NCBI GenBank assembly: GCA_951406725.2
Contig: OX597814.1
Location: forward strand, 195,052,001 to 195,116,000
Direction of reading: 5' to 3'
DNA length: 64,000 nt
From: Octopus vulgaris
Lineage: Eukaryota
In this document: piece after piece, positions 1 through 64,000 of the stretch
Position numbering within the stretch: position 1 is the stretch's first letter
How the letters are laid out: the number at the start of each line of letters is the position of its first letter
Made by a program: the position numbers and the translations under genes
The notes under the pieces: model-generated
The model's input: the letters and a program-made list of their open reading frames with translations, nothing else
Databases searched by the model: none
Told to the model about the DNA's origin: nothing

Positions 1-89
1 TGTGTGTATTATATAATATATCGTCTGTAAATCCTAAATCCGAAAAAGAAGCACAAAGCTATAGAGCAGTAGAGTATATAGATATGGCC

Positions 90-162
90 GGTCTATGGGG
101 TTACCCTGAATTTCACGTCCATAAAGCGCTTAGCTTTACAGTGTCTCTTCAGACCTTAGGCC
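90..162 (-). ncRNA. Degenerate type-I hammerhead ribozyme in inverted pseudo-LTR of Penelope-like element
   Basis: Minus strand: AGGT-CTGAAGA-[stem II TGTAAAGC/GCTTTATG]-GAAA-TTCAGGG-TA|ACCC. A mirror copy of the stem-I/CTGAAGA part lies on + at ~190-223 (fold-back). Confidence 0.6.
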
Positions 163-318
163 TATGGCTTCTCTAGAAAAGAGAGGCCACTTGCTAGAGA
201 GGTCATAGGCCTAAGGTCTGAAGAAACTAGGGCTCGCAAAAAAACCGATAATTCCCAAAACCGAGTTCAATTATAAGTAATTCTCAAAACCGGTTAAAAA
301 CTGGTTTCCGCGGGTACT

Positions 319-465
319 AGCTAGTCGTGACTAGTCGATCCTTATTTTGTGTTTTATTTACTTTGTTTAAAAAAAATTATTTACTTTGTGTAAAAAAATT
401 ATTTATTTTGTGTTTTATTTACTTTGCTAGGTAGTCGTTGTAGGACCGACTAGTCACGACTAGCT
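319..465. mobile_element. Small MITE-like element with 24-bp terminal inverted repeats
   Basis: AGCTAGTCGTGACTAGTCGATCCT (319-342) vs AGGACCGACTAGTCACGACTAGCT (442-465), one mismatch; AT-rich internal tandem repeats. Confidence 0.55.
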
Positions 466-559
466 TGTGCGGATGCGCGAATACGCGAGTGCGCGCACCG
501 GGATCACTCTTCTTAAATAGTACCCGAATTCTTTAGAGATTTCAAATCCATTTGTTACC

Positions 560-1256
560 ATCTTGGGCTCTTCAGACAGGATCAGGGCGTACAAAGGAGC
601 CATGGCAAAATTAAAGATCATCATAGAGAATGATGCAAATGGGATCTGTCTGCCATACAGGAGCAAATCATGGAATAGCATAAAAAGAACTAAGATGAAG
701 ATAGTTAAAGCCAACTCATGGTATGACAACCAAAAAATACCAGAGTGTTATGTTTGTCGATGCTATTCCTGGAGGCGAACTAGTGTATCATTTTAGAAAA
801 GCCTCAGGTAAAATGAATCTACGGATTAAAGTTGTACAAAGGCCAGGAACTCTCTTAAAATCCCTGATCTGTAGAACATATTCATTTGAAAGAACCCTCT
901 GTATGAATAGGAACTGTATAGTGTGTAGAGAAAGCCCACGGGTAAACTGTAAAACTAAGACTGTAGTCTATAATATAAGGTTTACAGAGGGAGGGTGCAG
1001 AAAAAAGACAACGACGTACATTGAAGAAACAGTTCATAGCGTAAGTGAGAGGATAGGGGAGCACTGGCGGGAACACAAGGAGGAAATAAGCTCGTCAGTG
1101 CTATACCAACATGCTAAATTAGAACACGGGGGCACGGTAGATAACACAGTCGTTAGGATCTTGTCGACACATGGGAACAGACACAACACTCAGAAAGATT
1201 ACAGAAGCTTCACACACAATAGAAAAATGACCGTGCCTCAACAGAAAACGTGAATA
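560..1256 (+). pseudogene. 5'-truncated, frameshifted Penelope-like element ORF (RT C-terminal linker + GIY-YIG endonuclease)
   Basis: ORF 723-1253 has a Cys-rich linker (CMNRNCIVC..NC), VVYNI..C..YIEET..SVSERIGEH and LYQHAKLEH, typical of PLE GIY-YIG. Frameshifts near 725 and 1180; the alternative frame gives LRKITEAS..PCLNRKRE. Confidence 0.85.
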
Positions 1257-1477
1257 GAGTTATAACACCCTCATTTCACCACACTACGCAACATGACGCC
1301 TAAAGACAATAAGAAAAAAACTATATGAATACATAAAAGACACGGGTACAAACAGTGTAATATAGAAACCCGGGTACACGCACACGAGACACACATACAC
1401 ATACTAAACGCATAGACACATACAGAGATACAGATGTAAAAGCAAGTCTACAGGTTCAATTCTGATCTATAAACACT

Positions 1478-1740
1478 TATTTCTTTACTACCCACAAGAG
1501 GCTAAACACAGAGGCAAAGTCGACCTTGGCGGAATTTGAACTCAGAACGTAATGGCAGACGAAATACCTATTTATTTACTACCCACAAGGGGCTAAACAC
1601 AGAGAGGACAAACAAGGACAGACAAACGGATTAAGTCGATTACATCGACCCCATTGCGTAACTAGTACTTAATTTATCGACCCCGTAAGGATGAAACGGC
1701 AGACGAAGTACGGCTACGCGTCTCTGCCCGTTCGCCGCCT
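1478..1740 (-). mobile_element. tRNA-derived SINE family A (deleted dimer)
   Basis: Matches the ~230-bp repeat seen more than 20 times in the window (head GGCGGCGAGCTGGCAGAAACG, B-box GAGTTCAAATTCC). Confidence 0.8.
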
Positions 1741-2832
1741 TCTAATCTATAAATACTGTTGCTCGCTGTCAATTATTAAATAATTTAGGGCCCAATGCAT
1801 TGGTTTGCTCGGTGGCCCATAATGCTGTTAGATGGCCGTGAGTGTATGACCTGAGCGGGAGGGTGAGGCACAAGAGATGATGCGTGGAAGAGAGACGGGT
1901 GGAACACTAGAGAAGATGAGGACGAGAGCAGAGTAATGCACTAATGAAGATGACAATAAGAAGTGTGGGACACTAAAGGAAAATGAGAGGAAGAGAGGAG
2001 ACGAGACACTAGGGACTATACAGAAAGAGAGGGAGGGAGAGAGAGAGGTAGAGAGAGTGGGAAAGAGAGGGAGATAGATAGATAGATAGATAGATAGAGA
2101 GAGAGGAACACTGGAGATGATGAACGAAAGAGAGAGGGATGAGAACAATTAACATTTTGAAAACATCCTTAAGTTTTACAAATGCTTTGGCAATAAAGCA
2201 CTCTTCATGCTGCTTTGGGATAAGATGCCCTTGTTTACCAATTTTGCGATTGATTAAATCCTTTTCTTCCAGGTGAAATTCGTGGAACGGGAACCGATAG
2301 TTAGTTCCATCATATTGAGTTCCTTCTTCAAGAAGAATTTTCTTTTTTTATTACGATCAAGCGTTTTTAAAAGAAAAAAAAGCTGTAATTGGTGGGCGGT
2401 AAAAATTATATTTATTTCCATTGAAACGATGCTAGAAAAATTGCGCATATGGATGTCGAGATAAAAAGGGTGGCAAGCGAGTTAGGAAGCGAAGAGAAAC
2501 GCTGAGTTAACAAAAAAACAAAAACAAACAAAAAAAAACAAAAACAAACAAAAAACAAAAACAAAAAAACAACAACAAAAAACAAAAACAAAAACAACAA
2601 TCTGAAACCAGTCAGAAAAGCGAACACCTATAGATTTTCAACAACAAACGACAAGAGATCCAGCGAAGTTTCGATTCGGCATGATTGCATAAAGTTTTAG
2701 AGTGGATACATCGCTAAAAATCAGCGGTACTAAGGGGTCCAGCAAATCACCCACCACCACCACCACCGCCGCCGCCGCCACCACCACCACCACCATCATT
2801 AACAAATCCGTCATGGGTAAAATACTTAACAG

Positions 2833-2893
2833 CTAGTTCAAGAGCATCCGACGGTGTAGATGTGTTTCTTCGGGTGATAAATAGATGTAACTC
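2833..2893 (-). CDS. Candidate terminal coding exon of an unknown gene ((R)[19 protein letters not shown])
   Basis: Acceptor ttcttttaag; phase 2 matches the 10168 donor; followed by U-rich sequence and AATAAA (minus strand, ~2411-2416). Confidence 0.3.
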
Positions 2894-3043
2894 CTTAAAA
2901 GAACAGTTCCGCAATGTATCTTCTCATTTCGTGTAAAGGTAAACAGCAATTTAAAGGATATAGCTTCATTTATATTGAAAGTCAATAATAAAATAACAGA
3001 TGTAAAAAAGAAACGAACATGCAATACCGCGAAAAAAAAAAAT

Positions 3044-3295
3044 ATCCATCCATCCATCCATCCATCCATCCATCCATCCATCCATCCATCCATCCATCCA
3101 TCCATCCATCCATCCATCCATCCATCCATCCATCCATCCATCCATCCATCCATCCATCCATCCATCCATCCATCCATCCATCCATCCATCCATCCATCCA
3201 TCCATCCATCCATCCATCCATCCATCCATCCATCCATCCATCCATCCATCCATCCATCCATCCATCCATCCATCCATCCATCCATCCATCCATCC

Positions 3296-3343
<48 letters not shown>
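3044..3343. repeat. (CATC)n followed by (TATC)n microsatellite
   Basis: About 250 bp of perfect CATC repeat, then TATC. Confidence 0.98.
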
Positions 3344-4477
3344 CACTTGAAAAGGAAAGTGAGAGTAGAGAGGCAAGTCTTGTCTAGCGAATGTTTCAAA
3401 AAATAAAAGATGGGTGAATGTACCAAGGATGGCACGTATGAATGACGAAGCCACCTTGAGCATAATCCTATGGACCCGGAAAAATTTAAAACAGAAGGTT
3501 ACCTACTTGCAAACAAATGTTTTAACATGTGACATTATTGACCGAGGTTACCGTGGTCTTTTAGTAGGCTTTTCTTTCCACGGATAAACCTTATCTGCTT
3601 CCCCCTTTACGCTTTACATCATGACATTTCTGTGATATACGATCCCCATTGATCGTTTTTTTTTTGTTTTTTGTTTTTTCTTTCCTTTTTTTTTGTTTTT
3701 CTCTTTGTTTTTTTTTCTTTCCCTTTTACGATCCCTTTTGATCGAAAACCTACCTTTACATTTTTTTTCTTTTCTCCTCAAAAAGAAAAGCTCTACTTTG
3801 TAATCTGTCCCGCCTGTGTGCAGCCCTGTGTGGCTAATAAAGAAACATATCTTCTTAAAAACTACAAATCTTGCAAACAACTACTCAGGGTTTCCTGGTC
3901 GAAATAATGATCTATTTCGCCATTTATTATATGTATTATTTAAAACAGTTTAATTTAGTTTTGTGCTACTTTAAGTTTCGCAGGCCCCTAACCGGAGCCT
4001 GACTCCTTCATGCTGACCAATAAACACACACACACACGTACGTACGTATGTATGTATGTATGTATGTATGTATGTATGTATGTATGTATGTATGTATGTA
4101 TGTATGTATGTATGTATGTATGTATGGTTTTACTTTCAGACCAACTGCAGAAGACTTTAGACAAGTGTCTTCTACTATAGCCCCAGGCCGACTGATGCTT
4201 TTGTAAGTTGATTTGGTAGACAAGCTGTGTGGAAGCCCCGTATCGCCATTTAACGCCTGGCACGGGTCGGATGGTTTTGCAAGATCCGGCAAGCCGCTCC
4301 AACGGCAGCTTTGGCATGTTTCCCTACGGTTGGATGTCCTTCATAACGCCAAGCACTTACAGCATATACTGGGTTCTCGTGCCACCGATACGACAAAAAA
4401 GAAAAGTAAAGAGAAAAGGGCCCTATGACAAAGTGGGTAGAGGCATTAGGGAGGGGATTTTCGTGTCTTGTGTGTGA

Positions 4478-4534
<57 letters not shown>

Positions 4535-5766
4535 GTCTCCCATCATCGCTTCACAGCGTGTATTGGTTTGTTTCGCGGTTCGACAGAGAGAGAGACCGAT
4601 AATATAAGTACCAGAGATAAAAATGAAATACTTGGATCAATTTGCTCGATTAAATCACTGAAGGCGATGCCCCAGCGTGGGCGCATCCCTATCACTGAAT
4701 CAGGTAAAAAATAATAAAAACAAAAAACAAAAACACTTAAAGAAAAGCGGTGAGTTTGCAGAAACGTTTGCGCTCCGGGCGAAATTCTTAACGGTATTTC
4801 GTCTGTCTTTACGTTTTATGGCGGTGCCCCAGCATGGCCACAGCTCGTGAGCTGAAACTAGATGAAAAAAAAAAAAAATATACCCACTGAATCTAAGATG
4901 CGCGTGGAATTAAAATGGAAGAAGAATTTTATACGGAAACATTTTTGTCAAAAACTAGCGTTTCGACAATCTCCCCGTCTCACTTCTTATTTTGAAGGCA
5001 AATTTAAGTCTCGACGTTTCGTTTTATGAACGTATAATAGTGGTGAACAAGTTGAAAAATGAAGAAATGAATGAAAATGAAAGAAAATCACTACCTTTAA
5101 TTATCAGAAACAAAATAAAATTAAACGGTCGCTTGATTTATATGTGAAAGTGAACGAAAGTGTTGACGGCTAAGTATATCTTTAACTTTTATCGTTCATT
5201 TGTTTTAGTCAGTGGATTGCAGCCGTGATTGGAACCGTCTTGAACAACTCGACCCCAGTACTTATTCTATGGATCTCTTTTGCTGAAACAGTAGGGTGTA
5301 ACTGAGGGAAATTTGGCTGTTATTTGTAGCATGTTGAATCGGTTACTGTTATCAGAAAGAAACCAACGCTGACTTCCGAGCGGTGGAGGATATTTACAAA
5401 CACAAAGACACACATATAATCATATATACGATGGGCTTCCATTCAGTTTCCGCCCACCATATTGACTCACAAGGCATTGGTCGGCTTGGGGCTATACTAG
5501 ATGATGCAACACACTTGCCTAAAGGCGTCACGCAGTGGAACTGAACTCAAAACCATCTAACTGCAAAACGAGTTTCTTAACCATACGACGTGTATGTCCA
5601 TAAAAGGAAAGATCGTCATCCAAAAATTAACAAAGATTGTAAATTTTTGAATTAACAGCGGAGATTTTGATGCAAATGATGCAAATGATAAATGGCACAT
5701 AAGATGCTGCGCTTCGGAACCGGACTTCTAACCACGTGATTTCAATGCAGCCATGTTTGCACCTAT

Positions 5767-5824
<58 letters not shown>

Positions 5825-5960
5825 TTATATACACGCACACACACACACACACATGTGGACACATAGGTGCAAAACAAGGTGGAGAAATTAGTACTCGAAT
5901 ACCAAAGGTAGAGTAAAGATATTTTATTGAAGCTAAAAAAAACTACACAAATTGTTACTT

Positions 5961-6375
5961 AGGCATAGGAGTGACTGTGTGGTAAGTAGTTTGCTTACCA
6001 ACCACACGGTTCCGGGTTCAGTCCCACTGTGTGGCACCTTGGGCAAGTGTTTTCTACTATAGCCTCGGGCCGACCAAAGCCTTGTGAGTGGATTTGGTAG
6101 ACGGAAACTGAAAGAAGACTGTCGTATATATGTATATATATATATGTATGTGTGTGTATATGTTTGTGTGTCTGTGTTTTTCCCCCCTCCCCAACATCGT
6201 TTGACAACCGATGCTGGTGTGTTTACGTCCCCGTAACTTAGCGGTTCGGCAAGAGAAACCGATAGAATAAGTACTAGGCTTACAAAGAATAAGTCCTGGG
6301 GTCGATTTGCTCGACTAAAGGCGGTGCTCCAGCATGGCCACAGTCACATGGCTGAAACAAGTAAAAGGGTATAAA
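5961..6375 (+). mobile_element. tRNA-derived SINE family B with internal (TA/TG)n
   Basis: Head GGCATAGGAGTGACTGTGTGGTAAG, GGTTCAGTCCC B-box, CCTTGGGCAAGT core, tail CTGAAACAAGTAAAAG. Other copies at ~14180-14575(-), 14848-15455, 16383-16738, 24176-25080, 34140-34622, 36875-37277(-), 53645-54063(-). Confidence 0.85.
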
Positions 6376-6498
6376 AGTAATAGTCGAGAATATTCACGAG
6401 TAGCCACGACTGTCTGGCGAACGGTTACGGGAAGTTCTGAATAATAGTTTGTGCCATATTCTTCAGCTTTGATAACGCGCACGCGCACACACACATGC

Positions 6499-6558
<60 letters not shown>

Positions 6559-6702
6559 GCACACCTACAGAAGTGTACCTCTCGTCACCTTTGTTTCCTC
6601 GTAAATTTCAGAAAATGGGTCTTTTTTAATTTTATAAATTAATTTTAAAAAACATGAGCAAACAAAGTCGGGCACATTTGTATAGCTATGTCATATACAT
6701 TT

Positions 6703-7083
6703 AGGTGCAATGGCCCAGTGGTTAGAGCAGCGGACTCGCGGTTGTAGGATCGCGGTTTCGATTCCCAGACTGGGCATTGTGAATGTTTATTGAGCGAAAA
6801 CACTTAAAGCTCCACGAGGCTCCGACAAGGTGTAATGGCAAACCCTGCTGTACTCTTTCACCACAACTTGCTCTCACTCTTTCTTCCTGTTTCTGTTGTA
6901 CCCGTATTTCAAAGGGCCAGCCTTGTCACTCTCTGTGTCACGCTGAATATCCCCGAGAACTACGTTAAGGACACACGTGTCTGTGGAGTGCTCAGTCACT
7001 TGCACGTTAATTTCACGAGCGGGCTGTTCCGTTGATCGGATCAACTGGAACCCTCGTCGTCGTAACCGACGGAGTGCCAACAA
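6703..7083 (+). mobile_element. tRNA(Arg)-like SINE family C, tail type i
   Basis: Head TGGCCCAGTGGTTAGAGCAGCGGACTCGCGG..GTTTCGATTCCC; same head and tail at 54187-54570. Confidence 0.85.
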
Positions 7084-7120
7084 TATGTATGTATGAACGT
7101 ATGTGTGTGTGTGTGTGTGC

Positions 7121-7532
7121 GGCGAGCTGGCAGAATCGTTAGCACGTCGGGCGAAATGCTTAGCGGTATTTCGTGTGCCGTTACGCTCTGGGTTCAAATT
7201 CCGCCGAGGTCGACTTTGCCTTTCATCCTTTCGGGGTCGATAAATTAAGTACCAGTTTCGCACTGGGGTCGATGTAATCGACTTAATCCGTTTGTCTGTC
7301 CTTGTTTGTCCCCTCTATGTTTAGCCCCTTGTGGGTAGTAAAGAAATAGGTATTTCGTGTGCTGTTATGTTCTGAGTTCAAATTCCGTCGAGGTCGACTT
7401 TGCCTTTCATCCTTTCGGGGTCGATAAATTTAGTACCAGTTACGCACTGGGGTCGATATAATCGACTTAATCCGTTTGTCTGTCCTTGTTTGTCCCCTCT
7501 GTGTTTAGCCCCTTGTGGGCAATAAAGAAATA
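7121..7532 (+). mobile_element. SINE family A dimer (head + 2 body units)
   Basis: Body repeats after the junction GAAATAGGTATTTC (~7343-7356). Confidence 0.85.
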
Positions 7533-7894
7533 AGTATGTGTGTGTGTGTGCATGTGCGTGCGGTGTATGTATGAATGTATGTATGTACATGTGCGTGTGT
7601 GTGTGTATGTTAGAATGTATGTACGTGTGAGTCTGTGCGTATGGATGTTACAGAATTTTCTGGAAAAGAATAAAAGGGTAATAAGTAAAGAGCATAAGAA
7701 AACAGATAAATAACAAAAACTGACCTTAGGTCGTGACAGTAGGTTCTTGGTTTGAAACGATCGTGGTAAAATGTCTTTTTTGCCCTCAATACATATGTAT
7801 GTATATTTGTGTGTCTCTCTGGTCAAGTGAGTTGACCAGATAGAAAGGCTAAAATTATAAGAACGAGATTTTTTTTTTGTTTTGACAAAGCCAA

Positions 7895-8404
7895 AGAACT
7901 ACTACTACTACTACTACTACTACTATCGCGACGACTACCACCAGTGCTACTACTACTGCTGCCGCCACCAACAAAACCATCAACCACTACCACCACCACC
8001 ACCACTGCCGCCTCCACTGTCCCCGCACCAATATGACCATCACAACCACCAGCACCACAACCACCACCACCACCACCACCACCACCACCACCACCACCAC
8101 CACCACCACAACTACTACTATCATAACGACGACTACCGCCACCAGCAGCACCGCCACCAGCAGCACCGCCACCACCACCACCACCACCACCACCACCATC
8201 ACCACTACCACCACCAACAACAATGTCACCACCGTCGCCGTCGCCACCACCACCACCACCACCAACAACATCACCACCGGCACCAGCACCAGCTGCCACC
8301 AGTACCACGAGCATTAGTACTACTACCACCACCACTACCACCACCAGCATCACCGTCCTCCCCGCCGCCGCCGTCTCCACCACCACCACCACCACCACCA
8401 CCAT

Positions 8405-8470
<66 letters not shown>
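7895..8470. repeat. Degenerate (CAC/TAC)n low-complexity block
   Basis: Mixed CAC, TAC and CAG trinucleotides; source of the poly-H/T/P ORFs. Confidence 0.95.
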
Positions 8471-8744
8471 GGTGTTGTTTATTATTAATTAGTTTGGAGT
8501 GATGGCTGTGGTATTGTTGTTTAAGATCTGTTGGGGTCGTCAAGTCGAGTGTTGTAACCAAGAAAGGAAGTAAATATAAGTCTTTATTAGTAACTTGGTA
8601 ACTGGCTCCGTTTAGTAGGTTGGTTTGTTTGGCTGTTGTTGTTTGTTTGTTGTTGTTTTTTTTTTTTGCATTGGCTAATTAATTCCCATCGGACAGCAGC
8701 TTGTTGACTTGACTTCGTTTTTAATATTTTTATATTTTTTGGTT

Positions 8745-9235
8745 CATGTTGTTGGTGGTGGCGATAGTGTTTGTTTGTTTCTTGTAATTGTGGTAAGGTG
8801 GGAAGTGGTGCTAGTGGCGATGGTGTTAGAAGTGCTGCTGCTGTTGATGTTGTTGCTGGTGGTTCTGGTGGTGGTGGTGGTAGATGTGTTGTGATAGTGG
8901 TAGAGATATTGTTGGCAGTGTTACTGTTGATGATGATGATGTTCGTAGTGGTGATGGTGGTAGGAGTGTTGTTGTTGTTGTTGTGGTGGTGGTGGTAGAG
9001 GTGTCGCTGTTGGTGTTGTTGTCGTTGTTGTTGATGGTGGTGGTGGTGGTAGTAGTAGTGATGATGGTGGCGGCGGCGGTGGTGTTGGTGGTGATTGTAG
9101 TGGTGCGGGTGGTAATGGAGGTGGTGGTGTTGCTGGTGGTAGTGGCGGTTGTAGAGGTGTTGAGATGGTGTTGATGTTGTTTTGGTGGTAGTATTAGTAG
9201 ATGCGATGATGGTTGTAATGTTGGTGTTGTTGGTG
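8745..9235. repeat. Degenerate (GTG/GTT)n low-complexity block
   Basis: Mixed GTG, GTT and GAT trinucleotides. Confidence 0.95.
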
Positions 9236-9337
9236 TATGCTTAATTTGACAGACGTTAAGGAATAGGAGAGATGTAAGGAAAGAACGTGCGAGTGACGAC
9301 TATAATTCTCTTTTTTGGTGAAATATTGCATCCTGCT

Positions 9338-9421
<84 letters not shown>

Positions 9422-9514
9422 GGTAAGACAACAAAAGAATGAAAGAGACCTCGATATTATGTAAATAGAGGAATTTTTCTGTAAAAATATATGTGACAAT
9501 TATTCGGTAGCCAT

Positions 9515-9575
9515 GATAAAACTCCGAGTTTCGGATGTCGGGGCGGAAACCCACGCCGGCATCTCTTCAGTTATC
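9515..9575 (-). ncRNA. Type-I hammerhead ribozyme (mirror of 9634-9694)
   Basis: Reverse complement reads GATAA-CTGAAGA-GATG..CATCC-GAAA-CTCGGAG-TT|TTATC. Confidence 0.75.
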
Positions 9576-9633
9576 GGGCCATCGAAAAAGATGCTCTCTA
9601 ATCATTTATTGTTGCTCATTTTTCCGATGGCCG

Positions 9634-9694
9634 GATAACTGAAGAGATGCCGGCGTGGGTTTCCGCCCCGACATCCGAAACTCGGAGTTTTATC
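9634..9694 (+). ncRNA. Type-I hammerhead ribozyme
   Basis: Stem I GATAA/TTATC; CTGAAGA 9639-9645; stem II GATG..GTGG-GTTT-CCGC..CATC; GAAA 9677-9680; near-palindromic stem III CTCGGAG; GUU site after 9689. Confidence 0.75.
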
Positions 9695-9731
9695 ATGGCT
9701 ACCGAATAATTGTCACACATTATATTTACAG

Positions 9732-9849
<118 letters not shown>

Positions 9850-10167
9850 TGGAGTTAGTTGGTTTGTTAGATAGATAGACAGGTATATACAGAGCTGGGC
9901 GTATGTCCTTTTATTCGTTAATCGTTAATTAAAGAAGTTAGCATTTTCGTTAACGATTTAACTTTTAAGTTAACTTTGAAAATCATTATCGAACTAATTA
10001 ACTTCCGTTACATTTAGTTTCCGTGAGCTCAAGTCCGTTAACGCCAAAAATTCATAAAAACCGGTAAACATTTTAAAGTTTCTATTGTTTTCAGATAGTC
10101 TTGGCATATTTAATATTGTATGCATCATTCTTTCAACTTCAATATAACGCTACTTATTATAAATAAC

Positions 10168-10253
10168 CTGTAGGACCTCGTTTGGCAATGCCTGGATTTG
10201 GCTTCAAATCCATCCGCTGGTTGCTTGCAAAGACAGCGGTAAATTTCTTTGTC
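10168..10253 (-). CDS. Candidate internal exon (DKEIYRCLCKQPADGFEAKSRHCQTRSY(R))
   Basis: Non-repetitive, GC-richer island; acceptor ctcttgacag, donor CAG|gttatt; 86 nt, phase 0 to 2, open frame. Confidence 0.4.
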
Positions 10254-11984
10254 CTGTCAAGAGTGATTGATTGATGTGTTCCAGTGATTGATGTGTTTCC
10301 ACTTGATCTGTGACCTCGCTGAGGTGGATGTCAACAGAGAAAATATTGACTTCCATAGAATGGAAAAATAAATGGAAGGAAAAAAGTTGGTAAATATTTC
10401 GGTATGAACGCAAACAGCTGTTACGTAGTAGCAGGGCATGCTAGGAATAGCAGCCAAATCTTTACTTTTCTGGAAAAAGGACCGTTTACGCATGATTTCG
10501 AAGTCACATTCGTTGAAACCATGCAAAATAACCTGGAAAAGAAAAAAAGAAAGACCCGCGAAACAAAACTCCTTTGGTTTGGTGGGAAGCTTCGAGGTCC
10601 CCTCGACCCTCCCAGGTTTTTTTTTTTAGGAAAAAAGTGGCTTGCGGCGGGTTTGAATGTGCCAGGAAAAAAAAAACTGTGGTAAAAAATTATTCCACAC
10701 CGAAATACGGAATATTTACCGAAATAATATAATCTTGTACCGATTATACGTGTATTTTAATTAATTCAAATTAATGCACCTCATCTTGAAAAGTCGCAAA
10801 ATTTTTGTCGGTTGCCATCTGGGATAATTTTAGTAACAAATCAAACAGGTAAGATGCATTAAGAATTTCAATTTTAGTGTTTATACATAATGTTATTGGT
10901 TTTACATCTGGTAATGAAATTTACCTGCGAATTTAATCGACCCCGAAAGGATGAACGGCAAAGTCGACCTCGGCGGAATTTGAACTCAGAACGTAGCGGC
11001 AGACGAAATACAATTTCTTTACTACCCACAGAGAGGACAAACAAGGACAGACAAACAGATTAAGTCGATTATATCGACACCAGTGCGTAACTGGTACTTA
11101 ATTTATCGACCCCGAAAGGATGAAAGGCAAAGTCGACCTCGGCGGAATTTGAACTCAGAACGTAACGGTAGACGAAATACGGCTACGCATTTCGCCCTGT
11201 GTGCTAACGTTTCTGCCAGCTCGCCACCTTATATGAAGATAAATATGTCACAGAAATTGGAGTTAACTGATAAATTAAAATAATATGAGTTAATAATACA
11301 TAGACTGTAAAATTTACGCGTTTAAAAAAGAAAACATGAAAACAATCTCTTTCTTATATACTCGAAAGCCAAATTGCAATATGATGGTGGCACGTCTATC
11401 ATGTACACAAAAGACATGAGTTCGCATTCCACATGTACCTTCGAATATTTTAACTATCAAAGGGGTTTTCTTTTAACCCAATATTCTACACGCTATTATT
11501 CATAGTTCTATTTACTTCGAGCTCCACCCCTAAAAATGATTGGTTGCAATCGCGATAATTGTCTTTAAAATCCTAAATGTGGATTTGTTATGTGTAATGG
11601 AAAACACATGAATGTTGGGTAAGGTAAAAACATAGAAACTGTGTATAACTGGCCCTCCGTCAGTTACAACGAGGAGGTTTCCAGTTGATCCGATTAACAG
11701 AACAGTCTGCTTGTGAAATTAATGTGCAAGTGGCTGAGCATTCTACAGACACGCGTACCTTTCAGGTAGTTTTCAGGGAGATTCAGTGTGACAAATAATG
11801 TGTCAAGGCTGGCCCTTTGAAATACAGGTGTAACTCATTTTTGTCAGCTGAATGGACTGGAGCGACCTTAAATATAGTGCCTTACTCAGGGACACAACGC
11901 ATCGTCGGGTATCGAACTCACGACATTACAGCCGTGAACTGAATACCCCTAACAGCTAAGCCACGCGCCTTCATGAGCTGTGTA

Positions 11985-12395
11985 AATGGGGTTGTGTTCA
12001 ACAGAGATTTAGTGGTGCTATGTAAGAAATCTCGAGTAGAAAATGCATGTGAAACTTATGGAAAACGTAAGGGAGTTAATGCTAAGATGAATGATGGCTG
12101 GATGTAGCAGGTTAGGAAAAAACCCCACCAAAAACGTGGCAGTGTGAACAAGAAAACTTGTGGTGAATCATTAGATGCAGACACTTCATAGATTGAGTCG
12201 TTCAGAAAACTTATCAATGAAATTATTAGATCTGAGGACCTAGCTTTGTCATAGTCCTGCAATGCCAATGAAACTGGTGTGTTCTAGCGTGTGGCTCTTG
12301 AAAATATTTTGGTCAATTAACATGAAAAACCTCACTCTTAAGTTGCAAGTATAATAAAGTGAGAACTTCTGCTTTATTAGAAGCGAATGCACTCT
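11985..12395 (+). pseudogene. Tigger/pogo (CENP-B/DDE_1) transposase remnant
   Basis: Reads CGESLDAD..ESFRKLINEII..NANETGVF*R..; later RTSALLEANA. This resembles the NxDETGLFW motif; multiple stops. Confidence 0.8.
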
Positions 12396-12555
12396 TAAAT
12401 ATAATATAAATCAATTAACTCAAAAAATGTGTGGCTTATCTCAGAAATGTTTTCGGGCGGTTCTTCAACTATTTTTGTCTATGAGGAGAGGCGTTTCCAG
12501 AACGATATTCTGAAAATTTATTCTCATATTTTAATGATGCTGCTGTGCTGTTGCT

Positions 12556-12923
12556 GTTTGTTTGTTTGTTGAGCGAAGCGGTCTTCGTCCCAGAGTGAAA
12601 GAAGTCCGAAACGTGGTCCTTTGCGATTCGTATGACCCGCAGAAGAGAAAGCAGGTCAACCCCCGACACCATCGACGGATGGATGAATGCGCATCCAGGC
12701 TCAGCGGTTGCGTAGGAAGTCGGGGACAAGAAACAGGAAGAAAGAGTGAGAGAAAGTTGGAGCGAAAGAGTACAACAGGGGTCGCCACCACCCCCTACCG
12801 GAGCCTCGTGGAGCTTTAGGTGTTTTCGCTCAATAAATACACACAACGCCCGGTCTGGGAATTGAAACCGCGATCCTCCGACCGCGAGTCCGCTGCCCTA
12901 ACCATTGGGCCATTGCGCCTCCA
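12556..12923 (-). mobile_element. SINE family C, tail type ii
   Basis: Family-C head at ~12850-12923; tail ends in (CAAA)n; same as 60939-61300 and 61543-61900. Confidence 0.85.
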
Positions 12924-13019
12924 GTAATGCTACTGCATTCTTATTCTTCCAAATGCCGAGAAGTTACGAGAAATGGTAGAATTAAATAGCATTTTTTTCT
13001 TCTCTCCTCCTCAGGGAAC

Positions 13020-13560
13020 TCTGAGACCTTTGAAATAATTCGTCTTGCTTCGGACGAAGATTCTTTAATTCGAACACATATCTTTGAGTGGCAGGCATTT
13101 TAAGACGTGTGGATTAAGATGATGCGCGTTCAGGATGTCCAGTTAACTGCAAACCGTAAGAAAATGTGTCGAAAATCCGTGAACTCATCTCTGAGGACAA
13201 TCACCAAATAATTCGTCAACCTTGTCAGTTTTTTTCTCTCACATAACGGGGATCAGCTTTGGCGTCTGGCTGGCGATTAAAAAAAAATTATGGAAAACTT
13301 TCAGGACAACAAAGTTTTTGATAATGAGCAAAGGTGGTCGTTCCACACCTTCCGTACTCGCCTGACCTATCTCTCCGTGACTACCCACAACGAAATTTCA
13401 GCTTAAAGGGCGCCGCTTCGAGACGGCATATAAAATTCAAACGGAACCACAGGCGGTATTGAACAGTGTTCAAGGAGAGGACTTCCGTTTTTAAGGAGTG
13501 AATGACACTGTGTACATTCCAAAGAGGACTATTTTGAAGAGGATGGTTCCTGAATATAAA
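13020..13560 (+). pseudogene. Mariner transposase remnant
   Basis: Fragments IFEW, DDARSG, PHLPYSPDLS (YSPDL motif), LKGRRF and DYFE, with frameshifts. Confidence 0.85.
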
Positions 13561-13807
13561 TAATAAATGAAATACACTATTTTCTAGAGCACTGGTGTAG
13601 ATTTTTAGGCTTGGTCCGGGTACATTGTGATGCCACTTCGCCTGCAGGTTTATATATGTGGATGTATACATCTCTCTCCCACGTCTCAACCAACAGCAAC
13701 TCTCTGCTTGAGTGGTCCATGGTGTCCCGAAATAACTAACTAAAAGACTTTTCTAGGTGGTGCTATTAAGTCAGTCATGGCCTGGGCCGAAAAAGCCGAA
13801 ACCAATC

Positions 13808-13874
<67 letters not shown>

Positions 13875-13892
13875 CTCTCTCTATCTACACAC

Positions 13893-13924
<32 letters not shown>

Positions 13925-13979
13925 GTATGTATATATGTATGTATATATGCATATATATATGTGTGTATATATATGTGTG

Positions 13980-14032
<53 letters not shown>

Positions 14033-15012
14033 TGTTATATTTCAGGATGGTAATTTTTATTTTGGTCAAATAAACACACGCACTATATATTCGTTCTTTA
14101 CTCGTTCTTATTTTACGGATTTTATTTTAACTGATGTCCGTTGTCCGGAAATCTTTTGTCCTACATCTTTTACTTTATCTTTTACTTGTTTCAGTCATTA
14201 GATTGCGGCAATGCTGGAGTACCGCACTGAACAATTTTTAATCGAATGAACTAATCCCAGAACTTATTATTTTTTTTTTAAAGACTACTGCTAATTCTAT
14301 CGGTGTCTTTGGCTGAACTGCTAAGTTACAGGAACGTGAAACCCACCAACACCGGTTGTCAAGCGGTGGCGGGGGACAAACACAGATACGAAGACACACA
14401 CACACACACTGAGCTATACATGTATATACGACGGGCTTCTTTCAGTTTCCGTCTCGCAAATCCGCTCCGAGGCTACAGTAGAAGACACTTGCCCAAGGTG
14501 CTACGTGTTAGGAATTGAACTCAGAACTATGTGGTTGGTAGCAAGCTTCTTACCATAGTGCTACGCTACGCCTACGTCTATGATAGTTTTTCTTAGCAAT
14601 ATTAACAAGGTAGAATCGTTAGCAACGCCAAGCAAAATGCTTAGCGGCATTCCGTCCGTCCTTACGTTCTGACTTCAAATTCCGCTGCGGTCGACTTTGC
14701 TATCATCCTTTCAGAGTCGATAAAATAAGTACGAGTTGAACACTAGAGTCGATGTAATCGACTTAGCCCCTTACTGGCTAAGTTTGAAATCAGTCTTAAC
14801 AATGAATCTGCTCTTATCCCCCCGACTAAGAATTAAAGCAACACAAAGGTGCAGGAGTGACTGTGTGGTAAGTAGCTTGCTTACCAACAACATGGTTCCG
14901 GGTTCATTCCCATTGCGTGGTACTTTGGGTAAGTGTCTTCTACTATAGCCTCGGGACGACCAAAGCCTTGTGAGTGGATTTGGTAGACGGAAACTGAAAG
15001 AAGCCCGTCGAA

Positions 15013-15059
<47 letters not shown>

Positions 15060-16753
15060 ATATGTATGTATGTATGTGTGTGTATATGTTTGTGTGTCTG
15101 TGTTTGTCCCCCCCCAACATCGCTTGACAACCGATGGTGTTGTGTTTGCCTCTTCGTAACTTCGTGGTTCGGGAAAAGAGACCGTATTTCTTTTGCCGTT
15201 ACGTTCTGAGTTCAAATTCCACTGAGGTTGACTTTACCTTTCATCCTTTCGGGGTCGATAAATTATTAAGTACCAGTTACGCACTGGGGTCGATGTAATC
15301 GACTTAATCCGTATGTCTGTCCTTGTTTGTCCCCTCTATGTTTAGCCCCTTGTGGGTAGTAAAGAAATAGAATAAGTCCTGGGGTCGATTTGCTCGACTA
15401 AAGGTGGTGCTCCAGCATGGCCACTGTCAAATGACTGAAACATGTAAAAGAGTAAATTTTGGGTAAAATGACCACATATACCACCAGCCATCTTACTGTC
15501 TGTCACATGTCAAAACTTGTCATTGCCTTTCGATCAGAAATAATTCTTTAGTCCTCCACTTCATCCCATCTTTGACAATACAGTAGATAGGTAGCTGTGG
15601 ATGACTTTTTTTTTTTTTTTTTTGCTTTCTTCTTAGTCATGGCTGTGCACATAGCGAAGAATTTCTTCCCTGTTTGCAAAGATGTGTCACACTGACAACT
15701 TCTTTAATAAAGAAGGAAAAGAAAGAGAAAATGGAACGTGTCAATACTTTTGAAATTTTAAACCTACAAGAGAAAAGATGTCACGCGAATGGTGCGTCTC
15801 GGTCTGTCTGTCCGCCTTTCTCTCTTTCTCTCTTTCTCTTTCTCTTTCACTCTACTTTCCCTCTCTATCTTTCTCTTTCTCTCTCTTTCTTTCTCTCTCT
15901 CTTTCTTTCTCTCTTTCTTTCTTTCTCTCTCTTTCTTTCTCTCTCTCTTTCTCTCCCTCTCTCTTTCTTTCTCTCTCCCCCCCTCTCTCTTTCTATCTTT
16001 CTTTCTTTCTCCCTCCCTCTCTCTTTCTCTCTTTCTTTCTTTCTTTCTTTCTTTTATGTATGTATGTATGTATGTATGTATGTATGTATGTATGCATGTA
16101 TTTATGTATAATATAGATGTACATGGCGGCGATCTGGCAGAAACGTTAGCACGCCGGGCGAAATGCGTACCCGTATTTCGTCTGCCGTTACGTTCTGAGT
16201 TCAAATTCCGCGAGGTCAACTTTGCCTTTCATCCTTTCAGCGTCGATAAATTAAGTACCAGTTACGCATTGGGGTCGATATAATCGTCTTAATCCGTTTG
16301 TCTGTCCTTGTTTGTCCCCTCTGTGTTTAGCCCCTTGTGGGTAGTAAAGAAATAAATATAGATGTACATACACACATATATGGGCGTATGCGTGGTTTCC
16401 CAACCACTTGGTTCCTGGTTTAGCCCCACTGCGTGACACCTTGGGCAAGTGTCTTCTACTATAGCTTCGGATATATGTATGTGTTTGTATGCGTGATTGT
16501 GTGTGTGTGAGCGTGTGTTCGAGGGTATCTTTGTCTTTGTTCATCTCTGACCACCGCTTGACAACTGGTATTGGCGAATTTACGGTAAAAAAAAAAACGA
16601 AAAAAATAAAAGACCTATAAAATAAGTATCAACTTAAAAATAATAACCAGTGTCGATTCATTTAACTAAAAATTCTTCAAGGCGGTGCTCCAGCATGGCC
16701 GCAGTCTAATGACTGAATCAAGTAAAAGATAAAAGATATATATGCACGTCTGT

Positions 16754-16851
<98 letters not shown>

Positions 16852-16859
16852 GTATATGT

Positions 16860-16943
16860 AAATATTTTATAATTATAAACATAATTATAATTAGGGTTCA
16901 CCTAAACCCTTATTATAATTATGTTTATAATTATAAAATATTT
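16860..16943. repeat. AT-rich ~84-bp hairpin
   Basis: AAATATTTTATAATTATAAACATAATTATAAT and its reverse complement flank TAGGGTT-CACCT-AAACCCT. Confidence 0.8.
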
Positions 16944-17710
16944 GTATCATTTTATATATGAAGGTTATTTTAACACACCGATCTACTTGGTGAAATCATT
17001 AATTAATTGATTGATTAATTAATTTAACTAATTAATAAATTTTACCCTTTTATTATTAATTTAAAATTATTATTAATTTAAAATTATATGTATATGTGTA
17101 TATATGTATACATGTATGTATATATGTATATACTTATTAGTGTATATGTATATATTCCTGTATTGTGTATGTCTGTGTGTGCGTGAGTGTGTGTTAAAGT
17201 TTAAGAGTATATATTTCTTTATTGCCCACAAGGGGCTAAACATAGAGGGGACAAGCAAGGACAGGCAAAGAGATTAAGTCAATTATATCGACCCCAGTGC
17301 GAAACTGGTACTTAATTTATCGACCCCGAAAGGATGAAAGGCAAAGTCGACCTCGGCGGAATTTGAACTCAGAACGTAACGACAGACGAAATACCGCTAA
17401 ACATTTCGCCCGGCGCGCTAAGGTTTCTGCCAGCTCGTCGCCTTAAAGTGTAAGAGTATATGTCAAGCGGAATGAAGTAAGACAAACCAGTGACAGACAG
17501 ACTGACTTACAGGTAACTCGTACCTGTCTATATATATCGGTGTCAAACGAAGAAGATGCGATTTCAAGGAGTGGCGCACTATTGTCCTTAATCTCTCGCC
17601 TTCCTCTCCCTCTCACACACACATTCTCTCTGCCTCTCTCCTCCCCCCACTCTCCACTTTTTTTTACACCGACGTGTCAAATAGTGAAATATTGAAACTT
17701 CGATTTATCT

Positions 17711-18126
17711 TATTTCTTTATTGCCCACAAGGGGCTAAACACAGAGGGGACAAACAAGGTCAGACAAACGGATTAAGTAGATTACATAGACCCAGTCCGT
17801 AACTGGTACTTAATTTATCGACCCCGAAATGATGAAAGGCAAAGTCGACCTCGGCGGAATTTGAACTCAGAACGTAAAGACAGACGAAATACGCATTTCT
17901 TTACTACCCACAAGGGGCTAAACACAGAAGGGACAAACAAAGACAGACAAACAGATTAAGTTGATTATATCGATCCCAGTGCGTAACTGGTACTTATTTA
18001 ATCGACCCTGAAAGGATGAAAGGCAAAGTCGACCTCGGTGGAATTTGAACTCAGAACGTAACGGCAGACGAAATACGACCAGGCATTTCGTCCGGCGTGC
18101 TAACGTTTCTGCCAGCTCGCCGCCTT
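17711..18126 (-). mobile_element. SINE family A dimer
   Basis: Two body units plus head; other minus-strand copies at 17213-17444, 19538-19952, 51560-51959. Confidence 0.85.
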
Positions 18127-18158
18127 CGATTTATCTGTCACCAGTATCAATAGCCACA

Positions 18159-18893
18159 GCCGGGCCGCGAAATTTATTTTCCCACGAGAGTTCCTGACCC
18201 CAGTAATGAACTCATTTGCATACAGCCAATCAGAGCTCACCTTGACCTCGTTATCAAGTTAACAGAGGCTGGCATTCAAAATGGCGACCTCCCATTGCCA
18301 AGCGAATCTTGTATTGTACTCTCATTCAGATGCCAATGTCATTGATACTGAACACATACGCTTGTTAGCGATAAGTTTGAATTACTATAGCAATAAATGA
18401 TAATGACTTTGACGAATGTGAATGTACGGAAACTGCTTGTAGGTTTTATAAATGCACATCGATTCATTGATACGAATTATGGACGTGTGTGTATTGTTAA
18501 TGTATCTTTGGTTATTCGAGTGCCACATGTGCATTTCATGTGATCTTCAGCGAAAAACGAGTTTTATTCATTTTATGAGATTTTCTCAATACTATTTCAA
18601 TTTTTTTTTTCACCACACCGGATGTTACCTTCGTCTGTGGACACTGCTCACGGACCTACCTTTCCCATATCAGTCATGAGCGTGCATGCACGCGACGTGG
18701 ACAGCCTTCTTGATCTTCGTTCGCGAAGCCGAGCCATGAAAAATTATACTATTAGTATTAATTATAGATCTATTTATTATAATTACTGTATTTAATTCTA
18801 TGACACTAATCTATAGAGCTCTGATTGGTTGCATTGAAATAAGTTCATAACTGGGATCCGGAACTCTCGTGGGAAAAAAAATCGCAGCCAGGC
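18159..18893. mobile_element. Non-autonomous DNA transposon (MITE) with ~80-bp imperfect TIRs
   Basis: TTTTCCCACGAGAGTTCC..CAGCCAATCAGAGCTC vs GAGCTCTGATTGGTTG..GGAACTCTCGTGGGAAAA. Confidence 0.8.
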
Positions 18894-20315
18894 CCTCATG
18901 ACGTTGTTGACCAATATGAAAGGAAACATATCGAACATGAATTAACATGGGAGAAAGCTTTATGTGATCGATCGACATGTTAGAAACAGCAGTTAAATTT
19001 TAGTGGCGCACCTAGAATGTGTGCAATTCGGGTACTTCTTAAGTTCGCCATCCCGTCTGACCCCCAAATTTATATTGCCTTATACAGCTGACCTAAATGT
19101 GCTGCCCCTATAAAAGTGTCGCAGTGAACTGGCCCCTTGCACCTTGCTAAGGCTCCTGGTTAAAACTTCTCTCAAAACACGTATTGTAATCTTAAATAGG
19201 GAGAAAACTTTTAAAAAATGTAACACTACATATGGCTCGTAAATGTCGTGATAGTCATGGCTGGAATGCCTCTGGTTATAGGTTTTGCTTGTTTCAATCA
19301 TTAGATTGCGGCCATGCTGGGGTACAACTTTGAAAATTTTTTTAATCGAATGAATTAATCCCAGCGCTTTAAAGCCTGCTACTAATTCTGTTAGTGTATT
19401 TTGCTAAACCGTTAAGTTACGGGGACGTAAACACACCAACATCGATTGACAAGCGGTGGTGGGAGACAAACACAGATACAAAGACACACACACACACCTC
19501 GGCAAGATTTTAACTATAAAGAACTGGAAGAAATACCTATTTCTTTACTACCCACAAGGGCTAAACACAGAGGGGACAAACAAGGACAGACAAAGGGATT
19601 AAGTCGATTATATCGACCCCAGTGCGTAACTGGTACTTATTTAATCGACCCCAAAAGAATGAAAGGCAAAGTCGACCTTGGCAGAATTTGAACTCAGAAC
19701 ATAGCGGTAGACGAAATACCTATTTCTTTACTACCCACAATGGGCTAAACACAGAGGGAACAAACAAGGACAGACATAGGTATTAAGTCGATTACATCGA
19801 CCCCAGTTCGTAACTGGTACTTAATTTATCGACCCCGAAAGGATGAAAGGTAAAGTCGACCTCGGCGGAATTTGAACTCACAACGTAACGCAGACGAAAT
19901 ACCGCTACGCATTTCGTCCGGCGTGCTAACGTTTCTGTCAGCTCGCTGCCTTATAAAGAACTGGAAGAAATATCACAAAGCAATTTTCCACACACACACA
20001 TGACGAGCTTCTTTCAGTTTCTGTATACCGAATCCACCCACAAGGCTTTGGTCAGCCCGTGGAAATAGCAGAAGACACTTGTCCAAGGTGCCATGCGGTG
20101 GAACTGGACCTGAAACCATGTGGAGTGTGTAGAAAACAAATCCCAATTTCCCGATTTCCATATCACTGTAGGGTTTGGCAAAAAGTCTTCCAAGTTATTT
20201 GAAATTTTCGACTTCCTCGATTTTTCTTCAATGAGAGAGCGCAAGCTTTCAGTTCTCTCTTGGTTGTAAGACGCATATTATGTTTTAGCAGAGTCGATAT
20301 ACAGTGAGGATTAAT

Positions 20316-20547
20316 AAGGCGGCGAGCTGGCAGAAACGTTAGCACGCCGGGCGAAATGCGTAGCCGTATTTCGTTTGCCGTTACGTTCTGAGTTCAAATT
20401 CCGCCGAGGTCGACTTTGCCTTTCATCCTTTCGGGGTCGATAAAGTCAGTACCAGTTACGCACTGGGGTCGATATAATCGACTTAATCCCTTTGTCTGTC
20501 CTTGTTTGTCCCCTCTATGTTTAGCCCCTTGTGGGCAGTAAAGAAAT
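20316..20547 (+). mobile_element. Full-length SINE family A monomer with ~21-bp TSD
   Basis: ATATACAGTGAGGATTAATAA at 20297-20317 and 20548-20568. Confidence 0.9.
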
Positions 20548-20567
20548 ATATACAGTGAGGATTAATA

Positions 20568-20790
20568 AAGCATGGGGAACACTTAGCTATGGAGAAGATA
20601 CAGAGTCTAATTTTTCGCAAAAAACTAAAATAGACTTCTTTATAGTCGCAGTTGAACCATTGTTAGTGTTTTGTTCGATAACATAGAAGTTTACAACTCT
20701 CATGAAGAAAACTCTAAATGGCGCATATGCTCCAAGCTGCTCTAAACATTTTATGACATCAACACATGACTAACAAAGGGCTGTACTGAG
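20568..20790 (+). pseudogene. RTE-clade LINE remnant (RT C-terminal region)
   Basis: Fragments KAW..KIDFFIVAVEPLLVFCSIT*..KTLNGAY..HMTNKGLY resemble the RTE post-RT motifs. Confidence 0.6.
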
Positions 20791-21800
20791 ACATGAATTA
20801 ATTTAAAGACGATGATTAAAATAAGTCCGCGCACATTAATATTCAACACATTCGTGTACACAAACGTGGAAAACCCCCCTTACTTTATTTTATCGACGTC
20901 GGAAGGGTGAAAGATAAAGCTGACCTCGAAGGGATTTCAACTCAGAACTTGTAGAGCCTGGCAAATGCTGTAAGGCCCTGACGATGTGGCCAATCAGAAG
21001 CCCTTTATAATTACTTTAAAATCGGTACACGGGTTGAAATATGGTGGAGAAGATTAGTCTATTTGATGGACTCTAGTTAGGGTTAGGGATAGGGTACTTG
21101 ACTGGTTCTTTATTTTATTGACCTTGGAGGGAAGGAAGGCAAAGGGGAATTCAAACTCGGAACGTTAAGAGCCGGAAGAAATACCACAAAACATTTTGTC
21201 CGTTTCGCTAATGATTTTGCTAATCTAACACCTTCATAAGTAAGTGTTTTTAATTTAGATAGAATACCTGAAATTTGGGGGTGAATGAAGGTCAGTGAAA
21301 TATATCGACCCCAGTACTTCATTTTATCGACTCCGGAGGGATGAAAGGCAAAGTCGATCTTGGTGTGATTTGAACTCAGAACGTGAAGAATCAGAAGAAA
21401 ATATCGACGCTCCGGTGTCTACCAATCAACCACACTTGAATAATGTTTGTAAATCTATACACGAGATCTATTTCTTTTTGAAATATCGAGTAGGTAGAGA
21501 TAACTTTCGATGTTATATGAGATAAACGTCATGTCTTATAAACACCCATTCTCCTTTGGCTAGAATATCACCGTGCATTCATCTCTTTTTACGTGTTGCC
21601 GTGTATATATAGACACGTTATGCACTCACTGAATACCTCAGCCGTTGCTCCATAGCCTTGCGTTCATCTCTTTTTACTCGTTGCCGTGTACATAGACACG
21701 TTATGCACTTGCTGAATACCTAAGCTACTGTTCTATAACCAACAAGTGCATTTGCTAATGATATGAATGGTGAAAGGAGACGTGAAAATGATAGCAGTGC

Positions 21801-21833
<33 letters not shown>

Positions 21834-22154
21834 GATTAATGAGTATTGTTTAGAGTTGCTGTCTTTGTTGATATTGTTGCTGTAGGCTCGGGACAATCCT
21901 GACAGCTTCCGGCAGATTGAATTTCCTGAAGCTGTCGCCGAGTACAGAACGTGGAGTGATACAATTGTTTACTGCATTTACTGACTTATTTTGTATCAAT
22001 TTTAGAAGGAACAGGCCCACGGCTGTCAGTAAAACGTTAATTGAGAAATCATTTGACCCCAGGTTCGATTCCAATTTTCGGTAAATTAGATAAGTGTACA
22101 TTATTTTTTATTATTTACATTCGACGGATATTTGTCCTCATCTTGTTTGTTGTT

Positions 22155-22200
22155 AATACAATATTTCGGCTGATATACCCTCCAGCCTTCTTCAGGTGTC
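22155..22200 (-). ncRNA. Minimal type-I hammerhead (loopless palindromic stem III)
   Basis: Minus strand: GACAC-CTGAAGA-A-GGCTG-GAGGGTATAT-CAGCC-GAAA-TA-TT|GTATT. Confidence 0.6.
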
Positions 22201-22544
22201 TTGGGGAAATTTCGAACCTGGGTTCTCATTCCTAAGGTATTTTTCGATGTTATTATTATTATTTTTAATGTTCAGGTCACTGCTTGGAATCGAACTCGGA
22301 ATCTTGGGGTTAGTAGCTTGCGCTTTTAACCACTATGCCATATACGTAGTGGTTAAGAGCGCGTAATAATAGATACCCTACAATCTAGATGTATTGCAAA
22401 TGTCGGCATTACTTGGAATTGCACGCATATTGCGAAAAGTACTGTCCATCTGAGGTCCTTTGTGTGACTTGACAAACAGTACAAACCCCCTGTAGACACA
22501 ATATCTTCAATCAACAACCTCACCATATTGTATTGTGCGACGTT

Positions 22545-22597
<53 letters not shown>

Positions 22598-22598
<1 letters not shown>

Positions 22599-22930
22599 TA
22601 TACAATCAAACAGATCAGGTGCTAGAATAAAACAAACCGGACCTAGTGGTGGTGGACAGTATGCACCACATATGCTATATAGTTGATGTTGCATGCTCCT
22701 TTGAAGGAAGATAGATAGATAGATACAACCCTCTTAAGTACGAAATATCCCAGCTATGGAAAATGAAGGTGAAGGTAGTGCCAATTATTGTTGGTTCCTT
22801 GGGGACAGTATCAGAAGGCATCAAGGGAAATATAAAGGAAAATGGAATAAAGTGCCCTGTAGAACTGTTACAAGAGGTTTGCCCCCTTGGCACGGCCAGA
22901 ATAAACAGGAAAGAATTGGATAGCTGAAAA
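22598..22930 (+). pseudogene. R4/NeSL-like non-LTR retrotransposon 3' end (restriction-like endonuclease)
   Basis: [57 protein letters not shown]. Confidence 0.8.
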
Positions 22931-23022
22931 GAACGGATAGCATGGCACCGTAGGCTGCAGGTAGTAAGACCGCTACACATGCAAAATTCCAGGAGCTCCA
23001 ACAAAACCTGTGATAAATAGTA

Positions 23023-23084
<62 letters not shown>

Positions 23085-23185
23085 TATATCAATATATATA
23101 CATACACACATAATCCATCCATCCATCCATCCATCCATCCATCCATCCATCCATCCATCCATCCATACATACATACATACATACA

Positions 23186-23217
<32 letters not shown>

Positions 23218-23439
23218 CACAGTTGTAAATTGTAAATCATAACTGTCACCACTACTACACGAACCTGAAGATTGCATAGTTTAATGCATGAAAGTACTAG
23301 CTCAATCAGAATGGACATTTAATATTCTATCATTTCATTATATGATATTATCTTATATTATTATAAGATTGTAAATAAAATGTGAAAATCAAAGTTGGAA
23401 TTTCTTTGAGTAATATATTCTTCTATACACAACCATACA

Positions 23440-23502
<63 letters not shown>

Positions 23503-23505
23503 ATG

Positions 23506-23547
<42 letters not shown>

Positions 23548-23863
23548 ATCTGTAAATGTAATATCTGACATTCGGTAGCCATGGTAAAACTCCGAGTTTC
23601 GGATGCTGAGGTGGAAATCCACGCTGCCATCTCTTCAGTTATCCGGCTATCGGAAAAATGCTATGAAAAATGGGGTCATTTCTCATAGCATTTTCCCGAT
23701 GGCCGGATAACTGAAGAGATGGCAGCGTGGATTTCCACCTCAGCATCCGAAACTCGGAGTTTTACCATGGCTACCGAAAAATTGTCTCATATTACATTTA
23801 CAGATAAATTCCTCTATTTTCATAATATCGAGGTCTCTTTCATTCTTTTGTTGTCTTACCATT
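23548..23863 (+). mobile_element. Palindromic double-hammerhead element, copy 2
   Basis: Hammerheads at 23583-23643(-) and 23706-23766(+); tail 23780-23863 matches 9418-9491; embedded in (TA)n. Confidence 0.8.
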
Positions 23864-24338
23864 CTTATCAATATATATATATATATGTATACGTACATGC
23901 TTACATATATACATACATGTGTGTGTGTGTGTGTAATCCATGTCTTTGGTTGCAAGATAACTGCACATGTTTGGCTCATGATCATGACACTAACCACTTT
24001 CGAAGATTAAGCCGGATTTTCTGCTTAACCAAGAGTGCCACTTGATTGAAATCTGGATAAAGCAGATTAGGAATAATCACGAAACGTTCTATTGGCCAGG
24101 TTTCTTGTTGTTTTTGTTGTTTTCATTGACCTGCAGAGAGAACTTGAATGAAACCATTGGCATAATATTGGTGAAGGCGTAGGAGTGGCTGTGTGGTAAG
24201 TAGCTTGCTTACGAACCACATAGTTCCGGGTTCAGTCCTACTGCATGGCACCTTAGGCAGGTGTCCTCTACTATAACCTCGGGCCGACCAAAGCCTTGTG
24301 AGTGGATTTGGTAGACGGAAACTGAAAGAAGCCCGTCG

Positions 24339-24370
<32 letters not shown>

Positions 24371-24734
24371 CTAGCAGTATCGCCCGGCGTTGCTCGGGTT
24401 TGTAAGGGAAATAACTATAAAGCATTTTTAGAGAGTTATAGCCAAAAAATAGCAAAAAAATGGAAAAAAAATTATGGTAAATTTTTTTGAGTTAAAAAGG
24501 TCGAGTTGCGTCCCCTAGACAGTCTGTGGTTTGTGTTTCTGATTCTCGACCCCATGTCGAATTTATCGATTTTTTTCAGAACTGGGGGAACTTTTCAAAA
24601 TTTTTGCTGCGTTAGTTTTGAATTATGACATTGGGCTATGTGTGTGTCAAGTTTCATCAGAATCAGTTGAAAGCCGTGGTCAGGGTGAGGGTACAACCTA
24701 ACAGACACACAGACACGCAGACAGACAAACTGCC

Positions 24735-24740
<6 letters not shown>
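24371..24740 (-). mobile_element. Non-autonomous Helitron nested in a family-B SINE
   Basis: Minus-strand 3' end CCCGAGCAACGCCGGG hairpin + CTAG followed by T; the other end lies in (TA)n. Confidence 0.75.
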
Positions 24741-24795
<55 letters not shown>

Positions 24796-25421
24796 GTATG
24801 TGTGTGTATATGTTTGTGTGTCTGTGTGTGTATATGTTTGTGTGTCTGTGTGTGTATATGTTTGTGTGTCTGTGTTTGTCATCCCGCCCCAACATCGCTT
24901 GACAACCGATGCTGGTGTGTTTACGTCCCAGTAACTTAGCGGTTCGGCAAAAAAGGGTCCGATAGAATAAATACTAGGCTTACAAAGAATAAGTCCTGGG
25001 GTCGAGTTGCTCGACTAAAGGCGGTGCTCCAGCATGACCGCAGTCAAATGAGTGAAAGAAGTAAAAGAGTAAAGAGTAGAGAGAGAGGGTGTGGCTTAGA
25101 TGTCAGAGTCTATGGTCATCCATTTCAGATATCGCTGTTGTGTTTCTTGTATTGGCTTGTCAGATAAATTTGTTCGCTTTTGCTTTTCTCTTCGGTTTTC
25201 CATTCATTTATTCATATATTTTCTTATTTCAGTTATATGAGACTGCGGCCATGCTGGAGCTCTGCTTCAAAGAGTTTTAGTTTTAGTTGCAGAAATCGAC
25301 CTCAGGACTTATTTTTTGTATGCCTAGTACTTATTCTATAGGTTTTTTTTTGCCGAACCGCTAAGTTACGGAGGACACAAACACACAAGCACCGGTTGTC
25401 AAGCAATGGCGGACACACACA

Positions 25422-25497
<76 letters not shown>

Positions 25498-26201
25498 CAG
25501 TGGTACTTTGACTTACAAGTGTCCCAACTAATGATGTTCTCGAGATACGAACTGTCTCCCGGCCAATGTTTTGCTTTGAGTTGCGAGCTAAAATTCGGGT
25601 TACGGAGCCAGCTTCAGATACCGCACAGCGAACGCCACAGATAGAATATGCGTGTTTGTCAGCAACATTATGAAATTTCAGAAGAACAGTGCATATTTAG
25701 GAAATATCTCTCAGACAACAGCAAACAAAACCCCGGCGTGCATATGATGCAACCTTGTTGCAGTGGAGCAAGTTTTACTTCCAGCCCCATTTTGCATCTG
25801 TCTTCACAAGAGGGCACAATATTCTAGTAATACGAATTAGACCACAATAAATGGACATAACTTTTTGTAGACCTCTCAAAAACAGATTAGCCTCTTGATT
25901 TGAAATGTGGGTTTAATTTTGGTGCTAAATAAGGACAAGATCTCTTCAGATGAAGCACCTGGCAGGAATGCTGTCCCTCGTGGAGTTTTTAGGTGTTTTC
26001 GCTCAATAAACACTCACAACGCCCAGTGCGGGAATCGAAACCGCGAGTCCGCTGCCCTAACCACTGGGCCACTGCGCCTCCACATATATGCATATATATA
26101 TATATATATATATATATAACAATTGAGGATAAAATCTTTAAAAGACCGCATTGGTACCTCTTAGCGTGTTGGTATCTACGAATAGTAGTACCCTCAATAT
26201 A

Positions 26202-26256
<55 letters not shown>

Positions 26257-26326
26257 TATATATGCGCACACACACACATATATATATGTATATATATGTA
26301 CATATATATATAGTTGTGTATATAAA

Positions 26327-26367
<41 letters not shown>

Positions 26368-26489
26368 GTATATATATGTTTATATACATATATATATATA
26401 TACATATATATATATACATATATACATATATACATATACATATATACATATACATATATACATATACATATATACATATACATATATAC

Positions 26490-26549
<60 letters not shown>

Positions 26550-28199
26550 CTATATACATACAAAGCGCTATAATTGTCTTTATGGTCTCATGATTTGACA
26601 CCTCTGCCAATGGCTTCAATTATTATCAGCGAAGCACGACGCCCGAGTCAGAATGTGGATAAAGCATTTTTTAAAACTTTGTCAATAAGAAACACTTTTG
26701 AAAAAAAATGCAAAGAAAAAGAAAAAAAAACCCACCATTTCATAATTTTTTGTCTTGTCATTATAAGTAATCTTTGTATGATCACACTTCACAAAAAAAC
26801 ATAATAAAAGAATTCTTAAATTATATTCTTTTTTATTGTATCTTGGGAAGGGCATCGTGCTAATAACAGACACACGCACTGGCAGTATTTCATCTCTGTA
26901 ATATTATTATCATTAGTGAATCGTTGGCACGTGGGGCAAATTGCTTAGCAGCACTTCGTCTGTCTTTGTATTGCGTGCTCAATTTCATTCCAGGCCGCCT
27001 CGGCCTTTCATTGTTTGTCCTCTCTGTGTTTAACCCCTTATGGGTAGTAAAGAAATAGGTATTTCGTCTGCCGCTACATTCTGAGTTCAAATTCCGCCGA
27101 GGTCGACTTTGCCTTTCATCCTTTCGGGGTCGATTAAATAAGTACCAGTTACGCACTGGCGTCGATATAATCGACTTAATCCGTTTGTATGTCCTTGTTT
27201 GTCCCCACTGTGTTTAGCCCCTTGTGGGTAGTAAAGAAATAGGTATTTCGTCTGTTTTTACGTTCTGTGTTCAAATTCCGCCGAGGTCGACTTTGCCTTT
27301 CATTCTTTCGGGGTCGATAAAATAAGTACCAGTTGAATGCTAGTGTCGATGTTATCGACTTACACTCTCTCTTGCAATTGCTGACCTTGTGCCGAAATTT
27401 GAAATCAATATTATTATTATTAATGAATTGTTAGCACAGCGGGTAAAATGCTTAGGAGCAGTTCATGCGACTTTCCATCCTGAATTCGAATTCTTGCTCC
27501 TACCCTAAAATGGCTGGCCCTGTACCAAAATTTTAAGCCAAATCTCTCTATATATAAAGCTGAAGTTGTCTGTGTATGGCAGGTTTGGTAGCCTTCAACT
27601 AACACTGTCTCCTCCGAGACCCTGCGGCGCAAGTTGACCAAAATTGAGGGTATGATAGAAGAAGGCTTGCTCTTCCAATCTAGCAATCAATCAACTAGGT
27701 TCGTCGGAATCCGTTCGTCGTCATTCGCAAACTCATCAATGATATGCTCTCTCTAAAGGCGGCGAGCTGGCAGAAACGTTAGCACGCCGGGCGAAATTCT
27801 CAGCAGTATTTCGTCTGTCGCTACGTTCTGAGTTCAAATTCCGCCGAGGTCGACTTTGCCTTTCATTCTTTCGGGGTCGATTAAATAAGTACCAGTTACG
27901 CACAGGGATCGATATAATCGACTTAATCCGTTTGTCTGTCCTTGTTTGTCCTCTCTGTGTTTAGCCCCATGCCGTGACCCGAAGCAGACCTAGACTCATT
28001 GATGAGGTCGTGAATGGCGACGAAATGACTTTGACGAACCAAGCTCACTGGTTGACTGACCGACCGCTAAACATTTTGTTCGACGCGCTAAACATTCTCC
28101 CAGCTCGTCACCTTCTTATGATATAATATTGAATTCAAATTTTGGTATAAGAAAAATTCGAAAATTCGAGAGAGGAGATAAGTTCAACTAATTCCTTTG

Positions 28200-28520
28200 T
28201 GGAGGCGTAATGGCCCAGTGGTTCGGGCAGCGGACTCGCGGTCGGAGGGTCGCGGTTTCGATTCCCAGGCCGGGCGTTGTGTGTGTTTATTGAGCGAAAA
28301 TACCTAAAAAGCTCCACGGGGCTCCGGCAGGGGGTGATGGCGACCCCTGTTGTACTCTTTCGTCCCAACTTTCTCTCACTCTTTCTTCCTGTTTCTTGAG
28401 TAACGCTGCGATGGACTGGCGTCCCGTCCAGCTGGGTCGGGGAACACATTCGACGCAGAAAGCGGGAAACCGGGCCCATGAGCCTAGCTAGGCTTAAAAA
28501 GGGCGTATAAATAAATAAAA
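28200..28520 (+). mobile_element. SINE family C, tail type iii (V-domain-like)
   Basis: Family-C head, then GCTGCGATGGACTGGCGTCCCGTCCAG, ending in (TAAA)n. Confidence 0.75.
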
Positions 28521-28877
28521 GTACTTACTTTAACAGCCCCGAGAGGATGAAAGGCAATGTCGACTCAGAACACAAAGAAGAACGAAATGCTGCTAAACAT
28601 TTTGCACTGCACAGTAACAATTCAGCCAGCTCGCCGCCTTCTTAAAATACAATATATATATAAAAAAAAAATTAATTGAAAACGATTTCATTCATTACTC
28701 TACTGGTTCAGGTGTTAAATGGTTTGTCATTGCCTGTTGTCAATAAATGATTTGCATTGCACATATCGTCAGCCACTAAGGGACATGCTCAACTGGTTAA
28801 GGTCAAACAACTGACAAGCAAATCTGTGGTATTGAGCAGAATATTTGCTATAGCCCATCTCTTATACCAAGACAAAA

Positions 28878-28926
<49 letters not shown>

Positions 28927-29369
28927 TGTTAACGTCCATTTTCCATACTGGACCAGCTTGATAGTTTGGCGGGATCTGATGTATCAGAGAACAGTGTTCT
29001 ACTCCAATGCCTGCTTTGGAATGGTTTTTTTTCAACCGGTTGCTCTTCCTAACGCCAACCACTTTACATATTGTATCGCTTGCTTTTTTTTTGTGTGTGG
29101 CACCAGCACATGTGAGATCGCCCTGTATCTCTCAAAACTAAGATCTTCCTCGACTGAGTGAAACTACAGTAGAGCGAGGATAACTTTATGCTTGGGATGG
29201 ACGAAAGGTTAGAGTATGAAGGAAGAGTCAAGAACAGATTTCTTGCTGCAGAGGAGATACATGGCAGCTCGCATTATACAAGTGTAGGTAGGGGTAATCG
29301 TCTTCGAGCTGGAAGTACTGATAAAAATGATGGTGAGGAATGAAGGCGGGCTCAGGAGGCAGAAGATTA

Positions 29370-30330
29370 TTTATTTATTTATTGCCCACTGGGGGCTAAA
29401 CACAGAGAGGACAAACAAGGACAGGCAAAGGGATTTAGGTCGATTACATCGACTCCAGTGCGTAACTAGTACTTATTTAATCGATCCCGAAAGGATGAAA
29501 GGCTAAGTCGACCTCGGTGGAATTTGAACGTAGCGGCAGGCGAAATACCGCTAAGCATTTCGTCCGGCGTGCTAACGATTCTACCAGTTCGCTGCCTTAG
29601 CGTAATAATAATCACAAGGCCCGAAATTTTTGTTGTAGGGGCCAGTCGATTACTTAATTTATCGATCCCGAAAGGATGAAAGGTAAAGTGAACCTCGGCG
29701 GAATTTGAACTCAGAACGTAAAGACAGACGAAATACCTATTTTTTTACTACCCACAAGGGGCTAAACACAGAGGGGACAAACAAGGACAGACAAAGAGAT
29801 GAAGTCGATTACATCTACCCCAGTGCGTAACTGGTACTTATTTAATCCACCCCGAAAGGATGAAAGGCAAAGTCGACCTCGGCGGAATTTGAACTCAGAA
29901 CGTAACGACAGACGAAATACGGCTACGCATTTCGCCCGGCGTGCTAACGTTTCTGCCAGCTCGCCGCCTTAACGTAATAATAATCTTTTCTACTCTAGGC
30001 ACAAGGCCCGAAATTTTGGGGGGAGGGGGCTAGTCGATTAGATCGACCCCAGTACGTAACTGGTACTTAATTTATCGACTGCGAAAGGATGAAAGGCAAA
30101 GTTGACCGCGTGCTAACGTTTCTTATTTCTTTACTGCCCGCAAGGGGCTAGACACAGAAGGGGCAAACAAGGACAGACCAGTGCGTAACTGGTACTTAAT
30201 TTATCGACCCCAAAAGGATGAAAGGCAAAGTCGACCTCGGCGGAATTTGAGCCCAGAACGTAGCGGCAGACGAAATACTGCTACGCTTTTCGCCCGGCGT
30301 GCTAACGTTTCTGCCAGCTCGCCGCCTTTG
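29370..30330 (-). mobile_element. Cluster of family A SINE units
   Basis: At least five partial or complete units in the same orientation. Confidence 0.8.
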
Positions 30331-30659
30331 GTTAGTCGCACACATTAAATAAATATGATTCGACTGAACTACAAAATCAACCAGAAGAATTTGATTGAAA
30401 TAGCTCTTTCCTTTTTCAGATATTGCCTTCAATTTTATGTAAATATTGAAAAATTAAAAAAAAAAAAAAACGACGAAAAATGAAAGCAGACAACAGAACA
30501 ATTGAATGCACGCCATTGTTATTTAGATTTAATATTTGCCCATTTTCACATCTCATATGTTGCTGTCATTGTTATTGTCATGGAAGATATGTGACTGATG
30601 TATTTAAACAACAAAACTGTCACCATACAGCAGTTTAATGAATATATACATATACATAC

Positions 30660-30718
<59 letters not shown>

Positions 30719-30719
<1 letters not shown>

Positions 30720-31354
30720 TAGCAGTATCGCCCGGCGTTGCTCGGGTTTGTAAAGGAAATAACTATATAAGCATTTTTAGAGAGTTATAGCCAAAAAATA
30801 GCAAAAAATGCATTAAAAATGGAAAAAATATGATGGTAAATTTTTTTTTAAATCGTTGACTCATCGTAGACATTTTTAGAGAGTTACTTCCCTTATATAA
30901 TAGCGAAAAAATGCATTAAAATGGGAAAAAAACGATGGTAAATTTTTTTTAAATCGTAGACTCATGTAGACGCTTTCTTAGCCATTTCTGTTTTGGTGTC
31001 TTCAAGCCATGAAGTCGTTGTTCTAAAAGAACACTGGTCTCCTTGACAACGCATTACGACGTTGATTTCCTTACACTCCCTTCCCCACAGGTGCAGGTGT
31101 GAGCGTGGACGCCAACTCCGCCGCCATCGACACACGAAAAATTATGCATTAAAATGGAATAAAAAATGATGTTAAATTATTTTTAAAATCGTAGACTCAT
31201 CGTAGACGCGCGCTAATATTCAGACGGGCTCGATATGAATCACGACTATAAGCTACCCGAATTTGGTTAAACTGTACCGCAAAATGTGGGAGTAGTTAGG
31301 AATCTAAATCGAAGGGGACAGACACTCACACAACTACAGTTTTATATATATAGA
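30719..31354 (-). mobile_element. Non-autonomous Helitron
   Basis: Same CTAG/hairpin terminus as 24371; other end reads A|TCTATATATA on minus; internal tandem subrepeats. Confidence 0.75.
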
Positions 31355-31399
31355 TATACATAGCGCAGTAGTGGTGAGATATAACAGCAAAGAAAAGCA

Positions 31400-31725
31400 T
31401 ACATTCACTCTCTGCATGCAATTAGACTCGGAAAGTTCATGAGGAACCCATTGACCCAATTTGCTGACTTTTCCGATAGCACACAGGTGTCAATGAATGG
31501 TTGAATGACCAAATCCAAGCTTCTCTGCTAGTTCCTCAACAGTTACGATGATATTTTGTTCCACCAGGGTTTTCAGGATGTCCTTGTCGAGTTCTACAGA
31601 TCTTTCCGGATGAGGCTCGTCTTCTAGGCTGTAGTTTATGGCTCGGGATTTCTGGAACCACCATTGACACTGCCTTACGCTTATTGTCCAATCCCCATAT
31701 ACTGCATTAATATTTCTTGTACTTT
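31400..31725 (-). pseudogene. Mariner transposase N-terminal (HTH) remnant
   Basis: INAVYGDWTISVRQCQWWFQK..SLEDEPHPER..TVEELAEKLGFGHSTIH. Confidence 0.85.
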
Positions 31726-32038
31726 GCACACATTTATATTCTGTTATTCTTTTATATGTTTCAGCCTTGAGGTTGTGGCCATGCTGGATCATGTGTGTGT
31801 GTGTGTGTGTCTATCTGTCTGTCTGTCTGTATGTATATATGTATATGTATGTGTGTGAACAATAATATTTTCAACAGATGTGTTGCAAATGTATCTGATT
31901 GTTCTCAAGCTTCAATACTGTGTGTGTGTGTATGTGTGTGTGTGTATGTATGTATGTATATGTATGTATGTATGTATATGTATGTATGTATGTATGTGTG
32001 TATGTATGTATGTGTGTGTGTATGTATGTGTGTGTGTA

Positions 32039-32075
<37 letters not shown>

Positions 32076-34282
32076 ATGTATGTATGTATGTATGTATGAG
32101 TGTATGTTTACTTTATTACTAATTACTCTCTTCCAAGAACATTTTCACTCACTCTTAGCTCTTAGCTTCCCATACATTTTACTCATATATCTATCAGCGT
32201 CATAGACAGAATACTTTCACTTTAGTCTTCCTCAAATCCCTCTGTCGCTATTTACTTTCATTTTATTCGTTGCCCACTGTGTGTGTGCGTTTGCGTGTGG
32301 TGTAAACCAGACTAAGAAAAGCATTTGACACACACACCAGAATGTGAGTTTTCTGTAAATTTTGCTTAATTGGAGTTTAAATTTTAAAAACTGGACCTGG
32401 CATGACGCGATGCATTGTACTCTCAAAAATGCCAGGTAAATTGTAATTGAAGAAATCCTATATTGTAGATTTGTATAACTCCCAAAGGGAGGCAGATAAA
32501 ATCTGCCTTTTATAATAAGAGATATATATGAATATATGAAGAATTGACGTCATGTGTTCAAGTAAAGTTGTTTTGTTCTAAATTGTAAAACAATGAAAAA
32601 AAACTCGTTGTTTTATACGTCAATCTGTGTGTTTGTGTGTGAACAGATGTATAATTTTAGTCTGATCTGCCACATGTTACATTTACTAATGTAATACAAC
32701 CCTAGATATTTATTTTGCTTTTGTACTTAATTACTGTGTAAAAAAATTGGAATCTCATTGTATTCTTTTGCTATTGGCTTTATGTGACAACTGGTGTATG
32801 TTAGGAGTACAATTCTAAAAGTACAATGCAGTTTCGAATCTCACCTGCAGACGTTTCATTTCTCTTCGTGATTAATATCTTTGAGAAAAGCATACTCGCG
32901 ATTCCATCTTCACTGGGCTGGTCGATTACACTGAACTCTCAGCTGATACTTATTTTATTGACCCCGAAAGGATTAAATCGACCTCGGCAGAATTTGAACT
33001 CAGAAAGTCAAAGAGCCAGAAAAATGCCGTTAAGTATTTTGTCCGGCGTGCTAACGATTCGCTGCCTTCTTCATAGAGATTATTCTTATTTACTCTAGGC
33101 ACAAGCCCCGAAATTCGGTGGGAGGAGGCCAGTCGATTAGATCGATCGCAGTATGCAACTGGTACTGAATTTTGCGATCCAGAAAGGATGAAAGGCAAAG
33201 TTGACCTTGGCAGAATTTGAACTCAGAACATAAAGACGGACGAAATACCACTAAGCATTTCGCCCGCCGAGCTAACGTTTCTACCAGCTCGCCGCCTTTA
33301 ATAATCTTTTCTACTCTAGGCTCAAGGCCCGAAATTTTTGGGGAGGGGACCAGTCAATTAGATCAACCCTAGTACGCAACTGGTACTTAATTTATCAACC
33401 CCGAAAGGATGAAAGGCAAAGTCGATCTTTTCATCTAATTATCGGCTCCAAATTTTGACACAAGGCCAGTAATTTCGGTCGAGGGGTAAGTCAATTACAT
33501 CGACCTCAGTGTTAAACTGGTACTTGCTTTATCGACCCGAAGGGATGAAAGGCAAAGTCAATTTCCATGGTATTTGAACTCAGAACGGAATGTCGGAACA
33601 AATGTTGTTAAATCATTTTCCCGGAGCAGTAATGATTCTGCCAGCTCTCTGTTATCATGAGGCCACTCATTTCACATCTTATATCTTTATTGCCCACAAG
33701 GGGCTACACACAGAGGGGACGAATAAGGACAGACAAACGGCTTAAGTCGATTATATCGACCCCAGTGCGTAACTGGTACTTATTTAATCGACCCTGAAAA
33801 GATGAAAGGCAAAGTCGACCTCGGCGGAATTTGAACTCAGAACGTAGCGCAGACGAAGTACCGCTAAGCATTTCGCCCGGCGTGCTAACGCTTCTGCCAG
33901 CTCAACGCCTTAGCCCATCTTATACTACAAACCTTACCCTCTTACAATCCTTACTAATTAAGCCATCTAATATGACGAATGAGCTAACTGAGCGTACATT
34001 TGTCAGTTTTTCACGGACTATTATTGACAATAATTTGCTTCACATTTTCCCAACCGTTAAATAGGTAACCTCGATATGTCATTCCTAAATCTTCATACGA
34101 CTAATGCCCTTAATCTCCGAACACTAAATAGTTCAGCTAGCTTACGATCCACATGGTTCTGGGTTCAGTCCCACTGCGTGGCACCTTGGGCAAGTGTCGT
34201 CTACTATAGCCTCGGGCCGACCAAAGCTTTGTGAGTGGATTTGGTAGACGGAAACTGAAAGAAGCCCGTCATATATATATAT

Positions 34283-34415
<133 letters not shown>

Positions 34416-34684
34416 TTGAGTCTGTTTGTCCCCCAACATCGCTTGACAACCGATGCTGGTGTGCTTACGTCCCCGTAACTTAGCGGTTTGGCAAAAGAGA
34501 CCGATAGAATAAGTACTAGGTTTACAAAGAATAAGTCCTGGGGGTCGATTTGCTCGACTAAAGGCGGTGCTCCAGTATGGCCACAGTCAAATGACTGAAA
34601 CAAGTAAAAGAGTAAAAGAGAGTTGCACGGTAACTGTTACGGGGCAGACAACACTTTCTATAACATCTGGAGGAAGTAACTCAC

Positions 34685-34728
34685 CGTTACCAACTGGGAA
34701 GTGTTTATGTATTCAACTGCAACACCTA
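34685..34728 (-). CDS. Candidate micro-exon ((I)GVAVEYINTSQLVT)
   Basis: NAGNAG acceptor after a pyrimidine tract; strong donor ACG|gtgagt; only one open frame (phase 1 to 0). Confidence 0.35.
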
Positions 34729-34984
34729 CTACATGAACACCGGGAAAAGCAAATAATGCCTCCTTATATCGCGGGATTCATTTAACACAGCCAGCTGTTT
34801 TCGACAAATGTCATGTGGACCTATCTTTCTCGAGATATTTTTATAAAAAGATTTCAACCCAACAGTGTAAATTAACGAAATACTTTTCAATTAATTCTAC
34901 GGCGTTACCGTTGCGTGTAGCTCCGAGATGAAAATGATATTGCGGTACCATACCCGTCACTTGCAAGCTAGTATGACCTGGTTG

Positions 34985-36795
34985 CAGTGGTGGCTCGTAG
35001 GTAAAATTAGTTGGGGTGTTGGTTCAGAAAAGTTTTAGCCGTTGTTTTAATATTGAGTAAAAGGAAACAAACTTAACTAGTGGATCTTGCAGGCATGGCG
35101 TGGATTCGATCCTAGATAGCCAAATCTAAATTAACAGTTCAACAGCACTTTTCTCACGGTAAAACAATAGTTTTTCTGTGACAGTAGTTACATTTGCCAG
35201 ATGCCTTAGCTAAGCAAAATAATGTCTTCACCACTTGACCTTAATAACCTCTTCTATTTCACCAATAGCTAGAATAGAGATATCACAGACCTCCAACAAA
35301 ATCTATTGTTCTCAACGATATGTTTATCCTTCTGGATAGTTATAAAGACAAGAACCCCCAAGCAAAAGCGAGTTAGTGAGAACCCGAGTTAGTGAGAGCA
35401 ACCATCAGTTAGTGAACGGGCAACTAGTCTTGGCCACAAGCAGGCATATACAAAAGACAAATGGTCAGAGGGAGAAAGTTATATTCAGCCAACTATGAGA
35501 CACAACTTACCTCGACTCTATAACTTTCACTTGCTCAATTTATTTTCTTTTACAACATCATTCTATCTCTATCTGTGAATTAATACTACGAGAACCTGAA
35601 CACACATACTGACCAAAATCAACTTTTTTTTACCTCGCATGTTTTCCATTTACTACTTATACATACCAATCCGTAAGGCGGCGAGCTGGCAGAAACGTTA
35701 GCACGCTGGGTGAAATGCGTAGCCGTATTTCGTCTGTCGTTACGTTCTGAGTTCAAATTCCGCCGAGGTCGACTTTGCCTTTCATCCTTTTTGGGTCGAT
35801 AAATAAAGTACCACTTTCGCACTGGGGTCGATGTAATCGACTTAATTCTTTTGTTTGTCCTTGTTTGTCCCCTCTATGTTTAGTTCCTTGTGGGCAGTAA
35901 AGAAATATATACATACCAACCCGTCGTGGTTTTGGATATATACAATAAAACGGTAAAAAAATTTTCTTTACAACTTCAATCACTGTTCTTTCATCTTTAC
36001 ATAATGGCAATCAGCTAACAACAAACCATTACATATTATGATCCTCGACTTCAACGAAGAACTAACCGTTACAAAAGTGGTGACGACTCCGACGGTCCAT
36101 ATTATTGTTTACAAATTAATCTCAACCTTTATGAAACTAATTTTCAACCGTTACAAAATAAATTTCTACTGTTACAAATTGGTGACCCTCGACATAATTC
36201 GAACACACAGCCTTCTGATATAAACTTGATCGGTTCGCGTTTTAGCCACTGCCGGGTAATGTGTTTAATTTGTTCACTGAACACCGCCGCGAATTCCCCT
36301 TGTTTTTCAAAAATCCCCCCTTAATCACAGAATAAGGGGGGAAAATCTGACCTACTTTTCAAATCCTGGCAGTAACACTGTAGCCGGACGCAGGAAAATA
36401 ATCTAATTCTACACTTTATCACTTTCAAGAATATCAACATGTTTTTAAGTACAACACACGTGGAGTCAAAAAGAAACACTACCTTTCACCAGCACATCAG
36501 GGTCGGCACTGCACGAGCCACAGTGCCCTCTCTCCCTAGCGTGTAGCTTCCTATCTTGGACAAGTGAGCATGCGCACAACAGCCAAACACTGCATCACTG
36601 GGATCGTGAAGTGCACAGTTCTATACAAGGATTTTTGCATTTTTTTCACAAACTAGGGGATGGCTACTGACATTAAGCTCAAAGATTATAAAATGTACAA
36701 ATATAAAGAAAGAATTAAAGAAAAAGTTTTCGATAATATCGAGTGGAAATAGGGGGTGCTGCAGTTCCGCAGTGCCTATACACGAGCCGTCATTG
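34985..36795. mobile_element. Non-autonomous hAT-type element with 8-bp TSD
   Basis: TIRs CAGTGGTGGCTCGT / ACGAGCCGTCATTG; TSD CCTGGTTG at 34977-34984 and 36796-36803; SINE A nested at 35674-35907. Confidence 0.85.
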
Positions 36796-38488
36796 CCTGG
36801 TTGTATTTTCTGCTTTTCTTAATTGTTTTCGGCACTTTCGAAGTTACGAACAGACGTAGAAACTTTTTGGATCTTTTACCTTTTACTTGTTTCAGCCATT
36901 AGACTGCGGCCATGCTGGGGTACCGGCTTGAATTTTTAGTCGAATGAATCGACCTGAAGAATTATTTTTTTAAGCCTGGTACTTATTCTAACGGACTTTT
37001 TTGCCGAACCGCTAGGTTACCTGGATGTAAATACACCAATACTAGTCCTCAAGCGGTGATGGTGGGGACAAACACAGACAGAAAACATGTACATACATAC
37101 ATGTGTGTGTATGTGTGTATATATGCAACGGGCTTCTTTCAGTTTCCGTCTACCAAATCCACTTATAAAACTCTGAGGCTATAGTAGAAAACACTTGCTC
37201 AAGGCGTCACACCGTGGGACTGAACTCGTAACTTTGTGGTTGAGAAGCAAGCTTTTTACCACGCAGCCACGCCTGCGATTAAGGAAGAATTCCCTGAACC
37301 AAGAGTAATTTACTGCAACTGCATCTACATTCAATTGTTAAGGAAACCCCTCCAGTCCATTCCGATACAGAAAGGAACAAATCTGTCGTTTCTGACAAGG
37401 GTTCCTTTAATTAAGTCGCCCTATCTCCGGCTGTGATAGAGTAATACATGTAGGAAAAGCCTGTGACTTTGCAATTTGCCCTGAGGGTCATTCAGATTTT
37501 GTCGATTCTTTTGTTATTTAGACGATGATTGTGAAGACGCGTGGCTTAGTGGTTAGGGTATTCGGCTCGCGATCGTAAGGACGTGTGTTCAATTCCTGGC
37601 GACGCGTTGTGTCCTTGAGCAAGACACTTTTTTCCACGTTGTTCCAGTTCACTCAGCTGGTAAAAATGAGTAGTATTTGTATTTCAAAAGGCCAGTACTG
37701 TCACATTCTGTATCACGCTGAATCTCCTCCAGAACTACATTAAGGGGACATGTGTCTGTGGAGTGCTCAGCCACTTGCGCGTTAATTTCACGAGCAGGAT
37801 CTTCCGTTGATCGGATCAGTTGGAGCACTTGTCGTCGTAAGCGACGAAATTCCAGTGCCAGACAATGATTGCCGAAAGAAGATGGAGTTAGTTCAGTGCA
37901 CGCTACATCCAGGCAGAAGAGAGTTTTGATTGAAAAAAAAAAAAGAAAAGAAAACGAAAAAAAAACAACAAAAAACAAAAACAAAACAAAAATAAAACAA
38001 AAGCCCCAGCATGGCTGCAGTCTACTGACTGAAACAAGTAAAAGATAAAAGATCCAAAAAGTCTCTACGTCTGCTCGTAACTACGAAGGTGCCGAAAACA
38101 ATTAAGAAAAGCATAATATACAACCAGGCCACACAGGCATATATACAAAGGCACGCCTGAGGCACGCACACAGAGGCGCGCATTGAGGCACACACATGCA
38201 CGATACGACATGCTTCCTTATAGTTTCTGCCTACCAAATTTGACAAGGAATTAGTCACTCCGCTATTGCAATAGCAAATGATGCTTGTCCAAACGTGTCG
38301 CGCAATGCGATCCTACCCGGAACCACATGGTGGTATAGAGCGAACTTCCTATCTTATACAACCAAGCCTGCATCCATATCATATATATATGAAGCCATAA
38401 GAAAAACTGCCGACATTTTCTCTCGTTTAGTTTTCCGACAAACCAGCTGACATATCAAAACAGTATTTTGTTAAGATTTCCTAATTAC

Positions 38489-38518
38489 TTCCCTGCAGAT
38501 TTTTCCAGAAGAAATCAA
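38489..38518 (-). CDS. Candidate 30-nt micro-exon ((F)DFFWKNLQG)
   Basis: Acceptor ttatttgcttcag, donor GAA|gtaatt, phase 1 to 1. Confidence 0.25.
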
Positions 38519-39514
38519 CTGAAGCAAATAATGAAAGCATTTATTTTAGCTGACACTATTTTCATTCTTATTAATGCCTCCTGTTTTCCACCAACGGTTA
38601 AATGAAAAACAGCGAGAAAAGTAAAGCGAGCGAAGCAGCGTGTGAGCCTTCAAGTGGTCATATGATATACTAGAAATAGCAGTCAAATTTTCCACAAGGC
38701 ACAGTATTTTAAAAAGAAAAAAAAAAAGGGGGATACTTTGGATAGATAATGCAGTCCTTGATACACTGACTGAATAAAGGTCAACTGGACCAAAACTGAC
38801 CTGGGCTAAACAGCAGTATGGCGACTACGACGACATCAGCAAATCAACAAAGGGGCTTTTTTTTGAAGATTTCCATCCTGCAAGTAATAGCAGTCAAATG
38901 ACATCCCCACTAGCGCCTTAACAAACGAAAGACATTGGATCAGGAAGTTAGAGATTATATCTGAAGGAAGAAAATGGAATGAACACAACTAGAACACCTT
39001 TGATCATAAGTCTGCTGGCTCAGTACTAACCTGGGGCTAAATGACATCAACAAAAACGAGGGAACCCCCATGTGGTTTCTCATTCTACCAGAAATAGCAG
39101 ACCATTCACATTCTGCTACTTTAACGAAAGAAGGAAATATTGCATAAAGTAGTCTTAGAAATATTTGGTTGGGATAAAAGATGGAAAAGTCACAACTGGA
39201 ACGCCTATGATTTTAAGTCGTCTGGAACAGGGTGGAATTTGTACTAAACAACAGCAAAGCCAACAGCTACAGCAAAGAACATATTTATTGTAAACTGTAA
39301 ATTCTGAGGTAACCCAATCAAATTATATTTATATTTTCATCCAAAATGGAGACGAACACAATTTTTTCATGTGATCGGCTTGAAAATCTGTTAAGATATT
39401 AAGATGATTGTCTTAACATGAAACCAATGGTAGCTTTAATACACAAATAAATAAATTTTATCCACCAATGCAGTATTGATCACCCATTCTCGTCATCTGA
39501 AATTTACGCATACA

Positions 39515-39545
<31 letters not shown>

Positions 39546-39590
39546 GTGTGTGTGTGCATAAATTAAAACTGAGAACAAATTTAAATAATA

Positions 39591-39700
39591 CTAGCAGTAT
39601 CGCCCGGTGTTGTTCGGGTTTGTTTCGATCCTTTAGAATTGGAATTTTTGAAAAGTAAAACCTGCCATACACAGACAACTTCAGCTTTGTATATATAGAT
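39591..39700 (-). mobile_element. Miniature Helitron (internal deletion derivative of the 55567-55962 family)
   Basis: First ~70 bp and last ~40 bp of the longer copy are joined at AAA; 5' TC and 3' CTAG ends. Confidence 0.8.
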
Positions 39701-40244
39701 TAATATCTGAAGACTATTTCTTTATAATGCAACACTAATGAAGTCATTTCGTGGTTTCAAAGTATATCAGGGTAGAGACAGACCAAGCTTCATCCAAATC
39801 GATGTACTGAACTATTATCAACATCGAGAGAGCGTTTTTGCATCTGGTTTGGAAGATTCTTTATTGACACAACAAAATCGAGAGAGCAGAGTTCCAGTTT
39901 CGATTCCTCTGGTGCGGCATTTCGGATGTCTTCTTTCAAATATATTAGAAAGTAAGCTTGCACTGGTCAGAATGTTACCGTTAGTTTCGTACCGACTATT
40001 GGACTTGACAATGCTAGTTTCAAATTTTGGTACGAAATCTGCAATTTCGGGGAAGGGGATAAGTCAGTTACATCCACCCCAGTACTCAACTTATAGTGTC
40101 AACCCCGTGAGGAAGAAAAGCAAAGTCGACCTCGGTGGAATTTGAACTCAAAATGTAAAGACGGACGAAATGTTGCTAAGCATTTCGCCCGGTGTGTTAA
40201 CGTTTCTGCCAGCTCGCCGCCTTAAGACATATTGAAGGTATTCT

Positions 40245-41272
40245 CTTCTACTCTAGGCACAAGGCCTGAAATTTTGGGGGAGGGAGCCAGTCGATTAGAT
40301 CGGCCACAGTGCGCAATTGGTACTTAATTTATCGACCCCGAAAAGATGAAAAGCAAAGTCGACCTCGGCAGAATTTGAACTCAGAACGTAAAGACAGACG
40401 AAATACCTATTTCTTTACTACCCACACGGGGCTAAACATAGAGGAGACAAACAAGGACAGACAAACGGATTAAGTCGATTATATCGACCCCAGTGCATAA
40501 CTGGTACTTACTTTATCGACCCCGAAAGGATGAAAGGCAAAGTCGACCTCGGCGGAATTTGAACTCTGAACATAAAGACAGACGAAATATCGCTAAGCAT
40601 TTCGCCTGTCGTGCTAACAACTCTGCTAATTCACCGTCTTTACATTCTTCAAAGGCGGCGAGCTGGCAGAAATGTTAGCACGTCGGGCGAAATGCTTAGC
40701 GGTATTTCGTCTGCCGCTACGTTCTGAGTTCAAATTCTGCCGAGGTCGACTTTGCCTTTCATCCTTTCGGGGTCGATTAAATAAGTACCATTTACGCATT
40801 GGGGTCGATATAATCGACTTAATCCGTGTGTCTGTCATTGTTTGTCTTCTCTGTGTTTAGCCCCTTGTGGGTAGTAAAGAAATAGGTATTTCGTCTGCCG
40901 CTACGTTCTGAGTTCAAATTCCGCCGAGTTCGACATTGCCTTTCATTCTTTCGGGGTCGATTAAATAAGTGCCATTTATGCATTGGGGTCGATCTATTCG
41001 ACTTAATCCGTTTGTCTGTCCTTGTTTGTCCCCTAGAGCCCCTTGTGCCACTTGTGGGCAGTAAAGAAATAAGAAACGTTAGCACGCCGGGCGAAATGCT
41101 TAGCGGTATTTCGTCTGTTATTGCGTTCTGAGTTCAAATTCCTCCGAGGTCTACTTAGCCTTTCATCCCTTCGGGGTTGATAAATTAAGTACCAGTTGCG
41201 TACTGGGATCGATCTAATCGACTGGCTCCCTCCCTACAAATTTCGGACGTTGTGCCTAAAGTAGAAAAGAAT
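40245..41272. mobile_element. Head-to-head family A SINE multimers
   Basis: Minus-strand multimer ends at ~40640; plus-strand multimer starts at 40652. Confidence 0.85.
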
Positions 41273-41438
41273 ATTAACCATTCTTCAGACATGGTGGTCG
41301 GAAACGCATAACCTCATTTAGATATTGACTCTAGTTGACATACTTTTGAGATAATAACGTTTGAGATAATAAGAATGAACGAAAAATGTTTTTATCTTTG
41401 CATTCTTTTTTCTTTTGAAATGTTGCACAGTCAAATAC

Positions 41439-41514
41439 ATAAACGAAGAATTTGAGAAGAGTTCTCTGTAGTGCCAAACAAGCGAATATTCGACTCGGTT
41501 TCAAACAACGTTAT
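41439..41514 (-). CDS. Candidate exon (ITLFETESNIRLFGTTENSSQILRL)
   Basis: Acceptor cttctttttag, donor TAT|gtattt; 76 nt; only frame 0 is open. Confidence 0.28.
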
Positions 41515-41961
41515 CTAAAAAGAAGCTCTTCGCTTTTTGGAATGTCATGCTTCAGCATTGTATTTCATTCACTGCTAATAAATCTGTCAGTTTCTTGCCC
41601 GCAAACACACTCAAGGTCTTACAGTTTTCTTCGTTTCACGTAATAAACTATGACAAAATATTATATACCATAAAGTGATATAATACAATTCGAAGTACAA
41701 GACGTTCGCCTTTATTTCTGACTGTAAACGGCCATTGTTTGTTAGTCAAATATGGGACCTGGATACGTGTCAAAGTAATTCTACAGCACAAAAGTTCTTG
41801 GTGTCATCTTTACCAAGTGTCACCCTTTTTGAATGAACTGCCCCGGTTAAAACCCTTTAGAATAAATAATGCTTCCTAATTTTGTCATGTCAGAAACTTT
41901 TGAGGAAGGAATGGGCAAGTCGATTACATCGACCCCAGTACTTGACTGGTACTTTATTTTA

Positions 41962-42488
41962 TCTCTATATCCATAAACGGCAAATGTCTGTGTATTTGTG
42001 TGTCTGTGTGTCTGTGCGCCCTTTATACAAATCCACAGTTTTTTTACGTAAAAGGCTCGCATTTTCTATGGGCTTTTCAAAACTGTCTGAGAGTGGTCGT
42101 GAAGATATTTTCATTTTCCCAGTCACCCCAGAAAGCCATTAAAAAATCGATAAACCGACCCCTTATGCCCATAAGTTATTTTGCGGCCAAATTCGAGTTT
42201 TCGCTTTCTTTTGCCTCCTTTTTTGCCTGACTAATGGCATGTGCACTGTCCCGCTAATTTTCCATGATTGTGCCGTTCCAGGTGTGAAAGCCGAAGTCCA
42301 ATGAATATTAATTACTCTCATAAAAATCTCCAACTAGCTCATAAACAACAAAACTGGCCCTAAGAAACTTAGTTTTTGATTTAGTGAGAAATTTTTACTG
42401 CGACCCGGCAATGAACAATAAGGATTAGCATTAGACCCGGCAATGAACAATAAGGACTAGCATTAGAGCCGGATCATAGTGCCTGTAG
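41962..42488 (+). mobile_element. Non-autonomous Helitron-like element
   Basis: Starts TCTCTATAT..; ends with CCCGGC..GCCGG hairpin remnant and CTGTAG; 32-bp internal duplication. Confidence 0.55.
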
Positions 42489-44123
42489 ACTCTAAAAGGA
42501 TGAAAGGCAAAGTTGATCTCGGCAGGATTTGAATTCAGAAAGGTAAAGAGCCGGAAGAAATGCCGATAAGCATTTTGTTCGATGCGCTAACCATTTTTAT
42601 CTCACCGCCTTATTCAGAATAAATAATGATACCTTACACTCGGTTAGACATGGTAGTGTGGTGAAGATGTCCGCTTCGTATCATCTTAATCACGCAGCGG
42701 GATCAAATCTGGAAACAGGGTTCCAGGTACGATTTCTATGCGCGGTACCTTGAATATCTTCTCCCAATTTTTCTCGCTGGCCAGTACCTTGTGATGGAAT
42801 TTATTAAACTAAAACTGCACGGAAACCCATTGTATGCGCGCGTGTGCGTGCATGTGTCCATCTTTTGCCGATGAATATGTGGAAAGGGTGTAAAGACCAG
42901 CGAGAAATTTAAAAGCCAGTGTCATCGAACGACGTACCCTGCGAAATGAATTCCGTACCCATTTGTCGACACTTCCTTGTCACACTTGCTATCAGAAATG
43001 AAGAGAACCTGTGAGTGAAATCCTGTAGCCAACGATCGATGGGGAAGCAGAATGTTGCTTGGGCACAGGCCTAGGCTTAACCAGCTTAGAACAGGCTGCT
43101 TGGTTGAGAGTGTCTGTTGTAAGACCTAAAATATAGTGATCCCAGGATACAACACCGAATATTCATCAAAATATTACATTTGTAGATGTATGCTGAACGA
43201 ATGTGGTAAACATCAAAACGGTAGTTAAAAGAATTATGTGTCATGGGGGAGGAAAATGAAAAAGATAGTCAATATTTGTTAATGACTAATATTTTGGTCC
43301 CTTTAACAGTACTGGACAAGACTCCAGAATGTTTCAGCTTTATTATTCCCCCACAGTGAAGTATATACTCCAACATAGTGGCCAATATTTTTGTTCAGAA
43401 GATCACCAGTACCAACAAAAGGCATTCAAGGATGTACGCTTGTTGGTGAAGGAAAGTGGACATCCACATCTAAAATCAAAAGTTAATTTCAACATATTGA
43501 AACCGAGACCCAGTTTGGCCAAGTGCATAAGAGGTTTACTTCACTGTCTTGTCATGTGAGTCAGGATTCCATCCTACGGCTCAATATCTGTTTCTTTACT
43601 ACCCAGAAGGGTCTAAACACAGAGAGGACAAACAAGGACAGACAAACGGATTAAGTCGATTATATCGGCCCCAATGCGTAACTGGTACTTATTTTAATAG
43701 ACCCCGAAAAGATGAAAGGCAAAGTCGACCTCGGCGGAATTTGAACTCAAAACGTAACGGCAGACGATATACCGCTAGGCATTTCACCCGGCGTGCTAAC
43801 GATTCTGCCAGCTCACCGCCTTCCTACGGCTCAGTACCTTCGACAAGTTTCTTCTATGATAGATTCTTGCCTGCCAGAGTCTGGTGCATGAAAACTGTTG
43901 GATGTATATAAATAAGCAATCAAAATCGAAAGACAAATGAATTAATATCGATTACACAGTGTTATGAAATTGATGGATTATTGTAAGATTTGGATTATCT
44001 GCTCTGTTAAAAAGCTTCTGCACTGATTAGATTTGTCACACCAATTATCAATAACTTACCTAGGCTAGGGGTGTGTATGGTAATTAAGTATTATGCGTGT
44101 GTACGCATGTGCATATGCATACA

Positions 44124-44214
<91 letters not shown>

Positions 44215-44554
44215 ACATGTATATTTATATATATATATGTGCATGTGTGTGTGTGTATATATACATACACATTCTTTTCTTTTCTTTTCTTTTATTTGGA
44301 GCACCGCCTTTAGTACTACAAATCGACACCAGAACTTATTCGTTGTAAACCTAGTACTTTTTTATCGGTCTCTTTTGCTGAACTGCTAGGTTACGGGGAT
44401 GTAAACACCCCAGCATCGGTTATTAAGTGATGTTGATCGTGGTGGACTAACACAGATACCATACATTACATACATATTATACATACATATTATGCATACA
44501 TACATATTATACATACATACATATTATACATACATACATACATACATACATACA

Positions 44555-44587
<33 letters not shown>

Positions 44588-44599
44588 TTGAATTAAATA

Positions 44600-45110
44600 G
44601 AAAATGGAGAAATCTCGATCAACAACAATTGACTATCATCGATTAATATTTTTTAATACAAAACTTTATCCCATCTAACAGCCGTTTCTGCTTCCAATGT
44701 TCCACAGTGTTGCCAAAGAAAAAAAAATTCTGAGAATAATATTCGTCATATGTTATAACATATCCGATCTGGAACATGGAGTTTCCAGAGTGAAGAAAAA
44801 TACATAAAATAAAAGAAAAGAAAAGAATAGCCTCGAGAGTAGTGAAGGCTTAATGTATTTGAATCAGGTGGGTTAAAGGTTTGTATTAATAAATAATAAT
44901 CGATGGTAGTCAATTGTTGTTGATCGCGATTTCTCCATTTTCTGCTTAATGTAAATTTGATTTCTGATAAACTCTTGTTTATTTTTGTTCATTGCTTGTA
45001 TCCTATGAGCATAATATGCTTGCATATGTATGCCCAGGGTTAACATAGGTAATTTATACCGGTAGAAAAACGGTTATTCTTATCTCCTAAACATTTATTT
45101 CAACCGCTAA

Positions 45111-45115
<5 letters not shown>
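44600..45115. mobile_element. Decayed Penelope-pLTR-like element with ~75-bp inverted arms
   Basis: 44600-44676 is the reverse complement of ~44866-44943; minus strand has GAAACGGCTGTT|AGATG (hammerhead 3' half) at 44672-44688. Confidence 0.55.
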
Positions 45116-45192
<77 letters not shown>

Positions 45193-45943
45193 GACGGGCT
45201 TCTTTCAATTTCCGTCTGCCAAATCCACTCACAAGGCTTTGGTCGGCCCGAGGCTATAGCGGAAGACATTTGCCCAATGTGTCACTCAGTGGTACTGAAC
45301 CTCGAACCATGTGGTTGATAAGCAAGCTATTAACCACACAGCCACTCCTATGCCTACACACACATATATATATATATATTCTGGCAGTATTGCCCGGCTT
45401 TCTCTCTCATTCCTTATCTCACTCTCTCACTCTCTCTCTCTCACTATCTCTCTAACTCTCTATTTCACTCTTTCTCTCTCACTCTTTCTCTCTCATTCTC
45501 TCTTTCTCACACACACACTCTCTCATTCTCTCCCTCACTCTCTCTCTCACTATCTCTCCTCTCGGAAGACAAAGAACGACAGACAAAAGGATTAAGTCGA
45601 TTATATCGACCCCAGTGTGCAACTGGTACAGTTTTTAATCGACCCTGAAATGATGAAAAGGAAAGCCGACCTCGGCGGAATTTGAAATCAGAATGTAACT
45701 GAGTAAAGTTCACTATTCAATGCATGGGATAAGGCCTAAACAAACACATTATTGATTTTTGCACTTGCGAGATGAATTTCGGAACAGAAATAGCGCAGTT
45801 CAATTTTCATTCACCTAAACTTTAAGTGACCCATTTTTGGTGGCTCTACGATTTGTTGGTTAGGAGGAGATGTGCCGGGAAGTTAAACACACAGTCACAC
45901 ACACGGACGCACACACAGACACACACACAGACACACAAGTTGA

Positions 45944-45974
<31 letters not shown>

Positions 45975-46156
45975 CAACAATCAAGGAACGGCCATAATAG
46001 GCCATTCACCCACTAGAAATAACAGCCAATATTTCAGATATTTTCACGAGGCCTTTCCGACCTTGCCAAGTTTATATCTGACCTAAAATTTTCAAATCGA
46101 TATAAACTTGGCAAGGTCGGAAATGCCTCGTGAAAATATCTGTTCCGACTTGGGCT

Positions 46157-46262
46157 ATTTCTTACTGAAGAATCTGAGGGCCTGTGGTAGATTGGCTTGA
46201 TTAAATTAATCAGGTTAGTTTACCATTAATCAGCAGATGAAACGGTATATCGTATAAGAAAT
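46157..46262 (+). ncRNA. Type-I hammerhead ribozyme, copy 1
   Basis: Stem I ATTTCTTA/TAAGAAAT (8 bp); CTGAAGA 46165-46171; stem II ATCTG/CAGAT with a long hairpin insert; GAAA 46239-46242; stem III CGGTATATCG; GUA site after 46254. Confidence 0.85.
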
Positions 46263-46648
46263 TACAGGGTAAATGTTTTTTAAATTTTCTCCTGGTTTAC
46301 GGAATTAACTTTTATTTGCGGTTGAAGCTTTGGCTGTTATTTCTAGTGGGTGAATGGCCTATTATGGCCGTTCCTTGATTGTTGATGTTGAACTTAAAAA
46401 TGGTCTATGACTATTTAATTTTTTCCTACTAGGCCGCTGGTGGCAAAAGAATTCTACAAAATTTTTTTTTGCCACCCTATATTGATTAATTATGAATTTT
46501 CTGGTTAATTCCGTAATGGAATCGACGGCTTATATTTATTTGCTGCCGATAAATTTGGCGCGAGTGCGACGATTTGAAAATTTTAGGTCAGATATAAACT
46601 TGGCAAGGTCGGAAATGCCTCGTGAAAATATCTGTTCCGACTTGGGCT

Positions 46649-46755
46649 ATTTCTTACTGAAGAATCTGAGGGCCTGTGGAAGATTGGCTTGATTTAATTT
46701 AATCAGGTTAGTTTACCATTAATCAGCAGATGAAACGGTATATCGTATAAGAAAT
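46649..46755 (+). ncRNA. Type-I hammerhead ribozyme, copy 2
   Basis: Same core and stems; CTGAAGA 46657-46663; GAAA 46732-46735; GUA site after 46747. Confidence 0.85.
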
Positions 46756-46983
46756 TACAGGGTAAATGTTTTTTAAATTTTCTCCTGGTTTACGGAATTA
46801 ACTTTTATTTGCGGTTGAAGCTTTGGCTGTTATTTCTAGTGGGTGAATGGCCTATTATGGCCGTTCCTTGATTGTTGATGTTGAACTTAAAAATGGTCTA
46901 TGACTATTTAATTTTTTCCTACTAGGCCGCTGGTGGCAAAAGAATTCTACAAAATTTTTTTTTGCCACCCTATATTGATTAAT

Positions 46984-47016
<33 letters not shown>

Positions 47017-47021
47017 ATGTA

Positions 47022-47066
<45 letters not shown>

Positions 47067-47144
47067 ATAGGTGCATATTTCTATGTTTTGTTTTATGTAT
47101 GTCTTCTCGTGCATATCTAGACATGCTCATATATACATATATAT

Positions 47145-47775
47145 GATAAACTTCTGGAAAGTTTTACAGATTTTTACTGTTCCAGTGATGTCTTGCATTT
47201 TTAGTCTTCGAATTAGCTTTCTCCTTTCTGGTTTTGAGAAAACTAATTTCTCAAGATTGGTTCTTAGGCAGTGTGCTACATATCCCAGGGCCCCAACAAT
47301 TACAGGTATAAACCCGAACTTGTAATCCGGATAGAGTGACTGAAGATTTCTCAATAGCTCAGCATAGGCATTCTCTTTTTCACTAATCTTCAGCTTTATG
47401 TCAACATCCGTTGGGCAGCTAATTTCCACAACTGTACACAGTTTCTCTTCTCCATCTCAAATCATTATATCAGGTCTGTTGTGCTTACATTTTAATGAGG
47501 TCTTCACTTGGATATACCATTTTCCGACAACTGCTTATGAGTCATATCTTCATTGTGAACTCCACAAAGTCTGCATCGGTTGTCACATTTTACGGCTTTC
47601 CCACATCTCTATCCCTTTTGTGCATTAGGTACTAGGTTGATATTTCCTGTTTCTGTATTGCAAACGCATACCCTACAAAGTGGGAGGTAGTAATCCGACT
47701 ATTCGTCCATGATAAACTGCTTTCATGATCGATGTTACTATCATCACGGAGCTTTCTACTAACATATCCATGGAT
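47145..47775 (-). pseudogene. R4/NeSL-like non-LTR retrotransposon remnant
   Basis: SLSWTNS..GYAFAIQKQEIST; RPDIMI..EISCP..EKENAY..FIPVIVGALG. Related scraps at 59105-59270 and 62785-62825. Confidence 0.8.
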
Positions 47776-47864
47776 GCCTGTATGTATATATGTATGTATG
47801 TGTGTATGTATGTATGTATGTATGTATGTATGTATGTATGTATGTATGTATGTATGTATGTATG

Positions 47865-47898
<34 letters not shown>

Positions 47899-48979
47899 TG
47901 TATGTATGCATGCATGTATGTATGTGTATGTATGTATGCATGTATGTATGTATATATATATATACACACAGGTGTAATAAAATATTATTTCTGATTCATT
48001 GGCAACGAGTGCGAATGATTTATATCAATCGTAAGAAATCTTTAGTCACGAGAAAATAAACGCTCTTCATGCACGCACGCACACGCACACACACACACAC
48101 ACACACACGCACGCACACGCACATACACTCACAAACACATACACACACACATGCCTCCTACACGGCGCGCGCGTGTAGGAGGCACGTCCTCCACAGACGC
48201 AAACTGCGCTCACGTGGGCACTCACAAAGATATCTTCATATATGAGGTTGACTTTGCCTTTCATCCTTTCGGGGTCGATAAATAAAGTACCAGTTACGCA
48301 CTGGGGTCGATGTAATCGACTTAATCCATTTGCCTGTCCTTGTTTGTCCCCTCTATGTTTAGCCCCTTGTGGGAAATAAAGTAATATATATATATATAGT
48401 GACACACCAAACATGCATGTTTGACAGTATGCGCGTGCGTGTACGCGTGCATGCATGTGAATTAGTGGTCAGTGGTTAGGATATTCGATTGACGTCCGTA
48501 AGGTCACCAGTTCGATTCCCGGCAGCGCGTTGAGACCTTGAGCAAGGTACTTCATTTCACGTTGCTCCAGTTCACTCAACCGGCAATAATGAATATTACC
48601 TGTAATTCAAAAGGGTCAGTCTCCTCACATTCTGTGTCACGCCGAATCTCCTTGAGAACTACATTAAGTGTACTTGTGTCTGCGGAGTACTCAGCCACTT
48701 ACACGTTCATTTCACGAGCAGGCTGTTCCATTGATCGGATCAACTGGAACGTTCATCGTCGTAACTGACGGAGTGCCAGTGTGAATCTACGTGTGTGAAG
48801 CCAAATGATCTAGTGTGGTTAGTAGGTTGGGCTAATATTCCTAAAGTTGTTGGTTCGATCTCTGGATCGGACGTCTTATTGTGCCCTTGTCTAAGACACT
48901 TTATTTGACATTACTCCAGTACGCCCAACTGAAATGAGAAACATTTCAATGCTGGTGCGACCCACTATTTTTATTCTTA

Positions 48980-49532
48980 TTGAGTGAGAGAGCAGTGCAT
49001 AACATCAAAGTGACACTGGGGTAAAATATACGAAGCCCAGTATACCCATCATGACTACCCGTCTGATTAGGGTACACCAGGCACATTCATCACAATCAAA
49101 TGTGCGCGACATATCTCATATCAAGATAAACAGCGCATGACCTTGCAGCTGGGGCCCAGTTAGAATTTTCTTCTGGTCGAGTGGCCTATCCCATTCAAAA
49201 GGTCCCTGAATAAGGCTTGTTTGAGGATGTTGAACGAACCACCCATGTTTCCAAAGGTGAATTATCCAAACCTCCAAGAATTCCTTTCAACACACGGCTA
49301 TGATGCTCCCCCACTACTTCTGCTTGTGGTCAGAGATGCACATATTGTCAGCCACTAAGGGACATGGTCAACTGGTTAAGGTCAAACAACTGACATGCAA
49401 ATCTGTGGTTTTGCGCAGAATATTTGCTGTAGCCCATCTTTTATACCATGACAAAACAATGTACATGATAGCACTTCCAATCAGTTATGATTAGAAGCCA
49501 TGAGAGCCACTGCCTGGTACTGCATCAGCGCA
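48980..49532. repeat. Unclassified interspersed repeat
   Basis: 49338-49458 matches 28759-28879; abuts a (CTT)n tract. Confidence 0.6.
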
Positions 49533-49735
49533 TTTCTTCTTCTTCTTCTTCTTCTTCTTCTTCTTCTTCTTCTTCTTCTCCTCCTCCTCCTCCTCCTTCT
49601 TCTTCTTCTTCTTCTTCTTCTTCTTCTTCTTCTCCTCCTTCTTCTCCTTCTTCTTCTTCTTCTTCTTCTTCTTCTTCTTCTTCTTCTTCTTCTTCTTCTT
49701 CTTCTTCTTCTTCTTCTTCTTCTTCTTCTTCTTCT
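49533..49735. repeat. (CTT/GAA)n polypurine-polypyrimidine tract
   Basis: About 200 bp of CTT with a few CCT units. Confidence 0.98.
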
Positions 49736-49971
49736 GATATGTTTGACTTTTGCTTTGTATTTTACAAGTTGACTCCAAAACTCGCCCAGAGACTTCAAGC
49801 GACAAGTTAGAAGTTCATGTTGGTGTTATGCCTAGTGTGTCATATATTTGGTTTTGCACATAGTATTGTTCGAGAGAATCTTTAAGAAAACATGAAAAAA
49901 AATTATAAGTTTGTTTTAAAATTTCAGATTACATCGTTATCATCATCATCGTCATCATCATCATCATCATC

Positions 49972-50003
<32 letters not shown>

Positions 50004-50185
50004 TATATAATGTATACATGAAGCATACATAGGATTCTCTCTCTCTCTCTTTATCTATATAAATATTGATATATACACACATATATACATACATATATAT
50101 ATATATATATACACACACACATACATACATATAGGCGCTCACACACACTCACATATATATAAATATATATATATATATACATATA

Positions 50186-50271
<86 letters not shown>

Positions 50272-50413
50272 TATATATACATATATATATATACATATAC
50301 ACATACATACATTTACCTCTTCATTAATTACATTAGCGCTTATTAGATTAGCGGGCTGTGAACTCTTTTGAACCTGTCGTCCAATTTTGACACAAACAGC
50401 TGTTCATCATATT

Positions 50414-50656
50414 TCAACGTGACTAAAGCCAATAACAAAACTACTCCACTAGTCCAGACGAACGATAACGGACTTATTAGACAAGCTGACCACAAACTGA
50501 TGTTCGTAGGTTCTGGCGACTAGATCGATAACTATGGCTTAACACTTAATCTGTATTAGCTGATTATAATGGCTGACTTCTGGGCTATAAATTACAACTG
50601 TTTAAATCGCTATCGTCTAATTCTTTAACCAAAGTGTCAGATACACAAATGTAAGT
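50414..50656 (+). repeat. Copy 1 of a diverged ~230-bp inverted duplication
   Basis: Reverse complement of 55226-55447; ends in GTAAGT, then a (GGT)n block to ~51320. Confidence 0.8.
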
Positions 50657-53432
50657 GGTAGTGATAGTCGTGATGGTGGTGGCGGTGGTGGTGGTTGGGG
50701 TAGTAGCGGGGTGGTTGGGGCTAGTGGTGGTGGTGGTGGTAGTGGTGGCGGTGGTGGTTGGGGTAGTGGCGGTGGTGGTGGTAGTGGTGGCGGTGGTGGC
50801 GGTGGTAGCGGTTGTTGTGGTAGTGGGTGTGGTGGTTGGAGTAGTAGTGGTGGTGGTTGGGGGTAGTGGTGGAGGTGGTTGGGGTAGTGGTGGTGGTGGT
50901 TGGGTGGTGGTGGTGGTGGTGGTGGTAGGTTGGGGTGGTGGTTGGTGGTTGGGTAGTGACGGTGGTAGTGGTAGTGGTGGCGGTGGTGGTGGTAGTGGTG
51001 GTGGTGGCTATAGTGGTTGGGGTAGTAGCGGTGGTGGTTGGGGGTAGTGGTGGTAGCGGTGGCAGTGGTGGCTAGGGTAGTAACGGTGGTGGTGGTAGTG
51101 CTGGCAGTGGCGGTGGTAGCGGTTGTCGTGGTGGTGGCTGTGGTGGTTGGGGTAGTTGTGGTGGTAGCGGTGGCTGTGGTGTTGGTGGTGGCTGTGGTGG
51201 TTGGGGTAGTGGTGGTGGTGGTTTGAGTAGTGGTGGTGGTGGTTGGAGTAATGATGGTGGTGGTGGTGGCTGTGGTGGTTGGAATAGTAGCGGTGGAATT
51301 TCGGGTAGTGGTGGTGGTGGTAATCAAAAAGTTGAGAGAATAATCAATTGTAGAGGAATTTACACCCAAAATTTATTTTGTTTTTGTTTTACATGATACT
51401 TGACATGAAAATGTACGTAGTTGTATCTGGGTCTGTCATATTGGTAATATAACTGTTCTGGCTAAATTGATGGTGACGGTGAGGAAGAAGAAAAGGAGGG
51501 GTAGGACGACCGACGATGACGATGGGAGGATGGAAGCAATAAAGGTAGAACTACGTTATCCTTTTCTACTCTAGGCACAAGGCCCGACATTTTTGGGTGA
51601 GGGGGCAGTCGATTAAATCGACCCCAGTACGCAACTGGTACTTAATTTATCGACCCCGAAAGGATGAAAAGTAAAGTCGACCTCGGCGGAATTAGAACTC
51701 AAAACGTAGCGGCAGACGAAATACCTATTTCTTTACTACCCACAAGGGGCTAAACACAGAGAGGGCAAACAAGGACAGACAGACGGATTAAGTCGATTAT
51801 ATCGACTCCAGTGCGTAACTGGTACTTATTCAATCGACCCCGAAAGGATGAAAGGTAAAGTCGACTTCGGCGGAATTTGAACTCTGAACGTAGCGGCAGA
51901 CGAAATACCGATAAGCATTTCGCCCGGTGTGCTAACGTTTCTGCCAGCTCGCCGCCTTAATACTGAAAAAAATATAGTTAAAGGTGGAAGAAAAGTGACA
52001 GAGAAAGCGATAGCACGTGTAAGAGAGGAAGAAGTGGAAAGAAAAGTTCTAAAATAAAGTGAAGAATTTAGAGAGGTAACGTGATAAAATGATAAAAAAA
52101 TTAGAGAGCGAGGATGAACGATAGAAATACAGAGGTGGGAGTGGATGAGATAACTATGTCTATGGAAGAGAAATGTTCTGAAAGTCGCTGAGAAATAAAG
52201 AGAAGAGGCGAAGGATTTTGATTGAAAAAAAAAGGAGACAACACACATAGACACGCTCGCGTGCACACACACATGCACACAAACTTGCACACACATATAC
52301 TTTCAAACATACACAAATACATACACACTTATATATTTATACACACACGCACATAAGCAAACACACACACACTCACACACATACACATATGTATATATAT
52401 GCAAACATACTTACATGTATATACATATGTATGTATACACACACATACGCACACACTTTTATAATACGAAATCTTTGTCCACCATATTCCATTGAATTTA
52501 TCCCCTGTACTTTTTGATTTTATTTTTTAGATTCTAGAACCCCAAAGGAAGTTTTTGAGTATCAATTGTAAAGATAATCACAGTCGTTTGCTGTTTCTCA
52601 TCTACGTTACATATATGATGTCGTATAGTAACAGCTATGTACTTTCATCATAGCCGAAGCATTTCAAAACCATTGATACCTTCTGCGCAATCAAGTCGAG
52701 GTAGACATAGTCCTTCATCCTTTCGAAGTTGATGAAATAAGTACCAGTTGAACACTAGGGTGTCGATGTAATCAACTAGCATCCGCCACCTAAAAATTTT
52801 CAGGCCTTGTACCTATAGTAGGAAGTGCAATGAACCATAGTTCTGATTGAATTCTGCTAATTCGCTGGAATCCACTACAGAGTTTACGTAAAACAATGAT
52901 ACAATGTTCTCTAATATTTTTTTATCTGTTTCAAGTAGAATGACTTCTATATTCGGAGCAATTCAATCCTTATAATTTCTAGTAGAATATAAACCCAGAA
53001 ACAATTTGAAACGTTGCATGTCTAGTTTGCTAAATGAACTGATATGTGGTATGTAAATGTTTAAGTATTCACTGAACTTATGAAGAAGTACTTAAAAATA
53101 TCTGATCATTCAAATATATACATAATAGTATTCTATGGCCAATTTAAATAATTGTATCAAAGATGTAAATTTGGGCAAAGAACGCTGTTTCATCTTAGAA
53201 AGGTAATAATTCAGCTGACAGATCTAGAAACATATAACCTCGAACCTTTTAGATGTTGACACATAACCTCGAACCATCTAGATGTTGAAACACATAGCCT
53301 CGAACCCTTGGTTTGAAGTCACAACTCGATCGTATCTTACATCAGTGATTTTCATACAAGGCCCTCGGCGCTGCGAGGACTGAAAAACGGACGGACAATA
53401 TGACAAATGCAATAAAGCTAAGATGGGTTTAA

Positions 53433-53838
53433 CCCTTTAGTGTTCACATTATTCTGCTAAAATTAATCCTTTTTTATCCACATTGTTTTGAACTAATCAT
53501 GCATTAATCTTGTAGCTATGGGATTTTGATGAGGTAGCTGTTAATGTTTAAAACGATATTGTAGGGTTGGTGTGAGAGACCAGATGTGGCCAGTTTGAAC
53601 ATAAAACAGGCAGAATACTTCTGATCGGATACACTCTCTCTTTTAATCTTTTACTTGTTTCAGTCATTTGACTGCGGCCATGCTGGAGCACCGCCTTTAG
53701 TCGAGCAAATCGACCCCGGGACTTATTCTATCGGTCTCTTTTGCCGAACCGCTAAGTGACGGCGACGTAAACACATCAGCATCGGTTGTCAAGCAATGCT
53801 AGAGGGACAAACACAGACACACAAACATATACACACAT

Positions 53839-53900
<62 letters not shown>

Positions 53901-54088
53901 GATGGGCTTCTTTCAGTTTCCGTCTACCAAATCCACTCACAAGGCTTTGGTCGGCCCGAGGCTATAGCAGAAGACACTCGTCCAAGATGCCACGCAGTGG
54001 GACTGAACCCGGGAACCATATGGTTGGTTAGCAAGCTACTTACCACACAGCAACTCCTGCGCCAATGGCCGGTTTAAATGCTAAAGGG
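53433..54088. mobile_element. piggyBac-type MITE with nested family-B SINE
   Basis: TTAA|CCCTTTAG ... CTAAAGGG|TTAA. Confidence 0.85.
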
Positions 54089-54186
54089 TTAAACATTATC
54101 AGCTTGTCTAAAACATTGATAGGAGGAAAGAAGAATCATATGAATTCAAACCCTGTTTCTTGTCATTTCATTACTTGCTACGTTTG

Positions 54187-54570
54187 TGGAGGCGCAATGG
54201 CCAAGTGGTTAGGGGAGCGGACTCGCGGTCATAGGATCGCGGTTTCGATTCCCAGACCGGGCGTTGTGAGTGTTTATTGAGCGAAAACACCTAAAAGGCT
54301 CCACGAGGCTCCGGCAGGGGATGGTGGTGATCCCTGCTGTACTCTTTCACCACAACTTTCTCTCACTCTTACTTCCTGTTTCTGTTTTACCTGTATTTCA
54401 AGGGGCCGGCCTTGTCACTCTCTGTGTCACGCTGAATATCCCCGAGAACTACGTTAAGGGTGCACGTGTCTGTGGAGTGCTCAGCCACTTACACGTTAAT
54501 TTCACGAGCAGGCTGTTCCGTTGATTCGGATCAACCAGAACCCTCGTCGTCGTAACCGACAGAGTGCTTC
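54187..54570 (+). mobile_element. SINE family C, tail type i
   Basis: Colinear with 6703-7083. Confidence 0.85.
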
Positions 54571-55225
54571 CTACTTGCTACGTGTGACGAACCTGGGAAG
54601 TCGGAAAGTGAAGACACAGAATAAATACTGCCCCCTTCCACCATACCGTGCTCTAACAATTCAGTCTCTCCAACACCTTGGATTGGTACTTTACTTTATC
54701 GACCCCGTGAGGAAGGACGGCAAAACTGACTTCATCTTGATTTGAGCTTAAAATGTAAAGAGCGGTACACAAATACTGTGAGATAATTTTGTCATCGTCG
54801 ATATTATCAATATTAGAATCGTTATTGCCATCGCTGTAGTCGTCGTTGTCGTCGTCGTCATCATCATCACCACCATCATCACCATCATCACCACCATCAT
54901 CACCATTACACTATCGCCGTCATTGCCTTCTTTTTCTCCTTTTCATCAGAATTAACATTTTCATCTTCTACAAATTCCTCCTCCTCCTCCTCCTACTCTT
55001 CCTCATTCTTTTCCTCCACCATACTCCTCCCCATTCTCCCCCCTCCCCATTCTCCTCCTCCTCCTTTCCCCTTCTTTTTCTTCTTCTCTCCTTTCTTCCT
55101 CCCCTCCTCCCTTTACTCCTCTCCCACTCCTCAATTCCTCCACCTCCTCTCCTCCCCTCCTCCCCTCTACAGCTAGTAGTTCCGAGACCTATTGCCGCCC
55201 CGCCGCCGCCGCCACCACCACCACC

Positions 55226-55447
55226 ACTTACATCTTTTGTATATCTGACACTTTGGTTAGCGGTTTAAACAGTTCAAATTTATAGAAATCATCCACTATA
55301 ATCAGCTAACACAGATTAAGTCTTAAGCCATACATATCGATCCAGCCACCAAATTCTACGAGCATCAGCCAGTCCAGTGGTCAGCTTGTTTGATAAGTCC
55401 ATTATCATTCGTCTAGACTAGAATATTATTGGTTTTAGTCACGTTGA
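55226..55447 (-). repeat. Copy 2 of the diverged inverted duplication
   Basis: Minus strand TCAACGTGACTAAA..TAACCAAAGTGTCAGATA..GTAAGT, followed by (GGT/GGC)n. Confidence 0.8.
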
Positions 55448-55566
55448 TGTAAGATAAGAGCTAGTAGCGAAATCTTTGAGTGATTAGAGTATCGAGCGAC
55501 AGATTTTAGAGATATGCCTGAAAAGTTCGTTAGAAATAATTATTTAGTGAGAAAAATATCAGTTAA

Positions 55567-55962
55567 CTAGCAGTATCGCCCGGCGTTGCTCGGGTTTGTT
55601 TCGACCCTTTAGAGTTGGAATTTTTGAAAAGTAAAAATTTTGCATTATGTAGCTTGTTATTCTTTTAAAGTGAACATTTTTCTGGTTGAAACACACTGAA
55701 AAATGGCGACACAGCAGTCAAAATATCGTAAAAAATAGGGATTTTCATAGAAAAGAAAGCACCTTTTTGATGTAAATAATAATTTGGTGTTAATATGGTT
55801 CGATTTGAATTTTTTTCTTCTACAGAAGGAAAAGCAAGCCTTCTTCTATCATACTTTCAATTTTGGTCAACTTGCGCCGCAGGGTCTCGGAGGAGATAGT
55901 GTTCGTTGAAGGCTACCAAACCTGCCATACACAGACAACTTCAGCTTTATATAGAGAGAGAT
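55567..55962 (-). mobile_element. Non-autonomous Helitron
   Basis: CTAG + hairpin terminus and A|TC terminus; its 5' part also occurs at ~27543-27680(+). Confidence 0.8.
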
Positions 55963-56462
55963 TTATTTCGGAGGTGTACTTACTAAGCAAGTGATATGAT
56001 CTGGGACCGTGTATTGAAACAAAAACGATTACAGCGTAGAAGACACATATTAGTCATTAAGAAACTCATAAAGACTGTTTACTTCACTTAAATATTTAAT
56101 ATGTATTATTTAGTGTCGAAATTTTCGTCGTACGAACTGCGACACGGTCGCTTGCATGATTACACCGCATACTGAGAGGAAATGAGATATTTTAGTTGTG
56201 TAATTAGGGTTGAATTTGTTGAATGGCCTTGTAATTTGGAAACTTCAATCTTGAATTGTTCTGAGATAATATCTCTTATGGAATTACTTTAAAACCGAAA
56301 TAAATATCAAAGAGACAAAAATTCGTCCCAGCAACTGGTAGCAAGAGATGCCAAATGCATTACTGCCTTTTCAATAGCGCATTCTCGCAACCAGCCCTAT
56401 GCCCGGACGAATTCTCGTCCGTGCATATAGGTGAAAGCGAATATAACATACACCGATGTAGC

Positions 56463-56875
56463 GCGGCGAGCTGGTAGAAACGTTAGCACGCCGGGCGAAA
56501 TGTTTAGCAACATTTCGTCTGCCGTTACGTTCTGAGTTCAAATTCCGCCGAGGTCGACTTTGCCTTTCATCCTTTCGGGGTCGATTAAATAAGTACTAGT
56601 TACGCACTGGGGTCGATATAATCGACTTAATCCGTTTGTCTGTCCTTGTTTGTCCCATCTGTGTTTGGTCCTTTGTGGGTAGTAAAGAAATAGGTATTTC
56701 GTCTGCCGTTACGTTCTGAGTTCAAATTCCGCCGAGGTCGACTTTACTTTTCATCCTTCCGGGGTCGATTAAATAAGTACTAGTTACTCACTGGGGTCGA
56801 TATAATCGACTTAATACGTTTTTCTGTCCTTGTTTGTCTCCTCTATGTTTAACCTCCTGTGGGTAGTAAAGAAAC
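56463..56875 (+). mobile_element. SINE family A dimer with TSD
   Basis: TSD GAATATAACATACACCGATGT at 56439-56459 and 56877-56897. Confidence 0.9.
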
Positions 56876-57481
56876 AGAATATAACATACACCGATGTTGC
56901 GAATACCCATCCGGCAGATTTAAAATCCATTATACGGAAATGAAGGGTACTGAATTAAAATAGCCATCCGGTAGCATACTTAATATATAAACACTGTCAC
57001 TAGTACAACAGTATCTACTTTAAAGGTTGCTGTGCTCTTGAATTCCGGGTCTTGTAATTCTAACATTTAGTGAAGCTGGTTTCACAGGAATTTAAAAAAT
57101 TTTGTGGAAATGTTCGTGCTTTGAACATTGAAGCGTGAGTAGGATATGAGGTTAGTTGGCAGGTTGTCAGGGAAGAAGTGGTGGTTTGTTTGTCTCGCTG
57201 TTCAGTTCCAGGTCAGCTCTGATTAAACAAGTTTGTAATCAAAGGCATTCTATTTATGACCATTCCACCAATTTTTTAAAGCGTGTCTCTATAAATAGAT
57301 ACTTCCTTCTTAAGACAGTAGGGTATAATGTGAGGGAGATTTGTTGGCTATTTCTAGCAAGTCGAGCCACCAAGTAGAGTAGTCATGGGAAAATGCAGCC
57401 CAGGGGATTCTCTGAGAAGTACACTAACGAAAAATTGCTTACAAGAAGTGGTGGTGGGGAGACAAACAAACAATTTCTACC

Positions 57482-57896
57482 TATTTCTTTACTACCCACA
57501 AGGGGCTACCCACATTAGGACAAACAAGGACAGACAAACGGATTAAGTCGATTATATCGACCTCAGTGCGTAACTGGTACTTAATTTATCGACCCCCGAA
57601 AGGATGAAAGGCAAAGTCGACCTCGGCGGAATTTGAACTCAGAACGTAGCGGCAGACGAAATACCTATTTCTTTACTACCCACAAGGGGCTAAACACAGA
57701 GAGGACAAACAAGGACAGACAGACGGATCAAGTCGATTGCATCGACCCCAGTGCGTAACTGGTACTTAATTTATCGACCCCGAAAGGATGAAAGGCAAAG
57801 TCGACCTCGGCGGAATTTGAACTCAGAACGTAAAGACAGAGGAAATATTGATAAGCATTTCGCCCGGCGTGCTAACGGTTCTGCCAGCTCGCCGCC
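57482..57896 (-). mobile_element. SINE family A dimer with TSD
   Basis: TSD CAAACAATTTCTACC on both sides. Confidence 0.88.
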
Positions 57897-58407
57897 AGCA
57901 AACAATTTCTACCATCAGAGCCAACACTAGGAACTGCGAATTTCATGGGAAGAGGTTTTATTTTAGGGAACCGAATATAAGGCATTGAAAATATGACATT
58001 TTCCCAAGAGGTCACGTTTGGAAGTCTGTAATATGTATAGCATTTCCCCCTGTATTATTTAGTGCAATATTTTTCTTTGATAAATAGACTATTCGCCTTG
58101 ACATTTGAAAATATTTAAAGTAAAGTATGATCATACTTCATATATTTATGCTTTATCATATAGTTATTATGTTACTTCATTTTAACAGAGTTATTACTAT
58201 ACTGCTGTGGATTAAGGTATACTTTAAAAGATTTTGCGAGAATTTTTAATGTGAATATTAGTATGAATTTTATGGCTTGAAGTAATGAAAGGATAAAATG
58301 GAAAGAAGATATACAAAAAACATAAAAATAAAATAAAAAAATAAAAAATCTTATAGCAAATTATGTATGACACTAATATTATGAATTAGTGACACACACA
58401 CACACAG

Positions 58408-59066
58408 GTATGTATGTATGTATGTGAATTTGTTTGCACGTATGTATGTATGTTTGTATGTATGTATGTATGTATGTATGTATGTATGTATGTATGTATG
58501 TATGTATGTATGTATGTATGTTTGTATGTATGTGTGTATGTGTGTATGTATGTATGTTTGCATGTGTATGTATGTATGCTTGTATGTATGTATGAATGTA
58601 TATGTGTATGTGTGTGTGTATGTATGTGTGCATGTGTGTATGCATGTGTATGTGTGTATGTTTGTATGTATGTATGTATGTTTGTATGTTTGTATGTATG
58701 TTTGTATGTATGTTTGTATGTATGTTTGTATGTATGTATGTATGTATGCATGTTTGTATGTATGTTTGTATGTATGAATGTATGTTTGTATGTATGTATG
58801 AATGCATGTGTGTATGTGTGTGTATGTATGTATGTATGTTTGTATGTATGTATGTATGTATGTTTGTATGTATGTTTGTATGTATGTATGTATGTTTGTA
58901 TGATTGTATGTATGTATGTTTGTATGTATGAATGTATGTTTGTATGTATGTATGAATGCATGTGTGTATGTGTGTGTGTATGTATGTTTGTATGATTGTA
59001 TGTATGTATGTTTGTATGTATGTATGTGTGTGTGTATGCATACAGGCATGTATGTATATATATATA
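58408..59066. repeat. Degenerate (TATG)n microsatellite
   Basis: About 650 bp; source of the HTYI/MYVC ORFs. Confidence 0.97.
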
Positions 59067-59287
59067 TTTTTGTCTCTTTTAAATCGTGATCATTTGTAGC
59101 ATACGTACTAGGGAGTTGCACCCTCTCTCTCAAATCCCAGTTCAGCCATACTTTACTCCAGGCGGGTTGGTATGTATCCTGTCGCTCCAATAATAATAGG
59201 TATGCAACTGAAAATGTACCCTGGGTACTGGATTTGCAAACTCCTTATCAATGGTCCATAAACATTTTCTTTCTCCTGTATTTTTCA

Positions 59288-60255
59288 TATTTCTTTACTG
59301 TCCACAGAGGGCTAAACACAGAGGGGACAAACAAGGACAGACAACCGATTAAGTCGATTATATCGACCTCAGTGCGTAACTGGTACTTAATTTATCGACC
59401 CCCGAAAGGATGAAAGGCAAAGTCGACCTCGGCGGAATTTGAACTCAGAACGTAGCGGCAGACGAAATACCTATTTCTTTACTACCCACAAGGAGCTAAA
59501 CACAGAGAGGGCAAACAAGGACAGACAAACGGATTAAGTCGATTATATCGACCCCAGTGCGTAACTGGTACTTATTTAATCGACCCCGAAAGGATGAAAG
59601 GTAAAGTCGACCTCGGCGGAATTTGAACTCAGAACGTAGCGGCAGACGAAATACCTATTTCTTTAATACCCACAAGGAGCTAAACACAGAGAAGGCAAAC
59701 ACGGACAGACAAACAGATTAAGTCGATTATATCGACCCCAGTGCGTAACTGGTACTTATTTAATCGACCTCGAAAGGATGAAAGGCAAAGTCGACCCCGG
59801 CGGAATTTGAACTCAGAACGTAACAGCAGACGAAATACATATTTCTTTACTACCCACAAGAGGCTAAACACAGAGAGGACAAACAAGGACAGACAAACGG
59901 ATTAAGTCGATTATATCGACCCCAGTGCGTAACTGGTACTTATTTAATCGACCTCGAAAGGATGAAAGGCAAAGTCGACCCCGGCGGAATTTGAACTCAG
60001 AACGTAACAGCAGACGAAATACATATTTCTTTACTACCCACAAGAGGCTAAACACAGAGAGGACAAACAAGGACAGACAAACGGTTTAAGTCGATTATAT
60101 CGACCCCAGTGTGTAACTGGTACTTATTTAATCGATCCCGAAAAGATGAAAGGCAAAGTCGACCTCGGCGGAATTTGAACTCAGAACGCAACGGCAGACG
60201 AAATACCGCTAAACATTTCGCCCAGCCTGCTAACGTTTCTACCAGCTCGCCGCCT
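59288..60255 (-). mobile_element. SINE family A pentamer (head + 5 x ~184-bp body)
   Basis: Junctions at ~59464, 59648, 59832 and 60016; a single TSD TTTCTCCTGTAT flanks the array. Confidence 0.9.
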
Positions 60256-60419
60256 TTTCTCCTGTATGTTTCTCACCACATTGGTAATCAAAGGGCAGCT
60301 GATTTCCATATCAGAATATATATTTTTCTAATGGTCTCACACATCAATAACTGAGGGATCATGCTTCAATTTTATAGCTGTTTTAATTTATAAGTTCCGC
60401 CAATGTTCTTTTGACTTAC

Positions 60420-60484
60420 CGGTTTCGACGTGGATAACTGCGTTTGTTGATGCTTTCTTTTTCGTTATTCTGCTCCGCACTGTT
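60420..60484 (-). CDS. Candidate 65-nt exon (frame unresolved)
   Basis: Acceptor cttcttacccccag and consensus donor CCG|gtaagt; two frames are open. Confidence 0.3.
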
Positions 60485-60711
60485 CTGGGGGTAAGAAGTA
60501 TTACACGGTATACAATAAACAAAGAAGGAAAGCCTACATAGTATACAATACTGGAAAAAGAAAAAAAAACAAAGAAAAAAGACGACAACGATGTGGTCCT
60601 CCCGCATCAGGAGAATATCAAGGGATAATCGAGGAAACCTACTACCGTCCAAGTTCTCCCTGACCACCAAGGGCAAGTTCCCTCTCAAACAACAACAACA
60701 ACAATAACAGC

Positions 60712-62120
60712 AGCAGCAGCTGTCCAAGAATTTTGACCTGGAGATCTCCATTTCCAGCGACTTCGAGGGCCATCCCCCAGTGGTGTCGGGCGTCAACGAA
60801 GAGCCCTCGACTACAAGACGACCAAAGCTTTTTTTTTTCCAAGGTCTGGGGTATCCCACCCCTAAGCCCTACACCATCACCTAATCACCCTTATCCGTCT
60901 TGTTGCTTAACAACAACAACAACAACAGCAGCAGCAAGTGGAGGCGCAATGGCCCAGTGGTTAGGGCATCGGACTCGCGGTCGGAGGATTGCGGTTTCGA
61001 TTCCCAGACCGGGCGTCGTGTGTGTTTATTGAGCAAAAACACATAAAGCTCCACGAGGCTCCGGCAGGGGGTGGTGGCGACCCTTGTTGTACTCTTTCGC
61101 TCCAACTTTCTCTCACTCTTTTTTTCCTGTTTTTTGTCCCCAAATTCCTACGCAACCGCTGAGCCTGGATGCGCATTCATCCATCCGTCGATGCTCTCGG
61201 TGTCGAGAGTTAACCTGCTTTCTCTTCTGCGGGTCTTAGGAATAGCAAAGGACCACGTTTCGGACTTCTCCCATGAAGACCGCTTCGCTCAACAAACAAA
61301 CAAGCTCAACAAACAAGCAGCAGCAGCAGCCGTCCAAGAATTTGGACCTGGAGATTTCCATTTCCAGCGACTTCGAGTGTCACCTCCCAGTGATGTCGGG
61401 CATCAACGAAGAGCCCTCGACTACAACAAGACGACCAAAGTTTTTTTTTCCAAGGTCTGGGGTCTCCCGCCCCTAAGCCCTAGACCATCACCTAATCACC
61501 CTTATCCGTCTTGTTGCTTAACAACAACAACAACAGCAGCAAGTGGAGACACAATGGCCCAGTGGTTAGGGCAGCGGACTCGCAGTCGGAGGATTGCGGT
61601 TTCGATTTCCAGACCGGGCGTTGTGTGTAATTATTGAGCAAAAACACATAAAGCTCCACGAGGCTCCGGCAGGGGGTGGTGGAGACCCCTGTTGTACTCT
61701 TTCGCTCCAACTTTCTCTCTCTTTCTTTTTGTTTCTTGTCCCCGACTTCCTACGCAACCGCTGAGCCTGGATGCGCATTCATCCATCCGTCGATGCTCTC
61801 GGTGTCGGGGGTCGACCTGCTTTCTCTTCTGCGGGTCTTACGAATAGCAAAGGACCACGTTTCGGACTTCTCCCATGAAGACCGCTTCGCTCAACAAACA
61901 AGCAGCAGCCGTCCAAGAATTTGAACCTGGAGATCTCCATTTCCAGCGACTTCGAGGGCCACCTTCCAGTGGTGTCGGGCGTCAACGAAGAGCCCTCGAC
62001 TACAACAAGACGACCAAAGCTTGATTTTTTTCAAGGTCTGGGGTCTCCCGCCTCTAAGCCCTAGATCATCACCTAATCATCCTTATCCTTCTTGTTGCTT
62101 AACAACGACAACAACAACAA
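60712..62120 (+). repeat. Tandem array A-SINE-A-SINE-A (~600-bp period)
   Basis: ~225-bp unit A at ~60712, 61318 and 61902, separated by family-C type-ii SINEs. Confidence 0.9.
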
Positions 62121-62479
62121 CTTGACTATTCTTTCAGTTGCTCATTCGGTGAGACATGAAACTGAATCTGGATCGTTTCCTTTGTGCACTTGATCACCCT
62201 GTTCGTCAACCTTCGCGGTTCAGTGAACAGCGAGCTCAACCGAACTCTCTTACGTCGGGAAGACAGTGACGTTTCTCTTTATGGTTTAGTGTAATTGTGT
62301 TGACTAACAATAGTTACGAGATATATGACAAATCCCTAAAACTGGAAATAAAAGCTTCATACTGACATATAAACGCATACATAACAAAAGTAAATAGATA
62401 TCCGATAAAAACAACGTTTTATGTTTATTTTGGCTTGTATGTATGTATGTATGTATGTATGTATGTATGTATATATAGA

Positions 62480-62524
<45 letters not shown>

Positions 62525-63123
62525 CCAAGTCCATATCTCCGATAGGTGTGGTCCGGTATGATATCGTATATGTATGCACGTATCTACTTATGTGCGTATG
62601 TAAATATGTATGTATCCATGCATATGTGTGTGTATGCATATATGCATGCGTGTGTGCATGTACGTGTGTGTGTGTGTGTGTGTGAATGTTGCCTTTCGCT
62701 CTTTATTTTAGGATATAATTTTGACCCGCCACCTGTTTCGTAGCAAGGTTGTAAAGGGAAGCATCTTGGTTTGTTCATCCCCCCTTTGAATCTTAAGGTC
62801 TTGCAGATTTTTACAGTCCCAGATATGTATGTATGCATGTATGTATGTATGTATGTATGTATGTATGTATGTATGTATGTATGTATGTATGTATGTATGC
62901 ATGCATGCATGTATGTATGTATGTATGTATGCATGCATGTATGTATGCATGCATGTATGTATGCATGCATGTATGTATGCATGCATGTATGTATGCTTCC
63001 CTCCGACCGGACCTTAGCACTTCTAAATTTTTATGTAGATCTTTCGTTATAATGATGAATACACATATGGTAAAGAAATACAAATGAAAATCTATAATCT
63101 GGTTATAAGAACTGTAGGTTTCT

Positions 63124-63540
63124 TATTTCTTTACTGCCCACGAGGAGCTACTCACAGAGGGGACAAACAAGGACAGACTAATGGATCAAGTCGATTATAT
63201 CGATCCCAGTGCGTAACTGGTACTTATTTAATCGACCCCGAAAAGATGAAAGGCAAAGTCGACCTCGGCGAAATTTGAACTCAGAACGTAGCGGCTGACG
63301 AAATGCCTATTTCGTTACTACCCACAAGGGGCTAAACACAGAGGGGACAAACAAGGACAGACATAGGTATTAAGTCGATTACACCGACCCCAGTGCGTAA
63401 TTGGTACTTAATTAATCGACCCCGAAAGGATGAAAGGCAAAGTGGACCTCGGCGGAATTTGAACTCAGAACGTAACGGCAGACGAAATACCGCTAAGCAT
63501 CTCGCCCGGCTTGCTAACGTTTCTACCAGCTCGCTGCCTT
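63124..63540 (-). mobile_element. SINE family A dimer with TSD
   Basis: TSD GTAGGTTTCTTATT on both sides. Confidence 0.88.
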
Positions 63541-63663
63541 CCGTAGGTTTCTTATTAGCTCTCCGTAGATATTCTTCTTTCGCCAAATTTTACATTCCCA
63601 TCCGTCAGGCAGCTGATCTCAACAGCTGTGCATGTCTATCACTCTATGTTACATACAAATATA

Positions 63664-63826
63664 TACGATGGGGTGCTGAAAAGTTTGGGTAAAAGAAAAT
63701 ACAGGAGGATCAATTTATTATGATTTTAGTCAATATATTCCTCTCTCAGATTCATATACTTATTGCAGTGGTCCTTCAGTTTTTCTAATTTCTGTAAAAG
63801 AACTCGGGAACTTTTCAGCACCCCCT

Positions 63827-63830
<4 letters not shown>
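63664..63830. mobile_element. Tc1/mariner-type MITE
   Basis: TACGATGGGGTGCTGAAAAGTT ... AACTTTTCAGCACCCCCTTGTA. Confidence 0.8.
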
Positions 63831-63894
<64 letters not shown>

Positions 63895-64000
63895 ATACTT
63901 TGATAGGTTTCGGCTATTATTGGCCCAGGCCATGTCTAACTTAATAGCACCACCTGGTGAAGTCTTTCAAGTCAGAATTTGGACACTATGGCCCACTCAA

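Follow-up and report, generated by a model that had tools for sequence, protein, structure and literature searches.

The window analysed here comprises 64,000 nt of Octopus vulgaris DNA (assembly GCA_951406725.2, contig OX597814.1, positions 195,052,001 to 195,116,000 of the forward strand), and all coordinates are counted from its first nucleotide. The interval at 23548-23863 had been described in an earlier note, made from the sequence alone, as the second copy of a palindrome. Folding bore this out: arms at 23548-23672 and 23677-23805, separated by a 4-nt loop, form a near-perfect hairpin of -223 kcal/mol (z = -31), a stability reached by 0 of 100 shuffled sequences. The palindrome does not fill the interval, however, as the final 58 nt constitute an unpaired tail that had been overlooked and that makes the element asymmetric. 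When the interval was used as a BLAST query against the window, the sole further copy was found at 9419-9733 on the minus strand, in agreement with the note's designation of the interval as a second copy; we refer to the element at 9419-9733 as copy 1 and to that at 23548-23863 as copy 2. The arms are ~125 nt long and each carries a type I hammerhead ribozyme (HHR) motif, while the tail is attached to the direct arm only and is identical at 57 of 58 nt between the copies. Read in the sense of the HHR, both loci follow the order microsatellite, inverted arm, junction, direct arm, tail, microsatellite. The outer ends of each palindrome are 3' ends of the element, both facing outward and each abutting a microsatellite, and one of them reaches 58 nt beyond the other by virtue of the tail. 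The centres differ between the copies, as the note had stated: copy 2 has 12 additional paired nt and its 4-nt loop, and copy 1 has a 23-nt unpaired loop. None of four comparisons indicated homology between the two loops (best alignment p = 0.09), and the fold-back points lie only 12 nt apart. The features of the window that bear on these elements are listed in Table 1.

Table 1. Coordinates of the palindromic elements, their flanks and the other HHR- or Penelope-related sequences in the window.
Feature	Position	Strand	Remarks
Copy 2, left flank	23444-23547		(TG)n(TATG)n(TA)n
Copy 2, inverted tail-less arm	23548-23672	-	HHR core CTGAAGA at 23638-23632; 3' end abuts (TA)n
Copy 2, loop (head-to-head junction)	23673-23676		4 nt
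Copy 2, direct arm	23677-23805	+	
Copy 2, direct-arm type I HHR motif	23698-23775	+	core 23711-23717; GAAA 23749-23752
Copy 2, direct-arm HHR stem II	23718-23748	+	
Copy 2, direct-arm HHR stem III	23752-23760	+	palindromic
Copy 2, tail	23806-23863	+	58 nt, direct arm only; 57/58 identical to copy 1
Copy 2, right flank	23864-23886		7 nt without counterpart in copy 1, then (AT)n
Copy 1, right half of probable target-site duplication	9341-9418	-	(TC)n(TA)n array
Copy 1, tail	9419-9476	-	
Copy 1, direct arm	9478-9593	-	HHR core 9570-9564
Copy 1, unpaired loop	9594-9616		23 nt
Copy 1, tail-less arm	9617-9733	+	HHR core 9639-9645; stem I intact
Copy 1, left half of probable target-site duplication	9743-9846	-	(TC)n(TA)n array
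Separate HHR family, same anatomy	45973-46985	+	(TA)n on both sides; ~106-nt tail
Third, decayed HHR-like element	22-227	-	core 152-146; GAAA 114-111; ends at (AT)n
Broken Penelope-like coding remnant	554-1254	+	reverse transcriptase thumb end and GIY-YIG endonuclease, in three frames

Both copies are inserted at (TA)n. Copy 1 is probably flanked by a target-site duplication, because (TC)n(TA)n arrays lie on both sides of it in the same orientation and are the only two such arrays in the window; 4 nt are common to the end of its tail and the target. Copy 2 lies between (TA)n stretches but lacks a clear target-site duplication, so that a duplication is seen at one of the two loci. In both copies an (AT)3-AAAT interruption adjoins the tail-less arm (23538-23549 and 9732-9745) ahead of the (AT)n, and the same interruption is found at 1 of the 70 other array ends in the window. 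This common end is a side-specific shared trait, attributable either to stutter of the reverse transcriptase (RT) at initiation or to shared descent.

All four arms contain the core CUGANGA, GAAA, NUH and stems I-III in type I order, and in the direct arm of copy 2 the cut is predicted after U23761. A descriptor scan of the window returned the four arms and two further sites, on a background of zero to one match per window (one match in 20 and one in 30 shuffled windows); Rfam searches with the whole window and with one arm gave no hammerhead match, only sub-threshold matches to microsatellites and hairpins. The four arms do not differ in the core or in stem III, and stem I of copy 2 carries an A23707-C23765 mismatch, both as previously reported. 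Stem III is a 9-nt palindrome unable to close fully on itself, with a self-duplex of -9.7 kcal/mol in the dimer form. The minimum free energy folds of single arms (-22 and -28 kcal/mol, against -223 and -212 kcal/mol for the full hairpins) differ from the active HHR fold. Among the features given for HHRs of the Penelope-like element (PLE) type (PMC4209133), the G10.1-C11.1 pair and the palindromic helix/loop III are present, but the additional unpaired base, other than G, that is described between positions 9 and 10.1 is not: here a G directly follows A9 and a bulged C lies on the 3' side. Several Hydra-clade HHRs likewise have a G after A9 (PMC8557442).

The base changes that the earlier note had named in stem II between copies 1 and 2 (GG..CC to AG..CT, and GTGG/CCGC to GTGG/CCAC) are present, but the covariation with retained pairing that it had read from them does not survive folding. 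In copy 1 the GG..CC pairing has a probability of ~0.01, and stem II prefers a CGG/CCG register (-14.2 versus -9.7 kcal/mol, a gap of 4.5 kcal/mol). Two of the three pairs of this register are broken in copy 2, whose best stem II (-8.9 kcal/mol) is 5.3 kcal/mol weaker than that of copy 1. In the note's own register, changes on both sides occur at only 1 of 24 pairs, a score equalled or exceeded by 74 of 500 shuffles, and five of the seven stem II differences lie outside that pair. When seven substitutions were placed at random within the 22 nt of distal stem II, 46-47% of 5000 trials left a stem at least as stable as that of copy 2, as did 813 of the 2187 substitution combinations at the observed positions. 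The distribution of the changes is nonetheless far from even, with seven differences in the 22 nt of distal stem II versus three in the remaining 153 nt of arm and tail (Fisher p = 2e-5). Selection on structure is supported only by where the changes fall and not by covariation. Copy 2 looks decayed rather than compensated, since CpA stands in place of a CpG of copy 1 at three of the seven stem II differences and its stem I carries a mismatch. ADAR-type editing was considered as the source of the variants, four of the nine being unpolarised A/G differences, and was set aside, as the CpG context fits decay equally well.

Alignment of the four arms over 120 columns yielded nine copy-specific columns, in which both arms of a copy share the variant, and no side-specific or crossed column. 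The copy tree was preferred among the four-arm trees, and the two others were rejected (p-AU = 0.00015 for the side tree and 0.00012 for the other alternative). The arms of one locus thus stem from one sequence variant, as expected in the earlier note, which had proposed a test of whether arms cluster by locus; this holds for the two loci available, and the opposite arrangement, left versus right arms with a fixed breakpoint as in an ordinary TIR or MITE family, is rejected for these two copies. The accompanying statement that the arms of each copy carry the same variants is correct for the nine copy-specific columns but not throughout, as 13 changes private to one arm lie near the arm ends. 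These private changes fall within ~27 nt of the ends, and the central 73 columns out of 116 are free of them (P = 1e-5, post hoc). Changes are also more frequent at the arm ends than in the adjoining tail (13 in 172 versus 1 in 116; p = 0.01, post hoc).

A separate HHR family with the same anatomy is present at 45973-46985, where its units, which repeat every 492 nt in a partial tandem, carry HHRs at 46165 and 46657 and differ from one another at three sites, all in distal stem II. This family has the head-to-tail tandem organisation with HHRs that characterises retrozymes, and BLAST found no head-to-tail tandem units of the palindrome family in the window. The inverted 5' piece of the 45973 family (45973-46100) lacks 188 nt that contain the HHR, and 5 nt of filler sequence stand at the point of the jump. 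The loop of this family consists of additional upstream template on the tail-less arm, joined with an overlap of 1 nt, which indicates that two truncated copies meet at the centre. A third element at the left edge of the window, missed by both HHR scans and the weaker case for an HHR element, has a short inverted duplicate at ~194-227 and stands head-to-head with the PLE coding remnant. The remnant retains conserved cysteines and histidines and has no Pfam match of its own. An HMMER search with it gave 567 relatives at E up to 0.001, and among 11 of these that were scanned one GIY-YIG and one RVT_1 match were obtained, both below the curated cut-offs; a word-based search with the endonuclease remnant retained 0 of 132 candidates. 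Read against PMC8557442, its cysteine and histidine motifs fit the Neptune/Nematis type, so that it is probably not the partner of the palindrome family; no matching HHR lies downstream of it. Homology among the three HHR families was not significant (p = 0.25-0.63).

Several smaller observations were made in the window. The 9-mer ATTTACAGA lies at the (AT)n-joined end of both the palindrome family and the third element, at 22-32 (minus strand), 9724-9733, 23548-23557 and 23796-23805; with five occurrences in the window, one of them at an unrelated site (32360), it is a lead only. Between the third element and the remnant, 316-468 contains a 27-nt inverted pair (316-342 and 442-468) and a 24-nt direct pair (342-365 and 403-426) and is possibly a separate small insertion. 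An abundant repeat with an internal tandem unit of 184 nt, which we take to resemble an octopus SINE, is found in both orientations at 59288-60253 and ~20 other sites (e.g. 7119-7537, 40224-41034 and 63124-63540), and two of these repeats, at 40018-41267, together make up a large inverted repeat whose arms are 9 nt apart.

No parent element with an RT or endonuclease that shares the end of the palindrome family was found within the window, and neither stub contains an RT plus GIY-YIG ORF. Of 177 complex stop-to-stop frames of at least 70 aa, the 150 longest were compared with Pfam; no RT or GIY-YIG was obtained, and only a Mos1 HTH passed its cut-off. This Mos1-type transposase HTH (PF17906, E = 4e-7), at 31493-31810 on the minus strand, marks a mariner remnant. 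In copy 2 an open frame of 48 codons (23719-23874, plus strand) has its ATG at the base of stem II. As a candidate PLE N-terminus it was rejected, with 0 of 7 candidates scored in a weak search and a stop in copy 1.

We consider it probable that the palindromes arose by insertion of short, 5'-truncated pieces of a PLE, or of a non-autonomous derivative of one, each together with an inverted copy. Inverted 5'-truncated copies, a tail of 30-40 bp and a bias towards microsatellites are typical PLE features (PMC8557442), and new PLE insertions in an alga have a median length of 128 bp (PMC9977147). The palindromes present an inverted copy whose 5' truncation is presumed, no longer member having been seen, and a tail at one end that measures 58 nt in both copies and is thus longer than those published. 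This origin is further supported by the grouping of arms by copy, the stem III self-duplex, the probable target-site duplication at copy 1, the junction of truncated copies at the centre of the 45973 family, the hairpin energies relative to single arms and the PLE coding remnant in the same window. It is weakened by the length of the tail, the proximity of the fold-back points, the common (AT)3-AAAT end and the number of copies, which is two, as well as by the missing parent element, the failure of Rfam to match an HHR and the uneven private changes. That these changes avoid the mid-arm is unexplained and is not predicted by an origin as PLE stubs. PLE membership itself is well supported by structure rather than proved by a parent ORF. 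The head-to-head architecture is already known for PLEs.

Under the mechanism that we propose, a PLE endonuclease acting in trans would nick both strands at a (TA)n-containing site, and the RT would begin on uncut RNA at two fixed positions, an arrangement that would set the tail, and copy only ~130-190 nt, through the HHR; the two short products would then be joined head-to-head. Cutting and extension of both strands by a PLE protein have been shown in vitro, where the protein used two RNA start sites bounding the tail and accepted uncut RNA as substrate (PMC11167929). The second arm could be primed from the other target strand, as in twin priming, or copied from the first cDNA after fold-back, and by either route the inversion would be new at each insertion. 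How PLEs make inverted copies is still called open (PMC8557442), and self-priming was put forward as a hypothesis where an inverted pLTR and a tail were described (PMC3846280). We slightly favour a second arm of the twin-priming type because of the target-primed geometry at both ends and the in vitro extension of both strands. The earlier suggestion that the inversion is made anew at each insertion accordingly remains the best reading of the two copies, given the clustering of arms by locus and the published behaviour of PLEs. The source elements of copies 1 and 2 would already have differed from each other in the unconstrained distal portion of stem II while retaining core, stem III and tail. 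The HHR in the source RNA would act as a dimer through its palindromic stem III; dimer-type PLE HHRs, highly variable, have been described, as have opposite-strand HHR pairs 100-700 bp apart (PMC4209133). Read-through RNA of an inserted palindrome would form a long double-stranded hairpin hiding the ribozyme, and is not expected to cut itself, since the hairpin outweighs the single-arm folds in the predicted energies. A more specific scenario is possible but doubtful, in which the arms are separate target-primed cDNAs with telomerase-like stutter at the inner site, arm-to-arm repair keeps the mid-arm identical while the ends mutate faster than the tail, and the family is a non-autonomous PLE of very small size that bears an HHR and is regularly inserted as a dsRNA-forming hairpin.

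An unlikely alternative is that a PLE-derived palindrome was copied whole from palindromic sources, for example from a read-through RNA of the antisense strand on which priming took place at the (AU)n end, with the arms homogenised in each lineage. The fixed outer ends, the 12-nt spacing of the fold-back points, the near-identical tails and the (AT)3-AAAT shared by both tail-less ends would all be accommodated, and an antisense template has been proposed for PLEs (PMC3846280). Copying of the whole unit is nevertheless difficult to reconcile with loops that cannot be aligned while the tails are 98% identical and with the lack of side-specific columns inside the arms, and fixed RT start sites predict fixed 3' ends equally well. 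Homogenisation within the hairpin, which the earlier note had offered as its second explanation, would mean that gene conversion or hairpin repair carried post-insertion mutations from one arm to the other in the mid-arm but not at the ends. It fits the mid-arm, where private changes are lacking, as well as the CpG-like decay of three of seven stem II changes and the destabilised copy 2. At the edge rate of 7.6%, conversion predicts ~11 shared core changes and eight were seen (post hoc). The same rate applied to the unpaired tails predicts ~9 differences, whereas one was observed (P = 0.0015, post hoc), and seven of the eight core changes are concentrated in 22 of the 73 central columns (p = 0.0007, post hoc), unlike neutral change. 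As the sole cause, conversion is thus at odds with the near-unchanged tail and the clustering in distal stem II, and we regard it as rather improbable.

Identity of the mid-arms could in part be an artefact of assembly or polishing, in which reads of the two arms were merged and errors gathered at the hairpin ends. An identical middle with differences within ~27 nt of the ends is what merging of arms would be expected to produce, and the microsatellite flanks anchor reads poorly. The same pattern occurs at two loci, however, the unmerged edge zone contains one copy-specific and no side-specific column, and an artefact would create neither the tail, the HHR nor the target-site duplication, so that we attach little probability to this explanation. 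An ordinary TIR element (MITE or foldback) at TA sites, to which the long inverted arms and (TA)n flanks might point, is disfavoured and very improbable in view of the one-sided 58-nt tail, an HHR in each arm, the different centres, arms that group by locus and not by side as symmetric TIRs would, and a long microsatellite duplication at copy 1 in place of a 2-bp one.

If the palindromes are PLE stubs, short palindromes with subfamily-specific stem II variants offer a direct test of the PLE inversion route: fold-back copying would always give arms identical at birth, and priming on two RNAs would sometimes give arms from two subfamilies. Their main value lies in the genome-wide test that they make possible. 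Our literature search, with most subscription journals outside its reach, found no paper on the palindrome family or on a test of arm against copy. Such stubs are easily mistaken in annotation for MITEs or microRNA precursors, and any transcripts of them would yield double-stranded RNA of 115-125 bp.

Among known systems, L1 twin priming produces an inversion at insertion, with both target strands priming and the products joined at microhomology. It inverts a non-overlapping part of the element, in contrast to the palindromes, which duplicate the same part in inverted form. The palindrome family resembles Hydra-clade EN+ PLEs (Craig et al. 2021, PMC8557442), such as Hydra-2_aMil and Penelope-16_HM, in the shape of its HHR alone as far as clade assignment is concerned: a type I HHR near the 3' end is shared, with a U cut site, a (TA)n target and a 9-nt palindromic stem III. 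In the Hydra-clade table of that paper, which covers 25 elements, a 9-nt stem-loop III occurs in 19, the stem III actc-g-gagt, exactly that of the palindrome family, in two, and a cut after U in 10; (TA)n is preferred by 26 of the 27 Hydra families listed, and Penelope-13_HM carries an inverted 5'-truncated copy comparable to ours (PMC8557442). The palindromes differ from the published members in having no ORF, a whole element of ~315 nt, a 58-nt tail, near-equal arms, and a stem II that is longer and contains an internal loop and a bulged C. The HHR of Hydra-1_oBim likewise opens ctgaagag-atg, and its last bases resemble the arm end by eye, but its stems I and II differ, so that it is not the same family (PMC8557442). 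A short end motif built on the Hydra-1_oBim end matched only the two arms of copy 2 and, being post hoc, was given no weight.

Penelope/Poseidon elements (Adineta vaga Pen2a, PMC3846280; Anolis PAc, PMC11167929) share with the palindromes a head-to-head inverted repeat shorter than the direct one, a one-sided tail and an AT-rich target. They are full-length or ORF-bearing, with tails of 30-40 nt and duplications of 8-10 bp, whereas only stubs are present here. Non-LTR retrozymes, which are tandem units tied to PLE ends (PMC7229834; bioRxiv 10.64898/2026.07.22.740005), are likewise non-coding and share the type I HHR, the weak palindromic helix III and an origin from PLE ends. Their units are arranged head-to-tail, in contrast to the palindrome family, which occurs in the window only as head-to-head single units; it is the 492-nt tandem at 45973-46985 that fits the retrozyme description.

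Follow-up and report, generated by a model that had tools for sequence, protein, structure and literature searches.

A non-coding hammerhead repeat of the octopus genome forms two-armed insertions with fixed ends, likely written by a borrowed Penelope-type enzyme

Non-LTR retrozymes have been described in coral, Mytilus and axolotl (Cervera and de la Pena 2020, PMC7229834) and in vertebrates (Li, Clavereau and Pollet 2026, bioRxiv 10.64898/2026.07.22.740005), and the class is already catalogued. A circle route has been proposed for their copying (PMC7229834), and a dimer model has been put forward for hammerheads with a palindromic helix III (PMC4209133, PMC7229834). In the 2026 preprint, an origin of retrozymes from Penelope-like terminal repeats is argued from co-occurrence and kinship, and eight of the nine frog elements predicted there failed to cleave. 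Endonuclease-bearing Penelope-like elements (Neptune, Nematis, Penelope/Poseidon) form pseudo-LTR insertions (PMC8557442, PMC3846280, PMC11167929), with an inverted 5′ copy, a 30-40-nt tail that is often at one end only, and a bias to (TA)n (PMC8557442, PMC3846280). Work in vitro has shown that reverse transcription starts at two internal sites, the sequence between them forming the tail, and that cutting and extension take place on both target strands; the enzyme is predicted to be a dimer (PMC11167929). The integration mechanism of Penelope-like elements and the agent that mobilises animal retrozymes are named as open questions in the accessible text of bioRxiv 10.64898/2026.07.22.740005, PMC11167929, PMC8557442 and PMC7229834.

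We analysed a stretch of 64,000 nucleotides of Octopus vulgaris DNA, referred to as a whole as the window. Within it, a young hammerhead repeat without coding capacity, of the non-LTR retrozyme class, has inserted once at 45973-46986, as two arms that meet head to head and whose outer ends both adjoin (AT)n (left flank 45948..45974, right flank 46987..47000). With unit positions numbered from the predicted cut (position 1 = 46255), the right arm (46100..46986, plus strand) holds positions 338-493, 1-493 and 1-239, and includes one cut-to-cut, non-coding monomer of 493 nt at 46255..46747 (plus strand). The left, inverted arm lies on the minus strand in two parts: an outer part at 45973..46029 (positions 132 to 76; 100% identical to 46330-46386) and, beyond a 5-nt filler at 46030-46034, an inner part at 46035..46099 (inverted positions 316-380; 98.5% identical to 46570-46634), which joins the right arm head to head. 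The first-pass annotation had read 45973-46986 as a tandem element; these are indeed the limits of the insertion, but the inverted arm at 45973-46099 had gone undescribed. The near-identical direct repeats that it reported were confirmed, 46085-46493 and 46577-46986 being 98.3% identical. No reading frame of at least 120 aa was found over 45973-46986, the reverse transcriptase and GIY-YIG frame of an autonomous Penelope-like element is absent from the unit, and GC is 35% in 46001-48000.

The outward 3′ end of the left arm is start site A, and that of the right arm is start site B. Module A (46352..46386, plus strand) consists of a hairpin at 46352-46373, then CCTTGATTG and the end point 46386 (unit position 132); module B (46439..46493, plus strand) consists of a hairpin at 46439-46476, then CCTATATTG and the end point 46493 (unit position 239). 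In the 493-nt unit the two end points are separated by 107 nt. Each site lies 13-17 nt behind a strong hairpin plus CCUNNAUUG motif and ends in AU, which by its sequence can pair with the target. Both sites are enclosed by a long-range stem of 46297-46309 with 46504-46516 (46297..46516, plus strand; 97.8% of cells paired); this stem and a further one, GGTGGCAAAA/TTTTGCCACC, had been noted earlier, and both are present.

The octopus repeat resembles metazoan non-LTR retrozymes in several ways: its units are non-coding and arranged in tandem, each with a single type-I hammerhead, GC is low, copies are numerous and dispersed, and Penelope-like elements occur in the same genome; it also shares a palindromic stem III with dimer-acting amphibian motifs. 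The palindrome, 10 nt long, sets it apart from metazoan non-LTR retrozymes, and a circular RNA is a prediction for the octopus repeat, whereas RNA circles have been observed for metazoan retrozymes. Its 493 nt exceed the 170-400 nt of their RNAs (PMC7229834) but lie within the 51-972 bp of the vertebrate preprint (bioRxiv 10.64898/2026.07.22.740005), and its stem II of ~24 bp compares with ~4 bp in canonical and 7-8 bp in minimal motifs (PMC4209133). In contrast to the plant LTR retrozyme, in which type-III hammerheads lie in long terminal repeats, the octopus unit is type I and tandemly arranged. Like Penelope-like elements, it shows a head-to-head inverted copy, a tail at one end, two start sites after the hammerhead and (TA)n targets; unlike them, it has no frame, its tail measures 107 nt rather than 30-40, and both arms are multi-unit arrays. 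Two-armed insertions with fixed ends are not described in the accessible text of the metazoan retrozyme papers (PMC7229834, bioRxiv 10.64898/2026.07.22.740005), and the tail, optional or often one-sided in published accounts of Penelope-like elements, here follows a near-strict rule of one end of each kind. Within the scope of our literature search, outside which lay most subscription papers as well as Repbase, Dfam and supplements, we found nothing on octopus retrozymes, Penelope twin priming or such a long stem II. The system stands out by its long stem II and 107-nt tail, by an end rule established by counting, one of each kind, and by a chimera that offers a candidate helper, none of which turned up in that search.

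Two intact type-I hammerheads with predicted cuts after 46254 and 46747, spaced by 493, had been proposed at this locus, and a structural descriptor run over both strands of the 64-kb window recovered these two and no other. The first (46157..46262, plus strand) comprises stem I (46157-46164/46255-46262), the core 46165-46171, the stem II domain 46172-46238, GAAA at 46239-46242 and the palindromic stem III at 46243-46252; the second lies at 46649..46755 on the same strand. The cores, CTGAAGA at 46165 and 46657, are followed by GAAA, stem III CGGTATATCG and GUA at the predicted cuts. The claimed 8-bp stem I (ATTTCTTA/TAAGAAAT) is present, and stem III CGGUAUAUCG is, as described, a self-complementary palindrome of 10 nt. 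The unusual ~57-nt insert in stem II is real as well (57-58 nt on a 5-bp base, giving a domain of 67-68 nt), but the perfect hairpin quoted for it is a variant of copy 1, where an A-A mismatch stands in copy 2 and in most members of the family. Compared with shuffles, folding gave z = -4.55 for the region and, for the monomer, -4.64 as a linear and -4.1 as a circular RNA. The minimum-energy fold is not catalytic, the core being paired with stem III, and the catalytic monomer fold is computed to lie 2.5-3.1 kcal/mol above the minimum. For stem III, a self-duplex of two copies was computed at -13.6 to -17.5 kcal/mol versus -0.1 kcal/mol for a hairpin, energies that, as calculated, fit the dimer model for palindromic helix III. 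An Rfam check gave no hammerhead match at E <= 5 and only microRNA-type hairpin matches, below threshold.

A 29-nt ribozyme motif has 805 exact matches in the octopus genome (control 0), and a monomer search yielded 228 matches at 97-100% identity in the 40 scored of 954 candidates, bearing out the earlier view of a young, amplified element. From 51 motif matches in 20 insertions on the first contig, we estimate ~300 insertions. Copies are dispersed arrays of 1-10 units lying in (AT)n, which makes a target-site duplication unreadable. Three related families are 70-93% identical to the window's unit: a second group at 87-93% identity (860 pattern matches), family C (474 nt, 72% identical), which makes up most of the 239 matches to a third pattern, and family D (~490 nt, ~70% identical; 77 matches in 40 scored of 2042 candidates). 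Families C and D, sampled at L244-L273 and L275-L304, have the long stem II and two start sites like the window's unit. The proposal that the element is non-autonomous agrees with 222 retrozyme stretches, in which no coding sequence is joined to families A-C. Non-coding tandem units, GC below 50%, dispersed copies and a conserved hammerhead structure, all of them features of a non-LTR retrozyme, are observed.

Core and stems are conserved across genomic copies, as the annotation would have it. In 97 full units from 40 loci, the sole varying core position is N7, the free one (17 units). Across families A-D we parsed 118 distinct hammerheads with a search pattern that required the core, so that copies with a broken core are invisible to this count; at least 111 of the 118 have a fully self-complementary 10-nt stem III, and the palindrome is maintained over five main sequences. 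In the same set, paired changes are seen in stem I and at the base of stem II, the predicted cut follows UA or UC, and stem II has a median length of 24 bp. Families A and B alone gave 21 distinct units with only 2 pairs changed on both sides, the stronger covariation being due to the addition of families C and D. Since the core is kept while stem III stays palindromic through five sequences, the ribozyme is, by comparison of copies, under selection and likely works as a dimer; the earlier suggestion of dimer action is supported by the covariation and by the preference of stem III for the self-duplex over the hairpin.

To describe the ends, we scored 113 insertions (40 score-ranked, 60 in genome order and 13 of 30 overlapping loci, one per insertion; insertions without both ends in one stretch were omitted), with an outward end at 125-137 called site A and one at 229-248 called site B. 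Two head-to-head arms ending at fixed sites were found in 80 of the 113, in the combinations A+B (79), A+A (1) and B+B (0), an excess of A+B with p = 7e-23 against independent site choice, which predicts half same-site pairs. A further 25 have one fixed-site end and a blunt 5′ end, and 8 end elsewhere. The same pairing holds in family C (A+B in 6/6 two-ended insertions, among 17) and in family D (12/13 two-armed insertions). The longer arm is A in 31 insertions and B in 48, arm lengths are uncorrelated, and arms reach ~ten units, crossing the cut junction without a scar. Units on opposite arms differ by 0.79 substitutions (43 pairs) versus 4.94 between loci, and all 18 loci with full units on both arms fall below their own between-locus median; both arms of an insertion share one haplotype. 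The insertions carry the Penelope-type signature of an inverted 5′-truncated copy, a tail at one end and an AT-rich target. The dependence on a Penelope-like enzyme that had been suggested for the element gains support from this two-site, inverted-arm signature, which is also seen in coding Penelope-like families. L1 twin priming also yields an inverted 5′ arm, when both 3′ ends of the target are extended on a single RNA; in the octopus insertions, by contrast, each of the two putative priming sites is internal and fixed, the arms hold the same unit redundantly, and most insertions have such arms.

Some arms contain internal jumps between start sites or units (L197, L206 and L250, with a jump from site B to site A after 13 nt at L206), which suggests frequent template switching. 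An apparent pile-up of inner ends at the cut, 13 of 186 arms seemingly ending at unit positions 1-6, proved to be a BLAST edge effect, most of these arms running 3-18 nt past the cut into stem III. Read by eye, 4 inner ends lie at unit positions 1-6, against 2.3 expected (p = 0.19); within 476-30 there are 27, against 18.1 expected (p = 0.024, uncorrected). We do not take these inner ends as a sign of cleavage in cells.

Among the Penelope-like elements of the same genome are two young, intact coding families. The first (L102:3371-7958 on G000:C17; 4588 nt) has a variant minimal hammerhead and a 1312-aa frame (L102:3463-7401) holding a long asparagine-rich stretch; such stretches have been described in rotifer elements (PMC3846280). 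Its protein is 22% identical to the 775-aa protein of the second family; Pfam gave no match for the whole 1312-aa protein and a weak reverse-transcriptase match for its C-terminal part. This family ends at 127 and 183 from its own cut, with one of each end in 18/18 insertions with both ends read (20 stretches, one insertion spanning two and one showing a single end); one further, incidental coding insertion of the family, in the L065 flank, has B+B ends. The second family (L347:3702-7972 on G000:C8; 4271 nt) is very young, with copies in L315-L363, and has a hammerhead core of CCGAAGA, not CUGANGA. Its 775-aa frame (L347:5111-7435) encodes reverse transcriptase and GIY-YIG and overlaps a 454-aa frame upstream; the overlap, which holds A and T runs, is identical in 26 of 29 copies read, suggesting a programmed frameshift or an intron. 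One of each end is found in 12/12 insertions of this family (18 stretches). We take it to be Neptune-like partly from motifs of that clade. The name also draws on a predicted C-terminal endonuclease with a cysteine linker, as in PMC8557442. A third coding family, found from L202, is decayed. Among the matches listed for the protein queries P0049 and P0032, the 1312-aa family was the sole one. Neither intact family shares sequence with the unit by BLAST or profile search, and a likeness of site A to the start of the 1312-aa family's frame, scored by weight matrix, was not significant (second-best site; 14% of shuffles reach the best score).

Two chimeras occur among the 222 retrozyme stretches, both of family D and none of the window's family. 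At L315:690-3200 (G000:C13; duplicate on C57), two arms meet head to head at an AAT common to both, one of family D with its end at site A, the other Neptune-like with its end at its own site B; each arm is ~98.4-98.5% identical to its nearest kin, and the chimera obeys the one-of-each rule. At L274:3521-7384 (G000:C6), the partner of family D is an older element akin to the 1312-aa family (94% identity to the nearest kin), and the ends are A+A, which may reflect two events. The coding partners in the two chimeras belong to different clades. Since neither chimera is of the window's family and L274, with its relative of the 1312-aa family, is A+A, the chimeras do not name one helper. Our first candidate, put forward tentatively, is the 775-aa Neptune-like family; the 1312-aa family is a more doubtful choice, and otherwise the helper would be a family not found here. 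The octopus repeat annotation records 31 recently active Penelope-like families in Octopus vulgaris, in a main text that does not use the words ribozyme or retrozyme (PMC13282606), and with so many families other helpers are possible.

We consider it likely that a Penelope-type reverse transcriptase/endonuclease, borrowed by the retrozyme, wrote this insertion with its two fixed-site arms into (AT)n. Both strands of the (AT)n would be cut by the enzyme, which probably acts as a dimer, and each of the free target 3′ ends would prime on the same RNA through 2-5 nt of AT pairing, one at site A (132) and the other at site B (239). Both cDNAs would then run through the cut junction, for up to ~ten units, and the two would be linked head to head, in many cases where a few bases are common to both. 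Against this explanation stand the 33 of 113 insertions that are one-armed or end elsewhere. In an in vitro Penelope system, hammerhead mutants inserted normally and start sites were the same on both strands (PMC11167929). A more speculative extension, to which we give less than even credence, is that Penelope-type integration is an asymmetric twin priming in which a dimer primes at A and B and never at the same site twice; the duplicated hairpin-plus-CCUNNAUUG module would capture both subunits on one small RNA circle for rolling-circle copying, and L315 would name the intact, very young Neptune-like family as helper.

Because no scar marks the cut where the arms read across it, the template was either uncut or re-ligated, not a linear cut monomer. 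A circle is favoured by the long homogeneous arms and by the fact that arrays must be able to grow, and we lean towards a ligated circle, produced by dimeric hammerhead cleavage and copied round and round. Partly shared variants are lacking in 15 of 18 arrays; the other 3 hold 4 variants common to some units only (0.02 expected), which implies that some templates were mixed or that arrays were later converted, and which a single monomer circle fails to explain without editing, switching or gene conversion. These variants speak for an alternative with the same enzyme and start sites, in which the template is an uncut multimeric read-through transcript of an existing array, circles are not copied, and the hammerhead persists because it serves another step, RNA release or stability. 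Unprocessed RNA was the main substrate of an anole Penelope element (PMC11167929), and the lowest-energy fold of the octopus RNA blocks the core. Yet linear copying can only shorten arrays, whereas arms of 9-10 units exist (L054, L186); the homogeneity of most arrays and the selection on a dimer-type ribozyme in four families also weigh against an uncut template, and we regard it as rather unlikely. None of the sequencing runs that contain the unit is on record as RNA; 14 are guessed to be RNA, and contigs of 7 of these cover the unit, although contigs give no level, ends, strand or circles, and in them a circle's junction would equal the tandem DNA junction. In 3 guessed-RNA runs, the unit's summed depth, taken against the apparent DNA run X15, is below that of neighbouring repeats. 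In run X8, 16 of 21 listed differences over window 46100-46990 are A>G on the hammerhead strand, which could reflect RNA editing. As proof of editing this excess was dropped: alleles of subfamilies account for several of the differences, and in X15, too, the leading changes are A>G and T>C.

The inverted arm could instead arise by self-priming, with one arm RNA-primed, the other folded back, and the endonuclease resolving the product at the other site. Self-priming has been proposed for rotifer Penelope elements from junction palindromes (PMC3846280); near-palindromic junctions occur at L034, L191 and L199, and the window piece 46035-46099 could be a fold-back. We nevertheless think a fold-back improbable, given that the longer arm may be at either site, that arm lengths are uncorrelated, that inner ends mostly differ between arms and that L315, whose arms come from two unrelated RNAs, cannot have formed in this way. 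Growth of single Penelope terminal-repeat copies in place by unequal crossing-over, a satellite scenario proposed in bioRxiv 10.64898/2026.07.22.740005 and one in which the hammerhead is a passenger, could accommodate the partly shared variants as gene conversion. It is very hard to square with dispersed arrays, fixed ends against (AT)n, one haplotype on both inverted arms and a core that is invariant while stems covary, and we give it very little weight. We give least of all to the idea that the unit is a mere terminal repeat of a coding Penelope-like element and its copies the truncated ends: the unit's hammerhead, followed by two start sites 130-240 nt downstream, matches such a repeat in layout, as seen in both coding families, and protein searches covered the best 63-150 of thousands of candidates, but arrays reach ten units with no frame between units, families A-C adjoin no coding sequence in the 222 stretches, and a check for a coding element with this repeat, by a short-stem-II hammerhead pattern with this stem III, gave only 1 rearranged match.

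For the twin-primed, Penelope-written insertion that we prefer, the one-of-each rule is seen across four non-coding and two coding families. The same end rule in six families, two intact candidate enzymes, start sites exact to the base and a 493-nt template mean that a single in vitro assay could test the model. If one protein inserts a short non-coding RNA as arrays into (AT)n, such an RNA would be of interest as a possible gene-writing part. Nothing points to a host function for the repeat.

The window holds further retroelement remnants. A decayed 3′ end of a Penelope-like element lies at 574-1259, 71% identical to the 1312-aa family, with a GIY-YIG-like frame at 705-1253; Pfam gave no match for this endonuclease fragment. 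At 23219-23443 the terminal repeat of the Neptune-like family is present in an older copy (76-85% identity). Close to the insertion, 47180-47600 on the minus strand carries a LINE fragment with a restriction-like endonuclease (PDI motif), which resembles the R4/Dong kind.
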